A stretch of DNA of 64,000 nt. It comes from Cirrosporium novae-zelandiae (taxonomy: Eukaryota). The notes below the pieces were generated by a model. It made no database searches. It was not told where the DNA came from and was given only the letters and a program-made list of their open reading frames with translations. The stretch lies in assembly GCA_026023565.1 (NCBI GenBank), contig JAPETS010000029.1:1-64000 (forward strand), in the 5' to 3' direction. Both the position numbers and the translations under genes were made by a program. Positions 1-64,000 of the stretch are shown here, piece after piece. The first letter of the stretch is position 1. Each line of letters begins with the position of its first letter.

Positions 1-3000
1 GTTGATAGAGAGCTTGATTTATTGTTAATCTTCCCATCTGTGAATCGCCGATTCTCACAAAAGAAAAAATAATGTTCTAATCTTCATTGAGGTTTTGAAT
101 CAACCAACCAACTAACCCCCCCCCCCCCTTTTTTTTGTTACATCACCTGCTTCAGAAAAGAGCCCTTCCAAGAATCCTAGAATTATGCAAATAAGCTTGG
201 GCAGTTATCGTCCATCAAGAAGTCTATTCCTGGTACCTCCAAAAGCAGAAGGTGGAAATGTTGTATTAAATTAAGTCCTGTCTATTATCATTTCAAACTG
301 TGTTTGGGCACGTTGGGGTAGGTTGTGTAAAGTCAATAAATCATTGACCTTTAACTGAACCTCTGTTAAGCTCCAGCGGACTGCGGGGTGATGAAACTTT
401 GACCCAAATCATGTACTTTCAACGTTGATTGGATTTGTATATAATCTTTAAGATTGCGAAGCAATTTAATGCATGTAAGTAATTAGTAGTATCAAGAGGA
501 AGAATATTTAGGGAGCCAAGAGCCACATGCGCTTGATTAGGATAGGTGCCAATGAATAATAATTAGATAATCATCTAATAATTATCATGGTTATAATTGT
601 CCATGGATGAGGGTTGTTGGAAGTGTGGCTGAGGGAATAAATTTAGAATGCTGCGGATTCGAAAAAAGAAAGAGAGAGTGGCAGTTTTCTCATCAATGGA
701 TTTTAGCAATGCTATAAACTTCGCCCTGGAGGGTTTTTAGGGTCCTGACAAGTTCACTAACTACAAGTTACAACACTGTTGACTTCACCGGCCATTCCCG
801 CTTAAGCCTTTTTACTTGCTAATCTTGCTAATCTCCACAATATCGCTATCCTTTGATCTTTCCTAATGTGGTGATTGCTCAGTCGATGCGCCAAGCCTCT
901 AGTTCTTAATCGGGGAATATCTTTTTCACTTCTCTCAACTCCCTTGATTCTTGTCCAACTAAATTGCGCCAACCTATTTTAGCGTAGATAGAGTTTATGT
1001 AGGGCTGGCGATTAGTTAATCTTTTCCCAAGGCCATCTTAAATCCACCAGTCCTCATTTGATTCTCTGATTTCAATTTTTTTCACCCTTTTGACCGGAAC
1101 CTTTTTATTATGTGAAAGATATCTGCTCTCCCATAGACCCACACCCTCTTTGCACCAAACAACCGTTGAAATAGGTCCCCTCGCAAGGTTTGCACCACCT
1201 GCACCGTCAGGAGGTACACAGGAACTAGATGGGGGACAAGTTTCCTAAGATTCCCGTAAGGATGCTTTCCTTTAATCCTCTTGCTCTGAATCGGACTTTT
1301 GAAACAGGGGTCAGGAAATAGCGAATATACACAGTCAAGGGATTCTGTGGATGATTACCTAGATAGTCACTGTAGACCGGAGTTGTATTTATCCGACGGT
1401 AGTATTACTTTCAACCGTGGAACCTGTCAATGCATGCAAAGGTGACCCGTCAGAAGTATACACTCATCATCATTATCATGACCATCATATGCTGGTGGTG
1501 GAATAAATGAATGGGATGGATTCTTGGATGGTCAGCCCTATGTAACCCAGGAAAAAGAACCACGTACGGTACAGGAGAGTAGTTCCCAGACGGCAAATTG
1601 CCCGTGGCTCCCGCCCTGTGAATGAAGTTTGGGCCATTGGTGTGTTTAGGCCGAACCTCGAACTTACGGACTTAAGTACAGTACGGTAACTTTGGTTCGC
1701 ATCTGAACCGTGCGTGCGCGCTTCGGGCCTACCGAGGTTCCAATGTCTACACAATTAACTTAGGTAGTCAGACTCTCAGACTCATCACCACCACCATCAA
1801 CTCCAAAGCCGTTATGAGACGTTATTGGTCTTTCCAGTAAATTCCAGGAGTAATGTGTCATCTTATTTCCTTTCCTCGCATCTTTTACTTTTTGAGCAGC
1901 TACCAAATCATATTGACTGATGAGACCTAGAGGTTGGTGCGTTGTTCTTTCCTCCGTTTTTTGACCACTAATGTAGATTCGCAAACCGTTACAACTGACC
2001 AGATACTAATTATCAAATTGTCAATTGAAACTGTTTTGGCGCCAACTATTATCTCCCAAGAAATGAATATTTCTTAGTTTGTGTTAATGGCGTTAAGATT
2101 GATGCCCCTGCAGCCATGTGTTTAAATTGATACCCATGGAATGTTTGTCGCACGGCCTACCCGAGGCGGGGATCCTTCTGTACAGACGGATACTTTCTCA
2201 AGATTATGGTCATTGATATTGCATTGATCTAATCTCCTCCTTGAAGACTGACTCATTTGATCCTCTTCATTCCAGAGAGGAATTGATTAAGGGTAGAAAA
2301 TCTTGGCCAATAAGGAAGCTAAACGAATAGCGTTGGGTGCAAGGGTCCTGGAACGACAAAAAAACAAAAAAGAAACCCACAAGGAAAAGGCAATTTTTTA
2401 AAAAAGAAAACACTCCACAGCCTTATGGAAAGTATTAGGCCCTGGTTCATGAAATTGATGAGGCTCAAATGCTATGTTATGGAGCCAGTGTGGCTATGCC
2501 AACACATCTGCTTCCTCGACCAAGTAACTATACATCATAGATTGATAAAAAGCCGGAGGAAGCGGTGAAAAAGAAGATGCTTCGTGCGGGAAAGTAGGCG
2601 CAGGGGAGTGTTTAGCGTGATTTCAGTGGACCAAGATAGAAAACGGTGGCAGTGTCACGAGCCCCGGGCCACAATTGATTTAAACGAACGAATGACATTT
2701 AAGTTAAAGCGAAGCCAAGCTCACATCTAAAGGCTTCTAACTGTTTTAGTGCAGAACCACTGCATTGGCTCTGCTGGCGTCACCGCATCTGGGGGACCAA
2801 AACTTTCGGCACCTTTGGGATAATCAGATTTACGGAGTCGCCCTCACCGACGCTTGGAGCGGCCCATCGGGTCCCTAGCTTTCATGGTTTAATTTTTGGA
2901 CAAAAGGGGGGTATCGGCCCGAATTACCAACATCCTGCCAAAAAATCTTCATCAAATAATACAATCCGCCAACCACTAAGAGTCCTGAGATCAAAGATAC

Positions 3001-4338
3001 AAGGTATCCCATCCTTCCCACGCGACATGCTTTAGGACCCCTTCTCTCTTTTTCTGTTTTTCAAATTCTCTCCCGCCTTTATCCGTCAGCATTCAAAAAC
3101 CTCCCCCCAAATTGTTAACCGGTTGTTGGGGACGGGCACTTGAGAGAGTTGGAACTTTAGAAAAGGAAGACAGGGTCTAGTCTAGTGAATCTCATGCACC
3201 TTGCGACTAATTTACATTTGAGTCTTGGTCAAGGAAAATGGGGGCCATTATGCCCAACTCCATCCATTACCTTCACAATCCCCCCCCCCCTCCGGGATCA
3301 ATTAATATTATCCAAGACAGGAAATCCATGCGATGGCGGGAGAGTTGTATTATGCATCTCGATTTACATGCTCTCGAGATCCTCGGTGGTTTTCTTTTTA
3401 AGACGTGTTTTGTACAGTACAAAGAAATATTAAGTGATCCGTAAGGAGAGTGATTAGGGTGGTTAGATGAATGGGATTGGATGATGATAAATACAATTGT
3501 TAGAATCGAGTTATAGATGGCTTCCAAAATAGGAGTCTGACGGTACAAAGTCGAGTCCTGAGAGGGCTTATGCTTCGCATCAACAAGCGATTGGCCGCGG
3601 GACAGGTCATTGCTTACCGAAATGGTGTGCCTCCTCTACGATCTTATCCTTATTGAGATTTGCCCACCAAACCCATCCGAGAGGAATTCATCAATGTCAA
3701 TCTGTCGCTATCAACTACCAAAACCTCATCATGGCCCAGGGATTTGTCTAGGGTATCGAGTATCCATCTTTTAGATCAACAATCTTGAATGCGAAATGCA
3801 CTCACCAGACATTCAAAATCTGTAAGGACTGTAGGGACTGTAGGGTCTATGGAGATCTGGTAGGGATTCTTCACCGTTGATTGTTGTCGAGAATAGGTGG
3901 GAGTAACAGATGGCAGTAAGCAAAAAGGGCGGACAGAGCGGATATTTCTCTTTCTCGGCTTGTGTTTTTCACCGACCTTAGCGGGATGAATATGCATGAT
4001 GAAATTTCACACAACCCTCAAAATAATCAAAGATGAAAATCAGTCATCCAAATTAATAATCTATGTTTATTACAACGTACAAGCTATATGTGTGTAGGAG
4101 AAACTAGAGACTAACGAACGAGCTATGGCCATCGGGAAGGGTTTGGTTTAAATCTTTTTAATCATGAAGGATTATGATGCTGATACCTAGCTAGACAAGA
4201 GTTATTCTAGGCAAGGCACACACAGCACATACTCGAGTAGAGAAATATGGCATCATCATTTGATATTAGCTAATTTTGTTAGGTATAGTTGGTTAGGTAG
4301 TTTTTAATTAGGTAGTTAGAGAGTAGTTCTAGTTTAAA

Positions 4339-4362
4339 ATCATCATCATCATCATCATCATC
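4339..4362. repeat. (ATC)8 microsatellite
   Basis: Read directly from the sequence. Confidence 0.9.
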
Positions 4363-5399
4363 AAGTTTCAAAGGGAAGGGGGGGGGGGGTAATGGTTAAC
4401 TAAAATTGAAGCAGGGAAAAAGTTATCGGAGAGGCCGTGTAATGGGGAAAATGAACAAATGACTTGGGGGTTGTTTGTTTAGTTTGTTTAAATGACTGAA
4501 AAGAGATGTTCGGTCTACTGTATTGTGTACAGACAGTATTAATGATGTTTTCTTTACACCCCCCCCTGGTTTTAGACTCTTGTTTAGTTTCCTTTAGCTT
4601 CCTTTAGCTTCCTTACGCTTTTTTCCCCTCGGCTTTTCCTTACCACCCTTACCACACCCTACGCTTTTCCCTACGGCCTTTGCGGTGTCTCGCGTAGGTC
4701 GGTAGGGCAATGCATGGGCCGGCGACAGGGTTCGTTAGGCTACTTTTGCTGCGGCCTGTAGCTTGCAATAATGTAGGTCCCATCTGGACACGATGGTACA
4801 CCAAAACCAAAACCTCCCTGGCCCTGGAATCTGATGTTCGTGTGGCTTCTTCCTTCCTAAGCTCTTTCTGCCTCGCGCTTCCTCTGCTTCTGCCTTTTGC
4901 ATCACTTCTGCTAAATGCATTTAACTATCCTTTTCGCCCCCGTTTTTTTCCTGTCCTTCTTTCCGTTATGTCCAACGAAGCTTGTTTTTCCATATATAAT
5001 CAAATCAGCCTTATAGCCATATCAACCATTTGACTCTTGACTTCTCCCGCTACTCCTGCTCAACCCTTTCTTCTCTGTCCGAGACTTATCTGGTGGATCT
5101 CGGAAATCAAACCTTTTACCTAGCTCATTAACATCTTCAGCTTTTCTGAGACATCCCGAGCCTTCTTGTTCCTTCAATATTCAGCCCTATACAACACTAC
5201 CAACTCGGTATCAATTGTCAGTGTATTCGCTCGCATCTCGAGTGCTCTGAACTCGAGCCGCTCTATATTAGCCAAAATAGAGCCGTAAGTTTGAGGCCTT
5301 CCATGACTGCTCTTGTTATTCAAGAATCTTTTCTGATCCTCTTCTCCAGCCCTTCTTTCGTTTTCGCAGTGCACTGGTGTACGGCCTTGGTCACCGAGC

Positions 5400-7970
5400 A
5401 TGGCTTCCAAAGCTGCCCAGGGCAACCCGATCCAGGCCACCTTCTATAGTGAACAGGACAAACTCCTAAATAGTCAGACATTTGCATATCCTCCGTATGA
5501 GGACTACAGCTTTGCCGCAACGACCTATGATTCCTTTGCCTCGATACCTACCTCAACCTCCAGCATCTCTATGGCTCCTATGTCCGCATATGATACACTA
5601 GGAGCCTTCAAATACGGCACCTACCCTCAGGCGTTGTCAGAGTCCCCTTCTCTCATTCCGCCAGCTCTTACAGATCTTCCTTCGACCATGTCATCATCAT
5701 CTAGTGCCTCTGTTCCAAGTGCTGCCTCCTCAGCCATTGGATCCCCCAATTCGAGTGTTGCGCAAGCCTTTACCGGCCAAGAGAACTGGATGGACATGAG
5801 CCATGGCCTGGGTTTCGTATCAGGGGTTCTTCCATCTGAAAACTTTGGAAACGAGACCTTTATGTCATCCGGATTGGACCACGAAAACATGTATGCTACA
5901 ACCAAGATTCCCGGCTTTGTTGGTAAGTCAGAAGGCATTTCTTCAGCTTTCAAATCAAATTTAGTTCCATTTCAATCTTCGAATTCTGTGTCCATTACTT
6001 CTTCTGTTACGCACAATGAAACATTGCGCGGCTCTCATATCACCATGGAGTCCCCTATGAACGAAACCGACAGTCAAGCTACGACCCCTCGTGCTGAGCA
6101 GTATTCCTCGCTCGCAACTCCTCCGGGTAACACATCACCCATCCTATACAACAAAGGTGCACGTCAGCGCTCTTTGGGAGGGATTCGACCTTTTAAATCT
6201 CCTATTACACCCGCATCTGCTCTGCCGTCTTCCTCGCCAGTGAATTCTCCCGAAACATCTTTCCGACGACGCTCTCGGACCCAATCAATCTCAAGTCCTT
6301 CTCTCTCTCATTTCCGAGGTTATCCTTCCACGTCTTTGGCTACAACTGATATCGGCCATGTTCATTCTCCCGTTCAGGCTTCTACTACTCATCTTCATAC
6401 GCCTTTTTTTGCTCAAAGCAGTGGCAATTTCGTTGCACCTCTTGAATCATCTTGTCGGTTTCCTCTTTAAATCCAATGCATTTTATGATATATTTTTTAT
6501 ATTGAACTTTTATTTTCAATTAGTTTCCAAAGTTATTCATCACAAGCTAACTCTTATTTTCCCGCAGACCCAAATCTAATTCAGTCATACCCTCCACCTC
6601 CCACTATGGACCCTGGTTACCAATACGGCCATGAATACAGCACTTTCTCCTCTGGCCCCAATGCGGCTCTGAATCCCGCATCACCGACCCCTTCACATTC
6701 TTCTGTTCAAAGTTATCATGCTCCACAATCAAATCTCAACAACGCTGTCCAGCCATCATTCCATTCCACTTTCCAACAACAGTTTGTTCAGCCGTTGGGA
6801 AGAAGCCCATCAATCAGCTCTTCACGATCACATCACAGTCCTCGAAGTGGAAGCGACTTCGGAGATGAAGGACGGGAGAAAGGGCGATGCCCAATACCAG
6901 AGTGTGGCAGGGTCTTTCGAGACCTTAAAGCACACATGCTAACCCATCAAACCGAAAGGCCAGAGAAATGTCCCATCACTACGTGCGAGTACAACCAAAA
7001 GGGATTCGCTCGTAAATATGACAAGAATAGGCATACTCTGACTCATTACAAAGGAACCATGGTTTGCGGTTTTTGTCCTGGGTCTGGCTCTTCGGCAGAG
7101 AAGAGCTTCAATCGGGCCGATGTCTTCAAGAGGCATCTGACATCTGTTCATGGGGTCGAGCAAACACCACCAAATAGTCGACGGAAGAGTCCAAATTCGG
7201 CTGCTGGATCTACCAGAAAAATCTCAAGTTACTGCCAGGATGCCACTGGCAAGTGTTCAACATGCTCGGGAACATTCAGCAATGCCCAAGACTTTTACGA
7301 GCATCTGGACGACTGTGTTCTTCGTGTTGTCCAACAAGAGGAACCAAGCGAGGCGATAAATGCCCAGAAGATGGCAGAGATGGCCAACGATAAGGAAGTT
7401 AAAGAGACGTTGGAGAGGAACATGCTCACAAACACGATGGACTCAACTTCGTTTGAAGGCCAAGAAGATGAAGATGAAGATGACGATGATGAAGAGGAAG
7501 AGTCGAGCGATCATGGCAACGATAGATCTGGAAGAGGGTCTCTAAGAACATCATCAAAGAACCATGGAAACGTCTTAGGACCCAATAAGAGTGGCATTGT
7601 AAAGCGAACTACGGGGCCTCGAAAAGGCCTCACTCATTCGAAAGGAGGCGTACCTTCGGTAGGCAAAGGCCGAAAGAAGCGCAAGAATTATCCCCCATCA
7701 TGGGGTGTCAACCCGGAAAAGATGAAGATGAAGAAGCGGGTTGTATGCGTGTACGATGGACAGCGACGGCTTTGGAAGGATGAAATGATGCTCCACAACG
7801 ACTTCGAGGTACGAATGCCTCTGGCTGATGGTACTTCGTATGTGACCGACCTCGATGTCAAGACTCTTCAGCGAACCGAAGCATTGCATAACGCTACCGA
7901 GGAGGAAAAGGGACCTTGGAATCCAGAGTCGCAGCAAGATCTCGATATCGAGCAGCTTATGCGTGTATGA
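5400..7970 (+). CDS. C2H2 zinc-finger transcription factor, two coding exons with alternative 5' splice sites
   Basis: The Ser/Pro-rich ORF from 5400 joins via donor GTAAGT (5923) or GTCGGT (6454) to acceptor CGCAG (6567, branch GCTAAC just upstream). Exon 2 encodes C2H2 fingers (CPIPECGRVFRDLKAHMLTH, CPITTC..RHTLTH, CGFC..RHLTSVH), an acidic tract and a basic KGRKKRK motif. A probable 5'UTR intron lies at 5285-5369. Confidence 0.9.
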
Positions 7971-9057
7971 TTCCCTGTATTATTACCTACATTTGACTTG
8001 CATTTTGTGTGATGAGCGTTTCAGCGATACCGGCTTGGTTGAGGTCTTTGGGAGTGGCAAGACAAGTCACATTCGTTTATGAGATCACGACCTTGATGAT
8101 GGAAAGGGGCAAAATCTTTTCAGGATATGCATTGATTGTGCTTTGGGTCAACGGAGTGAACAGAAAAAGGGATCCCAAAAATCGGCTTGCCATTTATGTT
8201 ATAATCCCTAATCTTTTATGTAGCCATCTATTGGTGCTGGTCACAAATTGGAGAGGTGGCCATGTACTTTTGATAAACTTCTCACAAATGTCAATGATTT
8301 TTAACATCTCACAATTACTTCCATCCCCTTAGTAAAATCGAGGAAAAGTAGAGTGAATGGAATGATGCCGTTAGAGATCTCGCCTTGATCTTTCTTCCAA
8401 GTATTTGGTAGCGTATGCTTACACTGGAGTCAGTCCTGTGCACCTCCTGGGGATATAACAGATAAATGCACTGTCTCCTATGCCAATCCTTGGGGATGTT
8501 GTTGGGGACTCTGGAACGGCGGAGTCGTACGCGTAGGATCAAGCTTTAGATTACCAACATAGCTCATAGTTGGTTTCATTGCTCGTGGTGCTTACACTCT
8601 AGCAAATATTAACTAGTAGTTTTCTCAGGTACTTGAAATGTAGATATTTTAAGGAGGTGCTGTGTTATGTAGGACGGTGATGTTCATTTTATCTGTGGCT
8701 AGCTAAACAGTTCTAAGGTTAACATGTCGCAGGTGAAATAAAAGGGCTCACGTTGCCTACGGCCAATCGGTGGTAATTTTATCCGGAGTATGATAAACTT
8801 CTCGCCCGAGAAGTTGATTAAGATGTCTACATAGCACTGTCGCCTGTTAAGCTGTTGATGATATATTTCATAATCTCCTCGCAAACAGCGCGGTCGAAGT
8901 AGTTTGGGAAGCTTTATTCTGGTCGGTTCGAGTAAAGTACTCACATCCAGATTGAACTAATTTCCAGCGCAAAACTTAAATTACTTGAAACTTATTACAT
9001 CTCGCGGGGGCAACCACGCCCACTCTGCCAACTTCAACACCACTAATTCTACCAAAG

Positions 9058-10665
9058 ATGGCAGCCGGCCAGGTTGAGCCGTCCAAGACTGTTAAGCTAA
9101 CGATGCCAAAGTATTCTTCTATCATGGTGATGGGTAAGTGAGGCTAATATTCATTTTTCCAATTCCTTGACCTCTACAGGCCGTTGGCAGGACTTACAAA
9201 ATGGATAGATCCCCCAAAATTTGACCTTGATTCCTACATCGCCAATTACCGAGGTATGTTTATTATTTGCAACTACTAAGGGGTTAGCTAACTGTTCATT
9301 TAGGGAAGACAAGGTTCTATCGACTCTGCTTGATCGGTCAATGTTCAGCCTACTTGCAACTTGAAGCCCTCAAAGCAGCCGTCGCCGAAGCAAAAAAAGG
9401 TAAAAATGTGGATGACTATGATTATGCTGTAAATGCTCTTCGCGATGCCAGCCCAGATGATCCAGATGCTATTATCGATACTACATGGCGTCTAAAAACA
9501 ATGAAGCATGTCAATGCCGAAACTGAAAGGTTGGAAAATGAATTGAAAGGATATAAAAATAATCTGATTAAAGAAAGTATTCGCGTAAGTTGAACATGTC
9601 TTTCCCCGTTCCCTAGAATAGGCATGTTTGAACTGACATCAGAACATATAGATGGGACATGAAGATTTGGGTGCTTGGTATCATCAGACTGGCAACCTCC
9701 TACTTGCTACAAAGGCTTACGCCCGTATGCGTGACTATTGCACCACTCCAGCTCACATGAATTTCATGCAATTAAGGGTTATCGAGGTCTCTATTGACCG
9801 TGGTGATTGGATGGCTGTTCAGTCCAACGTCACCAAGATCCGAAACCTATCTGAGGGATCCAATAAGTTGGAACCAAAACTATCCACGGCTATGGGCTTA
9901 TCTCATCTGGCAGGGTCGTCATATAAAGAGGCTGCAAAAGATTTCTTGAATACTCCAACCAGTCTCGGGGACAGTTTCAATAACTTTATCACCCCAAATG
10001 ATGTTGCAGTCTACGGTGGACTCTGCGCATTAGCCACAATGAACCGTACTGAACTTCAAGAAAAGGTCTTGGATAATGCATCTTTCCGCAATTTCCTAGA
10101 ATTGGAGCCACACATTCGTCGCGCCATCTCCTTCTTCGTTAAATGCAGGTATACCCAGTGCCTCGAGCTTCTTAATGCCTATAAGAACGACTATCATCTA
10201 GATCTTCACCTACAACGACATATCACTAAGATATACGGCGAGATTCGTGATAAGAGCATTGTTGAATACTTTGTTCCCTTTAGCAGCATCCGGCTGGAAT
10301 CAATGGCATCCTCCTTCCCTGGTGATCGACCAATCAAAGATGAAATGGTTGAGATGATCCAGAACGGTCTTTTGGATGCACGGATAGATTCACCAGCCAA
10401 CCTACTCATCAAGCATAAAGTTGATCCAAGAATGATGGCATATGAAGGGACGATAGCCAAGGCAGAAGGGTATAAGCAAGCATTGCGGATGCGCCTCTTG
10501 CACATGAACATGGTCGAGGCCGGATTGGTGGTGCAACCGCCGAAGAAAGGAGGACCCGGAGGACAGGAGGCATTAGGGAGAGGAGCAGGGGTAGGGGATG
10601 TGATGATAGCTGGGCAAGGAGGTCATGGGATGTCAAGAACATGGAGGGATGCCGAACACATTTGA
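9058..10665 (+). CDS. CSN1: COP9 signalosome subunit 1 (RPN7/PCI domains), 4 exons
   Basis: The spliced product reads ..MDPPKFDLDSYIANYRGKTRFYRL..LENELKGYKNNLIKESIR|MGHEDLG..YARMRDYCT..DVAVYGGLCALAT..FLELEP..ARID. Introns have canonical GT..AG ends. Confidence 0.93.
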
Positions 10666-11717
10666 ACCGAAATGTTTTTCTTGAAAGGTCGGATTGTCGA
10701 ATAGTCTAACGAGATGACGGAACATTGCATACAGCGACGGCGTTGATGGTACTCTGAAGGTCAGGTGGGGAGAGGGCGTTGGTGCTTTTACCAACGGTCA
10801 TGATAACCTGGTAGGTGAATTACGAGGGCACGTAGCTAAGAGACGAATGCCTTTTAGTTTAGATGGCAGTAGCACCAGCAGCAGTGAAGATGGACGATGA
10901 TACCCTAGATCTCTTGATGAGGCTCGGCTTAGTGGCTAGGCAGTTAAAAGTGACAGCAAGTCATTGGCTAGTTAATGACTACCGACTTGAACTCGGTTGA
11001 GAAGAAGGCGACGGGTATTCCTCGGAGGTAACAATTGGAACAGATTTGGTACTTTATAGTGTTTAGGTGAGAATGTAAGGTAATATTAGTATATGGCGAG
11101 GGAGATGGTATGAGGCGTTCGGGGGACATGGGGCATACACGGTGCTATGGGTCAATTAGGTTTAACGGTAGTCACTCACAGTCTAAACATTGCATATTAG
11201 TGGATGTGACACCTGATGCAACAGATGAAAAGAAAAAGAGAAAAAAAGAAAAAGAGAAAAAAAGAAGAAGGAGAATAAATAGAAGCAGATTGAAAATTGA
11301 AGGGATTAGTCTAAGGGATTAGTTATTCTATAGAAGATGATTATTTATACATGTCAATAATGGAGAGGTTCTTCAGGATGAATAAAATGGTGAATCCGAT
11401 ATTGAGGATACAGTAATTAGTGGGAGATGAGGGATGGGGGATGAGGAGATGACCGACAGAGAAGCAGGGCACGTGGGAACCGAAGAAGCCGGAAAGGGTT
11501 GGCATTCCGATCTCCGCTGTGGGGGAAACGAGGGGATCCCCAGCTCTTTCCTTATCCAGTAATCCCCGCTCAACCAGTCAGACGGTGAAGATGCCGGTGT
11601 CAATCTTCACACGCCAAAGCTTCTATGTTTTGTCAATGCTCGCTGCTACCATGTTCTCCATAGTCTCCTCTTTCGTTTACTTTCGTACCACGTTATAGTA
11701 AACATCACTGCTACTAT

Positions 11718-11776
11718 GTTCGGTATTTTCTATACCGAACGGTTCCATCGGTTTAATCGGTTTAATCGGTTCAATC
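11718..11776. promoter_or_regulatory. Candidate Zn2Cys6 binding sites upstream of the GH78 gene: CGG-N11-CCG palindrome and 9-bp CGG repeats
   Basis: GTTCGGTA-N7-TACCGAAC at 11718-11740, followed by about three copies of ATCGGTTTA at 11747-11776. A TATA-like TATATAA lies near 11838. Confidence 0.6.
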
Positions 11777-11929
11777 TTCCTCCTTGGTATCATGATTCAT
11801 GGTGCTGTTGACATGATATACCATAACTGTAGAAAGTATATAAGGACCAATTATGATGAATATATCCTTTCTCCTACAGGTCGACTTTCCTCCAATTTCC
11901 TTCCAAGTTCTGCTTTCTCTGACTTCAAG

Positions 11930-14146
11930 ATGCATATCTCTTTCCAGAGCCTGTTGGCTATTGCAGCAGCCCTGCCAACTTTGACCTCAGCCATCCCGTA
12001 CTCCGAATATATTATTGCCCCTAATTCGAGGATCATTCATCCAGCTTCTGTTTACAAAGTCAATGGCACCGTCACTGACGCAGAGAGTCTAGCCAGCAAC
12101 ATAACTGGCAATGCGACCTTCAAGGATGTCTCTGCCGTCACTTATGATTATGGAAAGAATATAGCCGGACGAGTATCTCTGACCATTGGCTCTGTCTCTG
12201 ACGTAGATCAGTACATTGGAGTCACCTTTACGGAAAGCTCGAAATGGATATCTGGAGAAAGCTGTGATGCCACTGCCGATGCAGGTGACGACTCTGCCAT
12301 ATGGTTTCATGTGACTGGCCCTGGTGTCTATACTCCTCCTAAAGACAAACTGAGAGGAGGGTTTCGATACCTGAGCCTTGTCCATAACTCTACTGGAACG
12401 GTATATGTCACGGGCGTTTCTACTAACTTTACTGCTATGCCGCATGTAACGGAGGAAGGCCTGAGGAATTATACTGGGTATTTCCATTGTGATGATGAGA
12501 AACTTAACAAAGTGTGGTATGCTGGTAAGTCAATCCCCGAGGAGTTTCTCTTTGAGGCCTCCAGCAAAATATTTATTTCAATTCTACTGGTATTACTATT
12601 AGAAGGCTGGGTGGGAGCAAAATATAAATATCTGAAGACCTAATTCCTATCCTGGATTGAACACTCATAACTATTTGTTATTGTTCGTTGCGCTAATACA
12701 CCAACAGGAGCATATACAAACCAAATGTGCACGATCGATCCTACGACGGGAAATGCTCTTGTACATCCTGATATCACCTTAACGGACAATATCTCATATC
12801 CTTTGACCTGGTACTACAACTACACCATTAGCAACGGCAGCAGTGTCATCACCGACGGGGCCAAGAGAGATCGTCTCATTTGGCCAGGAGATATGAGCAT
12901 TGCAGTCCCAAGTATCTTCGTCTCCACGCACGATCTCGTTTCAGTCCGCAACGGTCTAGATGCTCTGCTCATCCTGCAGAATGAGACTGGTCTATTTCCC
13001 TATGCATCAGAGCCATTCAACACCGAGCACCACGGCCAAAGCTATACCTACCACCTCCACACCATGATTGGCATGTATTTCTACTACATGTACACTGGCA
13101 ATCTTTCCTGGCTCTCAGAAAACTGGTCCCATTTCACACGCGCCATGGCCTATGCCCTCGAATCTGTCGATGACACTGGTCTCGCTAACCTTACCCTTAC
13201 AGCCGACTGGCTCCGTTTCGGGATGGGCGGCCACAACATCGAAGCTAATGCCATACTCTACTACGTCTTGGACTTTGCCCCAACTCTTGCCTCTGCCGTC
13301 AATGACACTGACACCACCACGATCTCTAACTGGACTACAACTGCCGCCTCCATCAAATCCGCTGCGAACTCCCTCCTGTATTCGGAAACTCTCGGTCTCT
13401 ACACCGACAACGAAACCACAACCCTTTGCCCTCAAGACGGCAACTCCTGGGCTGTCCTTGCAAACCTCACCCTCAGCGACGCCCAAGCAAGTAACATTTC
13501 CACCGCGCTCGCTGCCCGCTGGGGCCAATACGGTGCTCCAGCCCCCGAAGCCGACGAAACCGTGTCCCCTTTCATCAGCGGCTTCGAACTCAAGGCCCAT
13601 ATCTTCGCCTCTGCCGCACAAAACGCAATCGACCTTATCCGCTTCATGTGGTACGATTTCATGATGGACAGCGAGGAGATGACAAACTCCACATTTATTG
13701 AGGGTTACTCGACAGACGGAAGCATGCATTACGCGCCATACAACAATGACCCTCGAGTTAGCCATGCGCACGGCTGGTCCACTGGCCCCACAAGTGTGCT
13801 GACAAATTACATTGCCGGTATCGAGCTCACAGGTGTCATGGGTCAGACATGGACGATGAGACCTGCGCCAGGAAATCTTACTCAGATAGAGGCAGGATTC
13901 CAGACAGGACTAGGCTGGTTTGAAGCTAGTTATCTGAAAAACGGAACTGGCTTCACATACAACTTTGAAGCTCCATCAAGCACAACTGGCACACTCCGCG
14001 TGGAAGCACAGGAGTGCGCGGGTACGTTGGTGGCGAAGGGGCAAAGTGGGCAGATGGGAAAAGCGGTTAGTGTAGAGGAAGGGGAGATCACCAAGGTGGA
14101 AAGTTTAGAGGGGGGCAAATGGACAGTCAAGTTCATATGCAACTAA
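11930..14146 (+). CDS. Secreted alpha-L-rhamnosidase, glycoside hydrolase family 78, 2 exons
   Basis: Signal peptide MHISFQSLLAIAAALPTLTSA. GH78 motifs include RGGFRYL, DGAKRDRLIWPGD and SHAHGWSTGPT. The intron at about 12525-12707 rejoins WYAG|AYTNQMC. Confidence 0.92.
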
Positions 14147-14164
14147 TTTATAGAAGTCATATTG

Positions 14165-14200
14165 TGTATATAAATATGTATATAAATATGTATATAAATA
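14165..14200. repeat. 12-bp tandem repeat (TGTATATAAATA)x3 just after the GH78 stop
   Basis: Read directly from the sequence. Confidence 0.85.
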
Positions 14201-15620
14201 GCCTCACACATGGTCATGTGAAATGTGAAAATGAAATGTCATGAAATTTCCACAAGTTTGATACCTTTTTCTCTCTCCTTTTTTTATTATAGTAAACTAA
14301 AACGCATACCGTCTTCTCATCTCTTTTTCTTCTTCTTCTCCTTTTTTTATTTGCTTAGCCATCCATTCAATCAACCACCCTCTTCATCGTTATAATTTTT
14401 CTTTCTCACGGCACACATTTCTAAGCTTGGACATATATACACATATACATATAATAACACTTGGCTTATAGTGTGTGTGGCATGAAGGATGTGGTTGGTG
14501 GATACCTTGATCAGAGGAGAAAAATAATCTTATCGGAGGAGCGATGAGTAGGTGAGTAGGTGAGTGTAAAGGGGGGTGAAGAATTATGATAACGTTGTAT
14601 GGGTAAGAGGAGGGGGAGAAAGAAGAAATATATTGAAGGAATTTCTATTAGGGTCCTTGAATGTATGTATGTATGTATGTATATGTGCACCAAGAAGAGG
14701 AACATATAACATATTTGACTTCATGGATTGAATGGATGGATGGGGGGGGGGGGTAAATATTCGTAAGAATGGGTTTTTGGAGTGAGTTGAGGAAGAAGAA
14801 GGGTTAGTTATATATGGGTATGGACATGGGCATGAGCATAGGTGTGAATTTTGATTTGATTTGCTTGTTGTATTGGTTATGGTCATGGATATTCCTATTA
14901 ATAGTGTGTGCGGGGGGTGAGGTGTGATGAAGGAGTCATGAAATATTTCCAGGAGAGGGGATAGATGATGGATATTCATCTGAACGTTCTCCATGTTGTC
15001 TTCGCTGCCCTTGTTATTCTTCGTCATCTTTTGCGGCTCAAGGGGTAATATAATGTTGGTGGAGGAGCTAAACTACGTGCACTCTCGACAACAATTTTTC
15101 AAATGAGGTGGGAGCCGTAGCCGCAGCCACAGCTGCAAACAATTGACTGTATAAAACCTGGTAGCGGCATATTAGCAATCCCTGGGAGGCCTTCTTCTCA
15201 GAATTCGCCGGGGGAATACACAAGACGAACACGATCTCAAACGGAGGGGGGGGGATGGGTCCTCCAAAGGGGTTGTAAAAATTGATTGATTTTCATGATG
15301 TCCTATTGAGATCCAGTTGCTCTTAACTTAAAAGTATCATCTATCCACCCAAACCAACAGGCGTTAAAATCATATTTCCAGTTCCTAATTGTGTGTGTTT
15401 TTTAACCCTAATTCGATCATAAGCCAGAATTGAAAACCAGAAAAAATGCATGTATGTAGTAGTAGTTACGCCGACACCATTTGATCCAGAGAAGTGACTC
15501 CATAAGACCACGGAAACGGAAAATATGTCCTCATACGCTTATTAAGTTGTGCCGCCCAGCCTTCTGGTTTTCTGTTATTTTTGGGGCCTAATTTAGGGCT
15601 GCTAAGAGACTATACAATGC

Positions 15621-16267
15621 TCAAACAGTTTCGTCCTCATAAACAAAGCGAATGTCCTTCGGGCTGAGCATGTTGCGCTTCACGAACTCTGCGTCCCCAG
15701 GAGGTCGTTCGTTTTTGGTATTTCCGGTTAGCATGCTTTGAATCGACATGCAGACGCTTTCCACAGACTGGACAGGGGACCAGCCTTGGGAGCCTAACAA
15801 GTCAAGGCATATTATCCCGTTCGAGTAGATATGTGGGTGGATGGGGATAGGGCGTGAAGGATCTGTCAGGGCGGTAAAGGTTACTTCAGGAGCTTCTGTG
15901 AATAGCAGATATGGTTAGAATGCTGTCAGGTCGATGGGCAAGGAAACACATACCGATGGGATAGTTGCTGCTAAACCGGAACTTGAGTCGGTATATTTGG
16001 CCTGCGTAGAGAGGATTGCTGTCGAGTACTCGAATGTCCATGTGCCATTCTTTAAAATTGTCGGCGGAGACTAGGCTGATGCCTGGGGGAAGATGTTCAT
16101 GCATCTAGAATATGCTAGATTAGATGGAGGGCCTAATGGCGAAATCAGGAGGGAGTGAGCACACCTTTGAAAGTTCCTGTAGATCTAATTAGCATTACAT
16201 TCTGAAAGAGATATCGGAAGAGGTACTATGCGAAGCTTACCTTACCAAGACGTCTGGTAGCGAACAT
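15621..16267 (-). CDS. UBE2W: Ubiquitin-conjugating enzyme E2, UBE2W-like, 4 exons including a 12-nt microexon (16165-16176)
   Basis: The spliced product reads MFATRRLGK|ELSK|MHEHLPPG..YPI|EAPEV..HPHIYSNGIICLDLL..WSPVQSVESVCMSIQSML..VYEDETV*. HPH replacing HPN is typical of UBE2W. Confidence 0.88.
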
Positions 16268-18424
16268 GATTGCTGGCTTTCTCTCTGCTACGTATAAAAC
16301 CGCCTGGTTAAGGAGGAGAGAAAGGATTAAGGATGATGAAGGAGGAATCGACTCTTTGAGAGGATAGCCTTCTAGAAAGTTCCTGAGATATGGCAGGAAT
16401 GGTTCTTTGAGTGCGGATAATGGAATATTAAGAATCGAATGTCGAGGAAGTAACACTGGTAGGTCAATAGTTCACCAAGTTATAAAACCAGCTAGCTAGC
16501 TTCAGTCACCTGGTCATTAACTTTAAAGTATGCATGCACATCATTCAGTTGGGGGGAACCAATTGTGATTTTTATCCAAGCGAGAAATAGTCCATTCAAT
16601 TCACTTTAATAACCCCCTGCTGGTTTTAAGAGAAAAGGAAGTGAAGAATTAGGGCGATAGGATGGTTTGGGTGTACTTGATGACGGACCGTTACAACAAC
16701 ACCGAGAGTCCACCAAGTCGTCATATTGGGAACGCCAAGGATTTCTGACTTGGGGGAAACGATCCACAACTTTCTTTTCCTGCTCTATTTCCTCTTCCTT
16801 TCAACCATCTATGAATGCATGATGGAATCAATTGAAGCAATAACATGTTTATACGTTTTTTTGAATCCTTCCAGTTATCATTATGAATGGAGACGAACAT
16901 TTTAGCTTGTGTACCCATCACATCTATGAGTCATGACTCTTATCTTCTCTTTATTTTGCAAACCTCTAACTACTTTGTACTGTCTATGAAATCAATAATA
17001 CATTCAACTTCATTATTTCTGTGAGGCAATGCATATCCTGCCATGAGCTTTCTTCTTTCATTTATCGGGATTGAGAGCAAATTCTTACATGATATCGCTG
17101 TGGTTTATTCTCTTTATAGCTGGTAGGTTCACAACCTATAAATCCTTACTGGATATATTAATAACGCTGAATAAGATCACTGGCTGGACGCTATTAGTTG
17201 ATGGTAGACTCGAAGCGTTTCTGAACTTGGCACAATAAGCAAAGCAGCACCGCTTGGTCGTTGTTCTAAGAGTACTGAGGCATGCAGAGACTTAGAACAA
17301 TCCTCAACATGAATAATGCTTTCTTGCACATACCCTAAATCAGTGGATCCCAGCCGTGCATTTGATATTAAGTATCTTACAGGAAACCGGACGCTCGTGG
17401 ATGAGCATCCTACACGCGGCTGTCATGCCAACATACATATATAAACTCTAACATACTTTTTGTTGAGATTGATCGGATGACTTAGATTGGGAATGGGAAG
17501 AGCTGTTGATGGTTAACGCTCTGGGTCCTGGGTCCCTTAATTGAGTTCCTGGCTATATATATAGATATATTCCCAACAAAATGATATACTAAATATAACA
17601 CTACAAATGAACTTCTAACATAGTATCTTAGTAATAAAATCTCCCAAAAAAAAGCCCTAGGACTTCCCAAAGGAAACCCTTAGCCCTATCTCTTCCCTAT
17701 CGTGCCTCTAAAGATATCTATCCCTCACTTAGCGTAAAATGTCTCTCAGAAAGCCAGTTAGGCGCCCAATCTTCACGTAAGTCCAAGGCGCGTGCAGCCG
17801 AGAAAAGATGGAAAAAGTATCGACCATCAAAGGCCAAGATTGATAGTAGCTAAAAACGGCGAAAACGTACGACAAATTATGTTGTGTCATCCTGTCGTTT
17901 TTCTGCCGGGCATGCGGCCAAGGGTCTTTCGGCCTTCCCAGTGAGGTGAGTCAAAAGCTCCTGGGACAAATTGCCGTCTAGTTAGAGATGGTTCTTTAAG
18001 ATAAAAAGGTTGTTCCGACGGCTGGCTTCGAGCTCTCATAGCCGTGAACTGATACTAGTTCTTATTCTTACATTCCTCACTTTCACACTGATACATTGTA
18101 CTACTTTCATATCTACGATTGTCTCGTTGGTAAGGATCCCTTGTCTTCCGCAGCCTGGCGTGACTGGTCGCGAACTCTCCTCACGTTTTTTCATGTACGT
18201 CATACATACACACATACATACCCTTGGCAAATCTGTGACTGTAGAAACGAAAAAAAGAATACACACTGCTCTTTCTTGTACATGGATGCAGAATTTTCAA
18301 TTAGTTCTAACTCTCTCCAGAAATTAAACACGGCTTCTAATCATTCAGTCCCAGCGATAGACAAGGCCTCGATATCCGAATCAATATACCCAATTCCCAC
18401 CAACAGCCCATCCATCCAGCCATC

Positions 18425-19159
18425 ATGACAGACACCGCAATCGAGCCCAAAGCCCCTATTGTCTCCCACGGCCGCGGAGGTAAGTTATCCAACACTAACA
18501 TCATCTCTCCTCACTTAAAGACTCTGCAAAGAAAAAAAAGCTAATCCCAACGCCCTTAGGAGCTGCAAACATAGGACCCGATGCAACCCCGTACAGGCCA
18601 GCGAAATCCTTTCTTCCATGGACCCTATAATCACTAACACGCCTCCTTGCTAGCTACGTCGACGCTTCTATTCGTCGTGAGGGACCCGAGGGCGATCAAG
18701 GCGACGGCGCTTACTCCGCAGGCGTATGTCCACTCACTTACACCATGCATCCCCCTCCCATATATTTTCCCTTGGCCTATGGATTACTTATATCATTCTC
18801 AAATGAATACTGACATCCACAGCGCGGCGGCGCCGGAAACATCGGGTCCCCCCGTTTAAAACCCCAAGAAATCACGCCCCACGATAAGGACGTCGTACCC
18901 GAAGTAGCTATGCGACCCTCAATGGAAAACGAGAATTATCATACCGGGGTGGGTACTTTGCGACATTCCATATCCTGTCCCCCCTCGCAAAAAAAAAAAA
19001 AACAGGAAATTAATCAAACTAACTATTTTTTTGCCGTAGCGCGGAGGTGAAGGGAATGTCCATCTTGCCGATAAGCGATCCACGACGCCGAAGCATGATG
19101 GGTTAGCGGATAAATTGAAGCATAAGCTTTTTTTCTCGTTGAGCGGGAAGAAGAAATAA
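18425..19159 (+). CDS. Small GRGGAGNI-repeat protein (DUF3602/Par32-like), 5 exons, absent from the ORF track
   Basis: The spliced product reads MTDTAIEPKAPIVSHGRG|GAANIGPDATP|YVDASIRREG..AYSAG|RGGAGNIGSP..YHTG|RGGEGNVH..GLADKLKHKLF..KKK*. Confidence 0.85.
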
Positions 19160-19971
19160 GGAGGGAGTTGGAAGTATACCTAAGCCAGCTAGCTTCCTAG
19201 ATGGAAATAGGAGTGGCTTGGGGTGTCTGTTGGTCGTAAACGTGCCTTGGAGTCTCTAGGGGTTCTAATGAGTTGAGGGGGATTATATATATGTCATTTA
19301 ACGATGATGATGTGTGTATGCGACGCCTTGGGGGGATTGAGTTATTGCGGCGCGGGAAGTTGATATATCATAGTTGTAGGAAAGCTCCCAATCTATCCTG
19401 AATGTTTATACAAACAGATTCTAGCTTCAAGGGGTTGGATTCGAGTTGATTAATTTGAACGAGATTTATCATTTTAAAGGGTTTTTTTTTAAAAGAAAAT
19501 GAGAGAGGCATTACTTCCGGGTGGGCTTTTAAGATCTTCTCATTTTCTATCCAAACACATACCATACCCGTATATTCACCCAGCACCTAGCCCCGTCCAC
19601 GTACATAATAATAGGACAGTCAGCTATTCCAGCCAAAGAAAATGACCTCTTGGATGGTAAACATTACAAGTTTTAACCAGCCCGTTTATCCCACAGCTCG
19701 AATAAAAGGGCGAATAAAAAAACGAGCGCAGGCTCTGATCTCAGATAAAATATCCTCCGCAGATAGAATAGTCAAAACGCCGGTGATCTCAATCTCCCAA
19801 CCAACGCCATGCAGAAATAAAAAATAAAAAATAAACAGTACAGTTCTCTCGAAAGGAAGCATCGTCACATATATCCCAAAACGCCGTTGCTAAAAGAAAG
19901 CCTTTTCCCTATGTCCATAATCCATCCTGTATCCGCTATGTCACATGTACAATTATCCATTAAATGTAATT

Positions 19972-21461
19972 CTAGGAGTAGAATCCACTTTTCTGGAAGC
20001 TTTCAACTGTAACGTCACCCATCTTGCTGCTGACGGCTGGTGGCTTCCCGGGATTTCCTTTCAGACTCGCCGTGCTCTCGGTAGTCAAAGTGTGCGTCCG
20101 GCTGTTGGCTGAGCTTACAGGTGCACTTTGGCTCCCCGTACTTGTTGCCGCTTGGATGGCAGCAGGAGAAGAGCGTCGTTGGATTGTTTCTAAGTATGGA
20201 CTGGGTAGATATCCAACTCGACCGTCTCGTGCTCTACAACGCCACCATTCGGAAGGGTTTCCTATAGGATCTGTCTTGCTGAGAACAGCAACAAGGTCTC
20301 CCTTCTTGACAGGAAGATCAATTCCCTCAACAGCGGAGCCGTCAGCAGGAGTGTAGTCATAAGCAACGCGACAGAAGTCCAGTTTTGTAGGGTCAAGAGG
20401 TTGAGATTCATTAACTCCAACGAGTTGTTGATGTCTCTTTGCTTCTTCCTCTTGGGAGCGCGCGAGAGCACGGATCAGTTTACCCATCAAGTAAGGAAGG
20501 CCGAAGACGGCAACGAGGAACATGATGAAGGGTTTTCGGGAGGGACGAGCTGAAGAGGAGCCACCAGAGCTCGATTTTCCTTGAAAAGCGGCGAAGGCCG
20601 AGGGAGTGAGAGATGTGGCATCAGCGGGCAGAGGACGTCCTGTAAGTCTGGCAAAGAGTGTACGCATCCAACGCATGATTGTGAATATACCAAGCACAGA
20701 CCCGAGGGTATTGCGTAGATTTCCAAACTGCTCGGCAACGGAAACCATTGCTGTGCAAGGTTATGTGAGTGAGATATCTCTAAACAAGTTCATCGATTGA
20801 CTTACCAAAGAAAGAACTGTGAGTTGCCATGTAAGTGCTTTCAAGCATTTGTGCAAATCCGCCAAACGCGCCGACAATACTCTCAATTAATTGAAAGGTT
20901 GCTTGTGTGCTTTGGTTGAAGGAATTGGTCAAGCTGTTGGGATCATTTGGGTCTCCTTGTCTCCCTCCATACATTCCTCCCATACCTCCCATGCTCCCCA
21001 TGCCTCCCATGCCTCCCATACCCCCATAAAGACCACCATACCCACCATAGCTTCCCATTCCACCGAGGCGTGAATATGGGGAGCTGTAGCTGTTAAGCCC
21101 ACCATATCCACTATAACCACCACCAAAACTACCGTATGGAGAATTGTAGGGGGAGTAATTTGAGGCAGTTCGGTTCACAACAGCATTTAGCGTAGATGGC
21201 CGAGAAGGTAACGAAGGAGGATTCGACGAGGAAGTTGAAGCTGTGGTTGGTGGAACCGAAGTGGATGATGCTGATGATGTCGTAGCCATTGTAGCTGGCG
21301 ACGAGGTGGCTCCAGGTGTAGATGATAGCGCTGTTAGGAAGGTTAGGTCAGTTACTAGGCCATTTTTGCGATCTCGACGTGCTCCAATGGTATATCGGAT
21401 GAGCCAACTCACCAGCAGCTCCACCTCTCTCCCAAGGCTTTGGCGGAGAGGCCGTTGCCAT
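19972..21461 (-). CDS. PEX13: Peroxin 13 (Peroxin-13_N and SH3 domains), 3 exons
   Basis: Starts MATASPPKPWER. Contains a Gly/Tyr-rich region, ATFQLIESIVGAFGGFAQMLESTYMATHSSFF and a C-terminal SH3 domain (YDY..WW..GYLP). Confidence 0.95.
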
Positions 21462-21960
21462 AGACTCGGTATTATAGTGCTCGCCTCGTTTTATTCTATT
21501 TTATTTTATTTTGGATAACTACCAGTTCGAACTGATAGTTCAATACGAGGATGACCAGAGAATAGAGGATTGAGGATTGGGATTATTGAGATTCAGGGAA
21601 AGTTGAAAATGTGGAGGCGGGGATTACACGGCATTGATGAAAGGGAGTTTTGAGCCAATTCCGAGGGAGAAACAAAAGACCGGATTGGATTCGCCATTTG
21701 GGGGGTTTTTTTTTTCACCGAGGTTAATAAACAATCGGTCGACAGCTGAGCCTACCTGCGCTTAAGCTCGGGCTACCTGAATTTTGATGCCGACTGGCCT
21801 ACTTCAAACTCTGTAATTTAAGCATGTAATAGTAGTACAACAATACAAGGACATAACAATAATAAAAAAATAATTACTACAACGCTGTCAGACTATAGCG
21901 ATATCTTTAAACCAAAAGGACGTAATTATCCGCTTGTTATTAAATAGGCAGTCTATTTAG

Positions 21961-22020
21961 TTATTATATTAGAATTAGTTTTGAGCATAGAACTTTTTTA
22001 CGGAATATCCAGTTAGTACC
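21961..22020. repeat. Dispersed repeat relic, copy A (pairs with 33361-33420)
   Basis: 47/60 ungapped identity to 33361-33420. Ten of the 13 differences are transitions. Confidence 0.7.
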
Positions 22021-22932
22021 TTTTCTTCTATCTTTTTTCCAATATAAATCGTAAAGATCCGAGTTTGTGAGTCCTAATTATTTGGGACCAGCTTGGTTAG
22101 TCTACTTATCTAGATAATTACTGTATTTGTCCCTTAAGCACATGCTATGTCGACACCTTATTAGGTATCCATTATACGAACCTACAGACTACAACACCAC
22201 TCTCTGCTTTCAGAAACAACTCTCATCACCACCTTTCATCTCTCTCGCCCTTGCTTAATTCAATCCCTGTCGCGACTCTCCCCATTAGCGCTCCAACTTG
22301 GCCCTTTTTTAGATTATCCAACTATAATTTGTATATGGTAAGTCAGCTTTCTATCTCTGGTTCTATATTGAGGCTGGGGAGGTGCTCTGTTCCGCGTCCC
22401 CATTCCTTTGGCTATATCCACCAGTATCTTTGCCAGCTACTATCCGACAAACTTAGTCGCAAAGGTTGGATTCACTAAACGTCCTTTTCATCACCTATAC
22501 AATTGCGATTTAGAGATTATTTTGAATTGAGTCACGCCACATCACCCCATTCAATATCAATTGCAACGGAATAACAGGCAGGCAAGCAATTGTGTACTCA
22601 TGCAGTGTCCCTTGCTCGTCAATTTAAATCTGCAAGTTATGATACTGCAGCCGATATTTTTCTCTACGATCCACTGGAACGTCCTGGCTGAATTTGCCGC
22701 ATATTTTGCCGCATTACCTTTGTCGCACGATCTTTACCATCTGACTTCACAGTTACTTTTATCTTATTTTATCCAACCTGCTAATTACTGAAATACATTT
22801 TAGATACCTCTTCTCAAGAGATTGATAGAATATTAGAAAGCGGAAATAGCAAATTTGCGGATCTATATTTACTCCTCTACCACATCCAATCTTTTCGATT
22901 TAGCACCCCCTGCAGAACCCTCTCAGTTCACA

Positions 22933-23898
22933 ATGCCTTCTCCAGCACCACGAGGGTTAGAAGCCCGAGAAATCGAGACCAGAGCCAAAGCTCTCCAAAA
23001 GGCCTTTCACGATAAGGCTCCTGCTCCACATATCATTACAATAATGCGAGAGCTGAAGGAAGGGGTTGTGGCCACGGAAGAAGTGTTGAGGGTTACTAAA
23101 GTTGGAGTCATCGTTAACCGAATGAAACACCATCAAAATCCTGAGGTCACAAAGCTAGCGTCTGAGATTGTATCGAAATGGCGAGGGGATGTCGAAAGGC
23201 GGAAGAAGAGTGGAACGCCAAGTTCAAGTCGGGTTAATGGTACAGGATCTTCTTCAGCTTCTACACCAACCGCGGAGAAAAAGTTCTACGTCGCTCCAGA
23301 TAAAAGAAGTTGGAAAGCAGATGGCGTGGATATCAGTCGAACCGGAGACAGAAGCAGGGATGCGTGTATTGGCCTACTGTATGACGGCTTATGCCTAAAC
23401 ACGGAAGCGGCACCTTCCGTTATCATGAGCCATGCCTTAAGTGTGGAAAAGGAAGCCCATGCGAAACATGGAACAGGTCCGGACTACAAATCGAAGATGC
23501 GCTCCCTTTACCAAAATCTTAAGAACAAGTCGAATCCCAAGCTTCGCATCCGTATCCTCAGTGGAGAAGTATCTGCCGCACGCTTCATCACAATGTCCCA
23601 CGACGAGCTCAAATCCGATCAGCATCGCGCCGAAGACGAAAAAATCAAACGAGAGAACTTGGACAAGGCTATGGTGGCAAAAGCCGAGAAGAGTATCAGT
23701 ACAAGCTTGTCGTGTGGAAAGTGTGGACAGAAGAAAGTCAGCTACAGTCAAGCGCAGACCCGAAGTGCTGATGAACCTATGACAACGTTCTGCGAGTGTA
23801 CTATCTGCGGAAATCGCTGGAAGGTTAGTATGCTAATCCTGGAGCTGGAATATATCTTCCGATGGCTGATGACAATTGAATAATAACAGTTTTCGTGA
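22933..23898 (+). CDS. DST1: Transcription elongation factor TFIIS, 2 coding exons
   Basis: Zinc ribbon CGKC..QAQTRSADEPMTTFCECTICGNRWK|FS*. The final intron is at 23824-23889. Confidence 0.95.
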
Positions 23899-24509
23899 GC
23901 AATGTACGCTTATGCTTATTTCGAATCAGGGCTTGTTCTTATGCTACATCATTCTATTTCTGTCTGTTTGTCTGTCCGCCCCTGGACTGGCTGAGAGCTT
24001 TTGGTTTTCTATGGGACGCGTATGGAGAATAAGATCCAAAGGACGGAAAATAAGCAGTAGGATTTATAGCAGGCTGCAAACCCTGTCTCGAGGTTCTAGA
24101 GAGGAACACACCTCGACTTGTACTATTGAGATTTCACTTACTAATCTCAAAAGAAGGCGTTTCTTAGGCGTTGTAGCAGAATTTTTTTGTGGAAGGAAAG
24201 AAGATCTCTGGCGTTTCCTTTAGTGATGAGGGCAGGAACGAAAGCTTCTGAAATGGGTAAAAGAAGTTGCTTCTGCTTACCGGAATGGGGTAATATGTTT
24301 TACCATGCTAGCAATTGATTCACGCTAAAAAGCGTCATGGGGTCTATGAGATATCTTGACTGGATTGTTGGTTGCAAAGGGAAGGAGAGAGATTCGGTGA
24401 TAGTCGCAAAGAGCGAGAGAGAGTAAGAGAAATACCCAGCTTTAACTTTTTCTTTTTCTTGTATGTTATGTATGTTATTTGAAGATTTAGGTCCTTTTAA
24501 GATAAAGGA

Positions 24510-24573
24510 TAGAGAGGCTGGTCGGGTCTATGGACAGCCCTAGTGCTGTCCATAGACCCGACCAGCCTCTCTA
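24510..24573. repeat. Perfect palindrome with 29-bp arms and 6-nt spacer, TA at both ends (MITE-like)
   Basis: TAGAGAGGCTGGTCGGGTCTATGGACAGC-CCTAGT-GCTGTCCATAGACCCGACCAGCCTCTCTA. Confidence 0.9.
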
Positions 24574-24904
24574 CATTATTATGCGTTTATCCATTGCCAC
24601 TTCTGGATTTGGTGAGGGGATTGGGCGGGGAGAGCGCTCCCTTTGATATTCTAGAGTTTCAGCTCGAGAGAAAAAATGTTTTGTATAAAATATACAGTAA
24701 TAAGGTGAGGAACGGAATGTAGATAGTATTCCTTCCTCCTTTTTTGTCTTCATACATTCATCCATACAAATACCAAAGACGTCCAAGCGTGCGTGGGTCC
24801 CCTACACAGAATGACAATTCTATTTCAACCAACCTTCCTCGTTATCTCGTCAAGGGATCTAATCCCTGCCCATATCCATATCCATATCGACACCTACCTA
24901 TACT

Positions 24905-26554
24905 TCAAACGGTAATCAGAACACTCGCATTCTTATACCAGCTCAGCATAGGATTTTCCCCATTCCTAGTCTCCGTTTCCTCGAGATCAGCCCACCCGGA
25001 TAAGAAGGCCTCGTGTGTCAAGACCCGTGTTAGTTTGCCTGTAGTGGCGCGATAGATGTCTTCGATTAGGTTGAAGTCGGTTGGGAAGAGGATGTCGAAG
25101 TATCCTTGTTCGACCTGTGTGTTGAGGAGGGGTGGTAGTTAGGTGGAGGAGGGGTTTAAGAAAAGGTATGGGGAGGGAAGGATACGTACGAGGGGTGTGG
25201 AGACTGGGACCACTCGTCTCTGGTATCGGGTTTGGACTACCGGTGCGTTTATGCCTCTTATTGCACCTGGTAGGTAGTGGAAATCGCTAGCTAGGAGCCT
25301 ATGCGCCGGGAAATATCTATGGAGAATGTTGAAGAAATCGAGGAGGCGAGAAGGTATGTATTCGGGGTCTGTTAGGTTGGGTGCGAATGGCAGCTGGGAG
25401 CGTAATTGTCGGATGAGCTTTGGAGCGCGGAGAAGGGGGTTATCGTAGCGGGTTGTGGAGGCGGCATCTCGGACGCGGAGATAGCGTTTTACGGCAGGGC
25501 TGAGCGTGCGGGTATAGAATTCGTAGAACTCGCCATCAGCGTCGATAAGGACATTGCCTTGCATCGGTTGTTCCGTTATGGGATCGTATCTCAGGCAATC
25601 GTGGGCGAAATTATCGAAGACTTCTAGGGCTAAGAAGAAGCAAGGGGAGGGGACGATGGAATCCCATTCAAAGATGGATCGGTTAATGATGCTGACATGG
25701 TCTGCATGACCGCGGGCGTAGGTGGAGGTGTCGACTTGACGCCGCTGGAGATCTGCTAGGGAAGAGGAGATTTCGATGATCTTAAATTTCGTGCGCGCGT
25801 AGACTTCGGGGTCTGTATAGCGGATGAAATCGAGGATATTGAGCATGAGGGTTCCGTTTCCGGCTCCCATTTCATATATAATAAGGTCGTGGTAGGGATA
25901 GGAGGTGTGTTTGTAGTTTGTAACAAGATAGTCGGCAATGGCCTCGCCATAGTAAGGCTGGAATAGCTCTGTGGGGGTATGCCAGAGCTGGCGGGTGTCA
26001 TCGGGGTTTTTGGCATCTAGTTCGTCTTCGAATTGACGGTAGCGCTGATCTAAGATACGTTGGAATTCTGGTTCGGAGCGCATGCTATTGAAATCGAATG
26101 GATCGCCTGGGTGGAAAATGACAGCATGTTTGGAAAAGTAGCCATAATTTGGGTTATATAGGCTGTCTAGATAGCTAATCAGTATGAGTCTAATGCCATG
26201 GTGAGAGAAACTATATATCAGACCCTCGATGAAATCCCGCATCGACAGCTTCACACGCCTTGGCCGTTCCCTTCGACCTCGCAGGGATTCCGAGGTAACT
26301 GTTGGATAGTCCTTGATCTCCTTTGCCTTATCCCCTGGAAGCCAGTCTAGCCGCTGCTGCCAATTGCTCTTACTTTTCGTATCCGACTTTGATGACCTAG
26401 TAACATATTGCCGGCGTTCATGGTGGGTTGCTGTTGTTATAGAGCTGAGAGGAGAGGAGGACGAATATTTTGGAGTATAGGAGCTAAGTCTCTGAGGACA
26501 AGGACGGTGGTGGAAAAGCTGTCGAAAGAGCTGGGTGACAATTGGGGAGTCCAT
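24905..26554 (-). CDS. NDUFAF7: Mitochondrial SAM-dependent methyltransferase of the MidA/NDUFAF7 family, 3 exons
   Basis: Motifs MRDFIEDSLYNPNYGYF, WHTPTELF, IYEMGAGNGTL and ALEVFDNF. The last exon ends ..NASVLITV*. Confidence 0.88.
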
Positions 26555-26725
26555 CAATGAAGATGGATGATGGGCGTGTTTGAGATTTGTGGCGGCCAGA
26601 GACTGAACTCCGCAGCTCGGACGACTGACGGAGGAGAACCGGTCCAAGCTTCCCCAGGAACGAATCCGAATTTCCAAGTCGCACAACAAATATCCAGATG
26701 ATCTTCTCTCCAGCTTTCAACCACC

Positions 26726-28230
26726 ATGCCAGATCGCCGTTGGCTCCAATTCACAACTGTTTTTATCGCTGGCGTCCTTGTAACAATTGCCGTCCACGAG
26801 TTATGCCCCAAGCTCCAGCTACAGCACCAAGTTCGGCAGCGGGGTAAGAATCGAAGAAAATCTTTCCAACAAAATGGAACACCGAGTCCCAATGAATATG
26901 GGCTTGGCAACAATAGTCAAGGGCAGTCTGGAGGAGGGAGTGGAAATGAAATACAAATAAGAGAAGGCATTGAAGCTTGTATTGGCAACACTCCTATCTT
27001 CAGAATCAAATCTCTTTCGGATGCTACTGGCTGTGAGATTCTGGCAAAAGCTGAAGTACACCACTGTAACTACACGTATTGGCAGAATATCTCCAATCTA
27101 ATGATTTACATAGTTCTTGAATGGGGCGGGAAATAGTCCCAAAGATAGAGTAGCTCTAAGCATGATCCAGACGGTAATTCATTTGGTCCCCTATGCAGCT
27201 CTTAAATTAATCTGACGCTTGACTAGGCGGAGGAGAAAGGGTTATTAAAACCTTACTCTGGAGATATGATATACGAGGGTACATCAGGATCTACTGGTAT
27301 ATCTCTAGCAACACTAGCAAGAGCAAAGGGTTACCTGGCATATATGTAGGCTGTGCCGACCAGCACTCCGTTTAATGACTCATTATGACACAGATGCATG
27401 TCCTCAGACCAATCCCCCGAGAAATCCAACCTTCTTGAGAAGCTTGGTGCTATCGTTGAGAGAGTTCCTCCAGCACCCATTGTAGATCAGAACCACTTCG
27501 TCAATAAGGCCCGTCGATTAGCTGCTGAACATACCGCGGATCCAAATAAACCTGGACGCGGCTACTTTGCAGACCAATTTGAAAATCAGGCGAACTGGCG
27601 AGCACATTTCACTAGCACCGCACCTGAGATATATCAGCAATGTGGAGGAAAACTTGACGCTTTTGTAACTGGTGCTGGCACTGGGGGAACCATCTCAGGA
27701 ATTGCTCGATACTTGAAACCTCGTATTCCGGATATCAAGATTGTGCTAGCTGATCCACAAGGTAGCGGTCTCTATAACAAAATCAAACATGGTGTTATGT
27801 TCGATTTCAAAGAGCGAGAGGGCACGAGGAGAAGACACCAAGTGGATTCAATCGTAGAGGGCATTGGCATTAACCGCTTAACAATGAATTTTGAGGCTGG
27901 AAGAGAGTTGATTGATGATGTGATTCGGGTGACTGATGATCAAGCTTTGGCTATGGCCCGTTGGCTAGTTGCAAAAGATGGAATCTTTGTAGGGAGCAGC
28001 ACCGCTGTCAATTGTAAGCGTTCCTGGGAAATATATCAAATTACGTCTAACCATACCACTTAGGTATTGCTGCTGTTCAGACCGCCCTGAGACTTGGCCC
28101 TGGACATCGTATTGTAACCCTTATTTGTGACTCGGGAAATAGGCATCTTTCCAGATTTTGGGCAAAAGCAGGAAATATTGGTGGTGAGACGGATATGAGA
28201 CTCGAAGATATCTTGAATGCCGGAACATAG
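26726..28230 (+). CDS. PLP-dependent cysteine synthase-like protein with N-terminal hydrophobic anchor (yeast MCY1 / S. pombe cys12 type), 5 exons
   Basis: IGNTP..KAE|FLNGAGNSPKDR, EGTSGSTG, DQFEN, GAGTGGT, EGIG and GHRIVTLICDSGNRHL. Confidence 0.9.
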
Positions 28231-28891
28231 AAATAATCCCCTCATCCCCAATACCTCTGATGATTTCGAGTTTGCTCTGGAAAATAGGCACATGTCAGGT
28301 GTGTAACATTTCACAAAGTAAATACCTCGGATTTGTTGTTAACGCAATTCCAATTTACGGCCTTAGAAGAATGACATCCATTGGATTCACAAAATAGCAT
28401 TACCTAACCTGCCAAAGATCGAATTATGCACAAGGCTTCTGATACGGAAATTCTGGTAACATATATGGAGACACGGAATTGACAGAATAGTTTATTAGAC
28501 CACCGGAGGCCATTATCATGTTTTGGAGGACCCGACGAAACGTAACGTCACACGAGCACCACAACGTTGAGGATTTCAGCTCAGTAAATGTTAGGAAATA
28601 AATCCCTTTATATCGGGAATATGCAGATAGGACTCAAGGTCTGTGGGTTGCATGCTCCCTCGAAAGGCAAGAATCCAACTTGCATATGCACATTTTACAG
28701 TGCATTTCTTATAGAGATTCCGTACTATCGACACAAATTTTCTTCCGTGTCTCCTATTGAAATATCCAGTCCTCTTGATTCGTAATAATGGTCCTGTTGT
28801 CTGCGACAAGGTTTCTTTGGAAAAATAGTCTTGATTTTCCTTCCGTTCTAATTCCTTTTCGTCCTTTAACCGAACCAGATATCATTCCCCG

Positions 28892-31033
28892 CTATGCGTT
28901 TTTGTACATGTGACGAATCTGCCACGTTCTATTGTAATATCGACGGCTAATTTGCGTTACGGTGTATTGTGGAAGTCTTTCTCTAATAGCATCCCAAGAT
29001 AAATTCTCATCATTTCTTAGTTGTAAGAGAAGATCCGTAGCTTTCTTTGAAAACCGAGGTTTATAAATCGAGTTGTTCTCTGGAGGACTAGGAGCCCCGG
29101 GCGTGGGAAGTTGACCGTGGCCGCTTTTTGAAGCTGGAGTTACGGTATTGGACTGCTCTGGCTGGGTCAAATCTTGGACTGCTTTTGGTGTGCTCCTAAT
29201 TGTCACAGAAACGAGAGGGTATTGATCGCTGGTAATAGCTGCTATACCTGGCTTCTCATCCTCTTTTAGCGGAATGATTTTATTTGGCGCTTTTCTGTTG
29301 CTAGGCACTAAATCTTCTTTATGAATGAGACCTAAACCTTCCCCCGTATCTGCTAATTCCTTGACCTCCTCTGGCTTCGCGATATCAAGAGCTTCCTGGC
29401 TAGTAGGATTGATAGTCGGATGACACATAATCCTTTCGGTAAGATGTGAAGTGCTAATTGATGATAGTGACGGACTTATTGCTGTCGTCGTATTCGTCTT
29501 GTTGCGAGGGGATTTTGTGGATTTTCGGGACCGACGAGCTAATCCTTTTGACTGATTCTTGAAGATTGTTATTATATCCTCGTTGAGCAGATCTGGACTA
29601 TCCTCTCTATCAGCAAGACCGGAAATCTGGGGCTCGACAATACGTCCAATTGTATCATCGGTCCGTTTTCTCTTAAGAGTATGTTTGGCGAATATGTTTT
29701 TGGGTTGCCGCTTAGATCCCGAGCTTGGCCGGCGCTCAATCGTGGAAATAACTTTACTTTGACTCGATTGAGGAGTTGTAGAGTTTGGGGGAGAATCCTT
29801 TTTCCGACGTCCGGGGTGGCGGGAAGGTGCCCAAAGCGACCCGGAATTCGGTGGAGAAGGTGACCTTCGATCCAGCTCAGCTAGGAGAGAGGATACCGCA
29901 GGCCTCTTGCGAACAGGAGTAGGAAAACCAAGACTAGGGACACGCCAAGCAGGTTCGATCTCACGTTCATCATTTCGTTGTCCTAAACCGGGAGCGGACC
30001 AAGCAGGTTCAATTTCATATCCATGTGATGTAGACTTTCTCGCAACTGATTCTCGGTGTGTGCTTGAATCCATATTAGACGTCTCGCTTAAACTAAGAGG
30101 TTTTCTTAGAGATAGTTCCTCTATTCCAGCTTCTATGAGGCCATAGGAAGGGACTCTTTCAAACAGGGGTTCCTTTGGTACTGTAGAAGAGATCGTATCA
30201 GAGCCCCCCTCAGTCTTTTCGTAATCTTTGCCCATCGTGTATATATACTCGGCTCTAACCCCCATCTTGATCTTTTCCTCGTCTCTATGAGCTATACCTA
30301 TAGAACCTCGATAGTTGATATTCTTCGGGCTAGAGCTACCGTGAGCAGAATCTGAGTGTTGAGACAACTCCTTTGATTGACTAAATTGCATGGGATATTG
30401 AGAAAAGTGGCATGTATAAGGCCGGTTTCCAACGCGGAATCGAGGATCTCTCAAAGGTGGTTGATAAGGTTCTTGGTAGTGTTCATCAATATTCTGGTCA
30501 TTTGCTAGGTGACTGGTTCTGAGATTCGTAAGTGCTTTTTGGTCCTGCTGTATAGTTCCAAGGAGACTGTCTGCATCATCATTAGAGTCTGAAACACTAG
30601 CATTGTCCCCGAGCAAAGAATCGCATTCTGCGCTTTCGCCGTCTGTTTGATTTTCGGCGCCACCAAAATCACCTTCAACGCTATCTAGTACCTTCTCTAA
30701 AGGTTCAAAGTTCTGCGAGCCTGGTGGCATTGTAATAGCCCTAAGAAGTCTGCCCGCATCTTCCCCTATTTCACTACTTGAATGTCCTATATCTTGCTCA
30801 TCTCTCATGCCTGAGATATGTCCATTATTCTCAACAATTTGACCGGTTTCGAGATCGATTTCATCCCCAATCCCAGTAAAGTCGTGGCCATATTTTTCGA
30901 AGATAGACTCAAATCTAGACTTTAAACGTAGGTCGTTCCGCTCGCGCGCAAATTGTAGCTCAGTATCAGGATCAGGGCTCGGTGCGGTTTCCACGGAGGA
31001 ATCAAGGCGGGGACGTTTAGTTGGACGTTCCAT
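28892..31033 (-). CDS. SCM3: Scm3-domain (CENP-A chaperone) protein with a C-terminal Myb/SANT-like repeat
   Basis: N-terminal RERNDLRLKSRFESIFEKYGHDFTGIGDEIDLETGQIVENNGH matches the Scm3 domain pattern. C-terminal FSKKATDLLLQLR..SWDAI..YY is Myb-like. The start is taken at MERPTKRPRL. Confidence 0.8.
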   Translation of the reverse strand: MERPTKRPRLDSSVETAPSPDPDTELQFARERNDLRLKSRFESIFEKYGHDFTGIGDEIDLETGQIVENNGHISGMRDEQDIGHSSSEIGEDAGRLLRAITMPPGSQNFEPLEKVLDSVEGDFGGAENQTDGESAECDSLLGDNASVSDSNDDADSLLGTIQQDQKALTNLRTSHLANDQNIDEHYQEPYQPPLRDPRFRVGNRPYTCHFSQYPMQFSQSKELSQHSDSAHGSSSPKNINYRGSIGIAHRDEEKIKMGVRAEYIYTMGKDYEKTEGGSDTISSTVPKEPLFERVPSYGLIEAGIEELSLRKPLSLSETSNMDSSTHRESVARKSTSHGYEIEPAWSAPGLGQRNDEREIEPAWRVPSLGFPTPVRKRPAVSSLLAELDRRSPSPPNSGSLWAPSRHPGRRKKDSPPNSTTPQSSQSKVISTIERRPSSGSKRQPKNIFAKHTLKRKRTDDTIGRIVEPQISGLADREDSPDLLNEDIITIFKNQSKGLARRSRKSTKSPRNKTNTTTAISPSLSSISTSHLTERIMCHPTINPTSQEALDIAKPEEVKELADTGEGLGLIHKEDLVPSNRKAPNKIIPLKEDEKPGIAAITSDQYPLVSVTIRSTPKAVQDLTQPEQSNTVTPASKSGHGQLPTPGAPSPPENNSIYKPRFSKKATDLLLQLRNDENLSWDAIRERLPQYTVTQISRRYYNRTWQIRHMYKNA

Positions 31034-31329
31034 TAAGTGAATAGTGGCACCTAAAGGGAGCCCAGATATCTTGAGGGATATGATTAGTAAATATAACAAC
31101 ACGACCCTCAAATTGCTGATAACTCACTAATATAACATTTTAAACATTTTACACTATTATTTAATTAGGACGAATTCCTTTGGTCGGCGCGTCGCGGTTT
31201 CGCGTTACACTCCCGATGATGAGATAAAGGCGGAAGTGTAGCCCCGCTAAGCTTAGGAATGACCTCCTAATGTTCTAGCAGCCTCAGAGGTCTTAAGGTG
31301 TAACTCATACATTCTAGAAATCATAAGAT

Positions 31330-32890
31330 ATGTATTGCCAAAAATGCAGATCACCATTACGTCTTGATGGATCGCTTGAAGATTTGAATCTCGCTGCCTT
31401 TGATTTGCTTGTTGGTAAGTCTGATCTTTCTATTATTTATTTCCGTATTTAACTTTAGTATAGGAGCCACCAGCAAACCATCATCACAGCAAGGTGGCGC
31501 GAAGTCTGTTAAATCTAGCTATCCACAAGATCGAAAGGAACTGTATGATAGAGCGTTGAAACATGCCCAGTCCCCTGTATTTAAACGATCCATCCCCCCA
31601 CCTCGCCATGGCCAAGCTCTTGGAGCCGGCTTTCCCAGAGGGGCTCGAGACAATCCTGCCATGTCTTTTGTGATGCTTACAGAGTCGCAACTCGGTCCCA
31701 CTCAGATAACACCCTACCAAGAAGAGGATAGCCCACGTGGAAACAGAAGGCAAAACAAGAGTCATCCTAGAATCCTAGACTCTTCGCAACAATCAATCTC
31801 TCAGCAGGTCGAGTCAACAACCCGCCTTTTCGAGATACTATCATCTCGATCGGACGTAGATCATCCGATTTGTGTTGAATGCACAGAACTACTTGTCGAC
31901 GGTCTACAGAAGAGGTTAGCTATTACAACTAAAGAACGAGATGCATACATAGATTTTCTCAGAAAGGTCAACTCCGAGGTGCCTACGGACGAAGAAGTTT
32001 GCAAAACTCAAGAGGAATTAGAGGCAGCAACAAAATCAGAGGCAGAAGCTTTTGAACAGTTACTTGCCTTAGAGAAAGAGAAGGCAGCGTTAGACGACGA
32101 ACTAGCTGATCTTGAAGAAGAGTCGCGGCAGCTGGATATAGATGAAGAGAACTTTTGGCGAGATCGAAATGACTTCTCTCTAACGCTGACGGAGTTTCAA
32201 AACGAAAGAGATGCTATTAATATGAAATATGACTACGACTCGAGACAGCTAGAACGCCTTCAGCGAACAAACGTCTATAACGATACCTTTTGTATAGGAT
32301 ATGATGGATATTTTGGTACTATAAATGGGCTACGTCTTGGTCGCCTCAATACTCCGCCCGTTGAATGGGCTGAAATTAATGCAGCATGGGGCCAGGCACT
32401 TTTGCTGCTCCATACTGTCGCTAATAAGCTTGATTATAAATTCGAAGGATATAGATTACGGCCGATGGGCTCCACGTCACGGATCGAAAAAATTGAATTT
32501 CCTCAATCTGGTTCCGGCAATGCGGCTACACAACCATCTCACGCCCCGGCTCCTAAAAGTACGATGTTAGATCTCTATTCCTCCGGCGACCTCCCGCTTG
32601 GTCAGATATTTCTCCATCGTCGCTTCAATGCAGGCACCTGTGCATTCCTAGATTGTCTTCGGCAGCTTGGTGAATTTGTGGAGCGTGAATCTGGGCAAGC
32701 GACTGGAGGCCCAGGATTGAAGTTACCATACGAAATTAAGAAAGACAGAATTGGAGACGTTAGCATCAAACTAGGTTTCAATCAAGACGAGAGCTGGACG
32801 AGAGCATGCAAGTATGCCCTCACTTGTTGCAAGTTCTTGCTAGCGCATGCGAGTAACGTTGCTGGATCTGTGAGGCGTAATGGGACATGA
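31330..32890 (+). CDS. ATG6: Autophagy protein 6 / Vps30 / Beclin-1, 2 exons
   Basis: Starts MYCQKC. Contains DHPICVEC, a coiled coil, TNVYNDTFCI..GTINGLRLGRL..WAEINAAWGQ and WTRACKY. Confidence 0.95.
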
Positions 32891-33360
32891 GAAGACAACC
32901 TTTCTGGATTTGGCGTTCAGAAGGATCGGAAGAACAACGATGGGTATTAAAGACAGGCTCTAGGCGTACGTTATTCACTTTTAGCATTTGAGCCTAGATT
33001 TTTTGGCAAGCAATGACACCATACATTCTCATAATTCAATATGATAATCCTAACTCGATCCCAGACAAGAGAATGAGCCTAATTAATTATCATGTCATGT
33101 AAGCCCAGCTTTAATCACAACAGACCTTTAGAAAAAGTGAATATGGTTTAGTCAACCCAAACCCGGTCTGAGGAAAGAGCCATATCGGATTTTTTCAATT
33201 CAAACACCAAGGGAAGCAGGTAGGCTCAGTTATCCTCTATCGTTACGGCGATACTGCTTGCAAGGCGCCACCATTACGACTCACTTTCAGCTTCCGAAAA
33301 AAAATTTTGGGCAAAATTATTATAGAACTGCTGAGTTGTTGCCTTTCTTGTTAATTATAA

Positions 33361-33420
33361 TTACCATATTAGAATTGGTTTCGAGCACAAAGCTTTTTTG
33401 TGGAATATATAGTTTTTACC
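33361..33420. repeat. Dispersed repeat relic, copy B
   Basis: 47/60 identity to 21961-22020. Confidence 0.7.
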
Positions 33421-33625
33421 CTACAGCAGGACTGCTTGTTGAACTTTTGTATAAATGCAATGAGCCCACCTTGGTTCTAACATTCACTAGTGTTGCATAT
33501 CCAGTAAATTGATTGTCTCTTGACTTATCCGGCTGCTATTACTGGCAACTACTCGTCGCTATTCAGATCAAATTATAGTAAATTCATTTTCTGTAATTTT
33601 TATCTTCCTCGATAACGTTGACACG

Positions 33626-35014
33626 ATGAGCCTTGCCGTGGATGTTGCCAGCGCAATTCTGATTATCCAGATCCTGCTAGATGACATCGAACGTCTTACT
33701 TCAACTTCAAAGGGAAAATCCTGTCAAGATCACCAATCTGATACTGAAGCCGCCTTAGCCCTATTTAGAGATGATCTTAAAATCATCAAAGGGATACTAA
33801 TTGATCGCCATATAGCTCATAGTATTGCAAATGCTGTTCAAAGTGATGATACCCCGGTGAATAAAATATTCTTACAGGAGCAACAAGCTATTAGAGACCA
33901 TGATATAGCATGCCAATTAAGTGGGATGGGTGTGGGTACTGACAAGATTGAAGAATATATTTCCGAGGACATCAACGAGGATATTCCAGCAAAATTTGGA
34001 GCTTTATCTGTTTCCGACCAAATAGACGAAGCTTCTTTTCGGGCACATTTTGATCGGCCAGACGATAGCGACGAAGGAGAGCAAGTTTTGTCCTCGAAGG
34101 ACAAAACCCCCCAGACACCTGAAAAGCACCAGTGTATCAGCTACCAAGATGAAACGCCCTTTTTTGATGTCACCCGTCGTCCGTGTGACGACGAATACTG
34201 TCGTAACTGTCTCCAAGACCTTTTCTCAGCCTCCCTCATAGACAAAAGCCTTTTCCCTCCTCGATGCTGTGGAAAACCTTTTGATCTAAAGCCACGGGAC
34301 CCCGTTTATTTCTCAGCTCAGATCTTGTACAAAAGTTTGAGCAGAAAAGCATAGAATTCAACACATCTGACAAAACATATTGCAGTAACCTTCTGTGTTC
34401 CGCTTTTATATATCCAGAGTATATCACTGGAGATATCGTATCATGCTCTGTTTGCACAACTACAACCTGCACTATCTGCAAATCATCTGCGCTTGACGGC
34501 GACTGTCCTGAAGATACAACTTTACAGCAGCTTCTCGACACCGCCACTGAAAATCGATGGCAACATTGCAACTCCTGTGGGAAGATGGTTGAGCTTTCTA
34601 CTGGTTGTTATCATGTAACGTATGAATTCTCTATTCCTTCCCTTATTCCTGTATTAATCTCTTTCCAGCTGTCGCTGCGGGGCTGGATTCTGCTATCTGT
34701 GCGGTCAGCAGTGGAAAATATGTGAGTGTGAAAACTGGGATGAGAATCGTCTCTATTCCCGTGCTCATTAGGTTGCCGAGCGTCGACCTCAGCCTGGTAA
34801 TCAAGCGACCCGAGAGATGCGATTCAATCAGGCACTAGATGACTTGAGAAACCGCCATGAATGTCCCCGTCTCCACGTGCGCAGTGATTGGCATATACTC
34901 AGTAGTAGGTATAAATGCGAAGGATGCCACTACACCCTTCCCTCTTATATTTATGGGTGCCGACGATGCCGTGTTATGGCTTGCAACGAGTGTAGGATAA
35001 ATAGGGTTTGTTAA
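33626..35014 (+). pseudogene. RBR/IBR-domain E3 ubiquitin ligase pseudogene
   Basis: RING1-IBR-RING2 cysteine patterns are present (FPPRCC; YCSNLLC..CSVC..CTIC; CNSC..GCYHVT|CRCGAGFCYLCG). There is a frameshift at about 34280-34310, an in-frame TAG at 34769-34771, and lost Zn ligands (CISY, CDDEYC, SALDGDC). Confidence 0.85.
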
Positions 35015-35807
35015 GGAAAGCTCTTCGCCAAAGTCATAGTCCGGTACGTTGCTCATGCCATTGGAATATGTGGACTAATAGGTTTATGGGAGAATAGGGG
35101 AGCCCGTGGTTTGGTATTTTGGTATTTGTATAGCTCATATCCTACGTATTATTCGATATAGCTCGTATTGTAGACTATATAATATCTCGGTGCCTTAAGC
35201 TAATCCTCAGAACATCTCTTATCGATTTTTTAATCTCAGTCCTAGATAGAGAAGCCCTGCCCAGTTTCTTTTCTCACTGTCACATCTCTTCATTTCACAA
35301 CCCTCCCCATCCTTAAGATTTAGCCTCAGACATCCCTTTCGCAATCGATGACTGTAAAAGATCAAGCGTCTTAGATAAATTCCTCAACGATAAGACCAAA
35401 GGTGGAGTGTATCTGTACGGGCCTGACTTAGAGCTAACAAGGACTTCCAACTTCCATGGTCGCCAACAAATAGTCTTTGACCCACATAGTTTTCCACCTT
35501 GCGAAGAATACCTGTGTTTAGTCCCTCGTACCCATTTACCGAAGGTGGACTCCCTCGTCGCATACATTCCTCACCATGAGTAGACATCAAAACAATAAAT
35601 TCACGATATTCCTAGGGTCTTCGTTCTTTTATAGAATGTAATTCCTTTGTAAGTCAATTCTGCTCCCAATACACAGTACAAATACCCCGCATTTCACCCC
35701 CCCCCCACCTCTTGGTCATACCTTATCGACTTATCCCCCCCACTATCTTCACCATTATTCCAACATCACATATCACCCACAGAATCCATCACCAACACCA
35801 TCATATC

Positions 35808-36857
35808 ATGCCTCTCAAGTGCCCCGAACAATACTTCCTCGAACCAAATACCCACTGTCCAAATAACCGTTTCCCGGTCCTCCTCTACCGTGATGTCCTA
35901 CCCCGGCCACACACGGAGGAATCGACAACAAAGTTCCTAGAGGGAAACGGATGGGAGAAAAGGGTATTTGGTTTTTTTCTCTCTTCTTTTTCGTTTTTTT
36001 TTTTGAATTCCTTTTGAATGGGCATGATTGTGCTTTCTGAAAAAAGAAAAAAAAGAAGAAAAAAATGGAATTTTATAATAGATCATAGAATCTGATGAGG
36101 ATGTGATTGTTTTCCATATTTACTTACTCACTTCATTATATTCCTTTCATATCACATAGCATAGGGAGAAGAAGAAAATACCAAGCAACCTACCTCCTTA
36201 TACTCACACTCACACTCACATCTCCAGGGAACCTGGGGCCACTACCCAACCCGACATTTCCATCCCAACACCCACGAATGCTACGGTAACCCCCCTCGCC
36301 TTTCTATTCCACCATCTCATCCCTCTCCCCAACCAATCTGACCCAATCAAACCCAGGAATCTTCCAAAGCAACTCCACCCTCCTCCTCGGCCTCGGCGGC
36401 GGCAGTGACACCAACAACGACACCAACAGCAACAACCCCTCCCCAACCCTCGGCAAAAAAATCTCCGTCCAAGCTGGAGACGTGCTCGTCCTACCCGCAG
36501 GAACTGGCCACTGTTGTCTCGAAAGCAGCGAGGGGTATAAATACGTAGGTGTTTATCCTCGGGTACGTAAAATCCCCTTTCTTTTATATTGTTATTGTTG
36601 TTTATTGGTGGTGGTTGGTGGCGGGTACTCTGTATTATGTATGTATGAGGGGTTTTATAATTATTATTAATTATTACTGTAAGTAGGGATCTCCTAAATG
36701 GCGTAATGAGTTTGGGACTCAGCCGATTGATATTGGGACGTTGAGGAGGGAGATTGAGAATGTGGAGGTGCCAGATAGGGATCCGGTGGATGGGGGAGTA
36801 GATGGGTTTTTGGTGGAGGTTTGGAGGGATGTTGAGGGGGGTGGGTGGATGGAGTGA
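35808..36857 (+). CDS. Cupin-domain protein (YjlB-like), 4 exons
   Basis: The spliced product reads MPLKCPEQYFLEPNTHCPNNRFPVLLYR..NGWEKR|GTWG..HFHPNTHECY|GIF..AGDVLVLPAGTGH..YVGVYPR|GSPKW..VPDRDPVDG. It has the cupin HxH..E and PAG.GH motifs. Confidence 0.85.
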
Positions 36858-36957
36858 ATGTGTGTGTATGTATGTATGTGTGGGGTGGGGGGTTGGCTTG
36901 TTATTTTTCCTTTTTCTCTTTTTTTTTTATGTTGACTAGGTCTGATATCCGAGGGAT

Positions 36958-36990
<33 letters not shown>
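36958..36990. repeat. (TAC)11 microsatellite
   Basis: Read directly from the sequence. Confidence 0.9.
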
Positions 36991-36991
<1 letters not shown>

Positions 36992-37276
36992 GTTGCTGCT
37001 AGTTAGGATGGGTTGGTAAAGGCGATGCAAGGGAATCAATTGGAAGAGAAAAAAAAGTGTCTATTGATGGCGATTTGCAAAGTGAGGTTCTCTGTTGGGG
37101 TTTAAAACGGTCTCATTGCTATTTATTGTATGGGATTGGAATGTTCTACATGAACTACAGAGGATAGCAAAAAAAAATACAATTCTCGATAATTTTCCAA
37201 TACATTCATCCATCATATCAATAAATCAAGCTACACTCATAACATTCGTAGCAAGCCCCTCATATCAACAAAATCA

Positions 37277-38605
37277 TCACTCCTTTACAGGCGCAGCCGA
37301 AGCAGCAAGAGGAGCCTCCTCCTTCTTCTTTGTCTGGCTTGCTTCAAGCTCGCTCAAGGGAATGGAAAGACCGACCCGATCAACCGTTCGGATCTTCTGA
37401 AGGCCCCCTCCGATTTTGTCCTGGCGCGTAACTAGGTCCTTACGGTCTGTGTCCACGAGGAGGCGAACTAGATCTGGGCGCATGTAGTGGCCTCCGAAAT
37501 CTGCGAGGGCTTTGCTGAGGTGGGCTTCGTCTAGGTCAATCTGTGTATGATGGTGTCAGGGGTTAGGAGATGGATGATAGGGGAAATTGGTTGATGAATT
37601 AGGGTTGGATGGGGTATTCGGGTTCTAGACTTACATCAACGAAAAGTAGTCCTTCGAATTCGTAGTCGGGGTCGGGAACGAGTTTTTGTCCATCGGGGCC
37701 GAAGATTCGGGAGTTCCCGTTGTAGATATGGTAGTCTTCTCGTTCTTTTCCGGGAGGGGTGCTGATATCAACGCCGTGTTTGGATAGCTTTTGGAACGGG
37801 GCTAGGACGAAGGTTCCGGTCTCCATTGCGTAGGCTGGTGTTACAATCTGTATCGTTTTATATTAGCAGCAGGCAGGGAAGCAAGAAGTTGTTGAAGGCC
37901 TTACATCGGAGTTCGCATCACTGATATTAGTGTAAGGATCTGGATACTTCAATGTTGTAGCATGTGGATAGATGGGCCAGGCAGCGATATGGACCTGTTC
38001 GCTCAGGGATGCTGCGTATGCCTTCAAAAAGGGGTTCATATTCTCCCAGCAGTTGAGCTGGCCGATCCGGCCAATCTCAGTGTCCACGACAGATTCAGTG
38101 GTATCGCCGGTTCCGTCGCCAAAGACAAGACGTTCAACATGCGTGGCGCGGATCTTTCGTCGGTGGTTGATGATATCACCATTAGGCGCAATCATCACCT
38201 GAGACATGTAGAGACTGGCAAGGTCAAGCTCGGAATAACCCAAGGAGACGTAGATGCTATTATCGCGAGCTGCGGCACGGATTCGTCGCATCTGGTCAGA
38301 GTTGGAGGGAAGACTGTTCTCACGGTACTTCTTGAGGAATGGAAGACTTTCTTGGTAGGTCACCCTCCACATCCAGTATGGGTATCCGGGAATCCCTTGA
38401 AGAATTAGCATTTATCGATTTTGTAAAGTTGCTAGATATCATCTAACTGCCGCCTACATAGTTCAGGGAAAGCTATCAGCTTGCATCCAGCTTCTCCAGC
38501 CTCGTTGATCCAATGTATGGTTTTCTGAGTAGAGAGTTCGAGGTCAAACCAGCCTGGTTCCGCATTGACGCAGGCAGCCTTGTACTTTCGGAATATGGCA
38601 GGCAT
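37277..38605 (-). CDS. cht: Cyanide hydratase (nitrilase superfamily branch 1), 4 exons
   Basis: [72 protein letters not shown]. The E-K-C catalytic triad is intact, and NCWENMNP is typical of fungal cyanide hydratases. Confidence 0.92.
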
Positions 38606-38807
38606 ATTTGGAAACGATTCTCTGCGTTGAGAAGAATAGATTTCGATGATTATTTGGGTCTGTAAGCTTGAAAATTAAGTGGATGGGGAGTAAAGGCATT
38701 GCAGCAAAGGTACTCCTTTTATACATCCTATGCGACCCTAGGCAAGCATTCTGTATCTCCATGGTGTTGTATGTATTTTCGAGTCAAAGCCGTAATGATC
38801 TACTTCA

Positions 38808-38906
38808 CGGGATCTGCTTTCCAGTGTCTGCCATCTAAAATAATCGAGTATATTTCGGCATCTGCTTTTCGGTGTTTGCTCTTATGTGTGTATTTCCGGT
38901 GTTTGC
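38808..38906. promoter_or_regulatory. Repeated CGG-containing motif 200-300 bp upstream of the cyanide hydratase start
   Basis: CGGGATCTGCTTTCCAGTGTCTGC (38808-38831) and CGGCATCTGCTTTTCGGTGTTTGC (38856-38879) are 20/24 identical. A third partial copy reads TATTTCCGGTGTTTGC (38891-38906). Confidence 0.55.
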
Positions 38907-39731
38907 TTGGCGGAGTCTGCCGTTTGAAGTATTAAAACTTCACAGGAGCATATTAGATATTAACTTAATGCATTGATAAGATGGTCAAATATCATTAGAG
39001 GATTGACTGATCATCTGTCTTACCTTGAAGACATGAGTTTTATGCATTGTACATGTACATGTACACTATCCGCCCAGCCGTTTGGAGAATATCTGCGGAA
39101 TAAACTTCCAAGCCCAACAGAGTGGTATCCAGAGCATATCAAAAGGATATATGAAAATCAACGATTGACCATTCATACATAAATGCTGCTTCAGAGTAAC
39201 AATATAAAGTTTCACGAAATATTATAATAGCTGAATATCTTCCTCTCTTATTTTACGCCCTCCCTGGACGGGCCATGATGGCATCGGAGACGCAGAAACA
39301 AGGGATGAAGTAGCTGCATGAACGATGGTCCTACATATCTACTTGAATTATTCAATGGGATCTTTTGTATTATCTTGCGTAACAGATGGATATGTTTGAA
39401 GATGATGAATCTTCAAACAGATGAGCAAATGACCCCAGAGATGTTGTTGGTCTTATCATTTCGGACGAGAGGACTGATAAGAAACTGCTGATTGTAAGTG
39501 AAGCTGACATTCTTGTCGCTGCCCCACACTCTACATCCAATGCTCTTTTCATTCTATAGGAAACAATCCACAATCTTCCTTTGAATCACACTGTGGTTGT
39601 GCGAGGTTTTATTATCCTAGTTCATGCTCCAAGTCCCCGCAATTATCCTTCGCGAAACTCGGGGAGGGGGAAATATTACGTTTTTACAACATTATTATTT
39701 TCACCAACAACCGGTATTTGCGGAAGGCTTC

Positions 39732-42471
39732 ATGTCTGCTAGGAGTCAAACAACCCAGCCTGCTTCCAGAAACCCCCGACGAAAATATACCCAGCCACCT
39801 ATAAAGCTTGCTTGCTTGGCGTGGTAAGTAATCACACTCGATAATGATCCGAAGGTGGTTGATAGAATATGTGGCTGGAACGGGAATCGAGTAATGAGGG
39901 CCTTATCATCTTATTCAAATGATGAACAATCCATTACCCGAGTGATATCCAGTGTAAACTGGACATCACTGAAGGGCCCCCCAGCAGGGTGAAATTGTAA
40001 GCTGGCCACGCGTTTTGTCAACCACCTTCGGTCCTTAGGTCTGAACTATTCTGACAATTCATGTCCATATTAAGTCGAGCATCGCGAATCCGCTGCGATG
40101 GACAGGAAAGATGTTCCAATTGCATCAACAAAAATCATAAGTGTGAATATGCACCTAGTAAACGCGGTGGCCCCAGAGTCTATAAGAAGAAGACACCAGC
40201 GCGGAACAACATTGAAAATGAAGGCCGCGATACAACAACAGCAGAACCCGATGTAGACTTGGAAAGTATACTTGGTCTCTCTAGAATATCCTAATTCATT
40301 GCTGATTATTACAGCTTGGTTCAATTCTCTTGACTGCATCAAAAACTCTGGGTTCGGCCTTGCGACCGTTGGCACTCCTAATAATTCTAGTATAGATGGG
40401 ATGTTTGATAATATATTTTTTCCGAAAGAACAATATACTGACTCAAACCCAACCCCTCCTAAGACATCTTCGTTTGTTAGAGTGTATGGAAATGATCGTG
40501 ATATGTGAGCAAGGCATAACTTCTTATTTTATTAACAAGGCAAGACTAAGTCTAGCAACAGCTTGGACGCTTATTATATCTTTATTCATCCATACTTTCC
40601 TGTCTTGGCTCCACCATTGACATGTCCTCCAGCTGATCGCCCTTTGAATGGCCTTGACTACCCACAAAGGTTTCCTTTGAATGAAGCCTCCGAACTCAAG
40701 TCTTCTTCTCCACTAAGCCTTGCTATTTCGGCCATCCTTGCCCTGATTCCACACCCTGCGGATCAGGATTATTCAAAACCAGAATCCGTTCAGCTTCGGA
40801 GAGCCTATGCCCAGTCCTTTGCCCAGTATGCGCTGAATAGTATCGAGATAGAATCTGAAATGACTGAATCTAATATAAATCCCGCAAAAGCTCTATCAGA
40901 TGGTAGTCCAACAGGTCTCGATTGCCGGACACCATTTCATTCTAGAACCCCGATCATCCTGGAACCCATTATTACCCTTTGTATTCTGAGTGTCTACGAA
41001 TATGCCCAGCGTGGAAATCTCACGAAAATGCGAAGCCGAGTGGCCCAGGCACTTTTTGTAGCTAAAGACATGGGTCTTCATTCACTAGGGCTAGAAGACG
41101 ATGGTTTCGCAGAAGCTAGACGTCGAGCTTGGTGGATGACAGTGAGTTTACCCTCTGATGGATCTGGAATATAGAAAGTAATTTGTATCAGTACTCATGC
41201 GTTTGTCAAGGTTCGATCGTTAGTAATACTGTATGCTAATCCTTCTGCCTAAGACTATGCGTTCCGAACTGATGATAAGTTAGCCACCTATCATTGATGT
41301 ATACGATTCTGAATTCACAACGCCATTTCCGACTTTCTTGTCAGATCCAGGGGTGAGCTAATTGTCTATCACATACAAGTAGTTTACTAAAATAAACCTA
41401 TGGCAGGCTTGGGGGTTTTTCATAAGAGCCCAACGGGCTATTCTCTCAGGTACAATGTTTTGTCATGACCTTGATAAGTGCCTAAAGACTAAATCTAATC
41501 TATCTTGGATCCCGGAGAGAATGGAAAGAATCACCCAGGAAACGGATGAACTTTTGTCTCATGTTGGGCCTGTACTATTCGAATCACCACCAACCGTAGC
41601 GCTTATTGACCCTACGGAAGCTGTTATGGCTACATCTATGAGATCTATCTCGCGTATCAAAATTTATAGGCGAGACTGTATCCTGCACGACGTATGTCAA
41701 TGTAGACAGCTAACTTCTTGATATATAGTGGCAAGATCAAAGCACACCGATTTTGCGCCTTTTCGGACATCCCCATCTTTGTCAAAAGGCATTGTGATTT
41801 TGAACCGGTGAACAACAAAACTACAACCCAAATCCAGCTTGCTCCGTCGCAAATTCCTTTCAAAGCTACGACTCAGCTATGCTCCTGTAATGGCCTAGTT
41901 CAATCAGTACGATCAATTTCCTCGACAATGAATATGCCGGGTTCAGCATCATCGCCAACGTCCCTCTCATCTCCTGACTCAATACTGTCAGAGCTAGGCA
42001 TGAGCTTTCCTTATACAAGCTACACTTCCTCAAAGACCTGTCTAAAAGCCGCACTAGGAATTGCACATACAATAAATGAACTACCATACCCTTATACATC
42101 CTCTGAAGCCTCTCCTGGTAATGCTCCGCGGACCATGCCTGCTTTTGCTTGCTGCGCCATGCAAAGCAGCTACGTCATGCTCATGCTATGCTACAAGGCT
42201 CAAACGGTCCAGTACTCCACTCCTACCGACAATGATGGTCATCATAGTCTCGTTGATGACTTCTTGGAGAGCGTACATAAAGGATTACAGTATATTGTTG
42301 ACGCGTTAGCGAACTATGCTACTGCATTTGAGGCAATCGGTGGTATGCGAGGTATGTTTTCGTCTTGTTCATTTAGCAATTTTATTGTATGTTTAGATGG
42401 TAAAGGTCGGCTGACAATTTATGACAGATGAGATTGAAAATGCGCTCGAAATTGCCTTTCTTGACTTTTAG
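39732..42471 (+). CDS. Zn(II)2Cys6 fungal transcription factor with middle homology region, about 9 exons
   Basis: ACLAC|RASRIRCDGQERCSNCINKNHKCEY (split by intron 39824-40074), YYIFIHPYFPVL, ARRRAWWM and RTMPAFACCAMQ. The last exon reads DEIENALEIAFLDF*. Confidence 0.9.
39849..40031 (+). other. Structured fold-back element inside intron 1 of the Zn2Cys6 TF
   Basis: 30-nt arms (39849-39878 and 40002-40031) give 23 Watson-Crick pairs, 6 G-U pairs and 1 mismatch. Inner helices are 39887-39896/39932-39941 and 39941-39970, the latter with a GUAA tetraloop. Confidence 0.75.
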
Positions 42472-42862
42472 GAAGAGCGGTTAAGTGTGCTCCAATTCTC
42501 CGAAATGTAGAATATTTTAGCAACTACCAATGGCGGATATAAAACTTCACCTCGATCGTCGAATCTACTAGGAAGCATCTAGCGAGCCGATTTAAATAAT
42601 AACAGTATCCATTTGATAAGCCAAATATCTTGAAAAACTAGAAAATAAGCACCTTGTCAGAACAAAAAAAGTATAGTAGATTCCGCCAACTCTTAAAGGA
42701 CGAAGCCACAACCAAATCCACAGATCAAACAAGCGTTCAATCACTAAGGGTGCTACCCTACTTAGAAATAATATCACTATTGCTCCGGTATTATATAAAC
42801 CAGAGCCCTCAAAGACTACTGACAAAAAAAAAACAGAGCCTACCAAGAAAAAAAGAGCGTGC

Positions 42863-42886
42863 GTGTGTGTGTGTGTGTGTGTGTGT
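42863..42886. repeat. (GT)12 microsatellite
   Basis: Read directly from the sequence. Confidence 0.9.
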
Positions 42887-43395
42887 TCTTGAACATATTA
42901 AACGATTAGTAACTCCTGACTCCCGGAGGATATAGTCTATATTTCAGCCATCCCTCTTACACCCCCCAATAAGCCCATCTAAAAATATATTTTCTTCTTC
43001 CTTCGTGAGTGGTGAATAAAAGGGAAGCGCGGATGTGTATATGTGTATCGTGTATGTTAGAGTAGTTCGTACTAGAAAGCGCGTACGCATTTCGGACCTG
43101 ATTCGAGATGAATGAAGGGATGTACGGTCCTTTATACCTAACCACCTAAAGTGTCACATCATTCTCACATACTTCCCATATCTTCAAGTGATTATTATTA
43201 TTATTATTATTACCAACACACGTCATAGTCCCATACTATACCATACCAACCGACCAAGAACGCATACTATAAAAACACTTTCTTCTTCTTCTAGATTTTT
43301 GGGGAAATCATCATTTTTCTTTTCTTTTCTTTTTCTATATTTTGTAACATCCAAACTAACCTAGCATGTCATATCACGCAGTCCACGGCATAGCT

Positions 43396-43424
43396 AACAA
43401 ACAAACAAACAAACAAACAAACAA
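43396..43424. repeat. (AAAC)~7 microsatellite
   Basis: Read directly from the sequence. Confidence 0.85.
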
Positions 43425-43692
43425 TAAAACGTAAAGAAAAACAATCCGAAGGGCTGGTTCCGGTTCCAAAAGCCGACGCCGGGTTTAATAGGTGAAACTT
43501 CCTTCTATGAAAAGAAAAGAAAGGGTTCAATATTTGAAGTAAGACCAAGTGATAACGATGACGAGGGTTATATTCCTCCCCCGCCTTCCTCCTCTATTTT
43601 GGAATTCGCTTGGATTGGCTCCGTTTATATCAAGAGGTGCCTTTAAAGAGAAAAAAAGGGAAAAGAATGATATAAGATCCATCATTAATGAG

Positions 43693-45799
43693 TTAGTTCC
43701 CCACGCCCAAAGTCTTAAGCCTCCTTGTCATGACTGCGGCTATGACGGCACAGACGGCACCAATGAAAAGACATACGCCGATGCCCTGACCTCCAGTTCC
43801 CTTCTCCTCATCAGGAAGGGTCTCTTCATGGTCGGGATGAGCGAGACCCTTTCCCGGTTCCAGAAGCCAAAAAACGATGGACGAGATGAAGGTTCCCACG
43901 AATTGGGGTAGCGTGGTGAAAAGATTTAGGATTCCAAGATACAACCCTGCGAGTTCGCCCGTGGATGCCGGATCGGAGTCCGGGCCCGAGAAGGACTCGG
44001 TGCTACTATGGCGAACATGGAGGGCTTCGTGCGAAGACATTTCGATAGAGTTTACGGCGCCGTCGATGGCGCCGTTTCGGCTAAGGCTGTTGAGGGGATG
44101 ATAACTCGGGTCGTTAGAAGCCGAAAGCCGGTTTATTTCTTCGCCCATGAATGTGAATGGGGCCCAGCATGCTAAGGTCCAAGGGATGCCGCAGAACGAG
44201 ACGACAACGGTCGCGAATCGGAAACTTTTCACGAAAGGGGCGAACGCCATTGCGAATGCGAACATCAGATGCCCAGTCATCCAGGCGGTAAGGAGGTCTG
44301 GTTTGCATTTTCTAAGGAAGTGGAGAAGCGGGGCGATCTTGGGGGGTGGGCGAGGAGTGAAGGGACGGGACGACCCGGGTTTGGGAGAGCGAATTAAAGA
44401 GGGGAGAAATATGGAGGCGAGAAAGGTTATGATGCTAAAAATGACAAGAGAGAGACTACCAATGCGGGCAAGGTCTCCAAGATGATCCGAGGACGGCGAA
44501 GAGGTCGCAGGAGCATCATACCTGAAGTAGGTTTCGCCCACCCAGGTGGTACTATAGAAGAGGAATGGAAACCAGCCTGTGCAAGGGAAATTTAGTAAAT
44601 GACGAAAAAAATGGGACAAGGCAAGCTCTACGCACCAATCCATGCCCAGAACTGGGCCCAACAGATTCCACGAATGCGAGGAGGAAGATTCATGGCCGTC
44701 TTCACAAGTTGGGTGAGAATCTGAATAGCACCAGATTTGCTCCCGTCATCTCTGTTGGGAATGGGTTAATATAACCTCGGGATAGAAAATATTCGTCTCC
44801 GAACTAACCGTGCGGATATCAACACCCTTTCCTCAACCGCATAACAAGTCACTGCTTGTGACCCTAATAGTATCAAGCAAGCAATTACAACCACTTGCTT
44901 GAACTGGGTGTCACCAAAGGTAGTACCGAATACCTTCACAAGATCAATGGTTCCAACCGCATATCCCAATAAAGAACCAACGGATATCATCCTGCTTGCT
45001 TTAGGATCTTAATAACGACCGTAAATCGATAAAGGATTTGGGTGCTTACCCCATGCTGAGCCTTGCTGCTGTTCCGGAATTGGCAATGTATCTACTATCA
45101 GACTACGACTGGTTGATTGTACTATTAAAATCAGCGCTGAAAAATGAACTGAAACGGAGTATGAATATTCACCTGCATTGATAGCAAAGTCCACCGCATA
45201 AATGCTTATTACAGCAAGAGCGATGGTTGCACCCTTTGCCTATATGCTGTCAGATCCAGAAGAGCCAGCTCTTTCTTTCAATATAGGCATACCGTAGAAG
45301 GGTTTGAGATAAATATATCAACAATCTCCTTCGTCCAGCCTAGGATTAACAGGCCAAGCGTCACAAGCAATGCGCCGCCAACCATAAAGGGTCTTCTCCT
45401 TCCCCATTTAGAGCGTGATCGATCCGCAATTACTCCAACGACCGGTTGCATTATAAGGCCAGATAAAGGTCCCGCGATCCATACCAAAGATGTATTACTT
45501 TTCGTAAGGCCAAGTTCCAGAAGATATGGTGTACAGTCTGTCACCTTCGGTCAGGGACTCTGTGTACCGAGCGGCTTCAAAGGAAAGGTAGACAAACATG
45601 TCATTTCAATTCCCCAGGTAAATCTACAGATAGAAACATCTTAGTACGCGTAGGTAATGCGAAAGGGAGCTTGAACCGATTGGACGATGGCATGAGCTTA
45701 CTGAAGGCCAACAGCGCTGAAGGTCAGCAATGCCATGCGCATAGACTCAGAAGAGCCCTTGATAGATGGAGCACCCATCCATGATGCCGACTGAGGCAT
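43693..45799 (-). CDS. SUT1: GPH-family MFS sucrose/alpha-glucoside transporter (Sut1-like), multi-exon
   Basis: WMGAPSIKGSSESMRMALLT..GL|QFTWGIEMT|YCTPYLLELGL..VWIAGPLSGLIMQP..DRSRSKWGRRRPF..GLYLGILNLFTTLPQF. Confidence 0.88.
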
Positions 45800-46423
45800 A
45801 GCATAGGGATTAGGATACGTGTACGAAGGGGAGAGTAAGTGTTCTTCAGTGAATGGACGCGACTCTAAGTGAGGCCGACTTGATATCAGAGACTACTGTA
45901 AAAGATTGTGTAGGTGCAATATGAAAAGAGGCATAGGAATAATCCTAGATTAATAACATTTGCAACGCTTGAGCTTGGAGCTCATCGTAGAGGTCCAAAC
46001 ATTCGTCATCTCTTGGAAGGTGTCCAACCCTGGTCACCCTGCCACAACTCGGATCGGATCAGGACACGGTGATCTTGGCTTGGCAGGTTACCATTTCAAG
46101 TAATGTTACTCGTAATATTTTTCTCCTGAGAGAACCCATTCTTACTCATATCACAATATAGAATCTAAATCTACAAGTCGCCTTATCAATAAATTGTGTT
46201 TCCTCTGCTTTGTTCCTTGTGGGGCGGCTAAGCATCATCATGATATCGCTTGTTAACCATGTTTAGAATTCCGAGGACTTGTTTCCTGCCTCACACGTGC
46301 AAGCTCAACCATAATAATACTCCAGTCATAATCAAATATGCCGTGCCTTCATTACCACCAGATAACCTTGGACCCCGGAATACCCGCTTCCTTTGTCAAT
46401 TATCCATCAAAAAGGGCTCCTTT

Positions 46424-48582
46424 TCATAGCTTAAATGGCTCTGCAGAAGTGACGGGCCATTGGTAACCAGCAGTATCGCTGAACTTGTACCCGTACGAAG
46501 CTGTGAAATCATCAAGAACAGCAGGACCCCGCGAACCTTAAGGATTGTTAGAGTTTGTTTTCTTTTTTTCAATGCATCAATGGTACTGTACATACCATAG
46601 GGATATTCCATTGGAATAATCTCCTTGTTCTCATCTAGGTAATGTAGAAGTGGTGTAAAAATTCTCCAGCTGGCATCAAGCTCGTCGTCACGTACAAAAT
46701 TGGAATGATCTCCCTTCAATGCATCAAGGATAAGCGATTCATAGGCTTCAGGGATCTTGAGGTCGGAGAATCGACGACGATATGTGAGGTCCAATTCTGT
46801 CATGACTGTTTGCATAGACAGGCCAGGGAGTTTGGAGTTCATCTTCAGATAGACTGATTCGTTCGGTTGTACTCGAATGACCAGCTCATTTCGGGGAATG
46901 TCCTTGAAGATACCAGAAGTCACGTCCTTGAACTGAATACGGATTTCGGTCTTTTGCTCGTTCAAGGCTGGAACTGGTCAGCTTGACGTCAGAGAACTAC
47001 ACTGATAATATTACCTTTTCCCGCTTTCAAAATGAAAGGAACTCCATCCCATCGCTCATTCTTAATATAAGCCACCATGGCACAAAATGTGGGGCATCGG
47101 GAATCCCGTGGAACAGTATCATCTTCCTTGTATGCTAGCTTTGTGCCATCTAAAGATTTTCCATATTGTCCAATGATAACATCCTTAGGCTCAATGGATG
47201 GTATCCCTCGGAGAACGCGAACCTAAATTGACTATCAGCATATACCAACCATATATTCACTCACGACCGCACCTTTTCGTCTCGGATATCTTCAGAGGAG
47301 AAGGAGATTGGTCGCTCCATAGCGAGCAAGGTCAAAACCTGCAATAAATCTAGAAGGAAATTAGAGTGAGATTCTCAAATGACATGCTTAGCCTTACGAT
47401 TCTGCATGACATCCCGGACGATGCCGAATTCATCGAAGTAACCACCCCGTCCTTCTGTTCCGAATGGTTCTTTGAAAGCAATCTACAATATTCTTAATAT
47501 CAAGTCATCCAATGGTGCGCAAAACATCGTACCTGCACATTATCGATGTGATGTCTATTCCAGTTGGCACCGAAAAATTCATTACCGAATCTGAGAATCA
47601 ACAAATTCTTGACCATTTCCTTTCCAAGATAGTGGTCGATTCGGAAAATTTCCTCTTCTTTCCAATCTGGTCCCAGAGCGCCTTGGAGGTCCCGGGAACT
47701 TTCGAGGTCTTTGCCGAAAGGTTTCTCGACCTGGATAGGACTAGTCAATAGCTGATTTGAAGCACTCCATACAAATCTTGACTAACGATGATCCGAGCAA
47801 TGCCCTTCTTTGGATAGCAGTTACGCTTCAGATGCTGGGATACGGTAATAAATACGCTCGGGGGCAATGCCATGTAAAATACACGGTTGTCTTCTTTTTT
47901 GCCGTTCTCCAAGTCTTCCAAGTGTTTTGTCAGGACGTGGAAGGATTCATCTTTGTCGTATTGTCCAGAAACGTAGGTGCAAAGTTTACAGAAAGAGTCC
48001 AACTGCTCTTCCATTTCCTTGGTTGGCGTTTTGATATAAGACCTAACTCGTCGGAGGAACTCGTCATGGTCCATTTTGGTACGCGCATACCCAACAACTT
48101 TGACATCTTTTGGAAGAAATTTGTTGCGATACTAGCACGCACTTAGTCTACGAAAGTGAAGGGTGTGGACGATTTGAACATCAGTGGGGAACATACCAAC
48201 CCAAACAGGGCAGGGAACTATGCAATCAGTCAGTAATGATAATTGATACCAAAGAACATTTATAATACATACCGACTTCTTTTTTGCAAGGTCCCCCGAA
48301 GCACCGAGAACAATGATTGTAGTATTATCCTTCAATTCCACTTCCCTAATAGTACAATCAAGTTAGGTACATTCCTAGACGACATTTCATACAGACTCCG
48401 AGATAGATAAGACACAAGATGAATGGCTAATCGAGACAGCAGCGGCCACCAACTTTGGATTGGTAGGGGCAGCTATCTCGGAAAATTCTTTGCTATCATT
48501 GCTATGGACCGCACGGTGACGTAAATGGGGGTTAAGCTCACCCAGAGTTAGTGGGAGGGGCCTGAGTGATTGCAGTTGCCAT
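46424..48582 (-). CDS. ZWF1: Glucose-6-phosphate 1-dehydrogenase, multi-exon with a 21-nt microexon
   Basis: [45 protein letters not shown] and YPYGSRGP. Confidence 0.96.
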
Positions 48583-49836
48583 TTTATTGTCGCAAGTTGG
48601 ATTATATGAACAATAGAATGACTTTCAATAGAGGGTAGAGAGTTGAAAGGTTTTTAAAAGAGAATGAGTGGAAATATCGTGGTTGAAGTTGAACTTGCTG
48701 GTGGTGGGGCTTTGTACTCCTTCTCGGTCTCGAAATGTTCCAGGATCTTTTAACGAACAGGAATTGCCGTCTCGGCCCCCTCGGCCCTTCACATCATCAA
48801 GGGAGTTAACTCCAGCTTACTTGCCTTGACTTGCCTTAGTTGAGTATCACAAGCCTTTAATAGCTGAGTAATCTATCCATCGCACCTTCGAGATTGAACA
48901 GCTACTCAGATAGGTCAAGTAAATATTCCTATTATTTAGATAGAATTACAAATGGTATTTCATATGTGTGATATCATTTCAGAAGGTATTAATTATATCT
49001 TCGAGTATCTACCCCCTCATGTACCAAAGCAATGCACAAAGAGTATTCCTGATTGATTTTATTTTGTTTACAATATTGATACGTAATATATGTACTAGGT
49101 ACCGTAGAGGGGTAGACCTCCTGCCGCTAAATGTTATCTGACATAATGACATACATACCTTAGCACAGCTGCCTCATCCAGGGACCTAGACTTAAAAAAT
49201 AAATTACTCAAGCATACCAAGTAATTATTCTCAACGCTTCGAAAAAAAAGGTCTCCAAACTTTTCAAGCGTTATTTGTTCTAGGTTGGTATCCAGAACAA
49301 ACGACTCGTGATAGAAAAAAAAAAGAATTGAAGATACCACTGGGGATTAATAAGCGTTGTTCAGCATCACAAGTTCTAGATGATTGTTGAATAATAAAGC
49401 CATAAAGTTAGGTCTGATAATCCATTCCCCCCACTTCTTTTGGAGCTGTGCCATGATTTTTCTTTATATGATGTCAAAAAAATATTAATTCATTTTTCTT
49501 TTCTGTAGGAGATCTCCCTGTCAACCCCCTAGGGAATTTTTTTTCCTGTTTAGTCAAGGTTAATCAATATGTAGATGGAATCATGGAGAGCAGGATGAGA
49601 TAGAAATAGTCGATACGCATAGAAAGTACTGTAGAGAAAAAGACTCGGTGCAAGCGTGACCAATGACCAGTACTCTTAGGAATTGAACTCAAGAATAACT
49701 ACACTGTACACTACTCTCTTTACGAAAGTACTGTTGTATCTAAACGGTGATCGGAGATTGGTTTCTTGAATTTACTTTGATTCTTGGTTGAATTTAATGG
49801 ATTAATATTTCCCCGTTCCATTTTTGGTTAGCCGAG

Positions 49837-49846
49837 TTAGGGCTAA
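49837..49846. promoter_or_regulatory. TTAGGGCTAA, Tbf1-like site upstream of a ribosomal protein gene
   Basis: Lies about 110 bp upstream of the RPL33 ATG. TTAGGG elements are known in fungal RP promoters. Confidence 0.45.
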
Positions 49847-49958
49847 TCCAAAAAAACACACAAGCGAATTCAACGACAACATATCAAAAGACCTTGCTTG
49901 TCGCTCTCTATCATCCTCACACCCAATTTAGTCGTTAACAGCACACACGACAGTCAAT

Positions 49959-50850
49959 ATGTCTTCGGAATGTGAGCCACCATTATTTTCCTCTTTCTCC
50001 ATCCTCTCATTATTGTATCGAATGTGCAAATGACATGCTAACCTATTGTTCTTCAGCCGGTCACAGGTTATACGTCAAGGTACGATCCTTACCACTATAT
50101 ATCCAAGCTGCCCATAAATTTCTCCGTGCTGGAAGACTGAACGAAACGTGATTTCGCATTTTGCGACCAGCCTCAAAATTCTTTTGCCTCGATGAGATCA
50201 AAAATAGAAGGAAGACTAACCGAGCGGCTCTAGGGTCGCCACCTGAGTTATGTGCGCTCTAAGCGGACCACCCATCCTAACACATCTGTATGTCACTCCT
50301 GGACTCTATAAAAGAGGACTTTGGCTAACAGAGCTTCAAGTTAATCAAAATTGAGTATGGGACGCCGTGTTATAACCCATGGGAGTTTGAATTGACTTTC
50401 TGCAAGGGGTGTCGACGACCAAAATGCTGCCACATTCTACCTTGGAAAACGTATTGCATTCGTCTACCGGTATGTTTATATATGCTATAATTCGAGAGAT
50501 GTAAGAGGGCTCATTTATAAATAGCGCAAAAAGAGAAGTTAATGGCTCCAAGATAAGAGTGATCTGGGGCAAAGTCACGTAAGAAATATTGAGATAACCG
50601 TGGGGAGCAATTGACTAATTTAATCCTAATCTAGACGGCCACATGGCAATAGCGGGTATGTTTTCCCAGAGACAGTAAGGTGACTAGGATGGCTAATTTA
50701 TTTATTGCAGAGTCGTTCGCGCTAAGTTCAAGCACAACCGTAGGAAAATCCACCAGACCCCTCCAAGCCAAAGGTTCTAACCACGTAATAGTTCCTCCAA
50801 AGTCTTTCGGCGCCACCGTCAGGGTTTTCTTATACCCTTCTGCGATATAG
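49959..50850 (+). CDS. RPL33: 60S ribosomal protein eL33 (L33/L35Ae), 9 exons, absent from the ORF track
   Basis: The spliced product reads MSSES|GHRLYVK|GRHLSYVRSKRTTHPNTS|LIKIE|GVDDQNAATFYLGKRIAFVYR|AKREVNGSKIRVIWGKVT|RPHGNSG|VVRAKFKHNL|PPKSFGATVRVFLYPSAI*. Confidence 0.95.
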
Positions 50851-53663
50851 GCAATGGGTGATACTAGTTTGGAGGTGATGTAGGGAGGGGACATTTTCGG
50901 CGCTTAAAGAAATAAGAAATGACAGGAATGGGTGATCAGGAGCATTTGATGGAGCATTGCTGCTAACATATGGCAGCTGCACACATTGATGGATGGCAGC
51001 ATCAAGCTCAAATTTATGAATGCAAAATGACTTTTCAACCTGCCTGAATAACCGCTTCTCTCCAGGATGGTTGTCGCAGATTAATGACGGGTCTTCAACA
51101 ATATGCGTTTCAAAACCAAGTGGAACCAGCTTAGAAGCATTTTTCATCTCTTCCCGGATCTAGGTGCTTCACATCTTATGCTTAATGTGGTTTACAGTTT
51201 GTGCTCATGGTGCTTGCAATTATGTGACGTTTTATTGCCTTTTTTTGAAGCTTGGCTCTCCGTCCAAGGCTTCAACGATAGCTCTAACCTTGGCCTTTTC
51301 GGCTACCTAACTAACCACGAAGGAAATTAGTTGAATAGGGAGTTGTCATTGGTCTATACAGCTTGTCTAAGAAGACACCTTGACGTTGAAAGATACATGC
51401 TAAGACTTGACAATGGCGTCCACTAGATCACTGATCAGGTTGTCTGAAGCTATCAGTAGCCACCAGCTATGCCAGCACTTCATGAGAGCGGATAGTCTTA
51501 CTCTTGGTTCAGTTGTAGGTTCAGATCGTACAGGCAATCTTTAATCACTAAGTACACGAAATCACTCCTCCACCCACAACGGGACGGCCCAGGGTTCAAC
51601 AACCATAACCAAGAGTTTTAAGAATCGAACCCCAAGGTCATTGACAGGGAGGCAGATAAACTGCACTGGTCTCTCTCCTGCTGATACTCAGTACAAGTAC
51701 ACGCTAACCAAAGGGACAGTATAATCTATGGACTAAAGAGGAAATTTTTGCGCGTAGTTAGGGTGAATATATCTTTGACAGCTCTACTTGGGCTTGTTCA
51801 ACTACTCCAGAGGCTGATATCGAACGAGAAACTTGATCGCCAAGATTTCACGGCGAATTTTCAATTTTTCTCCATCTGTGTAGCATAGCCCCGATGAAGT
51901 ATCATAATTAAATAGGGCTAATTTCCGGCTAAGCAAGTCGTTCTTGTACATTTATGGAACTTGGCTAGAATGGGACAATGACAGCATATCGCGAGAGCTG
52001 ATTGTCGGAGTCGGGACCTGAAAATATTTCCGTTGGCCGAAGGAAAGTTCACGAAACAGTGCCAGTCTCAACGTCGACGATCTTCAGTGGACAATACTAT
52101 CCATATATATCCTATCTACGTACTTGCTATATCCATGTATTTGAAGCAGGGGCCAAGGGGCGATGATGTATAGGTAGGCGTGGGAGTGGATATAATAACA
52201 GGTTAGATATAGGGCGGGGGGCGGAGTTGAAATACGACGGAAGTTTTGGATCCGAGCCGTACTCGTAGTCGCGAAAACCATCTCATGTTATGACCCTATC
52301 GGAAGGCATTGGAAATGCTTGGATTGGGAACCTTTGGGTACTGTGGAACAAGAAGATCATAATTGGATACAGATATCCAGGATAGGAGCCGTTGGAATTT
52401 AGAATAATTTAAATTTAAATTTTTTTTAAAAAAAGGTTGCGGATATGTTTGAAGGGGAAGATGGGGGTTCTTTATGTCTGTAGAACTGTTTGAGAATAGG
52501 GTTAACTTAACGCAAGGAAAGGAAGTTACTCGATGCATCGTAGAAAAAAAAACGAAAAAAGAAAGAGGAAAAAAAGGTGGTGAGGGAACTGAATTGAACC
52601 TGGGGTTCCCTTCGAGTCCCAAGAGAACTAACTAGGAGCTGTCTCACAAAAAGTTGGGAAGAGGTGGGTGGCTGGCACCGGCAAACTTGAGCTCCGTGCT
52701 TGCAATTCTGATTATTTTTCTTTCTGCCCTGTGGAACTTGGAACTGTGGCAGCTTACGACATGGAATTGGAATGAAGGTGGGGGAATTGAGTGTAGCCTG
52801 GGATTAAGAATAACTTTCATGGCTTAGAAGGACGACAAGTGGCTCCTGTTTCGGCTTGGTTTGCACCATGGTCCGCACCAAAGAACAAGGATACCTCATC
52901 GGAGAATGAGACAAGGAGCCATGTCACCCATTTAATATGGCCACACCAAGATAATCATCAGAGACTACTGGGTACTAACTGGACATCTTCCGAGACGACA
53001 CGCCCGCATGTGTTCGACAAAAGATATGCAAAAGTGAAAAAATAAAAAATAATTAGAAAACAGTGCTTATACCTATAGGCCCAGCGACTGAACCATATCC
53101 GGATGTTCCCAACCTTTCCTTTCCGGTGGCATAATACTACTGCTCTTCATACTACATTAATATTATATCTGCTCTGATATTCCTGCAACGTCCTTCTCTA
53201 TCTTTCCTTGAAACCTTTGATAATAATATTTGGCTGGGTTTGTATAGTAAATTGCTTTAGCATTCATTTACTTATCATTGAAAAAAAATACGACCTTAGC
53301 CTCTTGATACACAGCACTGCCACTACAGACAACGATACTTGACCCGTGCACCATCCACACTACTAATCACGCCTCGAGACCTTCAAAACCACCAAGCAAC
53401 ATTCGCTGGCTGATCTACCTTATAAGCTTTTCTAAATTCAATTCTAAGCAAGTTCTCTTACGCAAGCTATTGCCAACTTTTTTTGCTGGTTATATTCAAG
53501 AGTCCACGCCCTTTAGGAGAGTAATATTCCTTCCCCTTCACCTACAGTTTGGAGCTATTCAACCCGAAACACTATAAGATTTCCTTATCTTAACGTTGAC
53601 GCCCACTTTAATATTATCTTATCCTCAACCACTTCAATATCCCTGCTCAACCAATCAGCAACC

Positions 53664-55019
53664 ATGACCACAACGCGCCCAGATCAGCGGCCGCGGTCCA
53701 AGTCCGTCTTTAGCATCGGTAGTCATAAGTCCCACAAAAGTTCCGGATCAAAAACAAAGACCAGCCTACATGAATCCCACGAAGAGAAGGCCGCTCGCAC
53801 CATACATTCAAAAGCTGATCCCTCCTTAGCCATGAACGAAGCCCAACCTTGTAAGCTTCATCAAAAAACTCCGCTCATGATTACTATTTTTCCTTGAGCA
53901 TTTTTTGTGATACAGAACAGGATTAATTATGGCTTTAGCTCTTGTTGCGATGGAGAAATCCAATCTGGGGAGTTTGAACAGCGGTCAATACAAGGATGTT
54001 TACGGCAATCCCATAAGTATGTTGATTCATAATTTCTTAGCCATAGGTGAAGATAATGCTAACAAATCTTTAGCTGACCCTGATCGTTGTAATCCTACTC
54101 GCCATCGATTGGAGCGACCGTTAGATACAATTAGAAGTTTTGAAGCTGCAATTGATAAGGAATACAAAGAAAAGGAGTACGGTCGGAGAGGCTCGGTTGC
54201 TACTGCTCTTGGTACGTCATAACGATAAAAGAAGAAAAACCACGAAACTAATCGTTGCATAGACTCAGACGGATATAATTACAATAGCCGCCGCAGTAGC
54301 AGTTATCAAGGTACGAAGCCAAACAATATCTCACAAAGTGCCGAGTGCATGGTTAAAGCGAACAGTTTGGGCATTGGCTAATGCGTTATGTTTCTATAGG
54401 TTACAATGGCCATCCATCTGGGCAGGGGAGCTATTATGGTCGTCAGTCGTACCGGCCAGATAGCACCGTTGGGCCACCGAATACGAATTCTTATTATCAA
54501 CAGCCTCCACAACAGCGCGTTCCTCGTTACAATCGTATGCAACCCGAACCATCATCTAATTCCAATGGCTATGCCAACGGTAATGGTAATCAAAATCCAT
54601 ATGGCGCACATGGTTACCAACAGTCTTATGACACAGTGGCCTCAAGTGGTGGTAGTCATGGCACAGAGCCTTGGGGAAATTCGACTGATCCCAGTTCCGA
54701 GAACAGCTCAGTGGATAGATTACAGCATGTTGCAAAACAACCGGATTTAGGCGAGCAATATGGCTTTAATGGATTCGGTGGAGCTCCTCAATTACAGCCA
54801 CAACTTGACGACTATCAAGCACAATCAAATTACGGTGATGCCAATCTCTATAGGAATGACGGAACCAGCGTTGCTCCCCAACCCATGCCCGTTACGGCGG
54901 GACGTCAACCTATTCAGCTCGGCGGTTCGGGGTCCGAATCGACACGACCCCAACAAGAATATCGAGCCTCTGATGAGAAGAGGAAGAGCTGGTTTAAGCG
55001 TCGGTTCAGCAAAGATTGA
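53664..55019 (+). CDS. DUF2406-family conserved fungal protein, about 5 exons
   Basis: KADPSLAMNEAQP..D.YGNPI.DPDRCNPTR.RLERPLDTIRSFEAAID, PWGNSTDPSSENSS.D and a terminal KRKSWFKRRFSKD. Confidence 0.8.
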
Positions 55020-55506
55020 TTGATCGGAAGAGTCACAACGTCCATATTTCGGGAATGAATGTTATGGAAGGATGTACATGATAGGAGATTTTGATGCAGG
55101 AAAGGGTCTAGACGATCATTACGAGGGATGGAGTAATGAGCTTCTAAGTAATTTGATGATCATCATGATGGGCGTTTTCAACCGCGAAAGGCGGGATGGC
55201 ATTTAGGGATTCAAGGACACATTATTACTCATGGATGGAAGGGGGAGGGGATATTCATTTTCTCATGTTGCATGATCAGCTCAGCTAGGGACATCTCTCC
55301 AGATCTGAGGTTATGCGACCTATTTAAAAGTAGTAGTAACTAGCTTTTCACCTCTCGAATTGCATAATTCCCCCATATCGTGCAGTGATGATTCTCTACC
55401 CTTGAAATGATAATCTCCCTTTCTCTTGTATCATCTCAATAATTCTATACCTAGAGAATTTACTAAGGGATTGCAAGTCCAAAACCTCGGACCTTGAAGA
55501 AAACGA

Positions 55507-55950
55507 TCACTGGCCTTTCTTCGCTTTCTCGTCAGCTATTCTCTCACTTTGATCCTCTTTCATCGCAACAATTATATAAGCGACGAGGACCAGATTTGCC
55601 ACAACTGCGGCGGTTGCACCAGCAAATGTAGCATTTCCTACGCCAGTCAAAGATGGCCTCAGAAGTACTAGAAGTAGAGGGATTCGCAAACCTTTGAAGA
55701 GAGAATTCAGAGTTAAGTAATAAGCCCCAATAGGAGCCGAAAACATAGCAAAGGTAAATGCTAGGAGCTTGAAGATCACAATGCTACAATTGCATACGTA
55801 AGTATCAGCTCAGCTCGAGATCAACAGGAAAAATTGGAAAATAACTTACGCGGGAACAGCGGGAGCAATGTCAGATCTCTCTGAGCCAACATTTAGATTA
55901 TCTTTATCTAGAAGGGTTTTGTCATGGGTGACGGGTTTTCGAGAAGCCAT
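55507..55950 (-). CDS. VMA21: V-ATPase assembly factor Vma21, 3 exons
   Basis: PAVPA..VIFKLLAFTFAMFSAPIG..NATFAGATAAVVANLVLVAYIIVAMKED has two TM helices and ends in a KKxx signal (KKGQ). Confidence 0.92.
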
Positions 55951-56486
55951 TTTGATATCTGATAACAGGTAGCGTTTTGTTGGTTTTCTGGAAGTTCTTG
56001 GTAATTATCGATAGGGTAGGCACGGTAGGTCGGTAATTAACTTAAATGAGTCTTGGCGAGATTGTAATGATGTCGCGCGTCGTCGCGTTTTTTTTCAGTT
56101 CGGAGTTCGGTTCAGTTCAGTTTTGAAGTTCTTTTGACCTTTGCCGAACCCTCCCATGTTTCCCTCCATTGTTTTCTAAATCTACATCACCAACCACCAG
56201 CACGTCTGACACTGCTCTCACTACCTTCCCACATCTCCACACCTCCACACCTCCACACCCGCTTGAATATTCCGTCAATTTCTTGTCCGCCCTTTCAGTT
56301 AAACCCCCCTGAGCGAAGTTCCTTCCCTCGTTTGGAAATTTCGTCCTCCTTTACCATTCGCTTTGAGTGAGACTGGTATTCTTCCTAACCTCACTGATCT
56401 CACCGGACCCTTGGTTCTTCAGTCATCACATTGCCTATCGACGGCTACCTTGTCCCTGATATGCTGTTATAATAAAAACTTGAAAG

Positions 56487-59400
56487 ATGGACTATGTTGT
56501 GGAAACTCCTACGAAGCGCAGGAAGCTTCAAAATGGAGAGTCTCAGTCATACAATTCCCAAGATGATAGCAGTGATGAGATCTTCAAAGATTATGAAACA
56601 ATCGCTACTGTTCCAGTTGATCGACCTATCTATCTTCCCTCTGATATTCCATCTTCACCACCTTTGACGACTCAACCTACACAGATAATTGACCGGTCAG
56701 CTATCAAGTCTATCAGTACTCCTAGACCGAATGAATCCATTGTTCAAGTCGAGGCCTCTTCACCAGTCCAGACAACACCAAAGAAGTCACCCGCAAAACC
56801 CAATGTTGGTGGTGCCTTTGTGAATGCCTTTGCGCCCCCAGGGACTGCCTTTAGGCCTCCTGGCGCTGTATTAACGGCATCTAGACTTCATGCGGTCGAC
56901 CTTGATGATGAGGGACCTATATACTGTGGTAGTTCTGATGAGGACATACAAGATATTACAAAGAATGACATAAAACCATCAAACTTTACCCGACGTTCTC
57001 AGGATAAGGCTGGTATCAACGGGGCAAATCAGTTAAATGGAGATACGACGACCAATACACGGTTCCACGAACTTACCTCAAAATTCTCCTATGATCCCAT
57101 TGAAAAGTGGAGCACTACGAATCAAAGATCAAATGCTTCCTCAGCCGATACAATGGCAAATGCGTATGGAAACTCAAGTCGGCTACGGAAGCCAATACAA
57201 TCATCTCCAGATACCCCTAACTTTATAGATGCCATTCAAGATTATGAGATTCGCCGAAAGGTTGAGCGCATGAAGATCATTATCCCTAAAACACCAATAT
57301 CTGCCATTTATAAAACACTTCTACGTAAACGAGGAAATGTCGACGATGCTTTGGAAGTCCTAACAAGTGCAGATAATAACACCATTGTGATCGACGAATC
57401 TGATGATGACAATAATAATGATGATGAACTCAGCATAGGAACAGCTAAACCCATTCAGCGGGGCTCAAACAAATCTACTGCAAAACAGCATATCAAAGCT
57501 CCGGCTCGTTCAATCCAGGACAAATGGGCTTCTATGAGGGCAACCCAAAAGCCACCTCAGTCCCAACCTCAGCGACCTATATCCAGTATCATATCTTCAC
57601 CAGTATCATCTCAGTCTTCAACTCCTCAGAAGCCAAAGAGAAGATTGATGAGAGGCCGAAAGGGTCACTCTCCTCCTATATTATTTTCCTCTCCCGCGCA
57701 GGATTCTCCGAAGAAACTTGCTCCTACTTCCGACTATAATTCTGATTCTGGAATTGAATCTACTGTTGAAGAAAATCCAACCCTTGATGCCAAGATACTG
57801 AATTTTTTTAATACTTGTTTGGCGGAGGATCTCATTGATATTTCCGGAACAACTGTGGACATTGCAAATGCAATTCTAGCTGAGAGACCATTTGCCAACC
57901 TCAATGCAATCAGAGATATCACCATGGAAGCGCCTTCAAAGGCTACAAGGGGAAAAAGGAAGATGACGAAGCAGCAGGTTGGAGACAAAATACTTGATAA
58001 ATCCATCGAAATGTGGACAGGCTACGAAGCTGTGGATACATTGGTTGCAAAATGTTCAGCACTGGGCAAACCCGTCGCAGATGAAATGAAGAAATGGGGT
58101 GTAGATGTCTTCGGAGCGGCTAAAGAAGGCGAAGTTGCTGTGGTGAGCTTTGATGATATGGCAAAGAACGGCAGCTCCGAGAAATCCTATCACGACTCGG
58201 GTATTGGCACTCCTACCTCTGTAAACTCAGCCGACGAATACACTCAGAGTTCTAAACGTGGAGGAAAACAATCTTCAAACTTCATCTCACAGCCTTCCAT
58301 GATGGCAGAAACACTTGAGCTAAAGGACTACCAGGTTGTTGGACTCAATTGGCTCGCTCTACTCTTCCGCCAAAAGCTCAGCTGCATTCTTGCAGACGAA
58401 ATGGGGCTCGGGAAAACTTGCCAAGTCATTGCCTTTCTCTCTCATCTCTTTGAAATTGGGGAGACAGGGCCCCATCTTGTTATTGTACCTGGATCAACCC
58501 TTGAAAACTGGCTACGTGAATTTAAGAATTTTTGTCCAGCGCTTAATGTGATGCCATACTATGGAAAACAGAATGAGCGAGCTGAATTCCGAGCGGAGAT
58601 TGAGAATAATCTGGATTCAATCAATGTTATTGTCACTACGTATTCGATGGCAAAACAGAAAGAGGATTCAAGATTCTTGCGCACTCTCAGGCCCTGTGTT
58701 TGTGTCTTTGACGAGGGTCATCAGTTGAAGAATAGCAAATCCGCAAACTACGAGCAACTGATCCGAATCCCTGCTAGATTTAGGTTACTTCTGACAGGTA
58801 CTCCGCTGCAGAATAACCTGCAGGAGTTGGCTTCCTTGCTTGGGTTCATCCTCCCCTCGGTATTTCTAGAGCAGAAAGAAGAGCTTGAGTACATTTTCAA
58901 GCAGAAGTCAACAGTTGCTTCTACCTCTAACCCCTCGGCCCTTCTCTCGGCCCAGCGCATCATGCGCGCCCGTAGTATGCTCACACCATTCGTCCTCCGC
59001 CGGAAGAAGCATCAAGTTCTCAAGCATTTGCCTGCGAAACATTCACGCGTGGAATATTGCCCTCTTACAATTACTCAACGGGCAATAATTGACCTCAAGC
59101 AATCAACTGCTGCCACAGTGATCGCTGCAAGGGCTGCAGGCAATAAAGCTAACACTAAGGAGACAGCACATATCATGATGTCGCTTCGTCAAGCTTCGAT
59201 CCATCCTCTACTTATTCGATATTTCTATTCAGATGACAAGCTGAAAAAGATTGCAAACAGGTTAATGAAGGCACTGCCCGACCGCAATGAAGCATTCATC
59301 TACGAAGATATAGAAATAATGTCGGATTTCGAACTGCATAGAATGTGCACCGATATGTACCCAAAAGTGCTATCCAAGTTCAAACTACCCAAGGACGCAA

Positions 59401-59999
59401 TAATGGATTCGGGCAAAGCGGCAAAACTAATCGAGCTACTTACCACCTACCGTGACAACGGTGATCGCTGTCTCCTCTTCAGCCAATTCACGCTCGTGCT
59501 TGACATCTTGGAATCAGTGCTCGAGAAGCACGACCTAAAATTCTTCCGCTTGGATGGTAGCACCCGCGTCGAGGACCGACAAGACATGATCGATGAATTT
59601 CACACCGACACCAGCATCCCCGTCTTCCTTTTGACAACTGGTGCAGGTGGTGCGGGAATCAATCTCGCATGCGCCAATAAAGTCATCATCTTTGACAGCA
59701 GCTTTAACCCGCAAGACGATGTACAGGCAGAAAACCGAGCGCACAGAGTGGGCCAGACAAGGGAAGTGGAGGTAGTTCGATTTGTTAGCAAGGACTCCAT
59801 AGAAGAAAAGATATATGCGCTAGGACGGACGAAATTGGCGCTTGATGACCGGGTTGCTGGGGACGGGGAGGGAGATGCAGCTGCAAAGAAGTTGGCGACA
59901 AAGGGAGAGAAAATGGTGCAGGAGATGTGGATGAAGGAGGTTCAGAGAAAGGTTGAGGGTAAGAGAGATGATGTTGTTATGAAAAATGGGGATGTATAA
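56487..59999 (+). CDS. FUN30: SNF2-family chromatin remodeller Fun30/SMARCAD1/Fft, single exon
   Basis: LKDYQVVGLNWL..ILADEMGLGKT, DEGH, LLTGTPLQNNL, FSQF and QAENRAHRVGQ. A CUE-like segment occurs in the N-terminal half. Confidence 0.93.
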   Translation: MDYVVETPTKRRKLQNGESQSYNSQDDSSDEIFKDYETIATVPVDRPIYLPSDIPSSPPLTTQPTQIIDRSAIKSISTPRPNESIVQVEASSPVQTTPKKSPAKPNVGGAFVNAFAPPGTAFRPPGAVLTASRLHAVDLDDEGPIYCGSSDEDIQDITKNDIKPSNFTRRSQDKAGINGANQLNGDTTTNTRFHELTSKFSYDPIEKWSTTNQRSNASSADTMANAYGNSSRLRKPIQSSPDTPNFIDAIQDYEIRRKVERMKIIIPKTPISAIYKTLLRKRGNVDDALEVLTSADNNTIVIDESDDDNNNDDELSIGTAKPIQRGSNKSTAKQHIKAPARSIQDKWASMRATQKPPQSQPQRPISSIISSPVSSQSSTPQKPKRRLMRGRKGHSPPILFSSPAQDSPKKLAPTSDYNSDSGIESTVEENPTLDAKILNFFNTCLAEDLIDISGTTVDIANAILAERPFANLNAIRDITMEAPSKATRGKRKMTKQQVGDKILDKSIEMWTGYEAVDTLVAKCSALGKPVADEMKKWGVDVFGAAKEGEVAVVSFDDMAKNGSSEKSYHDSGIGTPTSVNSADEYTQSSKRGGKQSSNFISQPSMMAETLELKDYQVVGLNWLALLFRQKLSCILADEMGLGKTCQVIAFLSHLFEIGETGPHLVIVPGSTLENWLREFKNFCPALNVMPYYGKQNERAEFRAEIENNLDSINVIVTTYSMAKQKEDSRFLRTLRPCVCVFDEGHQLKNSKSANYEQLIRIPARFRLLLTGTPLQNNLQELASLLGFILPSVFLEQKEELEYIFKQKSTVASTSNPSALLSAQRIMRARSMLTPFVLRRKKHQVLKHLPAKHSRVEYCPLTITQRAIIDLKQSTAATVIAARAAGNKANTKETAHIMMSLRQASIHPLLIRYFYSDDKLKKIANRLMKALPDRNEAFIYEDIEIMSDFELHRMCTDMYPKVLSKFKLPKDAIMDSGKAAKLIELLTTYRDNGDRCLLFSQFTLVLDILESVLEKHDLKFFRLDGSTRVEDRQDMIDEFHTDTSIPVFLLTTGAGGAGINLACANKVIIFDSSFNPQDDVQAENRAHRVGQTREVEVVRFVSKDSIEEKIYALGRTKLALDDRVAGDGEGDAAAKKLATKGEKMVQEMWMKEVQRKVEGKRDDVVMKNGDV

Positions 60000-60729
60000 T
60001 TGCCGGAATAGTTTTCTGTTTGCTGGTTGACTTTCCTAAGTTGACTATCGGGGTTGACTGATGAACTGGCTGATTCACCTGGGCGAGACTTACATGCCTC
60101 TTTAGCTGTTGTTCTGAATCAGAGGCGTGCTATGATACCGTCCACTGTGATTTCATGTGTCCGAACGGATAGATGAATCTACTTCCTGTGTTGTAAGGAT
60201 AAATGAGTTTGAGAATTACGGATGAGAAGGAACACTATATACCTATTGTATATGTTTCAAATCCTAATCCTCCTCCTCTTCCTACACCAGTTATCTTTTG
60301 TTTCATTTTCGGGATTTTTTTCTTGTTCTTTTTTTTGTTGATGGTTGTGAACCAAACAGACAAGCAAGACAGACGGATAGACAAGCCCCCTTTGGGTTCT
60401 TGATGATGAAGGAAAATGCATGAAACAGAAATGTGAAAGGGTAAAAAAAAAACTCACTTATTGTGTGGCATACAAGCTACCCCCAGAAGCCTTGACTAGT
60501 TAGCTATTAAGCTTACTTATCTAAGTCGGTAGGTTAGATTAGCAAATAATTAATTAATAGAGTAATGCTTTTGAAAATAATAAACTAATGGACTGAAAAA
60601 GAAAAGACAAGACGGGTGAGTAGGCAGGTAGTTTATGACAACTAGCTGGCTACTATAGTCGCAGAGCTCCCTGTAGTCGAGTCCCAGAGTTTGACCGTGT
60701 GCCCATTGGAGAGGGATACTGCAAAACGA

Positions 60730-63383
60730 GAAAGAGGTCGGATTAGCCTTGGTAGCTGCAAATGAGGGCGTCTGATCGGTCTAGGAAGTTCGAATTACTG
60801 AGCTTTTAGAGTTGAAAAATGATCTTCCGGATAATCTGCATCTAAACCGTCAAATTTATCATTATAATCGTCATTGATAGGTTTAATGATAGCTTGCAAA
60901 TCGCTAAGGTCTGAACTTATATTTGCTCCCCCCATCCTCGTAGATGTACTCGTCTAGATTCCCTACGAAAATAACATCATGATAGGTCAAAGGATTTGAC
61001 GATTCTTCAAATTATAGAAGGGATACTGGGTGGAGCTGACGAAGCCAACGAGACGAGATTCTCAAGAGTGGAATCCTAGTTTGTACGCTTCTCTTTTGGG
61101 GCGTTTGCTCAACACTTTGGGCCTAGAATCCTAATATGCGAGAGATCTAAGACTAAATCGGGAGTGGATTCGAATGGAGTCTTATCGTTCTCAGCCGCTG
61201 GACTGCGGTTAATGAAATAATCTGATGCATAGATGTAGAAGGGCCACAAATATTTAGGCGTCTTGCTGTTAGCTGGGATAGCAGGGGCATGCTTCATAAG
61301 GATACCGTTCCTTCTCTCCGCTTTGCCACTTTCTTGAGGAGGATATCGACTGGTAATTTCGAGACCAATACCTACTGTATATGCCTATCTTCTTAACTCG
61401 TTACTGTTGAATTCGCCTCCCTCGTCGAACCGGAGACATTGGACAACGATGTTAAGCTGAGTCTTTATGGATTGAACGAAATCCTTAATGGTTTGTAGAG
61501 CCTGGCTTTTCTTAGCGAGACATCTAACGGTGACATAGACAGTGGCGAAATCTGTCAAGCAGAGGAAGTACTTCTCCCTTAAACAGCCCTGGACATGGAA
61601 GGGACCACATAAATCAGCCCAGACATGTTGTCCGGGCTTATAGGACAGTGTAACTTTGACGAAAAGTCGGTGATGTTGCTCTGCTTTAATGCAATATTCA
61701 CAAAACTTGTGATTAATGAGACCTTTTGAGGTACATTTCGGAGGACATGTATTTGAGACAGAGAAGGTTCCGATAGCCAATATGACCCATTCTACAATAT
61801 TAGATCCGAGGGGAAATACGACAAGAAGGGGGAGTGATAGCGTGAATAGTACACCGATTAAGACAATAATCTCGCAAGGAGACGGCTTCAGAGCCAGTAG
61901 TTCGGGGGAGCTAAGTGTCGACCAATCCGTCAATGAATGCGACAGGACGACCACCTGGATTTTGGACAATATCGGAGGGTCTACTAGCTTTGAAGTTGAC
62001 TTCCAACCCTATGTCGCTGAGTTTGACAACATTGATAATGTTGCTAGTCAGATTATGTATGTATAGTACCATACATTTTTCAATCGCAGGGCATGAACAG
62101 ATCTATCTAGATGTAGGAGGTTGATGATGACATCTCCATACACTTTATCAGCAGTAAGCTATCCTTCTACAGTCCAGAAGACTATGAACGCAGGCGTAAA
62201 GACGACGAGGTTCTCTCTCGAATGGATGAGACACGTTTGATGGTTCCGGAATCGGCTTCAAAACGATAAAGGACCCAGTCATCAGCTATATCACAGGTGA
62301 TCAGCTTGGCTCGACCAGCTGAATAGATATTGTTAATGTATGCAATATGGCCGCTAAGCTCTAGTTGCTGAGCAATCTTGGCAGGTAAGTTGTCAATATC
62401 AATGGTACGTCTGGTAGCTTTATTGAATACCTTATTTGCTGATTCTCCCCGCCTTTCTTGACCGAACTGATTCAGCTGATCCTTGTTCGGATCCCTAGGC
62501 TTGAAGCCAGCTAGGAGGAGGTAGGGATGACATGCCCAGCACTTATCATGAGTTGTCGGAAGTGCATCAAATGTGGAAGAGTCAGTACGAGCAGATTACG
62601 AGTTTGAGGACTTATTTGACTGGGTGTTATCCTTTAGTTTCGCTGGCTTGACTGGACGAATGGTCTCATTCTCACTAGATAACTTCATGTTCTTTTCAAA
62701 GGACAGATCACGAAGTAGAGTATCTATATTGTGGGACAAACCTGAAGACAGAGTTTCTATCGGACCTAGATGCTGTACTTCTCAGTGATAGTGCCGAGCA
62801 ACTTCCAATAACGAACTTGCTTGCTAATCTCGGTATCCTGTTGAATGAGCGCATGGGCAATCTAATGAGAGCGTAAAAATGTCAGCGTTCTTGGGCCTTG
62901 TAAGATGTAGACGAAGGAACCTCCGAGCAGCTGAGAAATGACTAGTTTCGGGAGACGTAGCGAATCGAGCAATGAGAATAGTCCAGGCTGATGCTGGAGT
63001 CTTCGCGTTCTCGATTATCTCGAAAACGGCGGGACCGACAGACTGGAAGAGCCAGAACTGAGCCGTGTGCTTATCGTCTTGTGTTTCATCCTCTTCCATT
63101 TATCATTTATGAATCGCCTGTTGAAGTCGCTCACTGGCATCAAAGGTGTGAAGTTTCTTGACATCATCTTCATTCTTGAAGTCCACAACAGGGTACCCTC
63201 GAATCAGGGCAAAAACAAGACGTTCCCCGATGTCAGATAAAGTAGGATTCGACCTACTGACAGGTTCTATTTTGACTGAACAGAGCTTGGTAAGTATAAG
63301 GAATTGAATGAGCTTTATGGACCATGATTACCATTGCTTGCGTTATTACGCTTCTTGGTGGTCAGCTTCGCCGGCGAAAGGAA
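60730..63383 (-). mobile_element. Degenerate, truncated Ty1/copia retrotransposon (gag-protease-integrase; no RT/RNase H or LTR seen)
   Basis: Minus-strand order is gag-like (EIIENAKTPASAWTIL), knuckle-like (HDKCWACHP), protease (ADSG..LKNVWY..NIINVVKLSDIGLEVNF), pre-integrase (RMGHIG, CEYC) and integrase core (ADLCGP, TDFAT, RFDEGGEF, PQESGKAER). Many stops and frameshifts. Confidence 0.85.
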
Positions 63384-63385
63384 TA

Positions 63386-63946
63386 GACCAGACCGACCAG
63401 ACCAAGGCCCTTGGTCTGGTCGGTCACATGATGAGACATGGGTTTAATTGGTCAGTGAATAATTGTATAATATGAGTTAATCAAGGTCTTGGCGGAGGCA
63501 TTGAAGTGTTCTTTACCAGCAGCATCCTAGCTAGGGATATCACAAAAGCTGGAATAACCTGCTCTATTCCAGCTAGCTAAGCACACCACAAAAACTGGAA
63601 TAATATGCTCCATTCCAACTAAGGCATTGCCACATTCTGCCGTCCATTGTCCCAATTCCAAAGCTTTCCTTAATAATAATGTAAACTCGTATGCGGAATT
63701 AAAAACATAGGCGCAAAAGTCAGTAAAATGCTCAGCGGAAACCTCACTCAGGGGCACACCCGGCGGGTATTCGGGGGTGGTGAAATATATATTAATTATA
63801 CGCTTTTAGCTCTAGTCCAAACCCAGAATTCAGAAATCTCTAACTCCGATATCCTTAACATCAACAAAATTCCCTTCTCTACCATGAAATTCGCATTTAT
63901 ATAGACCAGATAGACCTTGAGTAGCTAGGGTCTGGTCGGTCTGGTC
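63386..63946. repeat. 18-bp inverted repeats (GACCAGACCGACCAGACC) bracketing about 560 bp; left end contains a 17-bp-arm palindrome
   Basis: 63386-63403 is the reverse complement of 63929-63946. 63391-63407 and 63409-63425 form a perfect palindrome. Confidence 0.75.
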
Positions 63947-64000
63947 GATCTAGGTTAGACCGCTTATTTAGTCTGGAGCTTCATCTCCGAATCGACAGCC

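Follow-up and report, generated by a model that had tools for sequence, protein, structure and literature searches.

Intron 1 of a Zn2Cys6 transcription-factor gene in Cirrosporium novae-zelandiae is predicted to fold very stably and carries a string that resembles the core of a hammerhead ribozyme. Is this intron a functional RNA, or does its structure have another origin? The sequence-only reading of the locus favoured a degenerate hammerhead or a splice-controlling RNA switch. We analysed the locus within a 64,000-nucleotide stretch of DNA (hereafter the window) and compared intron 1 with introns at the same site in homologous genes. Our results point to a foldback DNA insertion in an old and otherwise ordinary spliceosomal intron.

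Gene structure and splice sites

The 5' part of the gene and its neighbour comprise the following features:

39732..39823, plus strand: exon 1 of the Zn2Cys6 transcription-factor gene, from the ATG to PPIKLACLA plus the TG of Cys2 (sequence reading)
39824..40074, plus strand: intron 1, 251 nt, phase 2, GTAAGT...AAG (sequence; site intron-bearing in 38 of 60 homologue loci)
40051..40055, plus strand: putative branch point CTGAC, with the A at 40054 lying 20 nt upstream of the 3' splice site (sequence reading)
40061..40063, plus strand: ATG within intron 1, the start in public gene model P0001
40075..40265, plus strand: exon 2, the T of Cys2, then RASRIRCDGQERCSNCINKNHKCEY... (sequence; Pfam Zn_clus, E 3.1e-05)
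37863..38411, minus strand: exon of a divergent carbon-nitrogen hydrolase (cyanide hydratase-like) neighbour (PF00795, E 2.7e-18)

The product of exon 1 agrees with the orthologues P0004, P0017 and P0026, whose N-termini read ...PPVKVACLACRASRTRCDG. As had been read from the sequence, intron 1 interrupts the second Cys codon of the zinc cluster (TG/T), and joining of the exons gives ...PPIKLACLAC/RASRIRCDG, the same as in the Aspergillus and Paecilomyces orthologues. The spliced reading CLAC-RASRIR-C-DGQER-C-SN-C-INKNHK-C conforms to the Zn2Cys6 pattern C-x2-C-x6-C-x5-12-C-x2-C-x6-8-C. Exon 2 covers positions 7-37 of the 39 in the Pfam Zn_clus profile, and since the match begins at position 7, the first C-x2-C lies in exon 1. 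Orthologues of the factor are annotated with PF00172 and PF04082, and in Aspergillus they are annotated as fusions with PF00795 proteins; the nearest named homologues are those of Hypocenomyce scalaris and Pycnora praestabilis, with 58-59% identity across exon 4.

The AAG acceptor had been called weak and is in fact unremarkable, being shared by 5 of the 28 distinct introns that homologues have at this position. The putative branch point can be read against the CTRAY-type consensus of fungi. From the sequence, retention of intron 1 would end translation at TGG-TAA, right after exon 1. The N-terminus of P0001, MSILSRASRIRCDG, is identical to the translation from 40061; this public model starts inside intron 1, lacks the first two zinc-binding cysteines and needs correcting.

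Folding stability and architecture of the intron element

The strong folding of intron 1 noticed in the sequence-only reading is real and far beyond chance. On the plus strand the whole intron has an MFE of -89.7 kcal/mol (z -5.9; none of 200 shuffles was as stable), the core alone (39842-40037, 196 nt) has a z of -7.7, and the element ranks second in stability among 1277 plus-strand windows of 200 nt. The minus strand of intron 1 proved almost as stable (-86.8 kcal/mol, z -5.2), with 70 Watson-Crick and 12 G-U pairs compared to 69 and 12 on the plus strand. Because both strands fold about equally, the structure is best described as a nested palindrome at the DNA level. Introns 2-4 of this gene show no structure (z +0.71, -1.05 and -0.95), introns 2 and 3 being 49 and 57 nt long. 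The parts of the element are as follows:

39842-39843 and 40036-40037, strandless: TA flanks of the foldback element (placed from the sequence)
39844..40035, strandless: foldback (nested palindrome) element, 192 nt (inverted-repeat and folding analysis; boundaries estimated from the sequence)
39849..39878, strandless: left arm of the outer inverted repeat (repeat search: 27 nt, 81% complementary; fold: 30 positions)
40002..40031, strandless: right arm of the outer inverted repeat (repeat search and fold)
39887..39941, strandless: internal palindrome b, 11-bp arms 39887-39897 and 39931-39941 (minus-strand fold)
39941..39970, strandless: internal hairpin c, arms 39941-39953/39958-39970, 12 bp and one A-C mismatch (fold)
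39969..39994, plus strand: hammerhead-like string CUGAAGG-GCCC..GGGU-GAAA (chance-level motif, no hammerhead match)

The element thus consists of an outer inverted repeat, about 30-34 bp long, and inside it two smaller palindromes plus a stretch that is not palindromic. The repeat is internal to the intron, beginning 18-25 nt after the donor and stopping 37-43 nt before the acceptor. The 81% complementarity of its arms indicates that the element is old. The TA flanks are too short to count as evidence of a duplication, and the boundary they mark was our choice.

The closing stem (39849-39878/40002-40031) had been counted as 23 Watson-Crick pairs, 6 G-U pairs and 1 A-C mismatch over 30 positions, and the fold bears this out; in the MFE structure it lengthens to 34 bp (39842-39878/40002-40037), with an additional U-C mismatch and a bulge. 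The helix described as 10 bp is present but comprises only 8 bp in the MFE structure (39896-39904/39973-39980). Similarly, hairpin c does carry a GUAA loop on the plus strand (39954-39957), but its stem of supposedly 13 bp holds 12 pairs and the A-C mismatch. The multi-branched fold and the GNRA-capped hairpin c on the transcribed strand are not required of a neutral palindrome.

All arm differences had been taken for transitions, which holds for the 30-bp stem but not for the extended one, with its U-C mismatch and bulge. RIP needs duplications much longer than ~30 bp, and we set it aside as the source of the transitions, the arms being only of about that length. The outer-stem transitions favour the plus strand (6 G-U to 1 A-C), and those of the inner palindromes favour the minus strand, with 3 A-C on the plus strand; palindrome b pairs better on the minus strand, where two G-U pairs replace two A-C mismatches of the plus strand. 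The total of 6 to 4 over all palindromes argues that there is no strand bias. In the outer stem taken separately, G-U is kept on the transcribed strand for 6 of the 7 transition differences (one-sided binomial ~0.06), and such a pattern would be compatible with some constraint on the stem at the RNA level. Scoring G-U as paired biases which arm differences become visible.

A separate, near-perfect palindrome of 64 nt lies in an intergenic region of the window (24510-24573) and is unrelated to the intron element, which indicates that palindromes arise outside introns too in this genome.

Searches for hammerhead, TPP and other RNA families

Rfam cmscan of 39500-40400 on both strands gave no hammerhead, TPP or snoRNA match at E<=10, in agreement with the earlier statement that the TPP aptamer is absent. 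The only Rfam matches were ceN63 and mir-499, both far under the gathering score (for mir-499, on the minus strand, 14 bits against 60), and an ARAGORN scan for tRNA and tmRNA returned nothing.

The CUGAAGG..GAAA string at 39969-39994 is present as described, but it occurs at chance frequency: the relaxed pattern CTGANGR-N8-30-GAAA is matched 11 times within the window, compared to 9.74 +/- 3.2 expected. The conserved core of the hammerhead is CUGANGA (C3-A9), and the string reads CUGAAGG, with G at position 9. In the MFE structure hairpin c includes its C3 and U4 as paired bases. GAAA (G12-A15.1) is found at 39991-39994, yet the closing pair of GCCC/GGGU (10.1-11.1) is G-U and not G-C. Finally, in a hammerhead the NUH cleavage triplet joins stem I and stem III directly, as a three-way junction; here 11-12 nt, unpaired or engaged in other pairing, separate the AUC triplet at 39928-39930 from hairpin c. 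No repeats or reverse-transcriptase remnants were found near the element.

Fungal snoRNAs are often intronic, and a box C/D or H/ACA snoRNA was considered and rejected, no Rfam snoRNA match overlapping the element. A C box has a second GA, which on inspection by eye is missing from the 'AUGAUCC' close to the 5' arm.

The intron site in homologues and the copy number of the element

We collected 60 homologue loci from metagenomes and placed their introns by tblastn together with donor and acceptor peptide motifs. An intron occupies exactly the same site in 38 loci (28 distinct sequences), four loci have none there (L001, L005, L006 and L009), and the N-terminus is not covered in the remaining 18. 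Many homologues have a second intron within the Zn cluster. Since 38 loci share the exact site, the intron is older than the element; judged from these sequences, its position is ancient.

The sequence-only reading had proposed orthologous introns as a check on structural conservation. Lengths range from 46 to 316 nt (median about 59) among the 28 other distinct introns, none of which is structured: their z lies between -2.31 and +1.76, and the same script gave -5.34 for intron 1. Even long introns sharing the site are unstructured (L013, 232 nt; L021, 316 nt; L056, 132 nt). By this comparison the structure is lineage-specific, as it is absent from all 28. When 39844-40035 and one TA are removed from intron 1, 57 nt are left, the commonest length of the orthologous introns (4 of the 28).

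A genome-wide BLASTN count of copies had also been suggested. No second copy was found by blastn against the 64-kb window, and in the 35.7-Mb source run, searched at >=80% likeness, a single contig matched 39600-40500; copies diverged beyond ~20%, or removed by the filter of the tool, would escape such a search. Neither the stretch nor, at >=80% likeness, an orthologous sequence turned up in two other runs from the study behind the source run, and blastn of the intron against the fungal metagenome loci (380,898 bases) returned a single 15-nt chance match. The check thus revealed no dispersed copies in the window or, at that likeness, in the source-run contigs.

Origin of the element and rival explanations

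We consider it likely that an ordinary spliceosomal intron, long established at this ancient and widely conserved site, received a foldback DNA element of ~192 bp in this lineage and carries it as a tolerated passenger. A MITE-type insertion was among the alternatives already named, and it is the one that the evidence favours. The insertion, MITE-like or locally generated, is probably a passenger that loops out. As to its source, we lean towards the relic of a small, non-autonomous, MITE-like DNA transposon flanked by TA, and regard an inverted duplication generated at the site itself, template switching during replication being one route, as a serious possibility. In the pre-mRNA the element may fold on itself into a rod, so that the spliceosome would see an intron of roughly ordinary effective length. 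The element would then act neither as a ribozyme or riboswitch nor as a sequence-specific regulator. The tolerance of the long unstructured introns of L013, L021 and L056 at the same site weakens the looping-out idea.

A lineage-specific cis-regulatory RNA, be it a splicing switch or a ligand- or protein-binding element, could gate the removal of intron 1 and hence production of a DNA-binding-competent factor. The very stable predicted structure (z -5.9 and -7.7), its place in an intron that splits the DNA-binding domain and whose retention brings in a stop, the six G-U pairs that keep the outer stem paired on the transcribed strand, and the GUAA tetraloop on that strand all speak for such a device. 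Against this, the opposite strand folds about as well, the palindromes together show no strand bias, the structure is missing from every other distinct intron at the site, and Rfam gave no match, TPP included; we therefore judge it unlikely. We give similarly little credence to a palindromic insertion that has since been co-opted as a young, lineage-specific intronic RNA, either a splice-gating structure for the regulator adjoining the cyanide hydratase gene or a hairpin small-RNA precursor, with G-U-tolerant substitutions preserving outer-stem pairing on the transcribed strand. That the 34-bp imperfect stem is a Dicer substrate, yielding an intron-hosted small RNA of milRNA or mirtron type, is distinctly unlikely: the stem, long and almost perfect, with G-U wobbles and a small number of bulges, has the appropriate form, and PMC10710096 reports that template switching or inverted repeats can give rise to new hairpin RNA genes, but no Rfam miRNA match rose above noise (the minus-strand mir-499 match being the only one) and the structure is not conserved among the homologues examined.

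It is very unlikely that intron 1 as a whole owes its existence to an introner-like element, another of the alternatives named at the outset, or to a symmetrical proliferating intron. In length and stability of folding intron 1 exceeds regular introns, which PMC3609843 also describes for fungal introner-like elements, and like the sister (stw)introns of Hypoxylaceae (PMC8469720) it has inverted repeats. Its position, however, is common to the 28 other homologue sequences, long predates the element and so was not made by it, the inverted repeat is internal rather than terminal, and neither the window nor, at >=80% likeness, the source-run contigs yielded further copies. A decayed hammerhead-bearing retroelement, retrozyme-like or Penelope-like, appears exceedingly improbable, although the CUGAAGG ... 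GAAA string does have the short GCCC/GGGU helix between its halves: the motif is at chance frequency, G stands in place of A9 and G-U at the 10.1-11.1 pair, hairpin c contains the first two bases of CUGA, the AUC triplet is 11-12 nt off stem I, no hammerhead model matched at E<=10, and neither repeats nor reverse-transcriptase remnants lie nearby. The chance-level motif, the missing Rfam match, the triplet spacing, the strand symmetry and the unstructured homologue introns together leave unsupported the degenerate hammerhead or splice switch with which the sequence-only reading had headed its account.

Comparison with known systems

The element resembles fungal MITEs in its length of ~190 bp, its ~30-bp inverted repeats at the ends, the TA flanks that can be drawn and its non-coding site, and its excision restores an intron of normal size (57 nt). 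The terminal inverted repeats (arms of 27-34 bp) and the size of ~192 nt, where MITEs stay below about 600 bp, agree with that class; the only target-site duplication that can be drawn is TA/TA (39842-39843, 40036-40037), too short to tell from chance, and dispersed copies were not found in the 64-kb window or, at >=80% likeness, in the 35.7-Mb source run. The element differs from fungal MITEs in being single-copy in our searches, in the 81% complementarity of its arms and in the two further palindromes inside it. A MITE family is expected to be multi-copy, so the single copy counts against this origin. Hairpins made by template switching (PMC8794818, PMC10710096) are like the element in its single copy and its nested or adjacent palindromes, and an unrelated palindrome (24510-24573) exists elsewhere in the window; the net gain of ~190 nt is large for such events and no donor sequence of the arms was identified.

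The zipper stems of yeast (RPS17B type) are short pairings in long introns, demonstrated by probing and mutation, with a linker range of 42-85 nt for such stems in PMC12350175 (see also PMC2536676). Here, the predicted linkers of 22 nt (39824-39845) and 20 nt (40034-40053) add up to 42, which is borderline, and the branch point is putative; in the whole-intron MFE structure, weak outer helices come nearer to the sites at both linker ends than the core fold does. Unlike these stems, the element is a 190-nt palindrome, known here by prediction, in a fungus with introns of ~50-60 nt. Introner-like elements and sister (stw)introns (PMC3609843, PMC8469720) are whole introns with many near-identical copies at newly gained positions; the element shares with them its length, stable folding and inverted repeats, but is an insert, single-copy in our searches, that lies within an intron of ancient position. 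Its site is not a recently gained one, and searches of the 64-kb window and, at >=80% likeness, of the source run gave no near-identical copy. As for the hammerhead, the likeness ends with the CUGA..GAAA string and its short helix at 39969-39994, and the core substitutions, wrong spacing, lack of a model match and chance-level frequency set the two apart.

Significance

Our analysis mainly clears a false lead, in that a z below -5 together with a ribozyme-like string is accounted for by a DNA palindrome in an old intron. The locus also offers a clean natural case of a short-intron fungus in which one intron has been enlarged fourfold by sequence that is self-complementary, and it can be used to ask whether looping-out makes such insertions tolerable.

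The zinc-cluster intron of the transcription factor gene

Intron 1 of the Zn2Cys6 transcription factor gene and the foldback element within it are laid out as follows.

39732-39823, + strand: exon 1, with its ATG at 39732, ending ...PPIKLACLA and then TG
39824-40074, + strand: intron 1, 251 nt, starting GTAAGT and ending AAG
40075-40265, + strand: exon 2, whose initial T completes the second cysteine codon and is followed by RASRIRCDGQERCSNCINKNHKCEY
39844-40035: foldback element, 192 nt, boundary as drawn, with TA on each side
39887-39941: inner inverted repeat, a palindrome with 11-bp arms
39941-39970: inner inverted repeat, hairpin c
about 39971-40001: non-palindromic stretch

As had been read from the sequence, the second cysteine codon is split, with TG in exon 1 and T in exon 2. 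The Zn2Cys6 pattern is complete in the spliced product. Exon 2 alone matches Pfam Zn_clus, and because its match starts only at position 7 of the 39-position profile, the coding sequence for the first C-x2-C must lie before exon 2. The junction in the full-length orthologues P0004 (Paecilomyces variotii), P0017 and P0026 reads ...PPVKVACLACRASRTRCDG. The closest database protein, P0001 (662 aa; 99% identity over exon 4), is a hypothetical protein from a MAG that its source names Cirrosporium novae-zelandiae. It begins MSILSRASRIRCDG, corresponding to the ATG at 40061-40063; because this start sits inside intron 1, the public model is N-terminally truncated and has neither of the first two zinc-cluster cysteines, Cys1 and Cys2. 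The models of P0002, P0003 and P0075, from related fungi, are likewise truncated near the same junction.

Metagenome contigs were scanned with an alignment of 14 homologues, giving 60 loci, and the junction was located by tblastn and then by donor and acceptor motifs. An intron occupies exactly this phase-2 site in 38 of them (28 distinct sequences); four (L001, L005, L006 and L009) read straight through with no intron at the site, and in 18 the N-terminus is not covered. Median length across the 28 introns is about 59 nt, and 57 nt is the most frequent value (four distinct sequences); 25 of them span 46-82 nt, and three are longer:

L056:4673-4804: 132 nt, fold z -0.9
L013:4051-4282: 232 nt, fold z +0.6
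L021:852-1167: 316 nt, fold z -0.2

When all were folded with the same script (100 shuffles each), z ranged from -2.31 to +1.76 across the 28 introns and was -5.34 for the window intron. This comparison, which with homologues as distant as 31-55% identity (best segment) speaks to an old structure and not to a young functional one, shows that the intron is ancient but its fold is not: the structure is no old feature of this intron and is specific to this lineage. The AAG acceptor, which had been called weak, also ends 5 of the 28 distinct introns and is not unusual here. The long introns of L013, L021 and L056 may reflect several independent enlargements of the site or old long forms.

In many homologues (including L007, L011, L017-L020, L022, L025, L026, L035, L039, L040, L046, L050, L051 and L056) the zinc cluster is itself interrupted by a second intron, which separates ...C-S/T-N from the Cys that follows. 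This second intron is absent from the window gene, since CSNCINKNHKC reads uninterrupted within 40075-40265.

A carbon-nitrogen hydrolase (PF00795) neighbours the transcription factor on the opposite strand. In Aspergillus, several of the transcription factor's orthologues carry annotations as PF00795 fusions or go by the name cyanide hydratase, which indicates that the divergent pair is conserved and sometimes mis-merged; such Aspergillus homologues, of about 960 aa with PF00795 or carrying the name 'cyanide hydratase', include P0044, P0045, P0054-P0058 and P0094. The conserved gene pair is consistent with the putative role of 'cyanide hydratase regulator' proposed in the sequence-only reading.

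Fold strength and symmetry of the element

The whole intron folds to -89.7 kcal/mol, compared with -62.8 +/- 4.6 for dinucleotide shuffles (z -5.9; 0 of 200 shuffles as stable), and the core at 39842-40037 to -83.7 kcal/mol (z -7.7). Introns 2, 3 and 4 of the same gene (49 nt, 57 nt and 142 nt, the last folded minus its first base) gave z of +0.71, -1.05 and -0.95. For its G+C content, the element region ranks second of 1277 overlapping 200-nt + strand windows (residual z -3.7), behind an unrelated palindrome at 24.5 kb; 63251-63550 is the third most stable region on that strand (residual z about -3.0).

The structure had largely been described correctly. The 30-position outer stem (39849-39878/40002-40031) is exact, with 23 WC, 6 G-U and 1 A-C pairs, and in the MFE structure the stem reaches 34 bp, interrupted by one U-C mismatch and one bulged U. 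The hairpin at 39941-39970 does have its GUAA loop, its pairing being 12 bp plus one A-C mismatch, and the helix given as 10 bp is present at 8 bp in the MFE.

The reverse complement of the intron folds almost as well (-86.8 kcal/mol, z -5.2), with 70 WC + 12 G-U pairs against 69 WC + 12 G-U on the + strand. The element, made up of three inverted repeats plus one non-palindromic stretch, is a DNA palindrome rather than a strand-specific RNA. On the transcribed strand the transition differences of the outer stem appear as G-U six times and as A-C once, and those of the two inner palindromes as A-C (2 + 1), which read as G-U on the opposite strand. At 6 to 4 overall, the tally shows no general sign that pairing in the transcript has been selected for. 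That all arm differences are transitions does not hold for the extended outer stem, which has a transversion-type mismatch and an indel, and the pattern is partly an artefact of scoring G-U as paired.

Comparison with known RNA families

A cmscan search of 39500-40400 on both strands with all 4227 Rfam families (E ≤ 10) gave just two hits: ceN63, which lies outside the intron, and mir-499 (14 bits; gathering score 60). None of the hammerhead, TPP and snoRNA models matched, and ARAGORN gave no match. Across the window there are 11 matches to the relaxed core CTGANGR-N8-30-GAAA; shuffles give 9.74 +/- 3.2. In the element, hammerhead position 9 is G, the closing pair of stem II is G-U, C3 and U4 lie within hairpin c, and the AUC triplet sits 11-12 nt away from stem I. 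With no Rfam match, a core motif at chance level and wrong core bases and spacing, the hammerhead or riboswitch interpretation that headed the sequence-only reading is not supported.

Probable insertion, copy number and origin

Removal of the element and one TA leaves 18 + 2 + 37 = 57 nt, which retain GTAAGT at the donor, AAG at the acceptor and, 20 nt upstream of the latter, CTGAC. This remainder is a normal intron for the transcription factor family and is the strongest positive argument for insertion; the flanking TA, being so short, carries no weight in this. A blastn search of the 64-kb window (word size 7, E ≤ 10) recovered only the element's own arms. Placement of the contigs of the probable source run (157,048 records, 35.7 Mb) against 39600-40500 at ≥80% likeness, with a filter that may discard some contigs, gave a single contig and none partial, and no second copy was found in the fungal metagenome loci (380,898 bases).

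The element may be a relic of a MITE-type transposon or a local inverted duplication made by template switching, a route described in PMC8794818 and PMC10710096. The copy searches argue against a young, abundant MITE family, and an old, diverged or very low-copy family may be compatible with them; with about 14-19% of positions differing between its arms, the element is old. Introner-like elements are described as long, stably folded, multi-copy creators of new introns (PMC3609843), and the symmetrical sister (stw)introns of Hypoxylaceae as proliferating, with 45-55-nt terminal inverted repeats (PMC8469720). The element has the foldback property alone in common with both; unlike them, it has internal repeats, is apparently single-copy and sits as an insert in an ancient intron.

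An intergenic, near-perfect 64-nt palindrome lies at 24510-24573; its two 32-nt arms are 97% complementary and adjoin without a spacer. It is flanked by a TFIIS-like ORF (+ strand, end at about 23883) and a 525-aa ORF (25139-26716, - strand). Its sequence is unrelated to that of the intron element, and its intergenic position indicates that palindrome formation in this genome is not tied to introns.

In the transcript, the element would fold into a rod, extruding about 190 nt. Its predicted geometry resembles that of the zipper stems of yeast introns, for which in vivo probing and linkers of 42-85 nt are described (PMC12350175; see also PMC2536676). The long introns of L056, L013 and L021 at the same position are unstructured, which speaks against a need for such looping-out. 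That the element is a young structured RNA, co-opted, or a small-RNA hairpin, we regard as very improbable. A passenger foldback insertion is the most economical reading.
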